From Auanema rhodensis (taxonomy: Eukaryota > Animalia > Nematoda): 64,000 nucleotides of DNA. Positions 1-64,000 of the stretch are shown here, in pieces (position 1 is the stretch's first letter; every line of letters begins with the position of its first letter). The notes under the pieces are model-generated. The model saw only the letters and a list, made by a program, of their open reading frames with translations. It was not told where the DNA came from and did no database searches. The DNA lies in contig OZ059899.1 of NCBI GenBank assembly GCA_964057225.1, forward strand, positions 14,446,001 through 14,510,000, given 5' to 3'. Both the position numbers and the translations under genes were made by a program.

Positions 1-624
1 GGGGTAGATATTAAAGAAAAAAATTAATTGATAAAGATAGATGAAAAGATGATTGATTGATCTTTTCAGAATCGTTTAGTATCTTCTTAGCGATCATCTG
101 CATTTCCTCTACTCTAGACCCCCCCCCTCTCTCTTTCTCTCTATCGCTCACCTTCTTTCTAACTTATACAATACCCTTGATCACCTCCTTTTCCCTCCAC
201 CCCCTTTCTATGCATTTATTCTGCTGTTTCTCTTATTTTTAAAAAAAATTTGCATTTCTTTTGAAATAAAAAGCTCATATCTTTCACATCAACTGTAGTT
301 GTTCGCGGAGTATCGTCATAGGAATAATAAGGGAAAAGCCTGATTCATCTTCTCTCTTCATCTCATATCAGTCTACCTTAGCTTGGTTTTGTGGCTAAGC
401 TTCACTACTATTGAATACTTCTTGTCTTTATCATCAAGTTGTCTCATTCATCGGTCATCATCGTCGTCATCATCTTCCTGCAAGTCTTCTGCTTCCCTCA
501 TTCTCTTTAATGCACACGCACACACGCATTCTCTCTCTATCTCTTTCCCACAACGTCCACTCAGAGTTTCAAAAATTGACGTCAATATCATTGAAAATTC
601 TTCTAATTTTCTTCCTGTTTTCAG

Positions 625-1334
625 CATCAGCTCTTCGATCGTCGATGAATACGTCAAGGGCATCTCCACGATTGGGCCATGTAGCAGCATCAAGTCCACG
701 TTCATCACTAGTAAGGTATGTCTATTGTTTATTATTTCACTTTTTATTATATTTTATATATTATACTCTTTGTTTTCTTTCTTTTTTTTTACAAAAAAAA
801 ACATTTAAGACAAAAATCTATTGTTTCCGCTCATAATACGGCTGACTGATTGACATTAATAATCAGCTTTTTCGATATATTCATAGATCTGTAGTTTATG
901 AACACCACTTTCTCTCTCTCTCTCTCTCCATTTCACTCTCTCTTTCTCTCTCTACTTTTCTCTTTGTGAAACATAACAGTTCGTTTGATAATGAAAAAGA
1001 AGAAGAAAAAGAAGAAGAAGCTTTCTTCGTTATTAACACACTGATGACCTCCAGAAGTCATGAATAGATGTAGAGACGATGATAGCAATCAAGCACATGT
1101 AATGTTTAAACTAGAAAAAAAACAGATCATGATATCTTACAAGCTTTCTTCCTCTCTTCGATTCATTTTATTCTTTTTCTTCTTCTTTTTTCTCATTTAT
1201 AATCAGAAAAGAGACATTTCATCTTAGAACTTTTACTTTTTTTATTCTTTTTTTTTTTCCAACAATGTATGATAACATGATACTGATAATACATTATGTT
1301 GTTGTTCTCTTATTCTGTTCTTCAATCTACCATC

Positions 1335-1386
<52 letters not shown>

Positions 1387-4300
1387 TCTCTCTCTATCTT
1401 TCGTTTTCTCTTTCAATCTTACCAATCACCATCTTCATCAGTTGCATTTTTCATCCAGCTTCATGTACATGTTACGTTTTCTTAAGCACCTTCTGTATAC
1501 ATTCATTTTACTTCTTCGTCATCTTTGACTTCTCTTTTCTCCAGCTAAGGTCATTTACTTCCTTAATGTGTCTCTTTTCCGCTGTTCATGTATATGAGCA
1601 TCCGCAACTCTTCTTAAAGATCTTCTGAGTATCATGTATGCTTCCTTTTTTCTTGGTTAACATCAGCATCTACTCCTGGTTTCTCAACACTTCATTAATG
1701 TTGCTGACGTCTTCATTCAATAACTATGTTGATGACGACGAAAAGTCTAAATTTCATAATTATTATCTTCAAAATCATTAATTTTGTATGATAAGTATGT
1801 ATATCAAATGAGAACTAAGAATTGAAGCTGCAACATGTTCTATCAGCAGGTATTTTCTTAGCTCGAAGACCTCCATGTCTCTCTCTCTCTCTCTTTCTCT
1901 CTCTATGTGTCCTAACTATATATATTATAATTAAAATAATATTTATATTAATGTTTTCACTTCTTTCTTTCATTTTAGTTTTTTTTTGTCTTTCATCATA
2001 TGTCTGTATATCTTCCCACACTCAATAGTTTCTATTTACAATCCATTTTTCCATTATTCTACAAATTAATTTTCCATTCAAGTTCAGCATTGTTCTCCCC
2101 TCCCCCCCCCCCCACCTCTCTTTCTCTTTGCAAAAACAATCCCTAGAAAATAATTTGATCTGAATTATTATGTTCATTTTAAATTTAGCCTCAGGCAATT
2201 CCACTTATATAACATTTACTGAATCTGATTGTTATCTCATATCACATACTAAACTAAACAACTGTCTTCTTATGCCAACTTACAGCTTGTTTATTATATA
2301 TTTACAGCTTTAATTATTATTTTTGATTTCAGTAATTCATCTCATAACTCAACTGGAATAGGTGCTAGTCCTCCGTGTTCACGTCGTTCGCCTCAATCAA
2401 ACAAGGTTAGTTAGTAAGACTATTTTCTTTTAAAAAAATTTCAATCAGCTTGATGTATTCTTTCTTTTCAAATTTTTAAGTTTAATTCTGATTTTATCTC
2501 ATCAATTAGTAATATTATGATCTTTAAAATCATTTTAATTGCAATCATTGATCACTGATTTGGGAGAAATATGTCTATGATTTTCATTTTGATTCATCCC
2601 GTTCTCCCCCGCAAAACTACAAAAATCATGAGCGGAAAGCTTGTCCACTTTGAACATAGGCTATATCACAGCTTAGCTGATCTCTTGCTCCAAGAGATGC
2701 ATATGTATTTCCTAGAAACGTGTCTATAAGCATGAACGTTGTATCTTTACCAGAGTAGTGTGAAGGCTGATAAGTAGAAGCCATGCCAACCAGCAGCGCT
2801 ACTTCTTCTTCAGTAGGTGGTTCTGTTGCTGTTGGTTTCAGCTATTTTCAGCAAAATTATTAGTGTCATATTTTGATTTTTACGTCTCTTCAGCTTCAAC
2901 TATTTCCATTTACTTCCTGTTCTTATTTATCGTCATGAGACACACACACACACACATTTCAAGAAAGCTTATTAATCTATTCAGCTTTCCTAGTCGTTTT
3001 CCTGTCCGCATAACCTTTTTGTTCTGTTCACACGTAAACTTTCCTTGAATTAGGCCATCAAGTCAGCTTTTCAATCTTCCTCTCTCCCTCCCTCTCTCTC
3101 TCTATTTTTACTTTTCTCTCTGAAACATCTCGGATTATTTTGCAACGTTCAGTATATTTCCGTGATATATCAGGAGGGCGAATAACATGGATTAGAGATA
3201 ATGAAAATCTGAAAAAGCAGGAAAGCTATACGAGACGGAAATGGCAACATATCCAAGCGGCTTTTCCTCTTAAGTGCACAAAATAGGATTTTTTTCTATT
3301 TAAAGCACTAAAAGCCGATGAAAACAGACTGAAATCATTAGACTGATGTTATTGAACTAAGTCATCTGATTTGCCATTTTTCAGTTTACGGGCTTTGAGA
3401 TTCAGATAATGCTGCTTGTTCAATCTCTATTTGTAGCTAATAGATCAATGTTGAAATCAGTTAATCTTCAAAAGTAATTATACTTTCTCTTCTCTCTATA
3501 TCTCCCTCCCTCCTTTCCTCTTATATTGCCCTTTGTCTTTATGACTATTATTAATTTTTTTTGTTTTTTGATCTATTATCAGTGATCAGCTTATGAAAGT
3601 TTTTCATTTTCATCTGTATTTCATTTGATACCTTGTTGGTGTTCTCCTTCACACCCCTCACGTTTTCATTCTCTCTAGATACATGCATCTGCTCCTCTCC
3701 TGCTTGGAATGTCTTTGACAATGTTTTCTTTGAAATCGCTATTAAGCATTCTGAGAAAATCCTCCGACACGAGCGTCCGAATTCTGAGAAAAGTGTGTGT
3801 TCATACTCTTGGTATAGAATTGCTTCGTCTATTCTCTCTCTTCATCTCTTTTTCTCTCCTTTTTTATCTTTCTCATATCCTCTAACTCTCATTTTTCAAA
3901 AAAAAACCGAATTTCTTCGAATTGATACAATCATATTCAATTAGTGTCTTTTGTGTCTGACGAAAAACAAATAAACATTGTTCAAATTTACATCTTCATT
4001 CAAACATTTTGTTTCTTTCAATTTTCTTTTCTTTCTCTCTTTACTTTTCCCCCAAAAAACTTTAAAATAATTGATGTAAAAAGTAAGAAATAAGAATAAA
4101 TTAATCACAACCGATCCACATCGCATCTATTGTTTCAAATAACGTGTTTGATGTAACAAAACAAAAGTTGTTTACCCTCAAATTGCGACACGCACGTTCA
4201 CGTACACGTACACGTATTGCGTGAAAATTAGCATTTTGAGTAAACTGAATAACTAATTTGCTTGTTTTTGAAAGTACATGATAATACTTGAAAGCCTAGT

Positions 4301-6443
4301 CTCGACTAAGCAGAGATCACACATACACAACATGGGCTCATCTGAACGTTTTGTGCACCGGTCCAGCTATTATACAACTCTGGATTCCTTTTTCTTTCTT
4401 TCTCCCTCTCCCTCTCTCTCTCACTCTTTCTCTCTCTCTTTCTGTTTCTCTCTACCTCTATTTATCTGACAATTTAAAATGAAACAACGTTGGTTTGGAA
4501 ATTCCGAGAAATTGTGGCAAGACAAGCGTAAAAAAGCTTGTTTCTTAGCACAAATTCTACTTATCGCTTTCATACTTTCAATTTTTCGGATGATTGTAGT
4601 CCTTTCCAGCTACTTCTGGTGGGTATTCTATTCTCAGTATTTCCACTGAATGATAATGATGAAGACGACGGCAATATTCACTTTTGATGTTTCTTATTCA
4701 TTCATTGCTGTCCTTTTCATTGCCTCAACTCATTTCTTCGAACTCAATTTTCTAATGGAATTACCAAAAAAATTGAATTAAAGACATTTCTCTATTGCCC
4801 TTCTCCGCTTGTTTCTGCTCTTTCGGTCTAATCAAGCTTTGCTTTTATCATAATGCTCGATAGCATCATTATCAGAATCAACTTCGTTGTTGTGGCTGTT
4901 TCTCAGTCCATGGTACTATAGTATATTCCTCATCATTCTACTGTTATCTGATGATCTTTATATTTCAAATATATATATATATAGAAATTGATATTCATTC
5001 CTCATAACAACTTTTATTTTGAAAATTTACATCATCATTTCCGTCAGCTTTTCCTTCTTTTCTTAGCCTTTTTCTCGTTTTCAGTTTTTTTCCAATGACA
5101 TTTCTTAGAAAATCAATTTGTTCATGATACAACTCAAGCTGCTTCAAATCTCAATATGATATTTCAGTCTAATTCGCCAGTCGGAGAAGATTCCTTGGTA
5201 ACAGTTAGAATGCGACCTGATTTGCACGGACGTTTCGGATTTAACGTAAAGGTTAGTGAAGTCTATAACATCCTCATCTTCTGCTTCATCATCATTATTT
5301 CGTTAACAACAAGAACAACAACAATAAACAACAACAATAAACAACAAACAAATTTTGTTTGTAATGTCTGTTCTCTCATTCTCTACTCTTCACTTTCTTT
5401 ATCTCTTTGTTTCTCTTAACTTTTCTCTATATCTAACTCTCTTTAACAGTAGATTACATTTTTTTTTCTGCAACACTCTAGCATTCTCACTTTCTACTCT
5501 TATTCTTTTCTCTTCCCCACTCAATCTATTTCTCTTTTTCTCATCTCATCCTTCCTTCTTTCCTACTATTTCATACTCTTATTATGGCATTCTATTCAGG
5601 GCGGTGCTGATCAGAATTTCCCGGTTGTTGTATCTCGTGTTGCTCCAGACAGTGCAGCTGATAAGTGTCATCCACGACTTAACGAAGGAGATCAGGTAAT
5701 ATATTGTATATTTCAATTTTTTTTGTTTTTGTCATCGACAATACAGTTGAAAATCTTGTTGACAAATTTCTATTCTTGCAATTAATTGTCACATAATCCA
5801 GTAACTATGTAATTTTGGTTAATATTATATGATATAGTAAAAAGAAATATATTCTTATTCTCTGCTTTGCTTTCAGGTAATCCTGATCAATGGTCGTGAC
5901 GTGGCCAACATGGCCCACAATGAGGTTGTCAACTTCATTCGCAAATTCCGAGATGTTTCTGGTGGAGCAGAACTTGTACTTACTATCAAGCCTAACGGTA
6001 ATTTCACACTCAATCTCATATCATCTCCATAACTATGCCTATTTTCAGTTTATCGCCTGGGAGATGAGCTAGATGAGCCTGAAGTCAGCAATTATCCAGA
6101 ATCTGCACGTGTAGCTGAGAGTGTTCCAAGAAGTGATAAGCTATCACACTCTCTTCGTTTGCTCGGGGAAGCTTTGGCAAGCGGCAAAGTTGTACAGCAA
6201 TTTGAGGTACGGATCGGCATATGTAGAAGATTAAATCTTCCGTGCTTCCCTTCTTCCTTCTTTTACAATAATTTGCATTTTTAGCAATTATATCGCAAAA
6301 AGGGTGGAATGACAATGAATGATTGTAGACTTCCACAAAATATTAATAAGAATAGGTTTGTACTGTTTTTGTTATTTTCAAAGTTTTTATTAATTAACGT
6401 ATAGTAAGGATAGATTACTGTAAATGTGCTCTCCACCCCTCTC

Positions 6444-6474
<31 letters not shown>

Positions 6475-6594
6475 CTTAATAATTAACTTTCTTTTTGAAA
6501 ATATTAAGTTCTGTTTACATCGATATTAACTATTATTTCTTCATTCAACAAAAGATTAGATAGTACAAGAGTATGTTCAAGTTCTTTCTTTGAA

Positions 6595-6657
<63 letters not shown>

Positions 6658-8348
6658 ATTAGAAACTCTCTTAATATAGAATTTTTCACATATAGTTAGT
6701 AAAGTATAATATCATTAGTATCAAAAGCATGACGAATTGTGAGCATGGCTTTTCACATGTTGATCCTCTGACTACCAATCATAATGCAGCAATTGCTGCT
6801 TGCAGTCTTTCTGCTTTTCCATATTATAGCTTTCGCAGAAACATGGCATCCACAGAATCTATCCTTCCTATCTAGTTATGTTATTCGTTTTGAACTTTCA
6901 TTTCGATATTTCTACGAATAAATATAAAATTTTTCTTGTTTTTGCAGATATCGAGATGTTTGTCCCTATGATAGCACTCGTGTTCATCTAACCACATCAT
7001 CAAACGGGGATTATATCAATGCCAATTATGTAAATGTGAGTTTCTGTTTCTGTTTGAAGTTTGTTTCAGAAGACACAAGACCCTCAAAAGCATAATCATT
7101 ATTGTGTTATTCTGGCACATTCAGCTTTCAAACCCATTTGTTTTGGCTCATAATCGATTTCGAATACTTTTTTTTCCTTGAAATTTGCTGAGCATGAAAG
7201 AACAATTTTGTGGGATGTTTTATGACATTAATCACTTGCTAGCCTTTTTTCCCAAATTTAGCTTTTTATAACTTGACAAACTTCAGCTTGAAAACATTGT
7301 CATAAAAATTTGAAAACACTGTTTTTATCTTGAAGATAATATGCTCAATATGCTAATTTAATGATGTTATTCAGATGGAAATTCCATCATCTGGAATCGT
7401 GAATCGCTACATAGCCTGTCAAGGACCATTAGCTCAGACAACATCCGATTTCTGGCTTATGGTATGGGAACAGCTTTGTACAACTATCGTGATGCTAACC
7501 ACAACTGTAGAAAGGGGAAGAGTTAAATGTCATCAGTATTGGCCACGGTAAGTTCATGCTATGCATTCAAGTTTGATTGAAACTTGAAACTTGAAACATA
7601 CTGTAGTGTATATGTTTCAGCTTATACGAGAGTCAAGAATATGGACGTCTGATTGTAACATGCTTGAAGGAACGAGATACACCCAATTGCTCTTATCGTG
7701 AATTTTCTGTTAAAGATTGGAATGTAAGTGTTTATTGCTTGCATTGTGTTGAAAACTTATTTGAATTTCAGACAAAGGAAGAACGACGTGTTACCCAAAT
7801 GCAGTACACAGCTTGGCCAGATCATGGAGTTCCTGATGACTCAACACATTTCATCCAATTCGTTGATGAGGTTTGTTTCAAAATATTTTTTCAATTTGAA
7901 GTTTCTGAAGCTGAGAACAACAATTCTAAATTCTATTCAATAACACAAACTTAACGAATAATCTTCTAATCCGTGTTTCAGGTGAGACGTGCTCGTGCTG
8001 GCAGTGTCGATCCTATTGTTGTCCATTGCTCTGCTGGTATTGGTCGAACTGGTGTGCTGATTCTGATGGAAACAGCTGCTTGTCTTGTCGAAGCTAATGA
8101 GCCTGTCTATCCCCTAGATATCACAAAGACAATGCGTGATCAACGACCGATGGCCATACAAACTCCTGTAAGTTTCACTATTAGTACTAGTAATTTTTAG
8201 TATCAGAGCGTAATGCTTCTAATTCTGTTCACATCTGTGTTTACAAATAATTATATTTCAGTGTCAATATACATTTGTATGTGAATCTATTCTTCGAGCA
8301 TACAATGATGGAATCATCAAGCCATTAGCCGAGTATCAGAAACGATAA
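625..8348 (+). CDS. ptp-1: FERM-PDZ protein tyrosine phosphatase (PTPN3/4 family), 5'-partial; FERM domain lies upstream of the window
   Basis: Exons 625-715, 2333-2405, 5168-5251, 5600-5695, 5877-5997, 6049-6206, 6285-6355, 6948-7035, 7375-7547, 7621-7723, 7772-7870, 7982-8167 and 8262-8348 join in frame. They encode a PDZ domain ([13 protein letters not shown]), [32 protein letters not shown] and IQTPCQY, ending PLAEYQKR*. Confidence 0.96.
1338..1395. repeat. (TC)n microsatellite
   Basis: Near-perfect TC run in a ptp-1 intron. Confidence 0.95.
6598..6654. repeat. (CT)n microsatellite
   Basis: Perfect CT run in a ptp-1 intron. Confidence 0.95.
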
Positions 8349-10958
8349 TCACATCCACACAAGATGAGACGAATGTTGAGAATCTCGTCTTCATCTTTCA
8401 AATTATCGTCATCGTGAACATTATTAGCAACATCTGAATACGGTATTCAACTCGGGACCAGATTTCTATGTAGTTAAGAGCATTATTATCCTTTTAACCA
8501 CTTCTTATTCATTTTGTTCTCTCTTTCTCTCTTACTCTTGTTTTCTATATTCTCTTTTCTCGATATTTTAATTCATCAACAGAGAATGATAGAGAGAGAA
8601 AGAGAGAGGGAGAAAGAGAGTAATAAGAAGAATTCTATTTCATAATCTTCAATCAGCAATTCTAGTAGAAACTACTTGTTCTTTCAAAGAATCTCTTACT
8701 TATCGTCCTTGATGATGATCCGCAAGTAGCTCGTCTGATTTTCCCTTTCTATATTTTTCATCTTTGTTGCTCGTCTTCAGCATTTTGTTTACAAATTATC
8801 CAAAATTATCTAATATTTTTGGGAAAAAATAAGAAATCTGAGGGACGTTCCACCTTGATGAAGGACGATAGAAGGGAGAACGTATGCGTTGTTGTGTGTA
8901 ATTCTTCTATTTTGTATAAAATGTCATTGAAATGTTTATTTCGTTGTTTCACTCCAACTTTCTTGCAACTCCCTTTTCTCCTCCACTCCCCCTTCCTTCT
9001 CCTTCTTCCATGTTTATCCTATGTTCCTATCCATACCATTGAAATCCCCTCGTTGAGCAGGTTTTTTTTAAAAAAAGCAAACAGAAGATTATGCCTTTTC
9101 TAGTCAATGACTATAACTCTCTTAGTTATCAATTATATATATTTTTTACTATTCACATAATTAGCGGGTTGGAATTCTTACAACATCCACCCCATCCACA
9201 TCTCTAGTTTCTCCCGTTCATTCAATCCACCCTCTCGTCCCTCCATTCTCTTCCAGATGGTTTCTGTGCGTATTTAGAAAATATTTAGTTATAATTTGTA
9301 TTGTTTTCTTGTGACTATTTTGTTTGTCTGTGTGTATGTGTGTGTATCTGAGTATCAAATTCAGGTTCTTTTCTCCCCTTCCCTCTCTATCTCTCTATCT
9401 CTTCCTCTCTCATTTTCATATATTCATTGGCTATCATCTATCGTATGTGCTGCTCTTCAACCTATACACAAGTCTACACACCCGTGTCGTCGCGGTACTA
9501 GTTGTCACTCCTCTTCAGAATCTTAACTACAAACCATGCTCATTACCTTAAGCTCTAAGCTTTTATATATATTTTGAGATATAATAATAGAACTCCAATC
9601 ATATAAACTGCTCTGATTAGGACTTTTCTATATTTGTTTTCAAAAAACAATTTTCGTTACAACAATATTTTTGTATATTATCTCATTAACTCCCTCCCTT
9701 CCCTCTTAACCTCCCCCTCCATCATTCATATTTTATAATTTCTAGTGAGTTTTCTCTAAGCATTTAGAAGAATTTTTATATTTGTGTATTGGGTACCGCG
9801 TGCTTTTATTCATTTATATTCATAAATTTATTCATATTTCTATAAATATATATATACAAGATATATATATATATTTCATTGATAATTTGTACTGTATGTA
9901 TGTTTCGATGTGGTGAAGTAGTATTTTCATAAAACAAATTAATTATTATTATTCTTTTTATTTTCATTTAAATATATGAATGACAATCTCAAGTTCAAGT
10001 CAAATCTGAAGCATTAACCTCAAGTTCAAACAATGAAATAGAAATGATAAAACAACAAGGTCCTCTAAGATTATGATTCAATCAATTAACACGCATCACA
10101 TCATGGGTTTATCGAATAAATATAATTTATTCTTTCATCGTATGTGTTTAACTTTCTCAAAATTTCTAGTTGATGATGTATGTTTCATGTTTTTAATATA
10201 ACAAAAGCAGTTAACCAATACTGTTTTCTAACACCTTTTTAATAAAAATTGAGATAATCGAATCAAATTTTATGTTTCAGCTTTCACATCAAAGGAAACT
10301 GAAGGAATTTAATATTTTTTTATATAATATGAATAGAAAACTGTTTATTTGCATATTAAATTCAACAATTAAAGTTAAGAAACAAGTTTTATTGATGAAT
10401 CATCGACATTCAAATAAGAAAAAACCTACAAAACTACTGAAACTTAAAATATTTCTTTAAAGTAAGAATATAAAAGATTGAAAAGATTTAATATGATATA
10501 TCCAAAATAAATAAAAATTTCAATTTCTTAATTACTGTACTCTGTTTACAGCAAATTAGCTGCCTACAGTAACCTTACTGCTATGTATGATATATAAATT
10601 TCCTGGCCCACCTTTTCACCCATCCTCTTTTGCATTTTTATGCCATTTTAAGGCTTATTTTAATCAAAAACATGTCTCAAATCTTTGAAAATATGTCATT
10701 TTCAACAATTTTCAAAATCGCTAAAAGGTTGAAATGCGTTTTATCAAAGAAATGTGATCGAAATTGGATGATCGGAATGGTCGAGAAAAGTCAACTAACT
10801 TTTTGAATAAAAATTAATTTAATAAATTCATTTTACTAAAGATCTAAAATCCCTAACCCCTTCGAAGAGCTTGTAGGAAAAGCTAGGACTCAAGAATTTC
10901 CGGGGTGTTCCAGACAAAGCCGAAACTCATTATGTTCAGAATGAATCTGTTTTTCTAA

Positions 10959-11075
10959 TATGGTCTTGACCGTTGCTGGTATTATACTAGTCCTGGATCA
11001 TCTTGGGATGCTATGTTGAAAATAACTAAAGTCAAGCTTGATACTATCAATGATGTAGAAAATACTTGATGATTG
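10959..11075 (+). pseudogene. Polinton-type pPolB fragment (YGLD..YYT.PG.SWDAMLK block)
   Basis: Translates YGLDRCWYYTSPGSSWDAMLKITKVKLDTINDVE, then a frameshift to YLMI. This resembles the Polinton polymerase motif YGLDPAHYYTxPGLSWDAMLKxTxVKLELLTDxDMYLFIE. Confidence 0.85.
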
Positions 11076-11100
11076 GATATTCTATCTCTGATACCATCTC

Positions 11101-11190
11101 CTTATCCAAACTTGAGTTTCTAAAATTCTCCAAAACGTTAGCTAAAAGGAGGAAATCATTGATCTTATATATTCTAGTATAATCTTCTAT
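11101..11190 (-). pseudogene. Polinton-type pPolB fragment (DVLLLADVFENFR block)
   Basis: Translates IEDYTRIYKINDFLLLANVLENFRNSSLDK, resembling YxDLYLKTDVLLLADVFENFR, which directly precedes the YGLD block in intact enzymes. Confidence 0.8.
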
Positions 11191-12751
11191 ACCAGCAACG
11201 GTTACATTATCAGTTTGAATCTTTTTTTCTTTTACTCTGAGTAATATATTCTCAATTCTATTCTCAAGATCCACTTGAAATTACGCTTGGAATAAGCTTG
11301 GTTGTTTCACATCTCTCACAATTCTCATTCATCATTGCTCTTCTGTTTTTTTAAGGAAGCTCACAAAGTTTTCCTTTTAAGCGGGTTTTCCTTATTACGC
11401 ACCGAAGGTTGCAACCCGAGTGTCTGTCTTGCATGAAAACACCCCGGAAATTCTTGAGTCCTAGCTTTTATTACAAGCTCTTCGAGGGGGTTAGAGATTT
11501 TAGATCTCAATTTTTATTAAAAAGGTGTTAGAAAACAGTATCGATTAACTGCTTTTGTTATATCAAAAACATGAAACATACATCATCAACTAGAAATTTT
11601 GAGAAAGTTAAACACATACGATGAAAGAATAAATTATATTTATTCGATTAACCCATGATGTGATGCGTGAGTTTCAAAAGAGCTTGTTACCAATAGTATA
11701 AAAATTATTTATATTACCGTATACTTAAAAAAATCTTTTATTGATTTTTTATTACAGTAATTCTATTTATTGTCAAATAATTGATTACTGTATTTTTAAA
11801 ATGTACAGTTAAAGTACAGTTATCAATCTCTAAAAATCAATAATTTTTATTTATTTTCATATAGTTTACATAATAAATTTTCTCACTTTTTTTGTTATTC
11901 TTGTTAATATGATGATTTTATGAAACTTGTCCATATTCTGGACCGTCTAATTCCGGATTGTTGTCGTCTCTCTGTCTGTCTATCTGTCTGTCATCCATCG
12001 TTCTAATAAAAGTTCCAGATTCAGATTCTAGACACTTCGTTTAGCGTTCCCACTTGTCTCACAATCCTTCATTTCTTTCAAATATCGAAATAGTCGTCCT
12101 CTTGTCAAATACCGCCTACTTTCGTCACCGTTTAGCTGGATTTTCGAAATGATTACTATGAATAATTGCTTATAATATTTATTAAATTTTCTGTGATTAT
12201 CTTAAACGTTTAAATTCTTTTATATATTTCCTTATAAATCAAAATATTATTTTTGTATTAGCTTACTTGTAGCCTTTCTTTTTTCTGTGCTCTCTCTATG
12301 TTTCTCTCACATTTGTTATCAATTTCAATATTTACTTGATGTTTCTTAGCATTTTTTAATTTTTTAAGCATTTTTTGAAGCTTAAATGATAAAAACTTGA
12401 AATAATGATCATGAAATGAGATGAATATTTCTTTTTTTTGGATTTCTTTGTTTGATATGACGATTATTGTTTGTTTGAAAGCAGGATGAACACCTTCAAC
12501 TTGAAGTGTTCATTGAATTAAAAAAGCTTTATTCATTCATATCTTAATTCAATTATAATTTTCTTTATATTTCTATTTATTCTTATAATCTTCTTGTTTA
12601 CTTTATTTTATATTATTTTTCAGTTTAATGAAGTGAATGATATGTTGTAAAGCAGATATTATTCAAGATTACGTCAACCATTTTTTTTCTAATTTTCGAT
12701 TTTTAATTCACAAATCAACACATATACTTAGAAAATCTTATAACCCACAAC

Positions 12752-15308
12752 ATGTCTTGGCTTTTTCAATCAAAAGTAAGTTCCTACTTCTCATCTTATT
12801 ATCATTTTTATGAAGAAATGTTGTCATTGAAGTTGTTAACTTATGCTGTTTCAGGTTGCTAAATCACATTTCTATGTATGGTATCTTGGATCAAAAGAAG
12901 CAGATGGAGTTCGCGGTTCAGCTGTAGGTTTTTTTTGTCGTTTTCTCTTATTTTTCCAAATATTTTTCAAATTATGAGAAGGTGGGAAAATGAAAAATCA
13001 TTCATATGATATTTGCTCAACGATGGACATTAGGAGTTGAATTGACAGGGAAAGATCGAGATGTTTGCTTGTAGACTGTCAAATCTGATTCTGATTCTCA
13101 TCTAACCTTTCCATCAGCCTCTTCTCTTTCACTGCCTATTTTCAAATTTTGCACCTCTTTCAAAACTCTAAAATCAAAATTTGAAAAGGATTGACATGAC
13201 AATAATATGAAAATAGAGGAAAGATAACTCCATTGAAATTTGTTCAAATTGAACAATCTTATGATGTATATTACAGGTTGTTTTACCTGTAATGCGACAA
13301 CTTTTGAAAGAAAGTTTTAAAAAAACACCAAGTAAAGCTACAGTACAGGTTTGTTTCCAGTTCAAAGTTCATATGAAGCTTTATCATAACCCATTTAGAT
13401 ATCAGCTAAAGGTCTCAAACTGATTCAATCAGTTCCTGCAATGTCACGAAGTGGCAAAGTCAAAATGCAATTAGTTAAATTTCAAATAGCAGCCAACTGT
13501 ATAACCTACAGGTTAATTTAAAATTTAAAATATTTTCATAATAGGCTGTGAAAAGCTGTCAATCAAGTTCATATCTATTTCCAAGAAAATTGAAACATAC
13601 ATAGATTTTATGAGATATTTTGAAAAGTTCATGCAAATAACCAGGTATCATGAGGGGCAGTGTTCAGATCTTTAATTTTCCCGACTTCCTACGTGTAGCT
13701 TCACTATTTGAACTGAGAGAACAATTATTATAACTAATACAATTAATTATATTGATTATAATACATAATTCATTTGAGAAATACAATATAAAATTGGCAG
13801 AAAGCTCCAAATTTGGTTGAAAAATCAGTTAGTGATTGTACAATTTGATAAAAATATATTGTTAGGTTCAAAATATTCGTATATAGTTTTGATTTGTATA
13901 TAATTATCTAAACATTTAATATATTAGTTTAATTTTTATTTTGCAGTATAACAGGAAAAGCTCCCTTTGATGATGTTGTTGGAGTCGTCATGCTTGTCTT
14001 GAATCCAGAAATGCAATCACCTATGCATGTGCACTGTTATAGGTATGTCATCTTCTATTGTTAAAACGTTTTGAAACCAAAAAGAAGAATCCTGACAAAT
14101 GAGAAAAGAAATCTACTTTACGCACTTGAGTTACAACCATACTATGCGACTGTTTGGACAAAAATGACGTGACCAACACTTTTCAAGTATTTTCACGCAT
14201 TTTTCACGTGAAATATTAACATATCCTTATTTGTTTCACGTAAAAAGTTAATGTAGCTTAAATATCTGAAGCTAATTGAGTACTGTAGATTTGAATGAGA
14301 AAAACAAAAAATAATTTTAATTTTATAATTGAAATAGTGAAAGATATTCGGGAAAAAAAATGCAAATTTCAGATGTGACAGCTCGGAAACAGCTCAAATC
14401 ATGCATGCCAATATCCAGGTAGATGAGTAACGATGAAAGCAAAAACATAAAAAAAAGTTTTGTTCCAGATTATTCTATCAAAGCCTGAAGTTCAAAGATC
14501 TATTGTTGATTTAGAGCATCGATTATTCTTATCCGGTCTATTAGTTCCTAGATTGTATGATGCAACCTAACAGCTCTCATTAAGCACATATGACATATTC
14601 TTATCTTAGGTCTACAAGTACAAGAGATTTATCAGTATCATCACGAACATTAGCTCAGAGTACTGCTCCAACTGGTCGTATGAGCGCCTCTCATACATTG
14701 GAGCGTCGACCCCGTTCATCTCGTGAGCCGGACATTGAGTTGGAAATGAACCGTCGAACTCGAAAACGAGAGGACAGCTCTATACCAGCAACAATGTCGT
14801 CGCGTCGACTGGTAGATGAGCTCAAAAGCAAATTGACATCAGCTCCAGATCCATCATCCAGAAATAGTTTTGAGGTATGTAATGTTGCATGATTAGCATG
14901 GCTTTCACATACACGTTACATGCTTACAGTCCCTACACGGAACACTCACACGGCCACTGACTTCCGAATCTCGTGTTCGCGATAGTCGACAGCCATCCAA
15001 ACTTCGGTTATTCGGAGACACATTGGTTAGAGACCACAAAAGTCGTAGTCTAGATAATCTAACTGGATGTTCATTAGTATCAACGTGAGTCACTCCTTCC
15101 ATTTGACCATAAACACTTATTTTGCGCTCAAGCAGTTTAAGCAAATCAAAGTTTCAACTACTGTTTTAGAAATTTACGTGGGTCGTCACCTCCGCTATTT
15201 CCACGAACAGGATTGACTGATCCATTTGGACAATCGTATGAACGTATGAATACATTAGAAGGATTTTGGAAAGGACCTCGTGGAAGTAGCATTCACCTTC
15301 ATAGTTGA
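12752..15308 (+). CDS. PTB/PID-like domain protein with Ser/Arg-rich disordered tail
   Basis: Exons 12752-12775, 12855-12923, 13277-13348, 13399-13511, 13947-14042, 14373-14418, 14469-14554, 14610-14874, 14930-15084 and 15170-15308 join in frame. The pattern FYVWYLGSKE...ATVQISAKGLKL...HVHCYRCDSSETAQIMHANIQ is PTB-like. Confidence 0.8.
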
Positions 15309-16656
15309 TGGTCTTTCATCTATCACCAGCTCCCTCTTCTCCTTTCTCTTTCTCTTTATCTCTCTCTTTTTCTCTCTCCTTCTAACATTCTTTCTCTCTT
15401 TCTCTCTCTCTCTTTCCCTCTCTCTCTCTCTTTGAATTGTAAAACAGATACCATTTTTCACTTTAAATGTCTACATACTGACAGCAATCTCAATCATATC
15501 TCAATGTATATTGTAGAAAAACAGTTATTTATGTATATTGGAATAACTTTTTTGTTGAAATTCTTCCAGAGCTTTTCCAAACAAAAAAAAACAAAAATTT
15601 GTTATTTGTGAGTCTTTGAAGACGTAAAAAGATTTTATTTTCCATTGTGAAATTAATGTTTCTTCATGTTTTTTTTTCAAATTGTTAATATATTTTTAAT
15701 AATTATTACAAAAATTTATGAAAAAAATAAAATGTTCAAATGTTTCAACTCAACGCATTCCAGGAATTAGCTGTTAAGCTTGAAAATGAAGCTGTTTCGA
15801 TGAGTCTCCTTAGTCGTAGTTAGTCCCTAGTTTCATCTTTACCTTTTACATGATACTTCTCTCTTACTCTTTGATGTAGATTCTCCTTCTTCTATTTTCT
15901 TCATCCTCGTGACTCTGAATCTCTAATCCCTTACATCTGATGATCTATATACAACCAACCACACCTCTCAACTTTTCTTTCAAATGTATTCATATATTCC
16001 GAAAAAAAAGCATGACGTGAAGCAATAGCAGAAGTAGAAACAAAATTGGAAAATTCATTTAAGATAAAAGAACAAAAAAATTTGAATAATTTAAAAGAAA
16101 AACAAAAAATTATTTTATTGTCTTGGCAACCTCATCAACTAATTCTTCAACTCTTTTGGTTTATAATATTTCTAAATAAAGGAAGTAAACATAAGGATAA
16201 AGAGAAGCTTAATAAATAATTTTAAAGAATATGATGAGTAAATAGATGAAAGAAGAGACATTTTCTAACAATCACCTTTAAACTATGTTTTCTGTTTCTA
16301 TCTTAAACATTTCTTTTTAACCTTTTTCCTTAAATTTTCATTTAAAATGAAAGAAACTTCAAAGTAAAAAGTAAATGGTTGAGAGGCAGATGAATAGATT
16401 TCATAATTCGTCTTCATATCATTCAAAGAAAAACAGATTCTTCCACTTTCTTCTGGAAAACATTTTTGAAAATTATGAACATCTGAGAATGAGCAGGACA
16501 GGGCATAATTCATAGAAGAACAAAGAGATCATGTGGGCGAAGACAGAAGAGATTGAAGTTTAATGCCAACACTTCTGTAGAAAATCAAAAAAGGTCGAAG
16601 ATTTTGGAAGAAGCAGCTACAAAACAGAATGTTTTCATGAATTTCTTACAGATCTT

Positions 16657-17261
16657 TCATGTATTATCTACGATCATGTATTTGGATTTGTCTAGCGGCT
16701 TTGCAAATTTTTTTTCATTCACCAATTTCTCCTTATGCTTCCGTTCATCGATGAGCTTCTTTAGAATTCGATTCTGATCATGCATCTCATCATCTTGTCT
16801 GAAACGAGAAAGAACTTCATAATTATACTTAATGCACAAAGCTTCTGCTAAGATTTCGAATTCAAAGCTTAGTGTCTATATGTGTCTCACTCTGTGGTTG
16901 CTGAATTAGCCGGAAGTTGAGCTTTAAGTAATAAAGCCGATTTCTCTTTGATTTCTATTTTATTATCGTCCAATTGGCTAACAATCCCATGTAATGTGGA
17001 TGAAAAATCATTGAATCTATAAGCTAAAAGTTGCTTTCACTTGTTTTATATAGAATTTATAGCTTCATATGTGAGTTATTGCTACACACACACAGAATCT
17101 ATTGAAAGCTTAATAAGCTCGACATACTTGTTCAGAAGTTGCGCATACTGCGAGATCTGCTGATCCAACTCACGCTCCTCGTCACATAACTTTGATAACT
17201 GTTCCCGATATGCTTCAAATCGTTCTCGTCTTGCGGAAAGTTTTTCCATTATTTCGTCCAT
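16657..17261 (-). CDS. Small coiled-coil protein of unknown function (~130 aa)
   Basis: Three frame-compatible exons (~17128-17261, ~16891-17016, 16657-16798) with GT/AG ends give MDEIMEKLSARRERFEAYREQLSKLCDEERELDQQISQYAQLLNKFND...QNRILKKLIDERKHKEKL. Both ends are uncertain. Confidence 0.55.
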
Positions 17262-19207
17262 CAGGTTGCTCAGGTTGCTATCTCTGTTGAGAAAATAAAG
17301 ATGTCGGTAACTTCAGAGCATTAAGTTAATCAAGTTCCCTTTTGAATATAAGAATTTGAATGAATTGTTTAAGCTACATGATGAACACACCGAGTCGACA
17401 AAAAGCGGAAGATGATTGATCATCAGAATAGTAATGTGAATTGAGGTGTAAAATACATTTAATAATCAAATAAAATTGGAAAAAATGAACTAAAATATTT
17501 ATATAAATTATGGTTGAATAAGCATATTTAGAAAACAGAAATATTTTATATTATTTAATTTCTAAATTCTGCATAAACTGTGTTCCAATGCTTTTCATGA
17601 TAAAATCCCTTAAGTTACCTCTTTCTCTATTCGCACCCTCTTATTCTCTCTCTCTCTCTCATTCTCTCCCTCTCTCTCTCTATATATCTCTATCTCTCTT
17701 ATTTCATTCATATTCAAAACTTTTTTTTCTTTTTTCTTTCTTTTTTTTTGAAATTAACAATCAGAGTTCATCCATCAACAGTCCAATCATGCTACTGCCA
17801 AAGGTCTTTCTTTCATTCATTTGTAAAATTTTGTATTTCCCGTCTCTCATGTGAGAAATCAGACCAAAAACTGATTTTATAAAATAAATGTTTCTATTCA
17901 AGATTAATGAATATAAAATCTTAGAGGAGAGATAGAAAGAAAAGAAAAGATGAAAAGAGAGAAAGTGAGATGAAGGGAGAGACCGAAAGATGTGGAGAGT
18001 GAGAGAGTGAGAAAGATTGAAAGGTAATAAGGGTAACACAAGTGTACAAACAAGTAAAACACAAGAAAAGGTTAAGACAAGTATAACCTGAGATTCAGTA
18101 TGTCATTCTGGCCCCCAGGGGAATATCTAGGACAGCAAAATCGATGCTACATCTCTTCTTAAGGTGGTGCAATTGAAGTATGCAATAGCTATGTCGAGTC
18201 CAGATTCTGTCCAGTTGGGCACATATACATGTGTACAGCTTCATGCTTCATTGAATTATAGTGAAAGAATAAAACAGAAAACTAAGATTGTTAAGGGCTA
18301 TCTATTGATAAACAAAGTAAATCAATAATGTATTTTGATATCCAAAAATGTATATCGTCAGTGACACGTTATACTCTATAGCTCTTTACCAATATTATGA
18401 GATTCTGAATAAGAAGTTATACTTCTAATACCTTCAGCTGAGGTACACATGATGGTATCGTCAGGCTTTGAGTAAAGCTTATAACCTAACTAGGCTGATA
18501 ATACAGTTTAGATGGATGCAACATCTTATAAGCATTTCTCATGTGTATGAAATTTTCTTTTTTCTTTTCTTTATTTTTTGAAAATTGAAGAATATAATTG
18601 ACAGAGAAAACATTTGAATAACACGAGAATTATTTATTACTTTCTGTTCTGTAATGCTCACAGTATTCAGACAGAGATTACACGAAAAAAATAAAAATAA
18701 ACATGAAGATCATGCTCTTAAATTCTCTAACGCTTATTAGAGAAAGAAAGAAAGGGAGAGAGAGAGAGGGCGAGAGAAATAGAGAGAGAGAGAGAGAGAG
18801 AGAGAATCTTATTCATAAAGAATAAGATGAAACATCTAAATACTGTTTTAATTCTGATTTCTTTCTCACTGATTAGAGTGGTTAGAAGATTGAACAAGTA
18901 GTTGGTACAGAGCATACAACATACAATCGAGATAAGATGTATTGGAACATGAACAAGGTAATCAAGCTTAAAAGAAACATTACTATTTATAGATAGTGAT
19001 ACTAAGGCATATGAGTATAGATAGAGAGAGGGGGGGAGGGAGAGACAATGCACAGATGATGGTTGATGAATAGTTAGTAAAATGAATAGTAGCGCTTATA
19101 TCTTTGTAAGCTTAATCAACATGTTAATTGACAATTTGAAAAAGAAATAAAGATGATGTTGTAAGCAAGTAGATGATACTGGTTAACTGAATTGCAATCC
19201 GTTCAAC

Positions 19208-20984
19208 TTATTTTCTTCCTGCCCAAGCATAGAACTGTTTCCGCTTTTCCATGTTATCAGCACTTCTCTTACCAGCCCAAGCATAGAATCTGCAAAAAAA
19301 ATTCGCATAAGATTAGAACAAATTTGTTTTTAATAAGCATTAATTTGAAATATCATGAGCTTTACGCTGTAAGCATCTTAGCGAGCTTAAGTTTTATCTA
19401 TTTTTGTCAGGATGTTAACATGATATAGTGACAAACTGAATGATGAAGCCATCATTAATTCAGTTGATTTGTGTGTTTTTGAATCGAAAAAACTTATTTT
19501 TCACATTCTAAAATCTCATAAATTTTATTTTATTTTATTTTGAAATCTATTATTATGTAGCTTAAAGTATTATTCGTCACGAAAGGTTTTGTTTCAATTC
19601 CTAACATCCTAATCATAGGTTAAGGAAAGACACTTTCGGAGGTAAACTGATTCTAACATAGAGAGAGAGAGGGAGAGAGAGAGAGGATTTAAAGAATGAG
19701 TGGATGTATCATGCTGAAAAGTAGTCCTTTAACTGTCATTCCTTCAAAAAACGTTAAAGAAAAGACAATAAAGGGTTGAGCAAAGCCATTTCAATTCATG
19801 TTTCTCACTATATCTTAACTAATATTTCCTGTTTTTTTTTGATTTCATCAATGAAAAATAAGAATTTCGTTGGATACACCATCCAAATTATTCAAGATAT
19901 GGCACTATATCGAGTGATTTGAGAAAGAGAGAGGGAAGGGAGAGAAGGGGGAGGTATGAGAGAAGGGAAGATAGAGGGGAGTAAACAAAGGAATTTCTTT
20001 GTTTTTGAATATAAGAATTAAGAAAAGTTAAATGGATATATATTATATAAATAATGTAAATATATTTATATTTATATATACTATACTTACTGTTTTCTCT
20101 TATCGACTATCGGCTTGTACTCTGATATAGTACCATCTGACCGCTTTCCATCTTCCCAAGCATAAAAGCGTTTTGCCTAAAAAGAAATAAAATCAAAACC
20201 AAAGTCTTCTGTTTGTTGAAAATTATTTTTTCCGGAACTTTTCAAGTTCTATACACACACACACACACATATATATGGATGTGTAGGTGCGAGCTGTATT
20301 CTCACAAGTTGTGGAAATGACACAGCGAGGGAGGAAGAGAACAGAGCGAATGAGGGGGGGGGGGAGGACATTGAATTGCAGAACGAAAAAAAAAGAATTT
20401 TTCTGATTCAAATGAGAGTCAGTAAAGTATAATCTGACGTAATTCATATAGAATTCATGTAATTTCAGTTTTCTCGTATTCGAAGTTTTTGATCATTATA
20501 CTTGAGTTTATTGGATGATTGACATCAAATGTATGAAAGTGTTCACTAAAGATTGGTCAGCTCTCACCTTTGGCCTGGAATACGAATATGCTGAGAATCA
20601 ACTATTCATGAAAGAAATTATGAGATTTTACTCCAAATATACATATACTAATACATATGATCAAGTTTTAATAAGTTTGAAATGGCGTAAGTAAGTTTAC
20701 TAAACTTTCATTGTTTTAATACGAATGAAACGGCATATGATGTTACAAGGGCAATGAAGAAGCTAGATGAGTTCATACTGTAGCATAGTTAAAGCTTTGG
20801 CTTTACTCTATGAAGTTCCGAATATTCGTTATAGTTAAGTGTAAATGAATGAAAAAAACATAAAACTTACGGGTATATCTTGATACAGATCCTGTTCACC
20901 ATTTCCAAATACAAGATGTTGATGTGTCTGATGAAGAACGGTGCATAGGATTAAGAGAACAGCGCACATCTGAGGTTGACGCAT
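19208..20984 (-). CDS. nlp-43: Leucokinin-like neuropeptide precursor (93 aa)
   Basis: Exons 20871-20984, 20091-20176 and 19208-19289 give a signal peptide MRQPQMCAVLLILCTVL..., then KR-FYAWEDG-KR, KR-KQFYAWAG-KR and KR-KQFYAWAG-RK*. KQFYAWAamide is the NLP-43 peptide. The ORF track misses this gene. Confidence 0.93.
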
Positions 20985-21798
20985 GGCTTCGTTTTTGATT
21001 TTGATGTCGTCGGCTTCGTGTGGGAGACTCTTCTTCCAAAAATGGTCGATAGATCTGCTGTTCTAGAACAGGCCCTCCTTCTTCTAGTTACTCCACCTCA
21101 TTTTCAGCCCCGCCCAATTTTTTTTTAGCAAATTTTCGTTTTTTTCTCTAATTCTCTCACATAATGCTTTATGTTTCAATGAAATTCAGATGGAAAAGCT
21201 TCGTTATTGGTTCGCCACGCCTACCCATAATTTCGTTTTCAATCGTGTAACTCTTAGAGGACATATGAAATAGAATATTTAATGTTAACAGAAATACTTT
21301 ACTCAGTATCATCCTCATCATGTTAAAAACTTTAAGAATCAAATTATTTAATTTTCTAATGAAATACGTCTCGAAACGAAGATAAATGTTTCATTTTAAG
21401 ATTAACAGATATATGAATCGGTTGTATTTGTAACTTCTTATCATTCTCAGTAGAATAATAGAAGCTTATATTGAGGTAGTTGGATTGAGTAACTAGAATA
21501 TATGTGTGTAAGCATCTGTATAACCTCTTCTAAAACTTTTTTTGAATTAGTTTTATTCTTGAATCTAATAATAACCTCCTACTTTTCAAAATTCTCTATA
21601 TATTCTCTTTATGAAAACTTTCTCATTTATGTTCTTTCTTGTAGTAATATTTTATCCAAATTCTAATCAAGTTTAATCATTTTTCATAAACAATATCAAG
21701 AATTTCAAAATAAAAACTATAAGAGGTGACTAATACAGTTAAAAAGGTTATTATGTTTTGCCCGTCTTCAATTCCGAACTTCTTGAATGATTGACGGA

Positions 21799-22467
21799 TT
21801 ACTGATTCTTATAACTTCGGAGCAACAGAGCAACGTAAGAGATGAATCGGATAACCAATATCATAGCGATCAGCACAATAACATCAGGCCATTTGTTGGC
21901 TGGGTTGAAGTCAATCTGAAAATGAAATCAAAGTATTTATTCTCTTCTTCTGCCTTCTTTGGCGTTTCTTTTGAGTTTGGTCAGCATTCATTCAGTCAAT
22001 CCCTTTACTCTTTTACTTTTCAAGTTCTCTCAGCATTCATACACACGTTATCTCTCTCTCTCTCTCCGTCTCTCTCTCTCTATCTCTCTCTTTCTATCTC
22101 TCTTTATACATATCTCAACCTTTAATTTCTATTCTACTCGCATTTACCATTTCTATAAACTGTGTATGTTTTCATAATTCAAAAAACTTTTTTTTTCTGT
22201 AGAATATTTACAACAATTACTTAGCATTATGAATTAGAAAATGCAATGTGTTGAGCCGTAGTTTTTGTGACAAAGGAAAATAAAAAAAATAAAATTGAAC
22301 AGACGTACCTGCTTTAATACTTCAGCTCCAGTAGTTGGACAGTCGTTGAATGTTTTAGTAGCATTCATACAACCTTAAATAACAACATCAAAATTCCAAA
22401 AAAAAATGAGAAAGAGAATAAGAAGAAGAAGATAAAGGAAAGAGGGGGGAAGATAAAGAAAGATATT

Positions 22468-22524
<57 letters not shown>

Positions 22525-25500
22525 GAGGGAGGTGGCGGCATTCAATTTTTGTTCTGCACAGAAACGATGAACTATGCTCTCAAGATAGTGCCAAAGACGA
22601 TCAAATTTTGAGAAATATTTTAAAAAATGAATATTTAGATTGTTTTGTAATGGCTCTTTAGGAAAAAATAAGGAAAAGGAGTAACTAGATGACTAACCTT
22701 CAATTATATCAATGTTCTCCCATTCATTAATAGCTAATGCTTCATAACCATATCTGGAAATATTCAAATATTTTTCGTTTATTTTTTTTTTGAAATTGTT
22801 GTTGAAAAATATATTTTCCTTTGGATCACAAAAGTCTTTCCTTCGTTTCTTTTTCCTTCTTCATATATTTAAGTTCAAGTTTTAGGATTTAGATTTGGGG
22901 GGGGGGGGGGGGGTTGAAAATGTTCTCTTTTCAAGAAAATTATAAAGATATTTAATTCTAACTTGAAATATGATAAGGCTGATAACCAAGTGAAATATGG
23001 TGGAATAGATTCAAAGGTAATGAAAAATCCTCCAAATGCCATAATCGGAACAACAAAGATCGGTAGTACTGTCATTGCTATAGCTGTATCTCCAAATATT
23101 GTGGCTACAGAATATGCTGTAATGTAATAAAGTTGTATGAACACGCTTGATTATTGTTTTGAATAAACATAGACATAGTAATATGTCTTTTTTCAAAAAT
23201 GTAAATATTAGTCTTAAAAAGACATTCAAAATAAGCAAAATATAACAGCCTAATGAGGTTGGGAGGATCGAGGGAACAAACTTACAGATAGAGATGGCTA
23301 CATTGGTGATGAGAACAGCAACTAATGATGAGAAGATGAAGCTTGAGAGACTAGGATATAATCCTGAAAATGGTGTTTATTTGATTTTTTTAAGAAAAAA
23401 AAGCGAAAAACTAAAACATAACAACTCTCTCTCTCCTTTTCTTTCTTAATCTCTCTCGGTTTAACACAGACACCTCTCAATTCTTTCCTAGATCTTTCAA
23501 CAAGCTTAAAACTAACCAGACATCCAATACACAATAGCATTATAAATTATTGGCAAAATAATATACTGAGGAAGCTGAAAATACATGGATTAAAGTTTCA
23601 ACTAAACCTAAAAGTAAGCAGTGTTGCCGTTTACCTCAGCAACATTTTTGGCTAAGAAATAGGCACTTGTACGATAAACTCCGTTTGCATTTTCTCGTAA
23701 AACTATAGGCAATTCAGCAGTAATAACCTGAAGTAAGCCGATATTGAGAGAAAATGTTGCTGATAACCATCACTTACAGGCACATTCGGAAATTGTAACA
23801 AGAAATTGATGTTACGGATGTGATTGAACATGATACCATTGATTGAAATGATCGTCTCTGGAGTGATTTTCGTATCAAAATATACAAACCCAGTAATTAG
23901 AGCAGTAACCTATAAGTACAATATAATAATTATAATATGAATTTTATTTTGAAACGTACAACTATCTGAATTAGGCGAGCTTTCAAGAGGATTGGATCAC
24001 GAATTACAGTAACCCAAGCACGCCATGATAATGCTAGAAATTGAGCAAAGAATGTCGATGTATATCTGAAGTGAAATGTGATATGAGCATCTATGAGCAT
24101 TTTTGAATTAAAGTTTTTATACTAACTGTTGGCTGAAAAAGCTTTTATCTGATCCGCTTAAACTATCTTGATAAGTTGATCCTTTTTCAGAGCTTTTAAC
24201 AATATTTTGTATGACTTGCCCGTGCTCACTCTTTATAAAACCATCACGAATTCTCTGAAACATCATTATCCTTAGCCAATATCATCTAAAGCTGCATGTG
24301 TGTCTATGTGTGTGCATTGTGCTAAGCATAGAAATATCTGCTTTGTGGCTACACCTCTTTAGATGGCCATATGTGATAAGCTTACAGCAATTGTTTTCAA
24401 TGAAGTCGTCCTATCCTTATCAATGACAGCTAAGGTACGAATCAGATGATCAGCCGGATTGTAATATGCGGGACAAGGAAAACCACAACTGCAATAGAAT
24501 ATATATCCATAAACAACATCACATATACATTTTCCTTTCTTTTCTTTCTTTTTTCAAAAAAAAAATTGAAGTTAACGAGAAAAACAGTGGATGTGTGCAT
24601 TATTTCGGAGCAAATATTGATGTATGATGTTTATAATAAATTTATATTATTATTAAAATATTATAAATGACATCTTAAACTGCATAATAATTATGTTATA
24701 TAATTTATAATAATAATAATTATTATTATTATTTCAAAAATAAGAATATGTATATTGAAGATAATTTGGTACCTGGCAAATAACTGTGATGCTGACTGTG
24801 TTGGACCCAAATATATATTTCTACCACATGCCATTAAACACACGCTATAAACAATAGTATAATGATGCTTCAAGATGATGATATTGGTTATTTGGTTCCT
24901 TGGCTCGTTACTTAGCTAGTTCATTAGTTAGTTTAAGGAGTTTTCGATGAGAAGAGACAGAAATTCGAAAGTTAAGATGAACGACTTGGATATATAGACA
25001 TGATATAGTTACTTACTTATGGAAAAGTGAAAATACTTGACTGCTTGGCTGATGAATAGTTATGATAACAGTCATTCCAGAATCTGCCAATGATCGTAAA
25101 GCTTGAACAACATGGCCTAAAGAAAAAATATATATTATATCTATATTTATATGAATATAACTCATATAATATATTTTATTATATATATATAGATAGATAT
25201 ATATATTTTTTTTTTTAATTTAACTTCCAAAAATATTTTTTCAAATAGATAGATACTAATGATAAGGAAAACTATTTCTGTATAATCAACCGCTTCTTGT
25301 GCCTGCTAACAAACTAAATGAATCAATGTATGCGTGAAGGCGTTAACGCATCAGTTACGTGAAATTTACGTGAGCAAAAAATGTCTTTTAATATTCTAAT
25401 TTTGCTTGGCTTCCCCTTTGTAATGCAAATTTTCTTTTTTTTGCAAATACATATAATCGATGTGTATTACCGGCCATGAAAGCATCCAATCCTGATGTAG

Positions 25501-26500
25501 GCTCGTCACAGAATAAGATTTTGGGACATGTTAGAATCTTAATTAGCATTTGGTATGAATTTCTTTGGAAAATGATATTGGATGTGTTACCTCTGAAGCA
25601 AATGCCAATCTTTTCATTTCGCCACATGATAGACCTTTGACCGAATTGGGAATTCCGATCATTGTATCAGCACATGGTATTAGGCCCATCTACAATGAAA
25701 ACACCAGAAAGCATTACCTTACTCATTGATTAATCATGATTACCTTCTTAATAACATCTTCAACACGGCAATTACGTTCCCATTTCGTATGCATTGGCCC
25801 CATTCGTAATTTAGCCTATATGTAGTTTGATTATTTCATATAAAATACAAAGATCATACCATAAATTGTAAATGTTCTCGGACAGTTAAAGTTCCAACAA
25901 ACATATCATGTTGTTGTACAAACGCTGACATCTAAATAAGACCATTTAAATATAAATTATATAGTTAATTAGTATAAATATGAATATATAATATTAAATA
26001 TTAATGAATATACTTCTCGAATTGTCCATTTGTTAGCTTTTTGACCATTCAGAAGAACAGAACCTTGAACATCCAAAGCAGCCAGGTTACGTGAAGTTAG
26101 TACATTAAGCAATGTAGTTTTTCCAGCTCCACTACAAACAGTTTTTATATCAATCAGGTAAATAGAAATGAGTATGAGTTCTTTTACCTGCTGCCCATAA
26201 TAGCCAATAGTTTACCGGCTTCAGCAACTCCAGTAACTGAATCAAATAAATAAATAAAATTATTAATAGTTATCATATACCATTACTCAAGATTTGTTTG
26301 ACCTTTTTTGGCTTTGAGGAACTTAAATATTTTTCTTTGAGAGACGTTGGTTTAACCTCAGGACCATTAACATGAAGTTGAGACCATGATAAAGTACATC
26401 TAAACACAAAAAATAACAAAATCTGATGATGAATCAAGTTATTCATATCTCTTTCTACCTTCGCCTTTATGCCTCCCTCACCCTTTCCTCTCTCTCGCCA

Positions 26501-26570
<70 letters not shown>

Positions 26571-26733
26571 CTTTTTCCATCTCTCTCTCAATCACAGTCT
26601 TTTTTAGTTTTAATGAGAATTCTTTTTGAATATGAATGTGTATGAAGTATCACCCTTCAGGAATCACAGGATCCATTTGTAATGAATTTTCCCGCGGCAA
26701 GAGAGGATTCTTATCTGATGCAATAGGAGGCAT
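21799..26733 (-). CDS. wht-1: ABCG/White-family half transporter
   Basis: Walker [12 protein letters not shown], signature [39 protein letters not shown], and a TM region [14 protein letters not shown]...[10 protein letters not shown], ending [11 protein letters not shown] directly follows a TTTTCAG acceptor. Confidence 0.93.
22468..22521. repeat. (AG)n microsatellite
   Basis: AG run in a wht-1 intron. Confidence 0.95.
22897..22913. repeat. G17 homopolymer (potential G-quadruplex)
   Basis: 17 consecutive G in a wht-1 intron. Confidence 0.9.
26503..26570. repeat. Compound (CT)n(CTAT)n microsatellite
   Basis: Directly visible in the first coding intron of wht-1. Confidence 0.95.
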
Positions 26734-27975
26734 CTGAAAATTTATATTTGAAGAAAAGTAATATTAATGATAAGTAAATCAGCAAAGATCAAAAACATGC
26801 AAATACAAAGAAGTTCTACCTGAAGTTTTGATTTTCTTCTTCATAGATTAACAAGGAATTAATGAAGAATTAGAGAATAAGTTGAGATTTCAGGTTTTCA
26901 ACTCAAATTGAATAATAAATTTTAAAAAAAGGTTGTAGCTGTTATTATAAAACTATAAACTATATAATCACTAATTATATGATACCAGACCACTTGATGG
27001 AAGGTTGTAAATACAGTTCAAAAAACAATTAATAAGCTGATGAGATTGTAAAACCTTATATGAGCAATTCAACAATCATAATAAGAAAGAATAGATTTTT
27101 GTTTGAGTCAAAAGAACTTGAATAAACATTTATTAATGAAGAAATGAAAAGAATAGCATGTAGTTTGAAGAAGAAATGAGATTAATTGATCAGGTGGGAG
27201 ACGGGGGGAGACAGGGAGGACAGTAGTGCTGTAGCTAGATAACATAGGAGGTCAGTAGCGATAAGACTTAAAGAGAAGCACTTGATTATAGTTATATTTT
27301 CATGTCTAGATCAATGTTTATTATGATCAAATAGTTAAAAAATATTATATACTATATATATATAATCTTTAAACAATAATGTATTTCTTTGTATCTCTTT
27401 GAAGAGAGAGAGAGAACAAAAGATACAAGAGAGTTTGGTGAACGTTTATATGAGAATAGAATTTAGAAATCCATATACAGATCTATGAATTGTCGTTTCT
27501 TTTTGAAAATAATTGGAAAAAATAAAATATTTTAGTAATCAAAATGGTGAAATGGAACGTTTATTCATTTATCTGATAGCCAGTTGACCTTTTTTTCTCG
27601 GCAATTTACTTTTAATCACCTACTGTTTCACTCGAGAGCGAGAATGTGCGATAAGCTTCTCTACCAATGTTCTTTAGAAGACCTTATGAAAGGCCTTCGT
27701 AATTATAATCTTATCACGAATTTTTTCATTTTCATCTCAAAAAACCTTTTTTGATTAAAGCCACTATCAATGTCTGGTGTTGTAACTCGAGTATCATGCA
27801 CGTTATCATATAGACATATAGTCTCCGGCATTTTCAGTGCATCGGAATATCAGTTTTCAGATGTAAATTTGAAATATGTAAATCTAAGGATCATGCCTAG
27901 GATGTTTCATATCCAATTATACCTTTCTCTTAGTCAATGATTGAGTGTGGACGGATATCGAGGGTTGAGTACGTG

Positions 27976-27989
27976 GTTACCATGACTAC
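27976..27989 (+). promoter_or_regulatory. X-box-like RFX/DAF-19 site
   Basis: GTTACC-AT-GACTAC has one mismatch to the consensus GTHNYY-AT-RRNAAC and lies ~65 bp upstream of the ATG of a ciliary dynein-2 gene. Confidence 0.7.
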
Positions 27990-28053
27990 TGACATCGACT
28001 ATTGCTATAGTATAGGAACAGCTTGTAAAAGCCTACATTTTACTAAAGAAATC

Positions 28054-31000
28054 ATGTCATCTGTTAAAAATGCATCAAAACGTTCTTCAAGTAATTCTAA
28101 AAACGATTCCAAATCCAGGTGATTCTATTTCAATTATATTATTATCATAAGTATTATTTTTGAAGAGTCAATTCAAGAACAGTGCCAATTAAAGCTGCTA
28201 CGAAATCTGAACATAAAGCTAGAACTACGGTAAGATCTGTTGAAAAAAATTGAATTGTTTTAGTTTTATTGCATTTTTAAAAAATTTTATTTCAGAAAAC
28301 AAAAGAACCTTCAAAACCAAAAAAGGCACCGGCTAAAGTAGTTATCCAACAGCCTGTTGCAAATGACTATTATTCTGATGATTTCGAGGATGAAGACGAT
28401 GATAAAGACTCAACAGATGATGAAAAACTTCCACCTCCGCAAAAGCTAGAGGAAGTACCTATTCCAGTGCTCCAAAAACCCACTAAACCTCCTATACAAC
28501 AATCATCATACGAATCTGACTTCGAGGATGATGAAAATAATTCCGACAATGCTGAAAGTGAAGTTGAAAGCATTCCATTGAATCAAATTGAGGTAAAACA
28601 TTCGTTTCAAACAAATTCATTCTCACCAATAAAATGGCTTGTATTTCGTTGGTACGTGACCTTTCACGTTATAAAGTTCACGTGGTTATAATGTGCAGCC
28701 AGTAAAGTTCACGTGAGCTACGAATACATCTGAACGCCCAATTAAACGGCAAAAGCAGCATTTTCAATAAATCTAATAAGAACTAAAATTCAAGAATATT
28801 AATAAATACAATATTAAAAATGTATTTCAGAATCCAACGCCACTTCTTAAACGTTTAGCAGATAGAGAAGAAAACCAAATATCTAATTCTAAAACAGAGC
28901 ATTTAAAAGATTATTCAAAAGAGGTTAAAACTTTATTTCATCGATGTTTGATGTACAATAAACTTAAGGCTGTTGATACAGTAGCATCACCTTCACTTCC
29001 AATTAACTTCACTTCTGCCACTCTTAACCTCTCTGAAAGTTATCCAAGTAATGAAAAACGATTGAAAAAGCTCCAAGAACTAATAAGTATATTCAAACTT
29101 TGACCAATTCCGTCAGAATATTTTCTTTTAGAACTTGAAACAACTAGAACCGTTTTATTGAATCTCTTACCTAATAAGGAGCATGACTTCTATTTAGAGC
29201 TATTTGGAGCATCTGGTAGAAAACAGGTTTAAACTTAATGTTATAAAAAAATTTAAAATCCCTCATCTATCTAGGCATCAGTTCAAACAAACGATGATGA
29301 TGTGTCCGAAATGACTCAAACAGATCAGAAAGATTCAGAATCGAAATCGACACAACATCCAGCAACAGTAATAATTAGAATTTTTAAAGCCTTTTCAGAA
29401 GTACGTACTTTAAGATTGATAACTATAATGAAGTTACGAACGATAACGATAATGATTTATCAATTTTCAAACGAAATCATCTGGATAACCCACATCTCAA
29501 GCAGTTTGCGTCTGTAGCATCTCAAGTATTGAACTCGAGTTGAAAAATACTAAATTTCAATTAATTTTCAGGTAATTCTGGAATTAACATCAGCTCAGTC
29601 AACTACATCTAAACATGCGGAAATGAAAAATATGACAAATTTATCTTTTAGTAAAGGGTTCAACTTACTGGTTTTACCTTCAACTTTGAGTATGTGATCA
29701 TAAGCTTAATCAAAAACAGTTGTACGACTTGGTTTCAGAGGGAAGAGTGTCCTGTACATGTAAATCAGGAACATCTTCAGATTTTGTCTTTGTTAGTTCA
29801 TATATAATGGAAACAATTGTAGAAGAATTGATAGCTAAATCCTTAATTATAGAATATTCCATTGATAATTCAGAGCCGCCGAAAAGGTTTTTCTCAATTA
29901 ACTTGTTCACAAAACCACGTCTTATGTTTTAGCTTACATTTTGCAGAAGGCGACGTTACAGCATTAGCTGGATCTGACGATAATTCACTATTATGCGCTG
30001 GTTTGGTAATATAATTTAAAAGTTTAATTTCTCAGTAAATCGTTCTAGAAGGATGGCTCTGTTTTACTCTATGATTTATTAGGAAAAAATAATAATGATG
30101 TAGAAAGTGTACCATGGCTAGGTAATGTAATAAATAAAGATATTGTTTATATCGTAGCCGGCTTGCAGATAGTCCTGAACCTATACCATTACGTAGAGCA
30201 GATTTTGATACTTCGTTTTATAGTTTAGAGATTAATGGAACGAATTCAGCTCCAATCGTTGATATCAAATTCATTCCAAATGCGGACACGTAAGTTATTC
30301 AGAAAACTTGATGAAAGAGTATAAGCTTTATTTCAGAAAAGGATCCCAACAAATAGCAGTTTTGGATCAATCCGCAAGGTTATGGATATACTCTTGCCAT
30401 AAGAATGGTAGTTCTATGGCAAAAGGAATGTCACCTGGTGGACAATTATATATGACATTGAGCGCTTTGATTCGACCAGATTCAGTAATATCAAGGTATC
30501 TATATTGATTAAAAGCAAAAACTTTTTTTTTTAACTTTTCAGGAATGCTTCGATGCCAACAGCAATAATTGCTAATTGTTTGGCTATATGTAATGATCCT
30601 GTTCAATTCATCATAGGTTTGTTTATCAAATTATCAACTATGAAATGACTATTTCTTGATTTCATCTAGGAACTGATATAGGATTCTTGACAACTATATC
30701 TAAATCAAAGTTAAATCAGAATGTGCCCAGGTTATACAAGGATAAAACACGTAATCCCTCACAAGGTTTTAGATTAATTTTCCAAATTTTTAGAATTTTT
30801 TGGTGAAGTTACTTGCATAAAACCATCAATATTGAGAACTGACTTGTTATTGGTTAGATATATCACAAAATAATTGTGAAGAAACCATATGTGTAATATT
30901 TAGGCCGGATTATCAAATGGTTGTATATCTGTTTATAGTCTTCAAAGATCCTCAGCAATAACAACTATAACACCTCCAGCAAGTTCTCGTCGATCTGTAG

Positions 31001-31390
31001 TTGCAATCGAATGGTGCCCAACGTAAGGGCATTTCTCCATATATCACTTAACATCAAAATTTTACAGAAATTCTGAAACCTTCTACTCTTTACACGAGGG
31101 TAACAGACTTCTTACATGGAATTTAACGAATCCTAAAGTTCCTACGTCAATATCACAATGGGAATCTGTTAGTAACTCGTTAAAACAAACTTAGAGTTAA
31201 ATTGTTGTTGGTTTAGGGGTCGTCACCTGCAACAAATATGATTTGCTGGAAAGATAATACTTCCACCAACTTGTCATATATGGTAAGCTTTGAATTCTGT
31301 AATAAGTATTGAACTTCACATTTTCAGGCTATCGGTTATAATACGGGAAAAGTTGAAATACACATTTTGGAAACTATAAAGCAATCCTGA
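28054..31390 (+). CDS. wdr-60: Dynein-2 intermediate chain WDR60/DYNC2I1
   Basis: Acidic N-terminus (YSDDFEDE, YESDFED), WDR60-like motif EHDFYLELFG..GRKQASVQTNDDD..EMTQTD...STQHP, then WD40 repeats (LCAGLEDGSVLLYDL, IIGTDIG, LAGLSNGCISVY), ending KVEIHILETIKQS*. Many ~45-nt introns. Confidence 0.85.
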
Positions 31391-31539
31391 GAGTAACTTA
31401 AGATGTGTTAAAAAGCTCAAAAATCAACAACATTTTGCTTATTTAATTACTTGAAAACAATAAAAGAATTTGAATTAAATAATTAAGAAATAAGAACCAA
31501 CGCATTCATTTGAAATGTTCAAAAACTTTAATTCGTTAA

Positions 31540-34110
31540 TTAAATCAAAAGTGAAGATTGATCTTCTAACAACACAGAAGTACTGTAAGCCATGTCCCAA
31601 TATTGAGCAACACCATGTTTTTCAAAGAGATCACGAGCCTAGAAGCAAGAAGTTGAAATAATTTCAAGTTGAATAGCATCTGCTAACTTACATTCTTTTC
31701 AATGATGGCAGTAACTACTGAGAAATCCCTGAAGTTACGCTTCTTTACCTGTCCCTCCCAAATCTAAAATAGTTACTTTGAAAATCAGAAGTTTAAAAAT
31801 GATGACTGACTAGTGTGCAATTATTTCTTTCTCCTGGAGCATCCTTCTCAGCATCTTTCTTTTGTCCAATAATTTCATCTTCCCATTTTATTCGAGTCAT
31901 CATGAGATTCTTGTAGAATTTTTGCTGTTTTGGTCCTGTAAAAGCAATATTAAAATAATTTATTTTGAATTAAAAATCATTACCCCCTTCTACAACAACC
32001 AAATTAATATGTTTGTGAAGAAGAACAAGACCAGTCATTTGTAGTTGTTTAGCATTCATTTCAACTTTGAACTTCTTGGCGGGATGTAGCAATGATTTTA
32101 TTCTGAAATTTTAAAATTTAAGTAATCTTGATTATATCTTATTCGTTACCTATATACAGCAACATTAACAGCAAGGGAAGTATCTTCAGATAACTTTTTA
32201 GTTTTCTTAGCTGCCCTTTGTTCATCGGTTAATTTTCTTTCTGCGTTTGCCATTTGATGTTTCTTCAACCGTTCATCCATTTGTTTTCGAACATGAGCTT
32301 CCATCTTGGTTGGGTCTTGAACTGCCTCACTTCCTAATACTCGCATGAGATTGGATATTTTCACCTTAAATCACACGAAAATAAGAGATAAAAGAAAAGC
32401 AGAAGCTCTACCTTGGCTTCAGGTGCTTTCTCTAAACCAAGTCTGATTTTTTCCGTTCGCTCCTTTAACATTTCTTTTCTGTTTTGACGACGAATCTTCT
32501 TTCTTTCCCTGGTAGTTAGATATACCTACAATACTATGTTATTGTTAGAAATTTGAGAACGAATAGAACCTTCAAATACTGAGGAACAAGAGGATCATTT
32601 GGAGGTTTCAACTTGATTGGATGTTCAACTAATTCACTAATAGCATCCTTGAAACGGAAAGCATTCGTAAGATCGGGAATATTATCATAACTAAATCGAG
32701 GATATGAACAGAATATATCAAGAAAATACAACTGACTTATTTTCTTCTAAAACAATAGAATCCCACCACTCTATATTTGGGATAGTATCACTACTTTTAC
32801 CCGCTGGAGTAACCATAGCCAACTTAACAGCTGACGATATTCCTGTACTTTTGGCAACTTGTGAAACTTCGGCCTATAATCACAAAATAATTAAGTGAAA
32901 TTGCAGTACAACTAACCTGAAGTTTTTCTAGTTTGGCAGCAGCACGCTGCTTGTTAGCTAGCTTCTCAAACTCTCCTTTCTCATGGAAGTTGAAACCTCT
33001 CTTCTTACGATCGGCAGCTTTAGCGTGTATTCTGGGATCAAGATAAGCTAAAAACTTCTCTTTCTCTTCCTTTGGAAACTAAAAAAAAATGTTTCAGTTG
33101 AAGTGATGTTAAATGATCTACAGTTTCCTCTTTCTTGATAATATCTTCTGTAACTTCTGGTAGCGGAGTCATAACTGGAGCATTTTGTTGGCTATTAACA
33201 ATAGAATTGATAGTCTTGTTAGCTGATAATTTTGCCTGAAAAGTAAGAAAATCAGGAACGGTACAACACTATTACATTTACATACCTTCAATTCTTCCAT
33301 GCGATTTTTCTTGTTGATAGCAAAGTCCATGAAAATTTTGGCTTCCTAGAGTAACCACTTATGTTTTAAACGTTTATTTTCAACTAACCTCAGGACGAAG
33401 TGGAGCACTCTTAGTAGTACTTGCAGGAGTTGAAACACCTGGAGGAGCTCCAGCAATTTTTCTTTTACGCTCTTCAATTTCTTGTTGAGCTTTATACATG
33501 AACTCCTTTGCTCTAAACATAGTTTTATACGTTTAACTGTGTTCTATTCACACCTCAAAGAGTCTTCGGACACTAGTTCATTTTTGACCCTATCATCGAC
33601 ATCTCCAGATTTCTTATGATTTCCATCCTGTGATATGTTTCTCAACTGACTACGCTAAAACGAGATATTTTTTAAAATTAATCCAAAGATCTATTCCAAC
33701 TCTATCATCACGATGTTCATCATATCGTACTCTTCTTCGGTCACGATTATCCTCACGGTAACTTCTTTTGCTATGTCTGTTCTCATCTTTGGATTCCTCG
33801 AACTGAATAAATCATAAAATAGATATTATAGGCATGAGAACCTTACCCTAGCGCGTTTTCTGAGTTGTGGATAAATGGAGCTAACAGCACTAATAACTTT
33901 GTGAGCACGATGTGAATCAGACACCGAATCTAATATTCTATCCTGTAATTTAACATTGAATTTAAAAAAATAATACTATTGACTGACTTTCATAGTATCA
34001 TAATCATAACCCTTTTTGATACAGCGTTCCACAATATCTTTCACTTTATCTCGTTCATCACGGCGAGATAAGTACTTGTCGCAAGCATCCCCAAGTTCGT
34101 CCCTTCCCAT
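31540..34110 (-). CDS. prp-3: U4/U6 snRNP protein PRPF3
   Basis: Motifs [89 protein letters not shown] and [11 protein letters not shown]. Confidence 0.96.
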
Positions 34111-34459
34111 CTAAGATAGAAATACAAATTTGCATGAATTGAGACTTGAAAAATAAAATAAAATATTTGGAAGACTTCGAACTTCGTAATAAATCAAAGG
34201 AAAAATACAGTGAAATAAATTTTTTTTTATGCACAAACTATATAAAAGAAGTACAGGAAATATAATGAAACCTAAAGCTACAAAAAAAAAAAGGTTTTCA
34301 ATATTTTAATGAATTGTCTATCCTAAAATATGTGTTAAAAAAAAATGTATGACTGAAAAAACCGATTATAATAAATTTCTTGTGATTGGGATTTCACAAA
34401 ATCTAAGAGATCAATTTCTTTCACAAAGGGTAAGTATGTTAGTTTGATGTTTGTGATTT

Positions 34460-37400
34460 TCACGGAGAAGGAGTCATTTCATCTAAGCTTCTTCGCTTTT
34501 TAGCATTATTTAATAACGTTTGCAAGGACTTCTTATCCAATTTCTCTTCATCCTTCGAGTCTCTTGTACTCTCATCTTCTTCTGAAAAATATTTATTCGA
34601 ATGCTTTTACTTTTTATACTTTAAGTTTTACCTTCGATTTGCCCCTTAATTCCACCGGTAACTTGCTTTTCAAGTTTTAATTTTTTCTGAGCTAGCATCA
34701 GCATACCTCCCTACAAAACAAAACATTCAAAACACATAATAAGAACTATATTGCAAACCTCCACAGTTCCCTTACTAATCAATCTGGTTACATAAACAGG
34801 TTTCTTTTGTCCCATGCGATGACAACGATCTTCAGCCTGCTTATCGTTATAAGGATTGAAGTCAATATCATGCAAAATAATATGGTTAGCAGATGTTAAA
34901 TTGATTCCTAATCCTCCTGCTTTTGTCGATAAAAGGAATATAAATAATTCAGGTGTAGAGTTGAACTCATTGATCATCTCTTGTCTATAATTATAAGTTT
35001 AAACTTTCATCGAAAAAACAAAGTCTACCTATCCATGACAGGTGTTTGTCCATCCAAGCGTTTGAAATGATATCCACGAATTTTCATGTATACTTCCAGA
35101 ATATCAAGCATCGAAGTGAATTGTGAGAATATCAGGCACTTTTCACCCTAAAAGTCCAACCTTAGTCTCTGAGAATAAAAAGGTTAAACTACCTTCTTTT
35201 GAATTTCCGGAAGCATAATATCAAGTTGCTTGCATTTACCCGATTCCAAAACAAGGTTCTCGTCCAATAGGTATTTTTGAGTACTCTTATATTTTTCGCA
35301 AAGCTGATGTAGTCGGAAGTCACTAAAGAACGATAAATCCTCTGAAACATGCTCCCACTGCTTTTTCTCATACTGCTTTTCCTGTAAATCAAGCATGTTC
35401 ACACGATAATGTGAAATTATCATACCTTAGCACATAATGATTTAGCTATCTTGTCAAGTGTTTGATCATCATACTCAACACGAGTGAGTAAAGCATGATT
35501 AGCACCTTGTCGAAGTTTCATTAAAACATTGTAAGCATTGCTAGTATCGCCATCAACACTACGAACGCTGAAAATTAAAGAATATATACAAGATTGTGAA
35601 AAAACAACAAACCCATCAAGAATACTTTCATAATTATCATTTTGTTTCTCCAACATTTTTACTTCAATAATCTTTTCATGCTTCGGAGGTAGATGAGATA
35701 ATACCTAGAAAAAAATGAAATTAATAAAACAGAAAATAGCTTTACTTGAGCTTTCAGTCTTCTCAAAATGTAAGGCTGGAGGATTTGCTTGGCTTGCTCA
35801 ATTCTATCACTTTGATACATAGCAGCACTAGAGGCTTCCAAGGCTGGACCTTGCTAAAATAAGAAAAAGTTTGAAAAAAATAGAAAAAATAAGCTATTTT
35901 ACCTGTTTGAAATGCGATAGAAGTTGACCTATATCTTCACAATACTTATTGAATATTTTACTCAAAACAAAATACATTAAAGAAATGAGTTCAATGAGAT
36001 TATTTTGTAAAGGGGTACCAGTAAGAAGAATTTTATGTTGACCCTGGAGAAAAAAATTATAAAAGCACTACGATAGACACTATTACCTTAACTTTCATCA
36101 GATTTTTATACCGTTCAGTGCTACAATTTTTAAGCATATGACCTTCATCATATATCACATAATTTATACTAAAACTTTTAAAGAATTTCTTATCGTCGTG
36201 TTTTGAAGAAACCATATTGTATGTGGTTAGCACAACGTCGATCTGTAATTTATAAGAAAATAAGTATAAAATGATCAAAAAAGCTACTAGTTCTTTGCGT
36301 TTTTTAGCCATATGTCTCAGTTGTTTTCTCTCATCTTGACTACCATAATAGGTAAGAAGCTTAAATAGAATAATTATATTTGAAAAGTAGAGAGCTCTAG
36401 ACCTTAAGAGAAGGACACCAGCGAGAAATTTCCCCCATCCAATTTTCAATAGTAGAAGAAGGAACTACAATTAAATGTGGACCATGCACATTCTCTTCTT
36501 TAAGTTTAGCTATGAAAGAGATTATTTGAATTGTTTTTCCAAGACCCTGAAAAGCAATATTATAAATATGAAGAGTTGAATACAATTCACCATTTCATCT
36601 CCTAATATACAGTTAAAGCCTTTTTTATGCATCATAACTAACCAATTAACACCAATTAACTGATAATCATGAAGAGTATAACTGAAATATGAAGGAGGTG
36701 TTTATAATAAAAATATAAAACCTTACCCGTCGGCAAGAAGCTTAGGCTGGGTTCTATCCCGAGTGCATCGTTCAAAATCTTGCTCAATTGAAACTGCATG
36801 AACACGGCAATCATATAAAATTTTTTCCAGAATTCCTCGGTTTTCAAGATAATCCTGATAAGCTTCCAATGCAGCTTTTCCTCGTTGTACTTCATTAAGA
36901 CATTTGGTCTGAACACTTTGGTGAAATGAAAGGGACAGCAAGATTCATACCAAAGCGTAAAATGAATTGAACGGTCTGTTGGCTAATACAATCGCAGCTA
37001 TTTTTTCAGTGATCCGAGGAGTAGCAAGTAATTCTTCTTCAGTAGCAGTGTTAAAGAATTCCCTGCTCTGTAACATTACTGGATCTTCACGTCGGTTAGC
37101 TCTACGCTCGTCCGCCTAGAACATTTTCTTGTAGAAAAATAAAAAACGACCGCTTACGTCACTATCACTATCAGGAGTAGTTTCTCTTCGATCACTATCT
37201 TCGTCATCTAAGAACTCTTCTTCATCACTCTCATCCTTACTCTTCATTTTGTGTTTAAGAGCATCTTTGGCTACTGATTTGAGTGTTGAACCTCCCTAAA
37301 CTAAAAATGAATAAATTTTTTTTTAATATTCTTACAGCTTGCTCTTCTCCTTCACTCTCGTCAGATAATAAAATCTTCCTTTTTGGTGGCTTGCACTGTG

Positions 37401-38094
37401 AAACCTTTGTTTTCATCTAAACCAAGGATACATAAATGACCATTAAGCAAAACAAATAAAACCTTTTTGGACGCCTGCTTTTCATTTTTCCCATTTTGTA
37501 CAATACTTGGTTTTCCTAGCCATTCTTCTTCTTCACTGGATTCTGATAAGGTTCGTTCTTTTTTTCTATAATTATTGGAACGTCCATATAACATCAAACA
37601 ATGCGACATACGCGACTACAGATGTTGATGGCTGAGACTTAATTGGTTGAACACTACTGTGAGCTTTTGGAGCTGGTCTGTAGTGGAAACATGAGCTTTA
37701 AGAATTAAACTGTAAACTTCACTTTTTTCTTTTCCTTGTTTCTTCTTCACTAGGTACGAATTCATCTTCTTCCTCAGCATTACTTTCATCATCGATGAAC
37801 TCTTCCTCTTCTTCTTCCTCAGATTCAACTCTTTTCGACCTTTTCGCCCCGCCGACTGTAATCAGAATTATATAATAACGAATATCAAAATGTAACAACC
37901 TTTCGTTGCAGGTTTTTTTGAAGACCCAGTTGCCACTTTAGCAGCAATCTATAAAGATAGTTTGGATTTAGTTGGATTGTTAGTACACAAACCTCTGCAA
38001 GACATTGTCGTTTTTTCTCAAGCGATTGGAGGACCGATGCATTAAATACAGGCTGGTGGGCAACCCGGGATTTCCGCTCGCTTGAGAACGACAT
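34460..38094 (-). CDS. smrd-1: SMARCAD1/Fun30 SNF2-family chromatin remodeller
   Basis: Motifs [79 protein letters not shown] and [22 protein letters not shown] (Fun30-type). Confidence 0.95.
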
Positions 38095-39197
38095 TGTACT
38101 ATAAAAAGATTTTGATAAGAGAGTCTTAGAATTGATCGAGTTGAAAATCAAAAAAACAAATACTTTTGTATACAAACACCGTCAAATATTTTTCATAAAA
38201 CGCTTGTTCATAAGCGAATTAATCTAAAGGAGTTTTTTTCGAATGCCCCCTTTTAAAAAGCGCTGTTACAGTAGGATAGCCCATTTGTTTTAGAGCACAG
38301 TTTTAATACCACATTTTCAAAAAAAAGGGTTTTTAAAAATGTTAAATTCAATATTCAACAATTTAAATATATTCATATAATCTTATGCAAAATCTCCCAT
38401 CTTAAATTAATTATTCAATCAAATTATTTTTCAATTAAATTAAAGATTAATTGAATTGAAAATCTTATTTAAAACTTATTTCTGCTTTATAGAAACGTTT
38501 AGTGTTATATAAAGCTTCTATTGTTTCTAATTTAGAGTTTCTACTGCCTGGTTTTTTGAAAGATATTTTTATCTTTGCTTGCGATCATATATTTTCGTTC
38601 CCTCCTACTAATATTATTTTTCTTGAACTCTATCCATTCCTTTTGAGTCGGAAATAATGTTTTAAATGTATTTTTTATGATCAACACCTATATTCCTTTA
38701 TAGAATGTGTTAGATATATCACGTTTTTGAAAAAAAAAAGCTTTTATTGTGTGATTTTACTCGCTACTTGCTTGCGGAAACTTTCAAAATATCCTGTTTG
38801 ATTTAAATTTTCCACATAATGCACAGAACAATTCATTCAATTCTTATTTTCGAAAGTGAGCGATTTTGTTAATTTTATTTTTTTTATGGTGGAAGGCAAC
38901 TGTTTGTGTTTTGTTTCCGGAAATGTTCATGAACAGAGAAGTTTGTTCATTTTAAAAATATTCTTCACCAATTAATATATTTTGCACCATGTTTATAAAC
39001 AATAAAACTGGTTGAAGTTTGTTTCCCGATCCCTCTACTTCACCTAATTTCCTATATAAAAGGAATATTTTGTTTATTTCTTGGTCTCGAAAGTATGTGT
39101 ATATGTTGACATTTTGAAATGTTTCCAAGGAAATTATTCCGAATACCCGCTTGCTTTTTTGCTCAAGCTTTTACAATTGTTTTTACTGTGTTCTAGA

Positions 39198-40367
39198 ATG
39201 ACGGAAATTCAACAAAACATGCCTGAAATGTTGAAAATGCTCGAAGATCAAGTAAATGCGAAAAAAAATTTACTGAAAAGTGTTTTCACTGAATTATCTG
39301 AAGGGGAACTTTTCAAAAATCAAGCACAGATACGTGATGTAATGTGATGCTGTAAAAATAGTTTATTTTGGTTTTTGTTGAAGGTTTTAGGAGTTACCCC
39401 TGTCAATCGTGTTAACGATGGTTTTCAATGTCGTTTATTGCAAACAATTGGCTTCGAGGACATGGTTCTAGTTCAGATAGAAATAGTTAATAACTCTAAG
39501 GATTATTATATGTGAGTATTTGATAAGGTTTTACGTTGATGACTTATCTTTTAGTGTTCCTTATGCTTATACGTTACTTAACAATAGCGAATCTAGGTCA
39601 ACATTAAAAGATGATAATAATGATATTATTTCCAGCATCAAGTTTGAATCTTTTTTTTTCAACAGCTCCTATCGAAAACGAATTTAGAGGTCTTTCAAAA
39701 GCCAATTTCTATGTCTGTTTTCCAGCTCACTTGTTATATAAAAATGGCAGCGTTCATGTAGTTGTAGAATACTATTTGGACGATTCTGGGTGAACAAATT
39801 CTGCGTTTTTTGAAAATAATTAGATACAGTAATTTTGCATGTTTGAAAGCTTGCCCCCCTTCTATTGAACATAAGCGATTGGATGGATCCGTTTTTGAAA
39901 TAGAGCGTCCAACAAACTGGAAGTCATTAGATGATTTTACTGGGGCTAATGAAGAAGGTTTCCCTATTCCTCGAGGACGCTGCGTAAAATTAATTTGCAG
40001 AAGCCAAGGTACTAGTAGAATTCAGTTCAATTGCCCTTCCATCTGAAGGTTTTCCTCCCTTTTCAATCTTTTCATTCCGCAAACACTTCCCAATGTTCAA
40101 TACATTAGATTTCGGTGATTGGCAGGTTTATAATATTTATCAATGAATTCAATTTTTTTTGTTTGAAGTGTTATATCGGGTCTGAGGAACATAAAGGTTT
40201 GCTGGTTTCAAATGCTGGAGGTAATTATGGTATGGTTGATCTTATATATGGAAGGTTGTTGTCTTCAAAATATTCGATCGTATTCAATTTCCACTTTTAG
40301 AGATGAAAAAGCTCTCTCAGCATTTGTAGATAGTTTAAAAATTGCTATAGGAAAATCTGATGTTTGA
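39198..40367 (+). CDS. Uncharacterised protein (~270 aa): N-terminal helix or coiled coil plus beta-rich domain
   Basis: ATG follows a TTCTAG acceptor. Several short GT-AG introns join open exons from MTEIQQNMPEMLKMLEDQVNAKK to EKALSAFVDSLKIAIGKSDV*. Some junctions are approximate. Confidence 0.7.
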
Positions 40368-40494
40368 ATGTTTATTTCATTCAAAGAAAATAAGAAAACA
40401 ATTAATGATCTCTGCTTTTTTTGTATTTTTGTCTTGGAAGAAATAAATAGAACTATGGAATATATTTGAGCATTGGAATGTGTATTGAGATCTT

Positions 40495-43400
40495 TCACTT
40501 TTTATCATTTTCCAGTTTACCAGCACGGGGAGAAAATGAAGACGTTCGTTGTATATTTCTGTAAAAACTCATTCATATGCATAACTTTTCTTTATAATTT
40601 CAAAATACCTATGGTTTTGAGGAATGTTTAATGTATTCCCATCATCATTTTTGTCCTGATTTGCAGTTGTATGCTGACTGAATACAAAATTTCCAGCTGT
40701 TAAATCTGCCAAATGATGCGAATAATTATCTAAAAAATATTTGTAGTTATTTTTTCATGTATTTCTCTTTCTATTACCAATGAAAGTGCAATTTCTTCGC
40801 CTGCCACCAGATACAGAAATTATTCGGTCGGGGTCTACGCCCGCACCCATGTATACTGCTACATCCTGAATGAAAGAAAATGAATTCTGAATATGGAATT
40901 GAAATTCGAACCTTTCCACTTCCATAAGCTACATGTATCCTAATACTCATATCAATTAGCTGTTTGAGATGCATTGTTTTCTGTCTCAATGGCTCAGTCG
41001 AGAATGAGGCATTGAAAAACAGAAGACCATGAGGAAAATTATGAAGAGCTAGCCATGCAGATAATGCTCGTTGTTGCATATCTGGTCTAGCCGTCAAATA
41101 AATTATCATATAACCCTTCAAAATAACTTTTAGTTTATCCAATTTTACTCATATGACGATACCTGTTCGTGCCAGTATCGAACTACATCAACAGCGCCTG
41201 GCCGGACTTTGGGGTCTTTGCCAGTTACAGATATGGAAGCTGTTAAAGAACCGTCGACGGAAAAAACAACACAACGTGTATCTTTAGGAACAACAGCTAG
41301 GAATACATCCAAATATGAACGATCGCCGTGAACAAGAATCTGAGAACAGATTACTTTCAAGTTGAGAGTCAAATGTTCAAACTCAAACCTTGATATTATG
41401 AACTCCGCAGGGCAATGATTGAGGAATTGTTAGATGGAGACGGCCGTGGCTATCAGTTTCGTAAGTCCCGATTTGAAACCAATCTCCCCTGAAAATCACC
41501 ATCTTTCAGCTATTCTAAATTATATTTCTTTACCTTTGTGGGCAAGCGTAAACTGTTGCTAATTCTCTTGTTAATGCAACTAAATCCATCGGTCCATAAA
41601 AGAACTTGGCATGAATGTTTTGTTCAGAACCACTGATGACCAAGACATCATTTGCTCGATGATTTGGAGAAAGATTGGCAGTCTTGAAAGTAAATGGCTT
41701 ACTATCTATATCCTTACATGCTAAAATCGAATACCTTAAATCTTGTTCTCTTTTTTCTCCATTGCATGGGTGGCAGTGGGAGGTTCATTGGTATGTTGTT
41801 CATGCTGGCAGATAAAGTTGTTAAGACTGATTCTTCTCCTCGTACAAATTGTCTTAATATGAAAGCGGCTACATCACAAGACTCCCAATATGAAGCATGC
41901 AAAATATTCGGAAGAGCTGTGGAAGGCAATGCGATCATAGCTAAAACATGAAAAGATCTTTAACGAAGCTCGATTGAATATACTAACCATTGGGGCAATA
42001 GAGCACATGATCCATCCGTTTTGTTCCCCACATCCTGTTCACGTCAATTGACGAATCGAAAGTAATGCTCTTTCCATCTCCCAATGGATATCTCTGATAC
42101 CTTGATTGAAGCCAAAGACATGTTAGTTTTCGAGTTTATTCTCCAATTCTTACTTTGGTATGTTAGCAGGTGGCACGAGATTCAATTGAGAGTTCAAAAC
42201 AGGTTCCATACGTGAGCCACATGGATCAAATGGATAATACAAATTAAATAATTGGCAACTTTCCAGGTTCTCAATTTCTAAAATTGCTCATTCAAATGTA
42301 TTTCTATGTACTTCCAGATTTTAATCTTCCTAAATTAATGTTTCGTGCCTAATTTCTCACCTAATCCAGCTAATTTCCTTTGTGTCAACACTAATCCGAG
42401 AGGACAGCCCAAAAGAAACGCATTAGCTGGATGGAAAGCTAGGCGTGAAGTTATCTGAAAAATTTAAAAGCTTTTCAATACAACTTAGACATTTCTAGCT
42501 GTGTTGTCTAGATTTTAAAAAGTGATAACGTATAACTATCAAGAGCCAAAAACCAAAAAAAAACATCTGTGAGCGTGCACCAGGCTGCTAGCTGTTTTAC
42601 AAACCTTGCTGGCACTTTACTTTAGCAATATCAAGAAATTCTCACGTTTATTGAATCTACGGATATGGCGCCAATAGAGATTTTCTTCGTATAACCAGCT
42701 GAAGGGGGGGCAGATACTGTCCGGGGTGAACGAGGAGGAATGGTGATGTTTGGGGGTTGATTAACAACGGATACCGATCGTGTTGGTTCCGGATGATCAT
42801 CTAAAGAGGATTCTCGAGGCTCATGCATTGATCGACGAGAATGAAACGAGGAGGATACATTCTGGAAAGCGTTTCATGCCATTCGCCAAAAAATATGCTA
42901 ACTCAAAACTAGCTAGGAAAATTCATAAAAATGTACCTCTTCCTGTCCCTCCGGAATCGTTTTGGTTGATACAGAGCTTGAATGACGAGTCATTTGTAGT
43001 GGCATAACTTCGTTTCTTGTTGTCATAGCCTCGTATAAGAATAAACCCCCGACAGAATCTCCAACAACGAAAACCTAAGAAAGGAGTTGTATCCAATTTG
43101 TTGTTATGTTTTCCTTTATCTTACTTCTCCAGTAAAAGATGGCTGAGCTTCCAAATACTCCATATATGTATCATTAGCTCTTCTGATAGTTCCTTCAATA
43201 GCCTAAAATAATAGATTTTGCGATAAAATTGCGCGATAATAATAGAATAAATACCTCATTATATAAGAAATGGGCAGATGAGAGTATGAGAGACAACGAC
43301 GGATGTAATAGACCAAATGAAGGTGAGATTGCAGCTAATTTGCTAACAATATTACTTAATTCTCGTCCACATGATACGAGTTGGATGTGAACACGACCTT

Positions 43401-46400
43401 TTAATTGAGGGTAGTGTCTAATAATTAGGGAATCAATTGTTGATCTAAAAATTACAAACATCTAGTAGTTATTGGAAATGAAGTTATACTTAAAAGTGCT
43501 AGTATCAGTTGTTTTGCTGTCAGCTGGATTTTCAGGCGAGAAATCACCATGAAAAACGAGAACGAGAAGAGCAGTGTCAGTGGCTGCACATGGAGTTGCA
43601 GGTGGAGACCCTTTAAGAAAATTTTTTATTCAGCGTATATTTTTATATTCCACCTTCGTCTTGATGATCTAGCTCTAACTCAGAACTCCACCTGATGATG
43701 GAGGGGGGTTTAGATCCCGGAGAGGGCCCTTCGAGGCAATCATAAAATAGATCGTCTTCCTCGTCAGAATCCTCCATGTCATCTTCTTCTTTGTTTTCTT
43801 CTCTGCAGGATTATAGATGATTTCAAAGTAAAAAGCTTTGTTCGTCATTTATTCTTAGAGTTATTATTTCCTTCATTCCGCTCGACATATTAGAAACCAT
43901 TAGTAAAATGTTCAGAATAGTTTCTATTGAAAGAAACGAGCATTGCTTTAGTTTTAAATTTTTTGTCCAGAATCTCAGCAAAGAATGCCAAAACTATTCA
44001 AAAATATATGAGAAACAAGAACTAAAAACGAGGCTGGAAATAAAAACCAAACTCCACGTGAGTCACGTGATGCGTGGAAAAAGTGGTGGTGATTGCAATC
44101 TTCATTTAAATATTTGCAAAGCAAAAACATGGTTGAATAAGTTTTCGTTTCATTTTTCGAGAAGTAAGTGTAAATGCTTTGATTGGCTGCTTCTCAAATT
44201 TCGTAGTATTGATGCTTGGATAAGTTAAAACTTGAGAGTTGTTGAAAAAGAAACTTCTTCAAATGCTGTCATCAAATGACTTTTATCGAGCTTTACTGCA
44301 TTGATTGTAATTTGAGTGAACTAATGACATGGAAAAAAATTCGTTTTTCAGCTTTGCTAATAGTTTTTCATATGCAAAAAGATTCAAATTATTTCTTTTT
44401 CTTAAGAAATGAGTTTTATGGATGAAAATTTAATAATATTACCCAGTAGCCATTACGGCAGAAAGATGTAGAGCTGCTTCTGCTTCAAGATGGCGGATAT
44501 CCTTCATTGTTAGACCAACCCATTCATCTTGCCATGCCCATGCTTGACGATGTGCTCTTAGCATAGTTCCACGTAAAGCCAGGTCATGAATCCACCTCTC
44601 TGCCCTCGTCTTCAAGAAAATAAGAGTAAACCACAGAAACGAAGACAATCAATTACTTGCAAACCCCAATATTTGAATTCCACACGACATAGCTTATAAG
44701 CACACATAATTGGTTTTCCTAAACCAATGAAGTTATCTAGTTTAATATAATTCCAATCAAAATTCACCTAGACGAGTATGCTGTTCAGCCCAGTCGTCTG
44801 TCAATGGGCCTCTACCTGTTTTCTGACTTTCATATAATTTCGGATCTTCCTCTACACAGTAGTCATGAGACGGAATAGGATCCTATGAATATTCATATTT
44901 GCAAATATCTCTCTTATTTAAATCGAACTTTGACAAAATCCATCACATCAACGATTCTAGTTTTCAATTCATCTTCTGATAAATTGAAGACATTTTCTTG
45001 ACTACCATCATCATTTATGTACACAGTTTCAACTTCTACACTCACACGATCCATCATTGGAGTGGAAAATCTGAGAGAAAAAACTTCACCGCATCTTTCA
45101 GCATTATAGGAAACCTTGTTTTTGTTTGAGGATAAGAGTTCCATGCTTCTTCATGCGCTTCCAAGGCATTAGTCGGCAAAACCGTTCTAATCCAACCTTA
45201 AAAAGAACAATTTCAGTATCTTTATTTCTGATCCCGAATTATACCTGGGATTTTACTTCCGATATGATAAATCTTGAAAGTGTATTGACCCTGACCACCT
45301 GGACCCTCATAGTAAGGTTTATTTGTGATAATTTCTACGCCACTGTCTTTGCCATGTGAATCTAATCGACTTTTTTTCTGCAAAAGAGATGTCTCTCTGG
45401 CGTTAAATGACAAATGTTTATGTGAGCTATTTACAATCAAGTACTTTGATGAATCTAATAATTTTACAATATACTTTCTCACTATAACAACTATTACAAG
45501 TTGCTGCACTTTCAACGAAAATCAAAAAATCAAACAAATTTAAAAAAGAATCAGGTTTTCCTTGGCAATGAACGCAAAATTATACACTCTCACTAATACT
45601 TATAGGCATAAACTATGTTTTACTTTCTCACGATTGAATCAAAGAAAACGAGAGAAAGACACAGCCATTTAGTGTTCCAACCAGAAAATTCGCTCTAGGA
45701 CAAACGTATAATTTCCTTTCGACAACGATTTCAGCGTATTTCAAACTAAATAGACCTCAAAGACGTGGAGACGAATCTCGGAAGACTGAGCCAAGCACAA
45801 GGCGGAGTCAGTTTATTTGTCCTCAAACCTCCAATCGAATGAAGACTGGGTGACGAAGCATCGCTAATCCGTGACAGCAGGAAGAATTATTCACATAAAC
45901 GAAGCCGATGATACTTGCAGTTAAACTAAAGTATCAGCTTCTTTTTGAAATTTTTATCGGGATCCGAATCATCAGAATTATTATCAAATGACAGAATCAA
46001 AAGTCAGTAGTTGAAAAAGGAATTTTTACTATAAAAACATCGAATAGACAAGCTAGCCCTAGTATAATACCCGCCAAACAACTGGTTCTATTAATCTATC
46101 GAATAGACACCTCCGTTACCTCATCCACTAAATGAAAAGAGACGTTTATAAATATATATATATTGAATTTGGTTGAAATCAGATTACGTTTTTTTAAACA
46201 AAGGAGAAGATCATCAAAATAGAAAGATTCATTGTAATATTAGCTCTCCTGCGGTTGAAAGTGGTTCTCTTCCACTCCTTAAAGCAACATATCAGTGGGT
46301 TATATGACCTTGGCATGAGTTAGACATATAATGAACAATAAATAGCTCACAGATTTTGAAAGTGTCATTAGAATTCGAAGCTTATCACTGCTTGTAAAAT

Positions 46401-46632
46401 CATTAAATGCAACAAGAGTTAAAATCACAAAAACCAATTGTTATCGCAATAGTTCAAATATCATGAAGAAATCTACTTGATCCCAAATCATAATCACTCA
46501 CACACTCGTAATAAACATATAAGAAGAAGAAACAACACAACAGAATCTTAGTACCTGAATCATATAAAGCTGCGCAATGCGATATTCGTCCACAGTCATG
46601 GGAAGGAGTATTCGATACTCCTTGATCAGCAT
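40495..46632 (-). CDS. pitp-1: RdgB/PITPNM class IIA phosphatidylinositol transfer protein (PITP, FFAT, DDHD, LNS2)
   Basis: First exon 46555-46632 encodes [26 protein letters not shown]. Further motifs: [30 protein letters not shown]-like [48 protein letters not shown] and AYGSGKD. Confidence 0.95.
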
Positions 46633-46759
46633 TATGACAATATCTCATATAAGGCATTACGTCATTTCAAACTTAAGATAACTACTGATTCGTAGAAACA
46701 GGAATAATCGAAGAAATTGACGAGGTGAATAAAGCTGAAGACAGAGCAACTACTAGCCG

Positions 46760-47020
46760 AGCTTTGCTGAGCCCATATCTGCATGAGCGGGCGGCCGTCG
46801 GTCACGCCCACTTGCCGCCACGCGTCAATAATATGCAGTGCACGCGAAGAAAGCCCATATTGGGACAAAGAAAAATTAATCATTTGAAAAAAAATAAAGA
46901 CTGAAAAATACTTTCAGAAATAATAATTGAAAATGTGGATGAAAAAATGGAATATTAAAATATATTTTAAATTTCCTCCTGATTGCGTTTTGAAACCTGC
47001 TCCAATGTTACAGTATTACG
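46760..47020. promoter_or_regulatory. Probable bidirectional promoter (pitp-1 / pph-4)
   Basis: Locally GC/CpG-rich patch (GGGCGG, CACGCCCA, CCACGCG) between head-to-head start codons ~620 bp apart. Confidence 0.5.
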
Positions 47021-47249
47021 CCATTGCTAAGAGAAATAAAAATTTCAAAAACCTTGTTACATCTTCTAGTTTAAATTAAAAAAAACTTTGTAGCCGCTGT
47101 TTGAACAGATTCTTTGTATTAAAGCTTTGGTTATTATATTACAATTCATTGTTTTCATATTTATGTTTTTAATTTTTTGTATTTCATGTCAATTCTTTCT
47201 TGTATTCTTATCTAATTTTTGGCTATTCCATATTAGTGTGGTTTAGAAT

Positions 47250-48673
47250 ATGGCTGTAATCACCGATAATTCTGGGATTAAACCGGATACAGATACTAAT
47301 GGGGCTGGAATGGTAGAAATGTCAGTGGACGATTTAGACAGGTACGTTTCTTTTACAATTTTTTATTGATTGTTTTTATACTATTTCGAAATTTATTAAT
47401 TTTTATGGTCTCAGGCATATTGAAAAGCTGATGAAATGTGAGCTAATATCAGAGCAAGATGTGAAATCCCTATGTGCTAAAGCTAGAGAAATTCTTGTCC
47501 AAGAAGGAAATGTTCAAGTGATTGATTCACCTGTCACGGTAAATTATTTTCTTTTGACGTTCTATTTATATTCATGTTGTTCAGATATGTGGAGACATTC
47601 ATGGACAATTTTATGATTTAATGGAGTTGTTCAAGGTTCGTTAAGCTTATAATATGGAACACATTTTTTAAATTCAGGTCGGAGGTCATATACCAGATAC
47701 TAACTACCTTTTTCTGGGAGACTTTGTTGATCGTGGTTTTTATTCAGTTGAAACATTTCTGTTATTATTAGCCCTAAAAGTTAGATATCCTGATCGAATG
47801 ATGTTAATTCGGGGTAATCATGAGAGTAGACAAATTACTCAAGTAATTTCGAATTTATTTTGTGAAGGTAATGAAATGTTTTGAGGTTTATGGGTTTTAT
47901 GATGAATGTGTCCGAAAGTATGGAAGTGCGTCCGTATGGAAATATTGCACGGAAGTTTTCGATTACCTCTCTTTGTCAGCAGTGATTGATGGAAAAGTAA
48001 GATTATCTTATTTTAAGATGTGACTATATTATGTTTCAAGGTATTTTGTGTACACGGAGGGTTATCTCCATCTATACAAACGCTTGATCAGATCCGTGTC
48101 ATTGACCGGAAACTTGAGGTTTAACTTTTTTCTCATAGTATTTATATTATCTTGGTGATCCCATAGGTTCCACATGATGGACCCATGTGTGATCTTTTGT
48201 GGTCTGATCCCGAAGATTCTGCCGTAGGTTGGGGCATGAGTCCGCGAGGTGCTGGTTACCTTTTCGGCAATGATGTTGTAAAAGTAAATCGCGTTTAGTT
48301 TAAATATTCAATTAACCTAGTCTTTAAGACTTTCTGCGACTCTAATGGTGTAGATTTGATATGTCGTGCCCATCAATTAGTTATGGAAGGCTATAAATGG
48401 CATTTCAATGAAAGTGTCTTAACAGTATGGTCAGCGCCAAATTATTGTTATAGGTTTATATAGTATTGTAAAACATATAATATATTTTTTAAATAATAGA
48501 TGTGGCAATGTGGCTGCTATCCTAGAACTAGACGAACAACTAAATAAAGATTTCACCATATTCGATGCTGCTCCCCAAGTATGTTATTTAACACAACAAA
48601 ATCTAAAATTTATATTTTTCAGGAAAACAGAGGTGCACCCACAAAGAAACCACAGCCAGACTACTTTTTGTAA
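47250..48673 (+). CDS. pph-4: Ser/Thr protein phosphatase 4 catalytic subunit
   Basis: Motifs [67 protein letters not shown] and [11 protein letters not shown], ending KKPQPDYFL*. Confidence 0.97.
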
Positions 48674-48853
48674 CTAATACACATTTAATAGAATATTGTA
48701 CTTTTCAACGATCTGTGTGAATATTGAACTACTTCGTATTATTTTTTTTTTATAATTTTTCTAATGTCCTATTCTCATTATGGGTACCTCGTAAATATTG
48801 TCTTTTTCCCTCGTTTCTTAAGTTTTTAGTTAAGAGAATGTCATCAGGTCCGC

Positions 48854-49282
48854 ATGGCGAGCGTCACGAAGCCGAAAAAGAAAGCGAGGGATGTACCTGA
48901 GTTATGGAACCAAAAGTAATTGTTGGCTTTAGATTTTTCGAAATTATCTTGAACGTCACGGGGTTATGGAAACCTGGACACAAATTTTGGCAGAACTTTA
49001 TGAAAAACCTGAGAAAGAAAGACCTGATGATGTAATTGGGCATATTAGTGAAGTAACTTTTGAAATTAACTTGTTTTCACAGCCGTTGAATTAAGAAATT
49101 ATCAAACACCAAAGCTGAAATTATCAATAATGAGGCAGTTCAAATTAGTGCGAAAGAATTGAGAAATAAGGTTGAAGAATGTAATCATGGAAAATATTCC
49201 CAAATTTCAGGTCAGCGACTTGTTGAAGGAGAATAAGAAGCTCCGCGATAGGATTGAAGAATTAGAAGCCCGTAATTCTTAA
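48854..49282 (+). CDS. MYCBP: c-Myc-binding protein (MYCBP/AMY-1) homolog
   Basis: Exons 48854-48892, 48933-49052, 49096-49170 and 49211-49282 give IFRNYLERHGVMETWTQILAELYEKPEKERPDD plus a C-terminal coiled coil, resembling FRRYLEKSGVLDTLTKVLVALYEEPEKP. Confidence 0.8.
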
Positions 49283-49479
49283 ACCTATCCTTGTTGATTT
49301 TCTTTTGTTATGTACTTTGATATACTAATCAACTTGTTTATGCATAATCTCCATAAGTGATCTCCATATGGTCCATAAAGGTTTTAAAAATTTATTTGTA
49401 AATTCAATTGGGAGTTTTTTCAACTAAACGTATCTTTCAAAGTACTAGAATACTCATTGTATTCATTACATTTTCTAGA

Positions 49480-50060
49480 ATGTTGCGGCTTATTTCACAA
49501 ACAGCAAGATCAGGCCTTCGTACCTGTTCTTCTGCTGCTGCCCTTTCTAATGAAATGAAGACTAAGATTGATGATATGATTAAGGTATGAATTTAGTGTT
49601 AAAGCTGATGATATGTTGACTTTAGGCTCATGATGTTACTGTCTTCATGAAGGGCACCCAACAAGAACCAATGTGTGGATTTTCAAGAAATGTCAAATTA
49701 GTAATATTCTTATTTAAACTTCTGTTTTACCTTTACTTTTTAAGGTGCTTGATTATCATGAGGTTAAATTCAGAGATTATAACGTATTAGAAGATGCTGA
49801 ATTGAGAGAGGGAATCAAAGCGTATAGTGAATGGCCAACAATTCCTCAGGTTTCATCTTCCCAACGCTATTGTCTTTTTAGATATTGTTTTAGGTGTACG
49901 TTAAGGGTGAATTTGTCGGCGGCTGCGATATTATGGTCCAAATGCACAAAGAGGGAGAGATTAGGTTCGTGAAAAATTTTCTATTTTGATTCATTCTTAT
50001 CTCTTCAGCGATTTCTTTGATGGCAAGAAAATACCAAATAAATATGGCAATTTCCAGTGA
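49480..50060 (+). CDS. glrx-5: Mitochondrial monothiol glutaredoxin 5
   Basis: Transit-like N-terminus, [34 protein letters not shown]. Confidence 0.96.
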
Positions 50061-50425
50061 ATTAATGTTCGCACATTGTTTTAGTCTTTATTTAGATTGT
50101 TATTAGTTTTTTTACATAAAGTTTTTTATTAAATCTATGATTAATACATTATTAAAGAGTGAAAACTCGTATCAATCCGACAGGAAGTCACCATTTTAAT
50201 CTTCTTAAACTAACATAATTGTTCATCATTCCATACCACGAGCATTTCTTATTTTAGTCAATATTAATAAATACTTCACATTTTTCTATGATAACGACAC
50301 CCTCCTTTATAAAGACAAGAGTTTTCGATATGACTTCATCAACGCATTCCTTAAGTAATAGTTTTTGTTTTAATTGCTTTCTTGTCGCTTATTTTTTTAC
50401 AGTTAATTCCTTGGTATTTTAAGAC

Positions 50426-50805
50426 ATGATTCTACTTTTGTTTCTGCTTTTACCTCTCTTGAGTTCTTGCAAACCTTTTGAATTGATCAATCATGATATT
50501 TCTGAAGAGAACTGGAGGTAAAGTTGATAAGAATATCAAATTATAAACTCTTTTCTTTATTAGCTCTGAAGACGTAACGCTTGAAACTGAAGAAATGCTA
50601 GAAAATTTGATTAAGGAAATTAGCAATCAAATAGCGAAAGACGAAATAGTTCAAGAAACCCAAGGTTTGAATCATTTGAATATTTCATAATACCAATCTA
50701 TTTTTAGAGCCAAGTCATGAGGGCATAAATTATTTCATCGCAGATTATCATCGGACATTCTCTAATAATCTAAACCACGGCTCTAATTTCCGGCCTGGGC
50801 GTTAA
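50426..50805 (+). CDS. Putative neuropeptide precursor ending FRP-G-R (RPamide type), 96 aa
   Basis: Exons 50426-50517, 50564-50664 and 50708-50805 give a signal peptide MILLLFLLLPLLSSC, an acidic spacer, and ...DYHR-TFSNNLNHGSNFRPG-R*. Confidence 0.75.
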
Positions 50806-50937
50806 GTTATGCAACTTGTAAGATTATTAACCTGTTGATTACGAAATAAACACTCGTTTCAGAATACACATCGATCTCTATGTAAGGAGTTTAACACGAT
50901 TTCAAGACATATTTTACTCTACAATATATAACATGAT

Positions 50938-51208
50938 CTACCATAATGTTTTAACATTGTAAATCTCCCTTTGCTTGTGTCTTGGGTGTTCATTACATTC
51001 CACATGTAAGCGGCCCTCTACTCTAACGAAATAACAATTTCTACACCTGAGCTTTAATTGAGCCTTTACCTGAAATAAACGCATAATCTTTGGAGATCTT
51101 AAAAAAACATACTCTAAAGCCTGCGGTTGACTGCAAAACATTTCTTTGGCCGAAAAGAACTGATCTGAGAATTTTGCTCCCTGTATTTAGTACTGAAGAG
51201 GTACTCAT
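50938..51208 (-). CDS. mrpl-36: Mitochondrial ribosomal protein bL36m
   Basis: Two exons: a transit peptide, then [36 protein letters not shown] (L36 zinc ribbon). Confidence 0.95.
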
Positions 51209-52199
51209 CTCCTGTAATTGTTTTGTTCGACTTATCGCAATATTTATTATGAAAGAAAGAAATATCTTAATAAAGAAAATGCTGTAATATATATTGTAGT
51301 ATAATTTTAAACATAAAAAAAAGAAGATAACCAACATACACAATAATTAATCAAAATTAAAACATTATATTTAGAAATTATATAAGAGTATCAAAAAATT
51401 GCGTATCCATTTTGAAAATACGTGATTTTTCGTGGGTGTGGTATAGAATACGAAGGTTAAAATTTAACCACCTTAAGCTGCTTAACTATGTTATCTTTGA
51501 GATTCGAGTTGAAGAGGGACTCGTTATTATTAAGTTATTTCAAGGACATTTTCTTTTATTGTTAAAAATAGAATATTCTCAAATTTTTGATACTTTTCTT
51601 ATCTTAGTTACCTTTCGAAAAAATTTCTTTGCCACAGCTTTATTAATTTTTTTCGTATCAATTATCACCGCGCTTAATTTGTTCCACTTAAAAATAGATC
51701 AATGTTTTTTTGTTCAAAAAGAATCCGCTGATATCCAATTGTCTTTACGAAGACAAAAACCTAATATTCTAACATGTCTACATATTTGGATATAAGATTA
51801 TTGTAAAAATTGCCATATTTTTGTTGTAATATGAAGAAAAGTATATCGGTGATTTTAATACATCTGTTTCTTAATTGTTGAAATGATAGAGATGAAAATA
51901 TCTGTCCCACCCATTTTTAAAAATGAAAAAAATAATCGAATAAAGCATCCGTTTTCGTCTCTAAAAGTCTTTAATCTGTTTGATCTCTAGAAAAAAATTT
52001 GAACAACAAATGCAACAGAGTCATCCATGTACAAGAAAAAAAATATAAAATCTGTTGTTTGAAGGCTGCTTCATTGCTAATATGGTATTTAAAAAATATT
52101 TTTGAATACATCTCATTTTCTTTACTTTGAACATGCAGACTGGTCGAACACAACAATTAATATTATTGAGCAGTACTAATCAATTGATATTTTAGCGGA

Positions 52200-55100
52200 A
52201 TGTTCCGTAGACCAGCAAATGATGATTCTGATGATGATGATATTGAATCGCGGGTAGTTAGAGCCAAACCACTTGCTCAAAAATATGTAAAAAAGTTGGG
52301 CGCTGACTATGGAAGAGGAAAAGTTAGTTTGTAAGTATACGGTATCATCAATCCTTAGTTTTAGGATTTCGTAGTTGGAAGTTCTCATTCACAAAAAGAG
52401 TTAGCTGGAAGTCAAGATACACGAAGCGATATCCTAGGTGAAAAAAAAGGATTAACTGAAGATGAAAGAAATAAATTAAATGCTAAAATATTGAAAGCTG
52501 AAATGAAAGGCGATAAGGTTCGTGAACAATTTTTTTTTGCTTTCTTATGAGCTATTTCATATCTTTCAGGATGCCATTCGGAAACTGAAACGGAAATTGG
52601 AAGATAATGAGCCGTTGGATGAGCCAAAACAAAAGGTAATATTTCTTTCTTTGCTGCTGAAATTTGTTTTCTCAGGATGTGGTTATGTTGGAAAGAAATA
52701 GGCACGGAGCTATTGTCCCTGCCACAAGTAAATCAAGAGATAGGAGTAAACACGGAGAGGTACACAAATTCCATTGATCCAAATAATATTATGGGAGTTT
52801 TAGGGGTCATCACGAATGAACCGTGAATATTCGAAGCAACAAGATTTGGATGATATGATCCGAGAAGAAAAAAGTGGAACTGCTCAAGATCAATTAATGC
52901 TGTTTTCAAACTCAATTGTGGTACGTTGTTCAGATGGATGAAATTCCTTTTCACTTTTCCTCTCATCATAATTCAATTAGGGGTGACGTACACTGACATT
53001 TGAAACTGTTCTATGCTTTCGTTTGCTTCACGGTTTTTCGCGCAAAACAGTGTTGTTATCATGTTCGCGAAATTCCAAATTCAGTACTTGGGATTTTGTT
53101 TTCGAAAGTACAAAAGTTTTCTTGTGAAGTATCGGAAAAATTACAATATTTCGCGTTCCTTATGAGTGCCTGTAATGTATTTCTTAATGGATGTCGCGAA
53201 TTGTTTTCGCAGTTTTCAATTCTCAGATATTATAGAGGCTGGGTCACTTAACTATCAGTAGTATTGCCTCAAATGCATGAATCGCTTAAATTCTCAAATT
53301 CCTGTTCAGATATAATTAGCTCATAGAGAACGATAACAGTGAAAGCAGATTTCGATAACGTACTTAAGAAGTTTTCTTCTAAACTTAAAAAAGGCGAGGC
53401 TTGATTTACCATTTTGAATACTCAATAACGTTTCAAGATCGTTTTATTAGAATTAGCGTCCTTACAACTTATTTTCGTGAATTCCTCGATGTTTGTCACC
53501 AAATTAACTCACTCATATAGTACGTGCTTGAGCAACTATGAACACACCTTTTGGATGTAAACTAGGCTGTCCTTGAACTTTGAAACGTTCTGAGATGGTT
53601 ACGTCAGTGGTTTGATAGCTGTTTTCTTAAAGTAGTTATAACAAAATAGCGGTCTGTATTGGTTTTCTTCTGATTTCTCAGGAATGTTGTGACGTTTTCG
53701 TCCCAAAGCGCGTTTTGTCTTGCTTGTGACCATTATTATCGATTCTTCCGATTCACGATATATCGGTGCTACAGAAGAAGCGTTGGGATTTCATCTATGA
53801 TCAGTAGGACGGAGACTAGCAAACAACCTAGTTCTTATGTTTCTAGGAATTTTTATTGAGTTAATACTATGATATTATCACAGATCAATGTATTCACTTG
53901 AACATGCTTGTTTGTAGTTTTCAAGGTTTTAAATCAAAGATTTGGCTTCTGATCGAATTCAACGAACTTTTAAGGGTTTTTTCGTATTTTCAGAAGAGCG
54001 CAAAGATAAGAAGGCATGACGATGAGAGCTTGGATGATATTGCTGAAATGCAAAAAGGGAGGAAGAAAAATGATGAAAAAGAAGAAAAGAAACGCTTGAA
54101 ACAGCAAAAGAAAGGTGAGAATATAATTTGTTCATATATTTTATTCTACATATTTACGTGACATAACATCAGAATTTGCGTTAAGTACGCTCATTTCTAA
54201 CACTAGTAGGTTGACTACATCACTTCATTTTGAGATCGGCGACCAGTTTTTAAAACAAATGGGTGATATTCCCTTTATCATACATTTATTTCTTCTCTAT
54301 ATTGGGAAAGGGCCATAGGTATTTACGATCTACCTATAAATAATAGTCAAGTAGCAAGCTTTTAGTTGAAGATATGTATGATTATACCTGAGTTATTTTA
54401 GTATCCGAGATCTTTCGTTTTGTTAGCATGTTTCCTGACTCGAGTTATTTGGGTCAACGACTGACTAACAGCATTGGGACTTGTCTTGTTTCTAAGGGAA
54501 CTCATTTGATTTCTAATTGCCAAAATTGTTCGAACTGTTTAAGCATTCCACGCATTCTTTGAAACTAATTCTAAATTTTCGTATAAGAATTTTCAAAATT
54601 CTTTCGATAAGTAACATTGTTGCTGGTGGTCTACCTCACACGATTTTATCATAAAACATCATGTTCAACATGTCTTGCTACGACATGTACATTCCAATCA
54701 TGGTCAAAGTAAGAAGACGACACCGACACCAAGACTGTTCTACGCCATAGTTCATTATTAAATAGTGTAAAATATCGATCAATTACATGTTCGAGGATTT
54801 AAACTTTTGTACATTTATTCTCGGAGCGATCGTATTAACAATATTTTCGAAATTACGCTTGCGAGAATATCACTCGATAGATGACAGTTTGCAATTCAAA
54901 AATGAAGATAGAAGTTCGGCATCTATGGAGGTATGGACCCGCTATACACACAGATTGAGATCAAGATTGACATGTAAGCGACACAAATAGGATAAAATGA
55001 CTAGGGACTGTGTGAAGGTCTACAAAATAAAGTAATGGAATAAGACAAACACCAGATGCAGTAATATAGAAATACTTAACGAGCAGCTCTGAATCCAGAA

Positions 55101-58100
55101 TTAAGATTTGTTGCTTTCGTTGACAATTTCTTTAACAAAGTTGACATCTCTTCCTTTCTCTCGCGTAAATCGATAGGTTCTGAAGATAGGAAAGGTTTGA
55201 TTTGGAAAATTAGAAGAAGAACTTACGTTCAGAGATGTTGGCTTCGTTGCTTTCGTTGTCTTCGACAGTGTCGACATCATCTTCTTCGCAGCCAATATTT
55301 TCGTAGTATGTGGCTTTGCGGAAAGGTCGCATCAATCTTGGGTTATCATGCTGAGTTTCTGAGAGCAATTCACAGAATCCCTTTTCTTGATAAGCGAATG
55401 GATGGAAGTAGTTCACGGCTTTGCAGCGTGGTTTCTCAGCACATTTGCGTAAGCATTCCTCATGTTCATTGACTGTCATAGTTGCTACCATAATTCCAAA
55501 ATAGACATATTCGGGGATAGCATCGGAACGCAGACCTTGAGGACACTCAGCTGCTGAAAGTGGCAAAACTTGAAAATAGTTGTTTGAGGTTAATTGAATG
55601 TATTGGTAGTGTAACCATATACAACTAATAGTAGAAAATTGAGGTAACTAAGTTTTTCGATTAATCCAGGAAATGACTATTATGTTAAAGATCACAAACT
55701 TTCACCAAAAGCTAAGAAAATTGAATACTAACCGGTTTCATCATAAGTGACGTCGTAGAAAGCTGGGGATCTGTCAGGGTTTAGATGTGCCCTTAGATCA
55801 CCCCACCATTCAGTAGTGGCAGATGAAAGGGAAAATAGACAGAAATGGAAGAGGAAAGAAGTGATGACAGTAGCGGTAGCGGTCCACATAGCTGGGAGAA
55901 TGTGTAGCGGAGACTGGAGAGAGCGCTCGGCTGTCGCCCATGAATGACCCCGCCCATCCTACCGATTGCCTGCCGTCTCTCCATCTACTCACCAACCCGT
56001 CTCTAAGATAGAGAGAGAGAAAAGAGAGCTATTTTTGTAATGCTTATCAGATTGTTTTACGATTTGTCCGTCGAACTCTGAGAATTATACCCATTTTCGT
56101 GTACCTGGTAATGAAGTGAGGCTAATGAACCCCAAGTACCCATAGCTGTATGAGTAGAGGTGTATATCGAAAATATCGTTCTTTCAGTACAAGCTAATTC
56201 TTGAATCGCACATAGTGCATTTTGTTCGAGGAATATGAAGCCCTAAATTTACTCAAGGTTATTGAAGAATGCGCGATTTTTGATTCTTCCACTTATTCAA
56301 CAGCCATTATAGTTTTTCAGTTTATCATTCCATGGATGACCGACGATAGCATTATTGTTTTACTTTCTGATGAGACAAGCGGTAGACGATAAAATGGTCC
56401 ACCCTTGATGAAATAACTAACTGGTTCTGCTTACTTGAGTTTGTGTTCATGCTAGCAGATACTTTTCTTCGAAACCCTGTATGGTGATTATGTTCCAAAC
56501 CCTCTGTTCTACTTCTGTGGAAATGTTTTTTTTCCACACCGCCTGTGCATAGAGAATTTAATAGTTATGTATTCTAAGATCTTTTTTTTTCCTTTTTTTA
56601 TTGCGTGATCAATTTTCTCAGGCTTGGAGTTATCAACAAGACTACTTTTCGATGAGTTGTCTCCTCTTTGACATCAGTGATTGATATTGCTTCCGCGTAT
56701 CGACCGAATTCCTCTATATCCAATTCCTAGAAAATTGAATGTGCGGTGTTGTTAGTGACGTCTGTAGAAATGCACCGCTTCTTATTTCAAACATTTTATC
56801 ATTTTTTTTGTCTTAAACTAGGTAGTGACTAATCTGATCAAAGTCACTCGCAGAACTCGGTGTTTTTACAATTTTTTACTATTACTAACCTGTTGCCGCT
56901 TTATACACAAATATTTCTTTTCAGATCACAAACGACTTGAAAGATCTTTGGATGATTGTAAGCGTTGCATCGACAGTGGCAAACTGTCCAAGCATGCAGT
57001 TGTCGCGATGGGCATAAATGTGAGTTATATTTACTTTAAAATTTTACTATTTCTTGATTAGTTCCCGACCAGTTCTATTTTATTCTTTTTATTTTTTTAA
57101 TTTCTTTTTTTTTGCTTTTTTTGCGGTTTTCTCCTTCAGAACTAGTATTTTTGGTTGTTTAAGAATGTTGTGTACGCCACTTGATGAAATCAATTATATG
57201 TTCTATCTTTCAAACTATAATCCTTCTCATGTTCATGAAAAAATGGGAAAAGCATTTGGCCAATTTAATTTTTTAAAAAATGATTTAGACCTATCTTGCC
57301 GTTGTGGAATGGGATGGTTTAGATGAACAACACTGTATTATTGTGCCAACTGCCCATACCAGCTCATCAATTCAATTGGACGAAAATGTTTGGGATGAAA
57401 TGAGAATATGGAGAAAAGGTACTTGTTTATTCTTTTGACATATAACTAAGAAATTGAATTTTTCAGGTCTCGTGGCAATGTGGAGAGAACAAGGAAAAGA
57501 TTGTATTTTCGTTGAAATGTCTCGGAACGTCCATCACAATCCTCACGTCGTGATAGAGTGCATACCATTACCTGAAGAAGATGGTGATACAGCACCTATT
57601 TATTTCAAAGTAAGTTCTTGCGCTTATGTAAGAAGTGTTAATGTGAGCACAGGTCAAACCGTGGTCATCATATGGCTATTTGCCATTGTGTTTTCGGACA
57701 AAGTTATCTTTTTCTGCCATCTAGTTTCTATTCCATTATCATTACCATCATTTAGTTCCGCCAAGGCCTACTTAGGTTTTGACACGGAATATGCAACTGT
57801 ACCGGCACGATTTCTTGAACTTGCGACTGATTCGAGAATGGGTTTTGAGCTAGTTAGATAGGAATTCCGATTATTTCGTTGAAAGAATTCTCAAAGATTG
57901 TTCGAGCCTGATGAGCAACATAAGGTTAAAATAAGAATACCGGTGATAGGATATCGTTCTATTTCGAACGCCGTAAATGAGACGTCAAAGATTAATCTGA
58001 TATCACTGCTATAGAGCGTGTGATTCCTGCCTAGTGGGTGTGTGTATTGACAGGGATTCTCTTGTCAAACATTATTTTCTTAAGGCCTGGAACTATTCAT

Positions 58101-59227
58101 TTGGTTAATGTAGTGATGATGACCACGCCTAATTGTTGGAATTCTAGAATTCTATGGATTGTTGAATGTGGTAATCGTTCAGCGTCGAAGTACCACCTAA
58201 TAGATTCTCTCAGAACCTTGTAGGGTTCTTCTGCACCTTAAAAGCATTGCGCACTTATTTAATTGGCTGAGGATGAGCTACCGGAACGTAATACTAGCGG
58301 TCATCATAGCTTCAGTTTGTCTCTAGTTTGTCCGCTAACTGACTTCCAATTGAAATTGAGCAATGGCAATACAGGTGCATAGCTAATTGTCCGGTCCACT
58401 TGTTTGTTTGTTCCGATTTATCTATGGAATGCGGTACATGAACTGGGTTTGCGCGGTCGTTCGGCTGGCGCCCCATAGTCTACCCGGTCTCTCTCACTTA
58501 TCTCCAGCCAATTATTGAACAATTCAATCATGGAAATGTTCTATTTGTAAAGTTTTCGAAATGCTTGATTGTCGGAGATGATGTTAGTTCTCTCAGCTCT
58601 GGGGGGATTTTTCAAAAATTTATTGATTTTATTGCAGAAAGCTATCAATGAATGCGAAGGAGAATACGCAGATAACAAAAAACTCATCGAAATTAAAGAT
58701 ATTAGAAGACAAATCCCGAAAGGCTTCAGGTATGCTGTTTATTTATGGTTATTAACAAAATTAATTCTTAAGTTATATGGCGGTAGACTTTGGTTTGTCT
58801 AATGGATATGCTCATGTAATTGAAGATGCAGAGCAATTTCCATCAACATTCGCCCATGTAAGTGGTTTTACTTTAATAATTCGAAATGGCTAAAAATTAC
58901 TTGCAAGAGTCACGAGTTTTTCCCGATTGTAAAGATTTGATGTTATCACATAACAACTTTTTGTATTGGCGCGAATAAGACAGTTATTCCTGATTTATGG
59001 CCCAAACAAAGTTTTTGAAGTGTACAACAATATAAAAGAATTAAATCAAAGATTAGTTTATATCAAATATGTTATTACAGGAGATAATTACTGGAATGCT
59101 TGATTTACCTCCTAATAAATGGAGAAAAAAGGAAAAGCAGTCGTTCTCAGAAGTGAAAGGAAAATGTGCTGCAATGAAAGCTGCATGGGAACCTTACGAC
59201 TGGACTAAAAAAATCCAACGGGACTAA
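52200..59227 (+). CDS. cwf-19L2: CWF19-like protein 2 (CwfJ domains)
   Basis: Motifs NKLNAKILKAEMKGD, LDDCKRCID, HCIIVPTAH, LDENVWDEMR, HVVIECIPLP, APIYFKKAI, IPKGFSYMAVDFGL, GYAHVIED and WEPYDWTK. Confidence 0.95.
55076..55744 (-). CDS. Small secreted PAN/apple-domain protein nested antisense in a cwf-19L2 intron
   Basis: Exons 55733-55744, 55616-55676, 55227-55568 and 55076-55179 give a hydrophobic leader (YLNFLLLVVYVLPLSAA), the PAN cysteine pattern C...ECLRKC....RCKAVNY...CELL...YYENIGC, and a tail ending GFRAAR*. Confidence 0.85.
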
Positions 59228-59881
59228 AAATACGTGTTAAACAATTGTATATATTGATAGCAAAGGATACAAACTTGCTGAAATGATTAAAATTTAATAA
59301 AAATATTTTTTATTTTCAGTTTATCGCAAATAGCGATTTATCTGTTTCATAGGCACATAAATATATCACTTTTTATTCAGCCTGTGACGTCATCATTCAT
59401 TTAATTTCTCGTTCGAATTTTTTTTTTTCAGTGAAACGGCTGAACAGAACGGTTGCATTCGAAAACTCCATTATCATTCTCTTATTTCATGATAGCTGTT
59501 TTTTTTTGTAACAAAGGGGTATGAAGTACAAGAGTGACCTAGGGATAGTTTGCGCTCTGTAGCTAATTTTCTTATCGTAATAAAGGTCGGGGTACGAATT
59601 TTGATGTCCCAACACGAACTACCGTAGTCTTTTTGGCACGCCTTTCATTTTTGGCAGGCCTAAACGTTTCTTTTAACTCTCGCGGGTATATTTCTTGAAT
59701 TTGATTTTGATTCTGAAGATTACTGTGATTGGAGAAGCAATCTGAATGGTTCTCTAATTGATTGATTTGTATTTGTGGCTCTTGCCTGGTCACCCAAGGG
59801 TGCTATTCATTTTCAAATCAGGTTGGTTTTTTCTTTCTAGCTATTTTCTTATTATGTATTATTAGCCTGCATATTTTCGAC

Positions 59882-60507
59882 ATGTGTGATAACTGGGGAA
59901 GTGGTTCAGACTTTTTTGGGTCTCAGAAGACCCTCAGTGAGCTTGTTGATGGATTGTCAACCAAGAAAACGGAGGTACAATTCTTTTTTGGCTTCAATGT
60001 TCTAATTGTTTCTCTTCTAGATAACTGAAGTGGATACGTTTCCTCTAGCTCCATCTCAAGCAGATAATATCGGTGTTCAAGTAGTGCCATGTGTAATGTC
60101 ATCTAAGCATAGCGCTCCAAAAATCTTGAAGAAAAAGAGTACTATCAACAAGATTAACAAAGAGCCTAATCTGAAAAAGGTTACTTTCGAGGTTTGTAGC
60201 TTTTTCCCATTGCAATCTTATTCTGATTATTTGTAGGTAGAACAACTTCTTGCTCGAGAAAGTGTTGGTGCTGACAAAGAAGAAATTCGTGATCGTCTTG
60301 TGGTAATTTTTTTTTGTTTTGTTTTGTTTTATTTTCATTTTTTTATAGTTATCTCTTGGAGGCTTAGCATCTAAGGGTAAATCTATTAACTACAAGAAGT
60401 TCCGAGAGGAAAGAATCTTACAAAAAGCTGCAGCGAAAGCTGAAGCTTTGAACATTCACCAAATTCCTAATAAGGTGATTATGAAGAAGAAGCCTAAGAA
60501 AAAGTAG
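59882..60507 (+). CDS. DUF4602/C1orf131-like small-subunit processome factor
   Basis: Four exons. KVTFEVEQL...DRLVLSLGGLASKGKSINYKKFREER resembles C1orf131 ARLEVHRF...AIMLGAKPPKKSYVNYKVL. Lys-rich tail. Confidence 0.65.
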
Positions 60508-60726
60508 TTTTCTTATAGCTGGTTCTTTTTTTGTTTTTTTTTTGTCACGCTGGCGTGTAAATAAACGAGGAATAGGTTTCCTTTGTTTTAATTTGTACAG
60601 TTGCACTAATATGCTATAGATAATAAATCTTTTTTGTTTAAAATTATCCATGTTTCTCTTTCTGGTCTTGTACCTGACATATCTTTACCAAATATTGAAA
60701 CACAATGTATAACCTTTATGTCTAGA

Positions 60727-62079
60727 ATGCCTCGTTCTCGTTCAGTGAGCAGATCTCGAAGCCCATCTGTGGATAATAAGGTCGGTTTTGCTTCTTTTTC
60801 TTTGCGTTCGCGGTGGTTGTGTGTGCGTACTTGGCCCTTTAATTTTGACATTGCACACGATATACATATCAGATATGAATGATAATCGGATCAAGAACAA
60901 GACCTTTATTCTGACAAGAAAGAACAAGAAAGAAAATGGAGAAGATTATAACAGAAGACTTTAAACATAGAGAAGATTTTTAAGAAGTACAAGAATTCAC
61001 ATCGTTGGATATTTCAAGATCCCTATGTGAGACGGTGAGTGGCGTCTTCGCCACAGTAGTTGTCCTCTATTCTGGGGATTTTTAGGATGAAATTTAAAAT
61101 TGTTTCATTGCAATCTTTGAAAGTTACTGCTTTAGGGCCGAAACTCAGCCTCTCGTTCTCGCTCTCGAAGTAGATCAGCTTCTGTGTCGGCCAGACGAGA
61201 CCGGTCTCGTTCTCGATCTCGTTCGCCCTACAGATCTCCGTAAGTTTGATTTTTTGTTCGCAACTTTATTAAAAGTAACTTTTAGACCAAGAAGAAATAG
61301 GCGCAGCAGATCCCGCTCTCCCCGTTATCGTGGTGGAGGGGGTGGAAGAAAAGGAGGCGCATGGGCTTCAAATCGTAATAGAGAAAATCCAGATCCAAAC
61401 AAGTAAGCTTCTTCGTTTCTTAAAAACTTAAGCTGTTGTTTTTGCGTGTTCCAGTTGTGTTGGTATCTTCAATTTAAGTGTATATACAACAGAGAAAGAC
61501 TTACGCGACGTCTTTGGGAAATATGGAGAGATAGAAAAGGTTAGACCATAACTGATAAATGTTGTTATAACTATAAGTTTTTTTTACAGTGCGAGTTGGT
61601 CTATGACCATCCTACAGGACGTTCTCGTGGATTTGGGTTTATATATTTTGAGAGATTGGAGGATGCTACTGCTGCCAGGGATACATTGAACGGGACGGAA
61701 GTAGATGGGCAAAAGGTAACTTGGTCTATGAATATGAATTTATATTTTATTTCTTCAGATTCGTGTTGATTACTCTATCACTAGAAGAGCCCATACTCCT
61801 ACTCCAGGACAGTACATGGGCAGCTCCAGGGGAAGAAGACGAGAGTACGGTGATCACCGGTATACTATTAATCATATAATTTCACATAAAAATAATTTCT
61901 TTAGTGGTAAGCGTGATTCGTATAGAGATGGCTATAAGGATTCATATAGAAGAAGAAGCCCATCGCCACGTCGCAGGTAATTTTTCTTCTGTTTATAATA
62001 TTTTAACATAACAAACTTCAGCAGACGTTCTCCTTCTCCGAGATATGACCGCAGACGTAGCCGCTCCCGTTCATATTAA
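60727..62079 (+). CDS. rsp-8: Transformer-2 family SR splicing factor
   Basis: RS1-RRM-RS2 layout with [33 protein letters not shown] and [21 protein letters not shown], ending RSRSRSY*. Confidence 0.96.
60873..61034 (+). other. Candidate poison (PTC) cassette exon in rsp-8 intron 1
   Basis: ATCAG acceptor, strong ACG/GTGAGT donor, in-frame ATA-TGA stop at codon 2, and about ten AGAA motifs. Confidence 0.75.
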
Positions 62080-62220
62080 TTACTTGTTTTTTTTTCTTTT
62101 TGTTTCCATTACTTTGTTACCCTATTCCATGTTAATTGCTGTAGTTCTAAATGGTCTCAATAAACCGCGTGTTGCTTTATCTATTTACAATTTATACAAA
62201 AAGAGGCTACAGGTCAAAGA

Positions 62221-62955
62221 TCATGTATTCGGTAATTTCCTGTACACTTCGATGAAAATTTCTGGAACTCCTGTCTCCTGCTCTTGTTCCATCTTCAATA
62301 GTTTTCTTCTGTACTTCTCCTGTCGTTGCCAAATAAGGTCTCTGAATTGGATCATTAAAAGAAATGGAAAAGATCCCTACCTTCTTAACATAGCTTTTTC
62401 TTCACGTTCCAACTTTTCGTGCCGTTTTATATATAGATCAGAGCTTGTTTTTTCCTCGCAATGTTTTGTTCCACGCAGGGGGCATAGAGGTTCCATCTAA
62501 AACAAATCCGAAAAAGTCAGAGAAAAATGATTATGTCATACGATCCGAAACTTCGGCACTTGTACTTCTTCATGTTTCACCACCAAATCGGGATTTTCAA
62601 ACATTATCTCAAAATAAAATCGCGATTATTAATGGTTATAATTAAAAACCTTATTCGGGCAAATAGTGTGTTCCACTGATGTGTCAACGTTTTCCTTTTG
62701 AGAAGGTGATTTGTTGTTACTTCGAAGAGGACGCATAATTTTATTCTGTAAAGTACAAGTAAATGTTGGGAAGAAAGTTATGAAAACAACCTCAGATTTG
62801 AGTCCACACCCTTGATTAGGAGAGTTGAATGCTTCCAAAACACCTTTCGTTGTAGTTAATTTGCCTTTTTTATGCTGTCTGGTTTTTTTGTCATTTTCTT
62901 TGATTATCCTATTTTCTTCTATTTTTTTAACTTTTTTTCTGCGACCTAGTGGCAT
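62221..62955 (-). CDS. PEHE-domain protein, MSL1-like (187 aa)
   Basis: Exons 62791-62955, 62650-62745, 62542-62607, 62381-62496 and 62221-62341 total 564 nt in frame. VQVPKFR...EEKTSSDLYIKRHEKLEREEKAMLRRDLIWQRQEKYRRKL carries the P-E-H-E signature. Confidence 0.8.
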
Positions 62956-63594
62956 TTTACCAGTAGCAAGAAATTCTAAAATAGGAAAATAGACGAAAAA
63001 GGTAAATTTCAATTGCAATATAGATAAAATTCAAAAAGGAAATTGAGATAAGACTTGTCTTCGTAATGATTTTAAAACCTTCTAGAACAGTTTTAATGAG
63101 ATGATAGCAAGAATGAACGAATTCACATGAATTGCTTACTAAAACTTCAAAGATTCTCCTTGAAACAGAAAAATTGTGGTGTTTCAGTTTGAAAAATCAG
63201 GCGTGACAATTTGTGTCAGCACTTTTCTGACGCCATGAAAAAGCTCGACGCTGGCAAATGTGCTTCGCGACGGAAATGGCATATTACGTACTATGCTTTT
63301 GAAATGAATATATTAGTTACTTAATTATTTATAAATTTTTTACTTTGTAATTAAATTTATTTGTATGAGCATTATAACTGGGATAATATTCAACAATATA
63401 TTTGAAAATTGGAAAGCTGATAGGGTGCCTAATAGGGAATCGACAGTGTGTGAAAAACATATATAGTTGTTTAATTAATTTAAGTGTAAAACTCGTATAA
63501 AATATATAATTACTTTAATAGAAATGTTCAAGTTTAATAATTTACATGTATAATTTAAAAAAATTTTTCTTCATCAAAGACATTTGGGGGTGAT

Positions 63595-63872
63595 TTATGC
63601 TGACACTTTCTTTAAAGAACTAAGTCCACCGGCTTTTCGAATTTCTGCCATTAAACTTCCAACTAAATCCGAAGGCATAGGAGCCTGCTTTTCCACCTAA
63701 ACAATTGATTAATTTCTGTTTTTTTTAATTTTCAAATACTGGACTGGTTTTCTTAAGGATTGCTTTCTGATTGATCAAATCTCGTGAATTGATAAGTGGC
63801 GGAGCAACAGGAGGCGATGGTGGAACATTGTTATTATTAGATATGCTAGGTAGCCGCTTCGTGTTTGACGTG
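63595..63872 (-). CDS. 3' end of a proline-rich, WH2-domain actin regulator (5' part beyond the window)
   Basis: Exon 63740-63872 encodes VPPSPPVAPP...QKAILKKT; exon 63595-63696 encodes SLMAEIRKAGGLSSLKKVSA*. Confidence 0.7.
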
Positions 63873-64000
63873 CTGAAATTTAAAAAATGAATTCTGGTTA
63901 TTTTCGTGACGTGACATCTTTTTTTTAAAACGTATGTTGCTCGATAAAGCGAATTTCATTTTTGTATTGTAATTGGCGTTAACCCGGTTGGTCATGAGAT

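Follow-up and report, generated by a model that had tools for sequence, protein, structure and literature searches.

Within the window, the 64,000-nt stretch of Auanema rhodensis DNA analyzed here, a plus-strand gene carries an AGAA-rich element in its first intron (Table 1). All introns of the eight-exon gene model run from GT to AG, the reading frame is consistent across the exons, and 7/7 junctions are present in spliced RNA contigs. Intron 1 (60781-61135) is 355 nt long, whereas introns 2 to 7 measure 46, 52, 50, 43, 45 and 45 nt, respectively. An AG acceptor directly precedes the initiation codon of exon 1 and is likely a trans-splice site.

Table 1. Features of the rsp-8 locus in window coordinates, and FSAF1-family genes in loci fetched from other nematodes (L-numbers)
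Feature	Position	Strand	Remarks
Tra2/RSP-8 orthologue	60727..62079	+	8 exons, 238 codons plus stop, RS1-RRM-RS2
Exon 1	60727..60780	+	18 codons, phase 0; 3' end AAG/GTCGGT
Proximal (productive) 5' splice site GTCGGT	60781..60786	+	C at +3 and G at +4 are unusual
5' part of intron 1	60781..60872	+	contiguous with exon 1 and element in RNA contigs
Conserved block upstream of element	60823..60872	+	ends in candidate CAG acceptor 60870-60872
AGAA/CAAGR-rich element	60873..61034	+	162 nt, 10 AGAA, 6 CAAGR, all frames stopped
Premature stops	60876..60882	+	TGA 60876-60878 if read as a cassette; TGA 60880-60882 in read-through from exon 1
Distal 5' splice site GTGAGT	61035..61040	+	contig ends and conservation
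Six-pair hairpin GUGGCG/loop/CGCCAC	61039..61054	+	overlaps +5/+6 of distal donor
Distal intron	61035..61135	+	101 nt; spliced out in the non-productive isoform
Exon 2 (RS1 region)	61136..61239	+	
FSAF1-family gene, JU1783	L001 2174-2792		
FSAF1-family gene, P. pacificus	L002 1325-2078		
FSAF1-family gene, C. angaria	L004 645-1527		
FSAF1-family gene, A. viteae	L008 958-2091		
FSAF1-family gene, C. brenneri	L009 1243-1888		

The product of this gene has the layout that the Tra2 family demands, in which RS-rich exons 1-3 and 7-8 flank one central RRM (exons 4-5), and Pfam RRM_1 was detected in exon 4 (E = 2.9e-5) and exon 5 (E = 1.4e-11). For the protein searches, single exons and database proteins were used as queries. 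An exhaustive search with exon 5 returned single-RRM nematode proteins with 73-86% identity, one of which is the annotated rsp-8 of Pristionchus pacificus, a protein whose own relatives are transformer-2 homologues across animals. The nearest protein overall belongs to Auanema sp. JU1783 (P0156). Alignment to rat Tra2-beta and nematode RSP-8 displayed the Tra2-type RNP2 (Gly at position 2, Phe at position 4), an aromatic RNP1 and the C-terminal extension RVD-SIT-R-HTPTPG-YMG, in accordance with the features that define the RRM of the family (PMC3045587). Exon 6 had no match among solved structures, and an NCBIfam scan yielded generic RRM families and nothing more specific. Judged from its RRM_1 domain, its RS-RRM-RS layout, the alignment and its closest relatives, the gene is a Tra2/RSP-8 orthologue, which agrees with its original designation as rsp-8.

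The upstream same-strand neighbor of rsp-8 belongs to the FSAF1 family (PF15375) in five fetched loci (Table 1). For the upstream gene of the window (60000-60726 region), the N-terminal portion of a fused Heterorhabditis model (P0154) has matches in ORFs at 59762-60236, and about 220 nt separate the end of the gene from the rsp-8 ATG. Because of this gap of about 220 nt and the AG acceptor directly before the ATG, the two genes probably form an operon. FSAF1 and rsp-8 are fused in database proteins from Heterorhabditis (P0154) and from filarial species (P0177, P0182, P0194). On the downstream side, a 39-nt intron of a minus-strand gene (window 62342-62380, minus strand) was confirmed by RNA contigs. 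In A. viteae, the downstream minus-strand neighbor is a PEHE-domain gene (L008 6054-7312), so the neighborhood is conserved on this side too.

The original prediction, drawn from the bare sequence, had described a first intron of about 355 nt among others of about 45 nt, containing a 162-nt stretch at 60873-61034 with CAG before it and GTGAGT after it, an immediate in-frame TGA and about ten AGAA motifs; every one of these features was recovered, with AGAA counted exactly 10 times. Exon 1 joined to position 60873 reads ATA TGA, so the stop is the second codon of the element. The AGAA density of the element is the plus-strand maximum of the window: a count of 10 was reached in 0.1% of 162-nt plus-strand segments, every one of them at the element, and in 5 of 100,000 composition-matched shuffles (P = 5e-5). 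The six CAAGR motifs are likewise the window maximum on either strand, and none of 20,000 shuffles contained six. The sole other site with 10 AGAA per 162 nt lies on the minus strand at 5350-5572; read on the plus strand, it is TTCT-rich and intron-like, and it adjoins an ORF with a PDZ-like piece. All ATGs inside the element run into stops before exon 2, and the only later Met codon in the main frame lies past the RRM. The candidate acceptor at 60872 is not preceded by the U-run of the nematode consensus.

Scanning 60500-61300 against Rfam identified no family, and the segment from exon 1 through exon 2 folded no better than shuffled sequences (z = 0.7). A two-sequence consensus fold with JU1783 contained small local hairpins only and no real covariation. 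The stem of the hairpin at 61039-61054 is identical in JU1783 and its loop varies in length and sequence, again with no covariation. That this hairpin, which overlaps the distal donor, might render the donor activator-dependent is only a suggestion from the predicted fold.

We compared the window gene with the orthologous locus of JU1783 (L001). Identity was 93% for the block upstream of the element (60823-60872) and 89% for the element itself (60873-61034). Pooled over 60823-61034, it was 90%, compared with 73% for the exons (Fisher test, p = 2e-7) and 54% for introns 2 to 7 (p = 5e-18); single values ranged from 51 to 82% among the eight exons and from 47 to 59% among introns 2 to 7. In other words, the intron element is the best-conserved portion of the gene, ahead of the coding exons. 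All 10 AGAA, the six CAAGR, the CAG and both stops are kept in JU1783, and the distal donor GTGAGT is identical, while the proximal donor is GTATGT there versus GTCGGT here. Conservation fades past about 61075. These identities indicate that purifying selection acts strongly on the AGAA-rich element.

RNA evidence was taken from the contigs of four public runs (X1 to X4), which all belong to one study and whose record is itself silent on RNA; since their contigs show 7/7 productive junctions, the runs are RNA. The joint between exon 1 and exon 2 (60780/61136) was observed in run X1. Beside the mRNA contig, a second, gapless contig was present in all four runs, extending from 60752 (X2 to X4) or 60787 (X1) to 61035, and its 3' end fell exactly at 61035 in 4/4 runs. 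The contig of exon 2 started at 61135 in X3 and X4. No RNA contig of any of the four runs covered positions 61036-61133, and introns 2 to 7 were likewise uncovered by RNA contigs in the four runs. The k-mer depth of the non-productive contig was 23-41% of that of the mRNA contig, which is a rough value because contig depth is a poor measure.

We modeled the k = 31 graph for alternative sets of isoforms and compared the predicted contig boundaries with those observed. With productive and unspliced RNA only, the model yielded a 412-letter contig and an exon 2 contig starting from 61134. When a read-through form joining 61034 to 61136 was included, it yielded a 284-letter contig (60752-61035) and an exon 2 contig starting from 61135, as observed. 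The observed boundaries were reproduced only by the set in which the 61034-to-61136 junction was combined with the productive form and trace amounts of unspliced RNA. This gives indirect but specific support for use of the distal donor, as we infer the 61034-to-61136 junction from the contig boundaries. What the contigs document as non-productive RNA is an exon 1 that runs on for 254 nt to the distal donor and has its stop at 60880-60882.

Three other readings were rejected. Genomic DNA or bulk pre-mRNA would not leave introns 2 to 7 and 61036-61133 without contigs, and the extra contig is accordingly neither of these. A short polyadenylated transcript ending at 61035 was dismissed as no loose A-run follows the contig end. 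A truncated protein isoform was also rejected, there being no suitable ATG: because the ATGs of the element are never read into exon 2, the non-productive RNA cannot make the protein.

Of the two junctions predicted for a poison cassette in intron 1, the one from 61034 to 61136 is consistent with the contig end at 61035 in 4/4 runs and is required by the graph model. The other, from 60780 to 60873, was not seen; it would break the contig at 60871, yet the contig is continuous across this site in all four runs. Support thus extends to a stop-carrying RNA that uses the GTGAGT donor but does not reach the acceptor of a discrete exon, the segment being read through from exon 1 in these runs.

We searched for similar elements in other nematodes, with C. 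remanei and C. brenneri standing in for C. elegans, whose RSP-8 was not among the matches listed. As a baseline, at least 9 AGAA per 160 nt occur at about 0.2% of window positions. In five species, the sense-strand AGAA maximum of the fetched locus sits in or beside the 5' end of rsp-8. This maximum was 9 per 160 nt in C. angaria (in intron 1), 12 in C. remanei (in its true intron 1), 13 in C. brenneri, 10 in P. pacificus, but 260-370 nt upstream of the ATG, and 9 in Necator, where the start-codon exon follows about 400 nt downstream. In a Mesorhabditis paralogue, the AGAA-rich stretch occupies a different intron, one within the RRM. The fetched locus of Toxocara contained no AGAA-dense stretch, and that of A. 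viteae contained one only 3' of the gene.

A block within intron 1 is conserved between C. remanei and C. brenneri; it measures 158 and 152 nt and contains 11 and 12 AGAA, respectively, is 71-72% purine and has a stop as its seventh codon. Between these two species, the first 100 nt of intron 1 and intron 2 are not conserved. Sizes are alike in Auanema and Caenorhabditis, with 16-18 codons in exon 1, 329-361 nt in intron 1 and 152-162 nt in the block. No CAAGR is present in the Caenorhabditis blocks, and the elements of the two genera are unalignable beyond their composition and the short motif ATGAATGA. This motif contains two TGA that are out of frame with each other. It comes after the candidate acceptor and occupies 60875-60882 in the window, 2329-2336 in the C. 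remanei locus (L003) and about 2659-2667 in the C. angaria locus (L004). Other nematode rsp-8 genes thus offer a partial counterpart of the predicted cassette, C. remanei and C. brenneri each having a comparable AGAA-rich block with an early stop in their first intron; in P. pacificus, Necator and Mesorhabditis, however, the stretch is displaced.

Several gene models in these regions deserve comment. In the C. remanei locus (L003 2148-2548), the start assigned to database protein P0271 is the ATG at 2501, which lies inside intron 1, and the true exon 1 (MGPRSPSHSRSPSRSRG) is at 2148-2198. Odd N-termini are found in the strongylid rsp-8 models of Necator (P0158), A. caninum (P0155) and Cooperia (P0161). 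In the Necator locus (L005 595-1300), positions 595-700 are AGAA-rich and are located about 400 nt upstream of the exon encoding MSRTLSRS, and the Cooperia model begins in the 3' end of this stretch. The Mesorhabditis spiculigera paralogue (P0284; L006 3046-3197) has a long AGAA-rich intron within the RRM-coding region, with a GACG/GTATGAG site similar to the Auanema distal donor. In P. pacificus, the AGAA/GAA-rich stretch (L002 2628-2745) is found downstream of the FSAF1 gene and ahead of the start codon of rsp-8, and the long intron 2 (about 330 nt; L002 3192-3522) is not AGAA-rich.

We propose, at a probability of roughly 60%, that intron 1 of rsp-8 is an unproductive-splicing switch built around the AGAA/CAAGR element, through which RSP-8 limits itself. 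Two 5' splice sites compete for the acceptor at 61135, namely the poor GTCGGT at 60781 and the consensus-like GTGAGT at 61035. Use of the proximal site gives the coding mRNA, and use of the distal donor adds 254 bases that carry the stop at 60880-60882. Were the CAG at 60872 used as well, 162 bases would be added and the stop would be that at 60876-60878. RSP-8 itself would bind the AGAA/CAAGR repeats. From sites immediately 5' of the distal donor, the bound protein would activate that donor; as these sites also lie within the productive intron, it would at the same time interfere with productive splicing. Excess RSP-8 may in this way divert its own pre-mRNA to a dead-end form, which would be removed by nonsense-mediated decay (NMD) or kept in the nucleus. 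Feedback by RSP-8 itself is our inference. Counting against a self-limiting switch, a depth of 23-41% is high for an efficient NMD target. Also counting against it, the Caenorhabditis blocks lack CAAGR and are unalignable to the Auanema element beyond the features given above, and the AGAA stretch is displaced in P. pacificus, Necator and Mesorhabditis.

Previous studies provide a context for this proposal. Among the direct NMD substrates of C. elegans, rsp-8 is placed in Class I, with a log2 change of +1.37 in NMD mutants and enrichment with SMG-2 (PMC5765348), and a review places rsp-8 with TRA2A and fly Tra2 among the splicing factors having conserved alternative splicing coupled to NMD (PMC8652244). 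Unproductive splicing has also been reported for the C. elegans SR genes rsp-2, rsp-4, rsp-6 and rsp-7 (PMC5765348, PMC8652244, PMC13247117). In the literature that we searched, the cis element of rsp-8, its motif content and its conservation are undescribed.

The form of the non-productive RNA could differ from that proposed above. The 162-nt segment could be a discrete cassette, with the read-through RNA as a partly spliced nuclear intermediate and the cassette mRNA kept low by NMD. Retention of the CAG acceptor and the following stop in JU1783 is consistent with such a cassette, as is the Caenorhabditis block, which starts after a conserved acceptor TCTGCAG, ends before a conserved GTCAT and, at 152-158 nt, is near the 162/154 nt found in Auanema. 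However, the unbroken contig at 60871 in the four runs argues against any appreciable 60780-to-60873 junction, and the acceptor lacks the nematode-consensus U-run. We accordingly regard the discrete cassette as possible but doubtful.

The identity of the reader was considered from the RNA-contacting residues. The AGAA-reading residues of human Tra2-beta were determined by Tsuda et al. (PMC3045587). R111, F123, V150, F163, Y165, R190, D192, I195, T196 and R198 of Tra2-beta are identical in the Auanema protein; S148, R187 and R188 are altered to E, Q and K, respectively; and G124, F193 and K197 show conservative changes or make main-chain contacts with RNA. Binding of AGAA/GAA by the Auanema RSP-8 is thus plausible, to the extent that conserved residues predict it. 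Purine-rich GAA/AGAA enhancers are generic targets, which other SR proteins also bind. This generic binding, together with the three changed residues S148, R187 and R188, counts against RSP-8 as the reader and leaves room for a real unproductive-splicing switch that other SR proteins read, in cross-regulation or developmental control; SR genes are indeed known to cross-regulate one another's unproductive splicing (PMC4379411). Nevertheless, the motif is the specific AGAA core of the Tra2 RRM, whose base-specific contacts are conserved, CAAGR is the motif by which fly Tra2 acts on its own transcript, and the same family regulates itself in both flies and vertebrates. Reading by other SR proteins therefore seems unlikely compared with reading by RSP-8 itself.

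A slowly spliced or detained intron segment without feedback, conserved on account of, for example, a DNA-level enhancer or an unrecognized RNA, would fit the abundance of read-through RNA at the contig level and the extension of conservation 50 nt upstream and 40 nt downstream of the element, but it is highly unlikely given that the RNA boundary falls exactly at a consensus donor in 4/4 runs, that the conserved part consists of strand-asymmetric purine repeats with a known RNA-binding motif, with no Rfam match and no exceptional folding (z = 0.7), and that the C. elegans orthologue is a direct NMD substrate.

The proposed self-limiting switch can be compared with two known systems of the same family. 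In vertebrates, Tra2-beta activates an ultraconserved, AGAA-rich poison exon in its own gene (PMC3240583, PMC11791180); this is exon 2 of TRA2B according to Stoilov 2004, as that work is cited in PMC3240583. As in vertebrate TRA2B and TRA2A, an alternative stop-rich segment follows a short first coding exon in Auanema, is dense in AGAA/GAA and conserved above the coding sequence, and gives an mRNA without full-length protein. In contrast to the separate cassette of vertebrates, the RNA observed here is exon 1 extended through a distal donor. The comparison concerns layout and motifs rather than sequence, and conservation has been shown here within nematode genera.

In Drosophila, Tra2 blocks removal of the M1 intron of its own transcript through five CAAGR repeats, and the same element placed in an exon activates splicing (PMC3245930); retention of the M1 intron has also been described elsewhere (PMC1669769). 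The Auanema gene resembles this system in that CAAGR repeats (six in this case) occur in the regulated intron and intron sequence is retained, and the rule that the motif represses from an intron and activates from an exon would fit both effects proposed for Auanema. Unlike the M1 case, retention is limited to the 5' 254 nt of the intron and involves a second donor, and the Caenorhabditis blocks lack CAAGR. Furthermore, in contrast to fly Tra2-179, no truncated protein is made from a downstream ATG in Auanema. The C. elegans SR genes are similar in phylum and gene class, and their stop-carrying isoforms also hold intron sequence; rsp-8 is only a gene-level list entry in that literature, to which Auanema adds a cis element. 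The Auanema architecture combines features of intron retention in flies and of the poison exon in vertebrates and would thus lie between both forms, and Auanema rsp-8 would represent a new nematode case among the known circuits of Tra2 self-regulation.

Tra2 is a textbook example of a self-limiting splicing activator, acting through a poison exon in vertebrates and through intron retention in flies. It is conceivable, although somewhat unlikely, that self-limitation of Tra2 via its own motifs after a short first coding exon is ancestral to bilaterians. If this is the case, the nematode element, the CAAGR silencer of flies and the poison exon of vertebrates would be diverged versions of one circuit, and the nematode form, with its retained intron piece and second donor, would be a preserved intermediate architecture. 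A third phylum with the same logic, the same intron and both types of motif would make the choice between common origin and repeated invention directly testable. For C. elegans research, it would supply a defined cis element to account for the presence of rsp-8 on the list of NMD substrates. More generally, the results show that nematode introns can carry segments conserved above their neighboring exons, a counterpart of the ultraconserved poison exons of vertebrates.

Follow-up and report, generated by a model that had tools for sequence, protein, structure and literature searches.

A minimal, expressed PEHE protein of the nematode Auanema rhodensis and its probable role as a MOF/MYS-2-binding cofactor

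Does a small gene near the end of the 64,000-nucleotide stretch of the Auanema rhodensis genome analyzed here (the window; contig OZ059899.1, positions 14,446,001 to 14,510,000) encode the kind of protein on which the histone acetyltransferase MOF depends in other animals? The PEHE module is the part through which MSL1 and KANSL1 hold and activate MOF, and MOF in other animals requires a PEHE partner for its activity on nucleosomes; to our knowledge, KANSL1 is the only other class of MOF-binding PEHE protein besides MSL1. An NSL1 protein was not identifiable in the nematode proteome (Hoe and Nicholas 2014, PMC4588387), and NSL1/KANSL1 was likewise not found in C. elegans by Beurton et al. (2019, PMC6868398), who reported that WDR-5.1 associates with MYS-2 (the MOF orthologue), SUMV-1, SUMV-2, MCRS-1, and OGT-1. 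Members of the MOF-MSL complex have been described as lacking or not uncovered in C. elegans, and H4K16 acetylation in this species has been attributed to MYS-1/Tip60 rather than to MYS-2 (Lau et al. 2016, PMC5070013). The first-pass annotation of the window, made from the letters alone, had pointed to a minimal MSL1-like PEHE protein.

Contigs of four runs (X1–X4) from one study were surveyed over 61000–64000; that their records describe RNA is a guess, but the contigs are spliced and are therefore transcript assemblies. In each run, one contig of 610–651 nt covers the span of the gene, confirming a five-exon mRNA of about 650 nt on the minus strand (62981..62165), with the joints 62341|62381, 62496|62542, 62607|62650, and 62745|62791, all of the GT..AG type. 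The ATG lies at 62955 and the stop codon at 62223–62221, and the coding exons of 165, 96, 66, 116, and 118 bases add up to 561 coding bases, that is, 187 codons plus the stop. The peptides quoted in the annotation are thus present once the introns, confirmed by the contigs, have been removed, and the proposed length of 187 residues is borne out by the same contigs. The surroundings are AT-rich (33.5% G+C) and of nematode type, and the introns measure about 45 nt. The 3′ ends of the contigs lie at 62165–62175 and their 5′ ends at 62977–62981, at a splice acceptor, tttag|aattt (62976|62975; the acceptor itself occupying 62976..62980), so placed as to receive a trans-spliced leader. Three of the contigs have one mismatch and five unaligned letters at the 5′ end, a pattern that would fit the SL1 end TTTGAG (..CCAAGTTTGAG) in place of the genomic TTTTAG, suggesting that the leader may be SL1. 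The exon starts at 62975, 20 nt ahead of the ATG, which is the first one past the trans-splice site. No upstream exon of the gene was seen in the transcript contigs, and because these end at the acceptor, the first ATG follows it, and the transcript of the next gene upstream ends at around 63370, we conclude that no 5′ exon has been missed, an eventuality that would have turned the protein into a conventional full-length one.

This upstream gene, on the same strand (63369–63700), encodes a WH2-like final peptide (open frame 63595–63696), and its transcript stops about 390 nt ahead of the trans-splice site; the two genes probably form separate units and not a tight operon. On the opposite side, a convergent rsp-8/Tra2-like gene on the plus strand has contig 3′ ends at 62174–62179, overlapping the 3′ end of the PEHE gene by up to about 10–15 bases. 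An exon of this gene starting at 61135 receives two different upstream exons: a contig of run X2 joins 61033 to 61135, and one of run X3 has 30 letters ahead of 61134 that lie outside 61000–64000. These joints are consistent with a cassette exon ending at 61033.

The five coding exons (all on the minus strand) differ clearly in character. Exon 1 (62791..62955, 55 codons) is basic, as the annotation had noted of the N-terminus, with 16 Lys and Arg residues and an NLS-like RRKKVKK run; it has no Pfam match. Exon 2 (62650..62745, 32 codons) is devoid of a domain recognizable by Pfam. The last ten codons of exon 3 (62542..62607, 22 codons) encode EEVQVPKFRI (62542–62571), which matches the N-terminal VPxWR strand of PEHE in the profile comparison described below. 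Exon 4 (62381..62496, 38 codons and two bases) holds the PEHE core, its residues E15–K34 (62395–62454) including KRHEKLEREEK, and exon 5 (62221..62341, one base, 39 codons, and the stop) continues the predicted helix and ends with a tail containing FIEVYRKLP (62230–62256).

Homology was tested exon by exon, on single-exon peptides. For exon 4 (39 residues), PEHE (PF15275) is the sole Pfam match (E 0.023, 15.6 bits, profile positions 20–45 of 127), below the Pfam cut-off of 34 bits, which is set for the whole domain; exons 3 and 5, each scored singly, gave no Pfam match. Against MSL1, exon 4 is aligned by BLASTP with E 3e-4 and 9 of 20 residues identical, and its Smith–Waterman score of 49 compares with 22.4 ± 4.2 for shuffled sequences, one of 2000 reaching as high, whereas BLASTP gave no alignment of exon 5 with MSL1, this exon being without similarity of its own. 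The MSL1 PEHE string quoted in the annotation proved exact for the chains 2y0m_B and 4dnc_D of the Protein Data Bank.

A more sensitive comparison was obtained from the family itself, whose members were sought by looking in metagenome contigs for the core motif K-R-H-x-K-L-E-x-[DE]-E-K in back-translated form. Seven of the 11 loci found are invertebrate MSL1-type PEHE exons or transcripts, and the long open frames in two of the loci (L004 and L007) reach 64.5 and 68.3 bits with the Pfam PEHE profile. A further locus (L006; ERZ786672 NODE-3614, 191–223) is a mouse-type MSL1 exon that agrees with 2y0m_B at every position seen; it probably stems from a host or a contaminant and was left out of the family alignment. 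The invertebrate pieces were aligned with exon 4 (alignment A2), exons 3 and 5 being left out because MAFFT had stacked the separate exon rows in an earlier alignment (A1). A search with A2 retrieved 200 proteins of 105–332 residues, and among the matches listed (120 of 200) all 120 carry PF15275 and the core KRH-K.E-E[KR]. A local profile of 252 nodes was built from 92 of these MSL1-type PEHE proteins, with a minor circularity in that exon 4 was one of the eight rows of the alignment by which they had been gathered. On this profile, exon 4 matches nodes 135–154 (14.9 bits by hmmsearch; 33.0 raw emission bits, against a mean of 12.3 and a maximum of 20.1 for shuffles), and the last 19 residues of exon 3 match nodes 104–122, which end in VPsWri (19.6 raw bits; shuffles 10.1 ± 1.7, maximum 14.7). 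Placed in the register that exon 4 dictates, the head of exon 5 falls on nodes 160–180 (7.4 bits, P 0.019). The tail FIEVYRKLP corresponds to 'eieVqeklp' at nodes 205–213 with 12.5 bits, a value reached by five of 400 shuffles when the place is limited to nodes 181–252; over the whole profile it is not significant. The claim that the match runs into the helix past the HxxxE core thus holds weakly, in the score of the exon 5 head, and finds no counterpart in BLASTP. The four blocks (exon 3, exon 4, exon 5 head, and tail) are colinear with the profile, and since exon 3 reaches node 122, at or near which exon 4 begins, the blocks are also continuous across the intron.

Six columns are invariant in a 40-sequence family alignment (A3), namely E188, R198, H199, E203, E206, and K210, and five of them are kept in exon 4 as E15, R25, H26, E30, and E33, when mapped through the profile alignment. 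VPKFRI, E15, R25–H26, E30, and E33 follow one another in the order and with the spacing seen in the family. The gene is expressed and conserves key residues of the family, and its product is a real, minimal PEHE protein, whose homology to the PEHE family can be held, on these sequence comparisons, with high confidence.

The nature of this protein is best appreciated by comparison with MSL1, for which structures with MOF (PDB 2y0m chain B and 4dnc chain D) and with MSL3 (2y0n chain E) are available. Like MSL1, the nematode protein has a VPxWR-type strand and an EPL motif, followed at an almost identical distance (23 residues from VPxFR to KRH, against 24 in MSL1) by the [FY]xKRHxKLExxEK core and a long helix. 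When exon 4 and exon 5 were each modeled alone by AlphaFold2, exon 4 was predicted as coil over residues 1–17 and helix over 18–37, and exon 5 as helix over residues 2–23, a break at G-V-P, and a short helix over 27–35, giving a predicted α-helix of about 45 residues (62272..62445) that intron 4 interrupts in the DNA. Taking residue n of exon 4 as residue 481+n of MSL1, a register derived from W520 as given in a preprint and from the 4dnc sequence, this predicted helix (from residue 18 of exon 4 to residue 23 of exon 5) would cover the positions of the MSL1 anchor helix D500–K541, which contacts nucleosomal DNA via R516 and R519 (10.64898/2026.03.03.709310). In the alignment, R519 (R38 of exon 4), D521, R526, and R529 of MSL1 correspond to R, D, R, and K, respectively, whereas MSL1 RRKRW is replaced by AMLRR, so that two nearly invariant residues are changed (R516 to Ala and W520 to Arg). 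An MSL1-type KRH-KLE-EK core leading into a long basic helix, the latter as predicted, is accordingly found in the nematode protein.

What is lacking is equally clear. The nematode protein, with 187 residues against about 300–600 for MSL1, has no counterpart of the MSL1 coiled coil used for MSL2 binding and dimerization (profile nodes 1–47), as the annotation had supposed; exon 1 aligns only with the K/E-rich linker at nodes 58–90, by composition. Downstream, a profile search of the PDB identified profile positions 198–246 with the MSL1 chain of 2y0n, in complex with the MRG domain of MSL3. Of this segment, the nematode protein shares the short FIEVxxKLP block at its start (the 12.5-bit match of the tail, a weak one) and ends after KLPNT; VxAFG and FxLPW, which make up the bulk of the MRG-binding segment and occur in 43 and 63, respectively, of the 120 family members listed among the 200 matches, are absent, and no FxLP motif occurs in any exon. 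The MRG-domain partner that had been proposed alongside MYS-2 is for this reason unlikely. A resemblance of exon 2 (MRPLRSNNKSPSQKENVDTSV) to the EPLRD...DDSV stretch of MSL1 (VEPLRDPNPSDLLENLDDSV), with a Smith–Waterman score of 34 equaled by 14 of 2000 shuffles, was judged to be due to chance because it does not follow the order of the PEHE blocks and exon 2 shows no similarity to exon 4.

Descent from KANSL1 rather than from MSL1 was considered as well. KANSL1, a protein of about 1100 residues, carries a WIN motif and sites at which the other NSL subunits bind, and the nematode protein is without this motif, those sites, and the long (about 1000-residue) disordered scaffold. It resembles KANSL1 in the C-terminal position of PEHE, in a PxWR strand, and in an acidic–aromatic–H–E core. 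One reading is therefore that it is a reduced nematode descendant of KANSL1/NSL1, the missing NSL subunit of C. elegans, linking MYS-2 to SUMV-1, SUMV-2, MCRS-1, and WDR-5.1. Homologues of NSL2, NSL3, and MCRS1 co-purify with MYS-2 and WDR-5.1 while NSL1 has not been found (PMC4588387, PMC6868398), and no MSL2 or MSL3 is known in nematodes (PMC5070013), which would favor this descent, as would the C-terminal PEHE. KANSL1-type sequences were fetched with a KANSL1 query fragment (94 bits on Pfam PEHE), which served only this purpose and brought up 20 fragments from the database, among them one listed as KIAA1267 of Cricetulus griseus (Chinese hamster); fragments P0127–P0134, 97% identical to mammalian KANSL1, were excluded. 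The KANSL1-type core reads LH/RH-K-C/Y-E-E-x-ER-A-RW and turns proline-rich past RW, whereas the nematode core, KRH-KLE-EK as in all 120 MSL1-type matches listed, differs from that of fragments P0122–P0140 and leads into the long predicted helix. Exon 4 scores 49 by Smith–Waterman against mammalian MSL1 and only 28–37 against the KANSL1-type fragments, a comparison made uneven by the set consisting of vertebrate fragments only. The WIN motif for WDR5 binding, AR[ASTC] (A-R-[A/S/T/C]; Dias et al. 2014, PMC4018492), is absent from every exon. In a tree calculated from 38 exon-4 columns, exon 4 stands on the MSL1 side of a 98/97 split from the KANSL1-type sequences, on a very long branch; because the AU test does not reject the grouping of exon 4 with the latter (p 0.53), the tree was not used as support. 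Taken together, the protein leans, by a modest preponderance, to the MSL1 type, on the basis of the motif, the helix, and the tail and not of phylogeny, and its descent from KANSL1 appears unlikely. The class named in the annotation is hence favored, though not decided, by the core, the predicted helix, and the Smith–Waterman scores.

That a charged helix in an unrelated small basic nuclear protein merely mimics the PEHE core would be compatible with the K/R/E-rich composition, with an exon 4 score under the Pfam gathering score, with the dependence of the exon 5 head and tail on positional priors for their significance, and with the failure of the searches below to find relatives. Against this, exons 3 and 4, as independent blocks, exceed every profile shuffle, in the right order and with boundaries continuous on the profile; five of the six residues invariant in the family are retained; and the exon 4 frame is the single best of the 2836 six-frame pieces of the AT-rich window on the PEHE profile (14.9 bits, the next scoring 7.7). 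Together with the BLASTP, Smith–Waterman, and Pfam values of exon 4, this places the PEHE-type resemblance of exon 4 beyond chance and makes mere coincidence very improbable.

None of the searches made here found a nematode relative of the protein. The N-terminal open frame (exon 1, intron 1, and exon 2) gave no relatives in a word search and no matches in a search for related loci in metagenomes, and phmmer with exons 4 and 5 against the PDB returned nothing relevant. Against 1.84 billion representative sequences, phmmer with exon 4 yielded no true match at E ≤ 0.001, its sole match (P0001) being a spurious repeat protein, and it follows that the species' own protein is absent from that collection. 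A query of 39 residues is blind to orthologues below about 55% identity, so that absence from C. elegans is not implied. The supplementary tables of Beurton et al. (PMC6868398), when searched for C18D11, gave genomic-region rows only, with none in the table of WDR-5.1 interactors. In Table S3 of that work (WDR-5.1 immunoprecipitation), several proteins of unknown function, including supr-1, C16H3.3, F44E2.7, uev-3, attf-5, and F54D11.4, rank among the NSL subunits with zero control counts. Missing partners of NSL or MOF in C. elegans may be among these candidates; none of them could be linked to the PEHE gene.

From its architecture, we consider it probable that the Auanema protein is a minimal MOF/MYS-2-binding cofactor in which the HAT-docking strand and the long helix have been kept and the scaffold parts of MSL1 and KANSL1 are gone. 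The N-terminal 100 residues or so, basic and probably disordered, with the NLS-like run, would direct the protein to the nucleus. They are followed by the putative MOF-binding part of PEHE, comprising the extended VPKFRI...EPL segment and the helix of about 45 residues with KRHEKLEREEK. This module is predicted to bind the HAT domain of the MOF orthologue of nematodes in the manner of MSL1 in 2y0m and 4dnc and to activate it, the basic helix helping the enzyme to engage nucleosomes. With neither a coiled coil nor a WIN motif, and with most of the MRG-binding segment missing, the protein would not form the platform of a complete MSL or NSL complex but would serve MOF as a small cofactor or adaptor. 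It may have a part in H4K16 acetylation, as had been suggested in the annotation; in C. elegans, this mark has been attributed to MYS-1/Tip60 rather than to MYS-2 (PMC5070013). It is highly improbable that a PEHE-only protein, cut down to the MOF-binding part with truncated partner-binding regions, instead occupies the PEHE-binding surface of MOF as a competitor limiting its entry into larger complexes, as no larger nematode PEHE protein is known with which it could compete and the nucleosome-contacting basic helix of MSL1 is partly kept, which fits an activator better.

A more specific version of the cofactor proposal may be put forward tentatively: the PEHE-only mini-protein could be the missing nematode partner of MYS-2, an MSL1-derived adaptor that replaces both MSL1 and KANSL1, with scaffolding left to SUMV-1, SUMV-2, and others. 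A single protein would then supply only the HAT-docking strand and the nucleosome-anchoring helix. As such, the nematode PEHE protein offers a concrete candidate for the PEHE partner of MYS-2, reported as not found in C. elegans, and may be used as a query for the C. elegans counterpart. It would represent a natural minimal version showing which parts of MSL1 suffice or, if confined to its lineage, would instead illustrate the extreme reduction that a scaffold protein can undergo.
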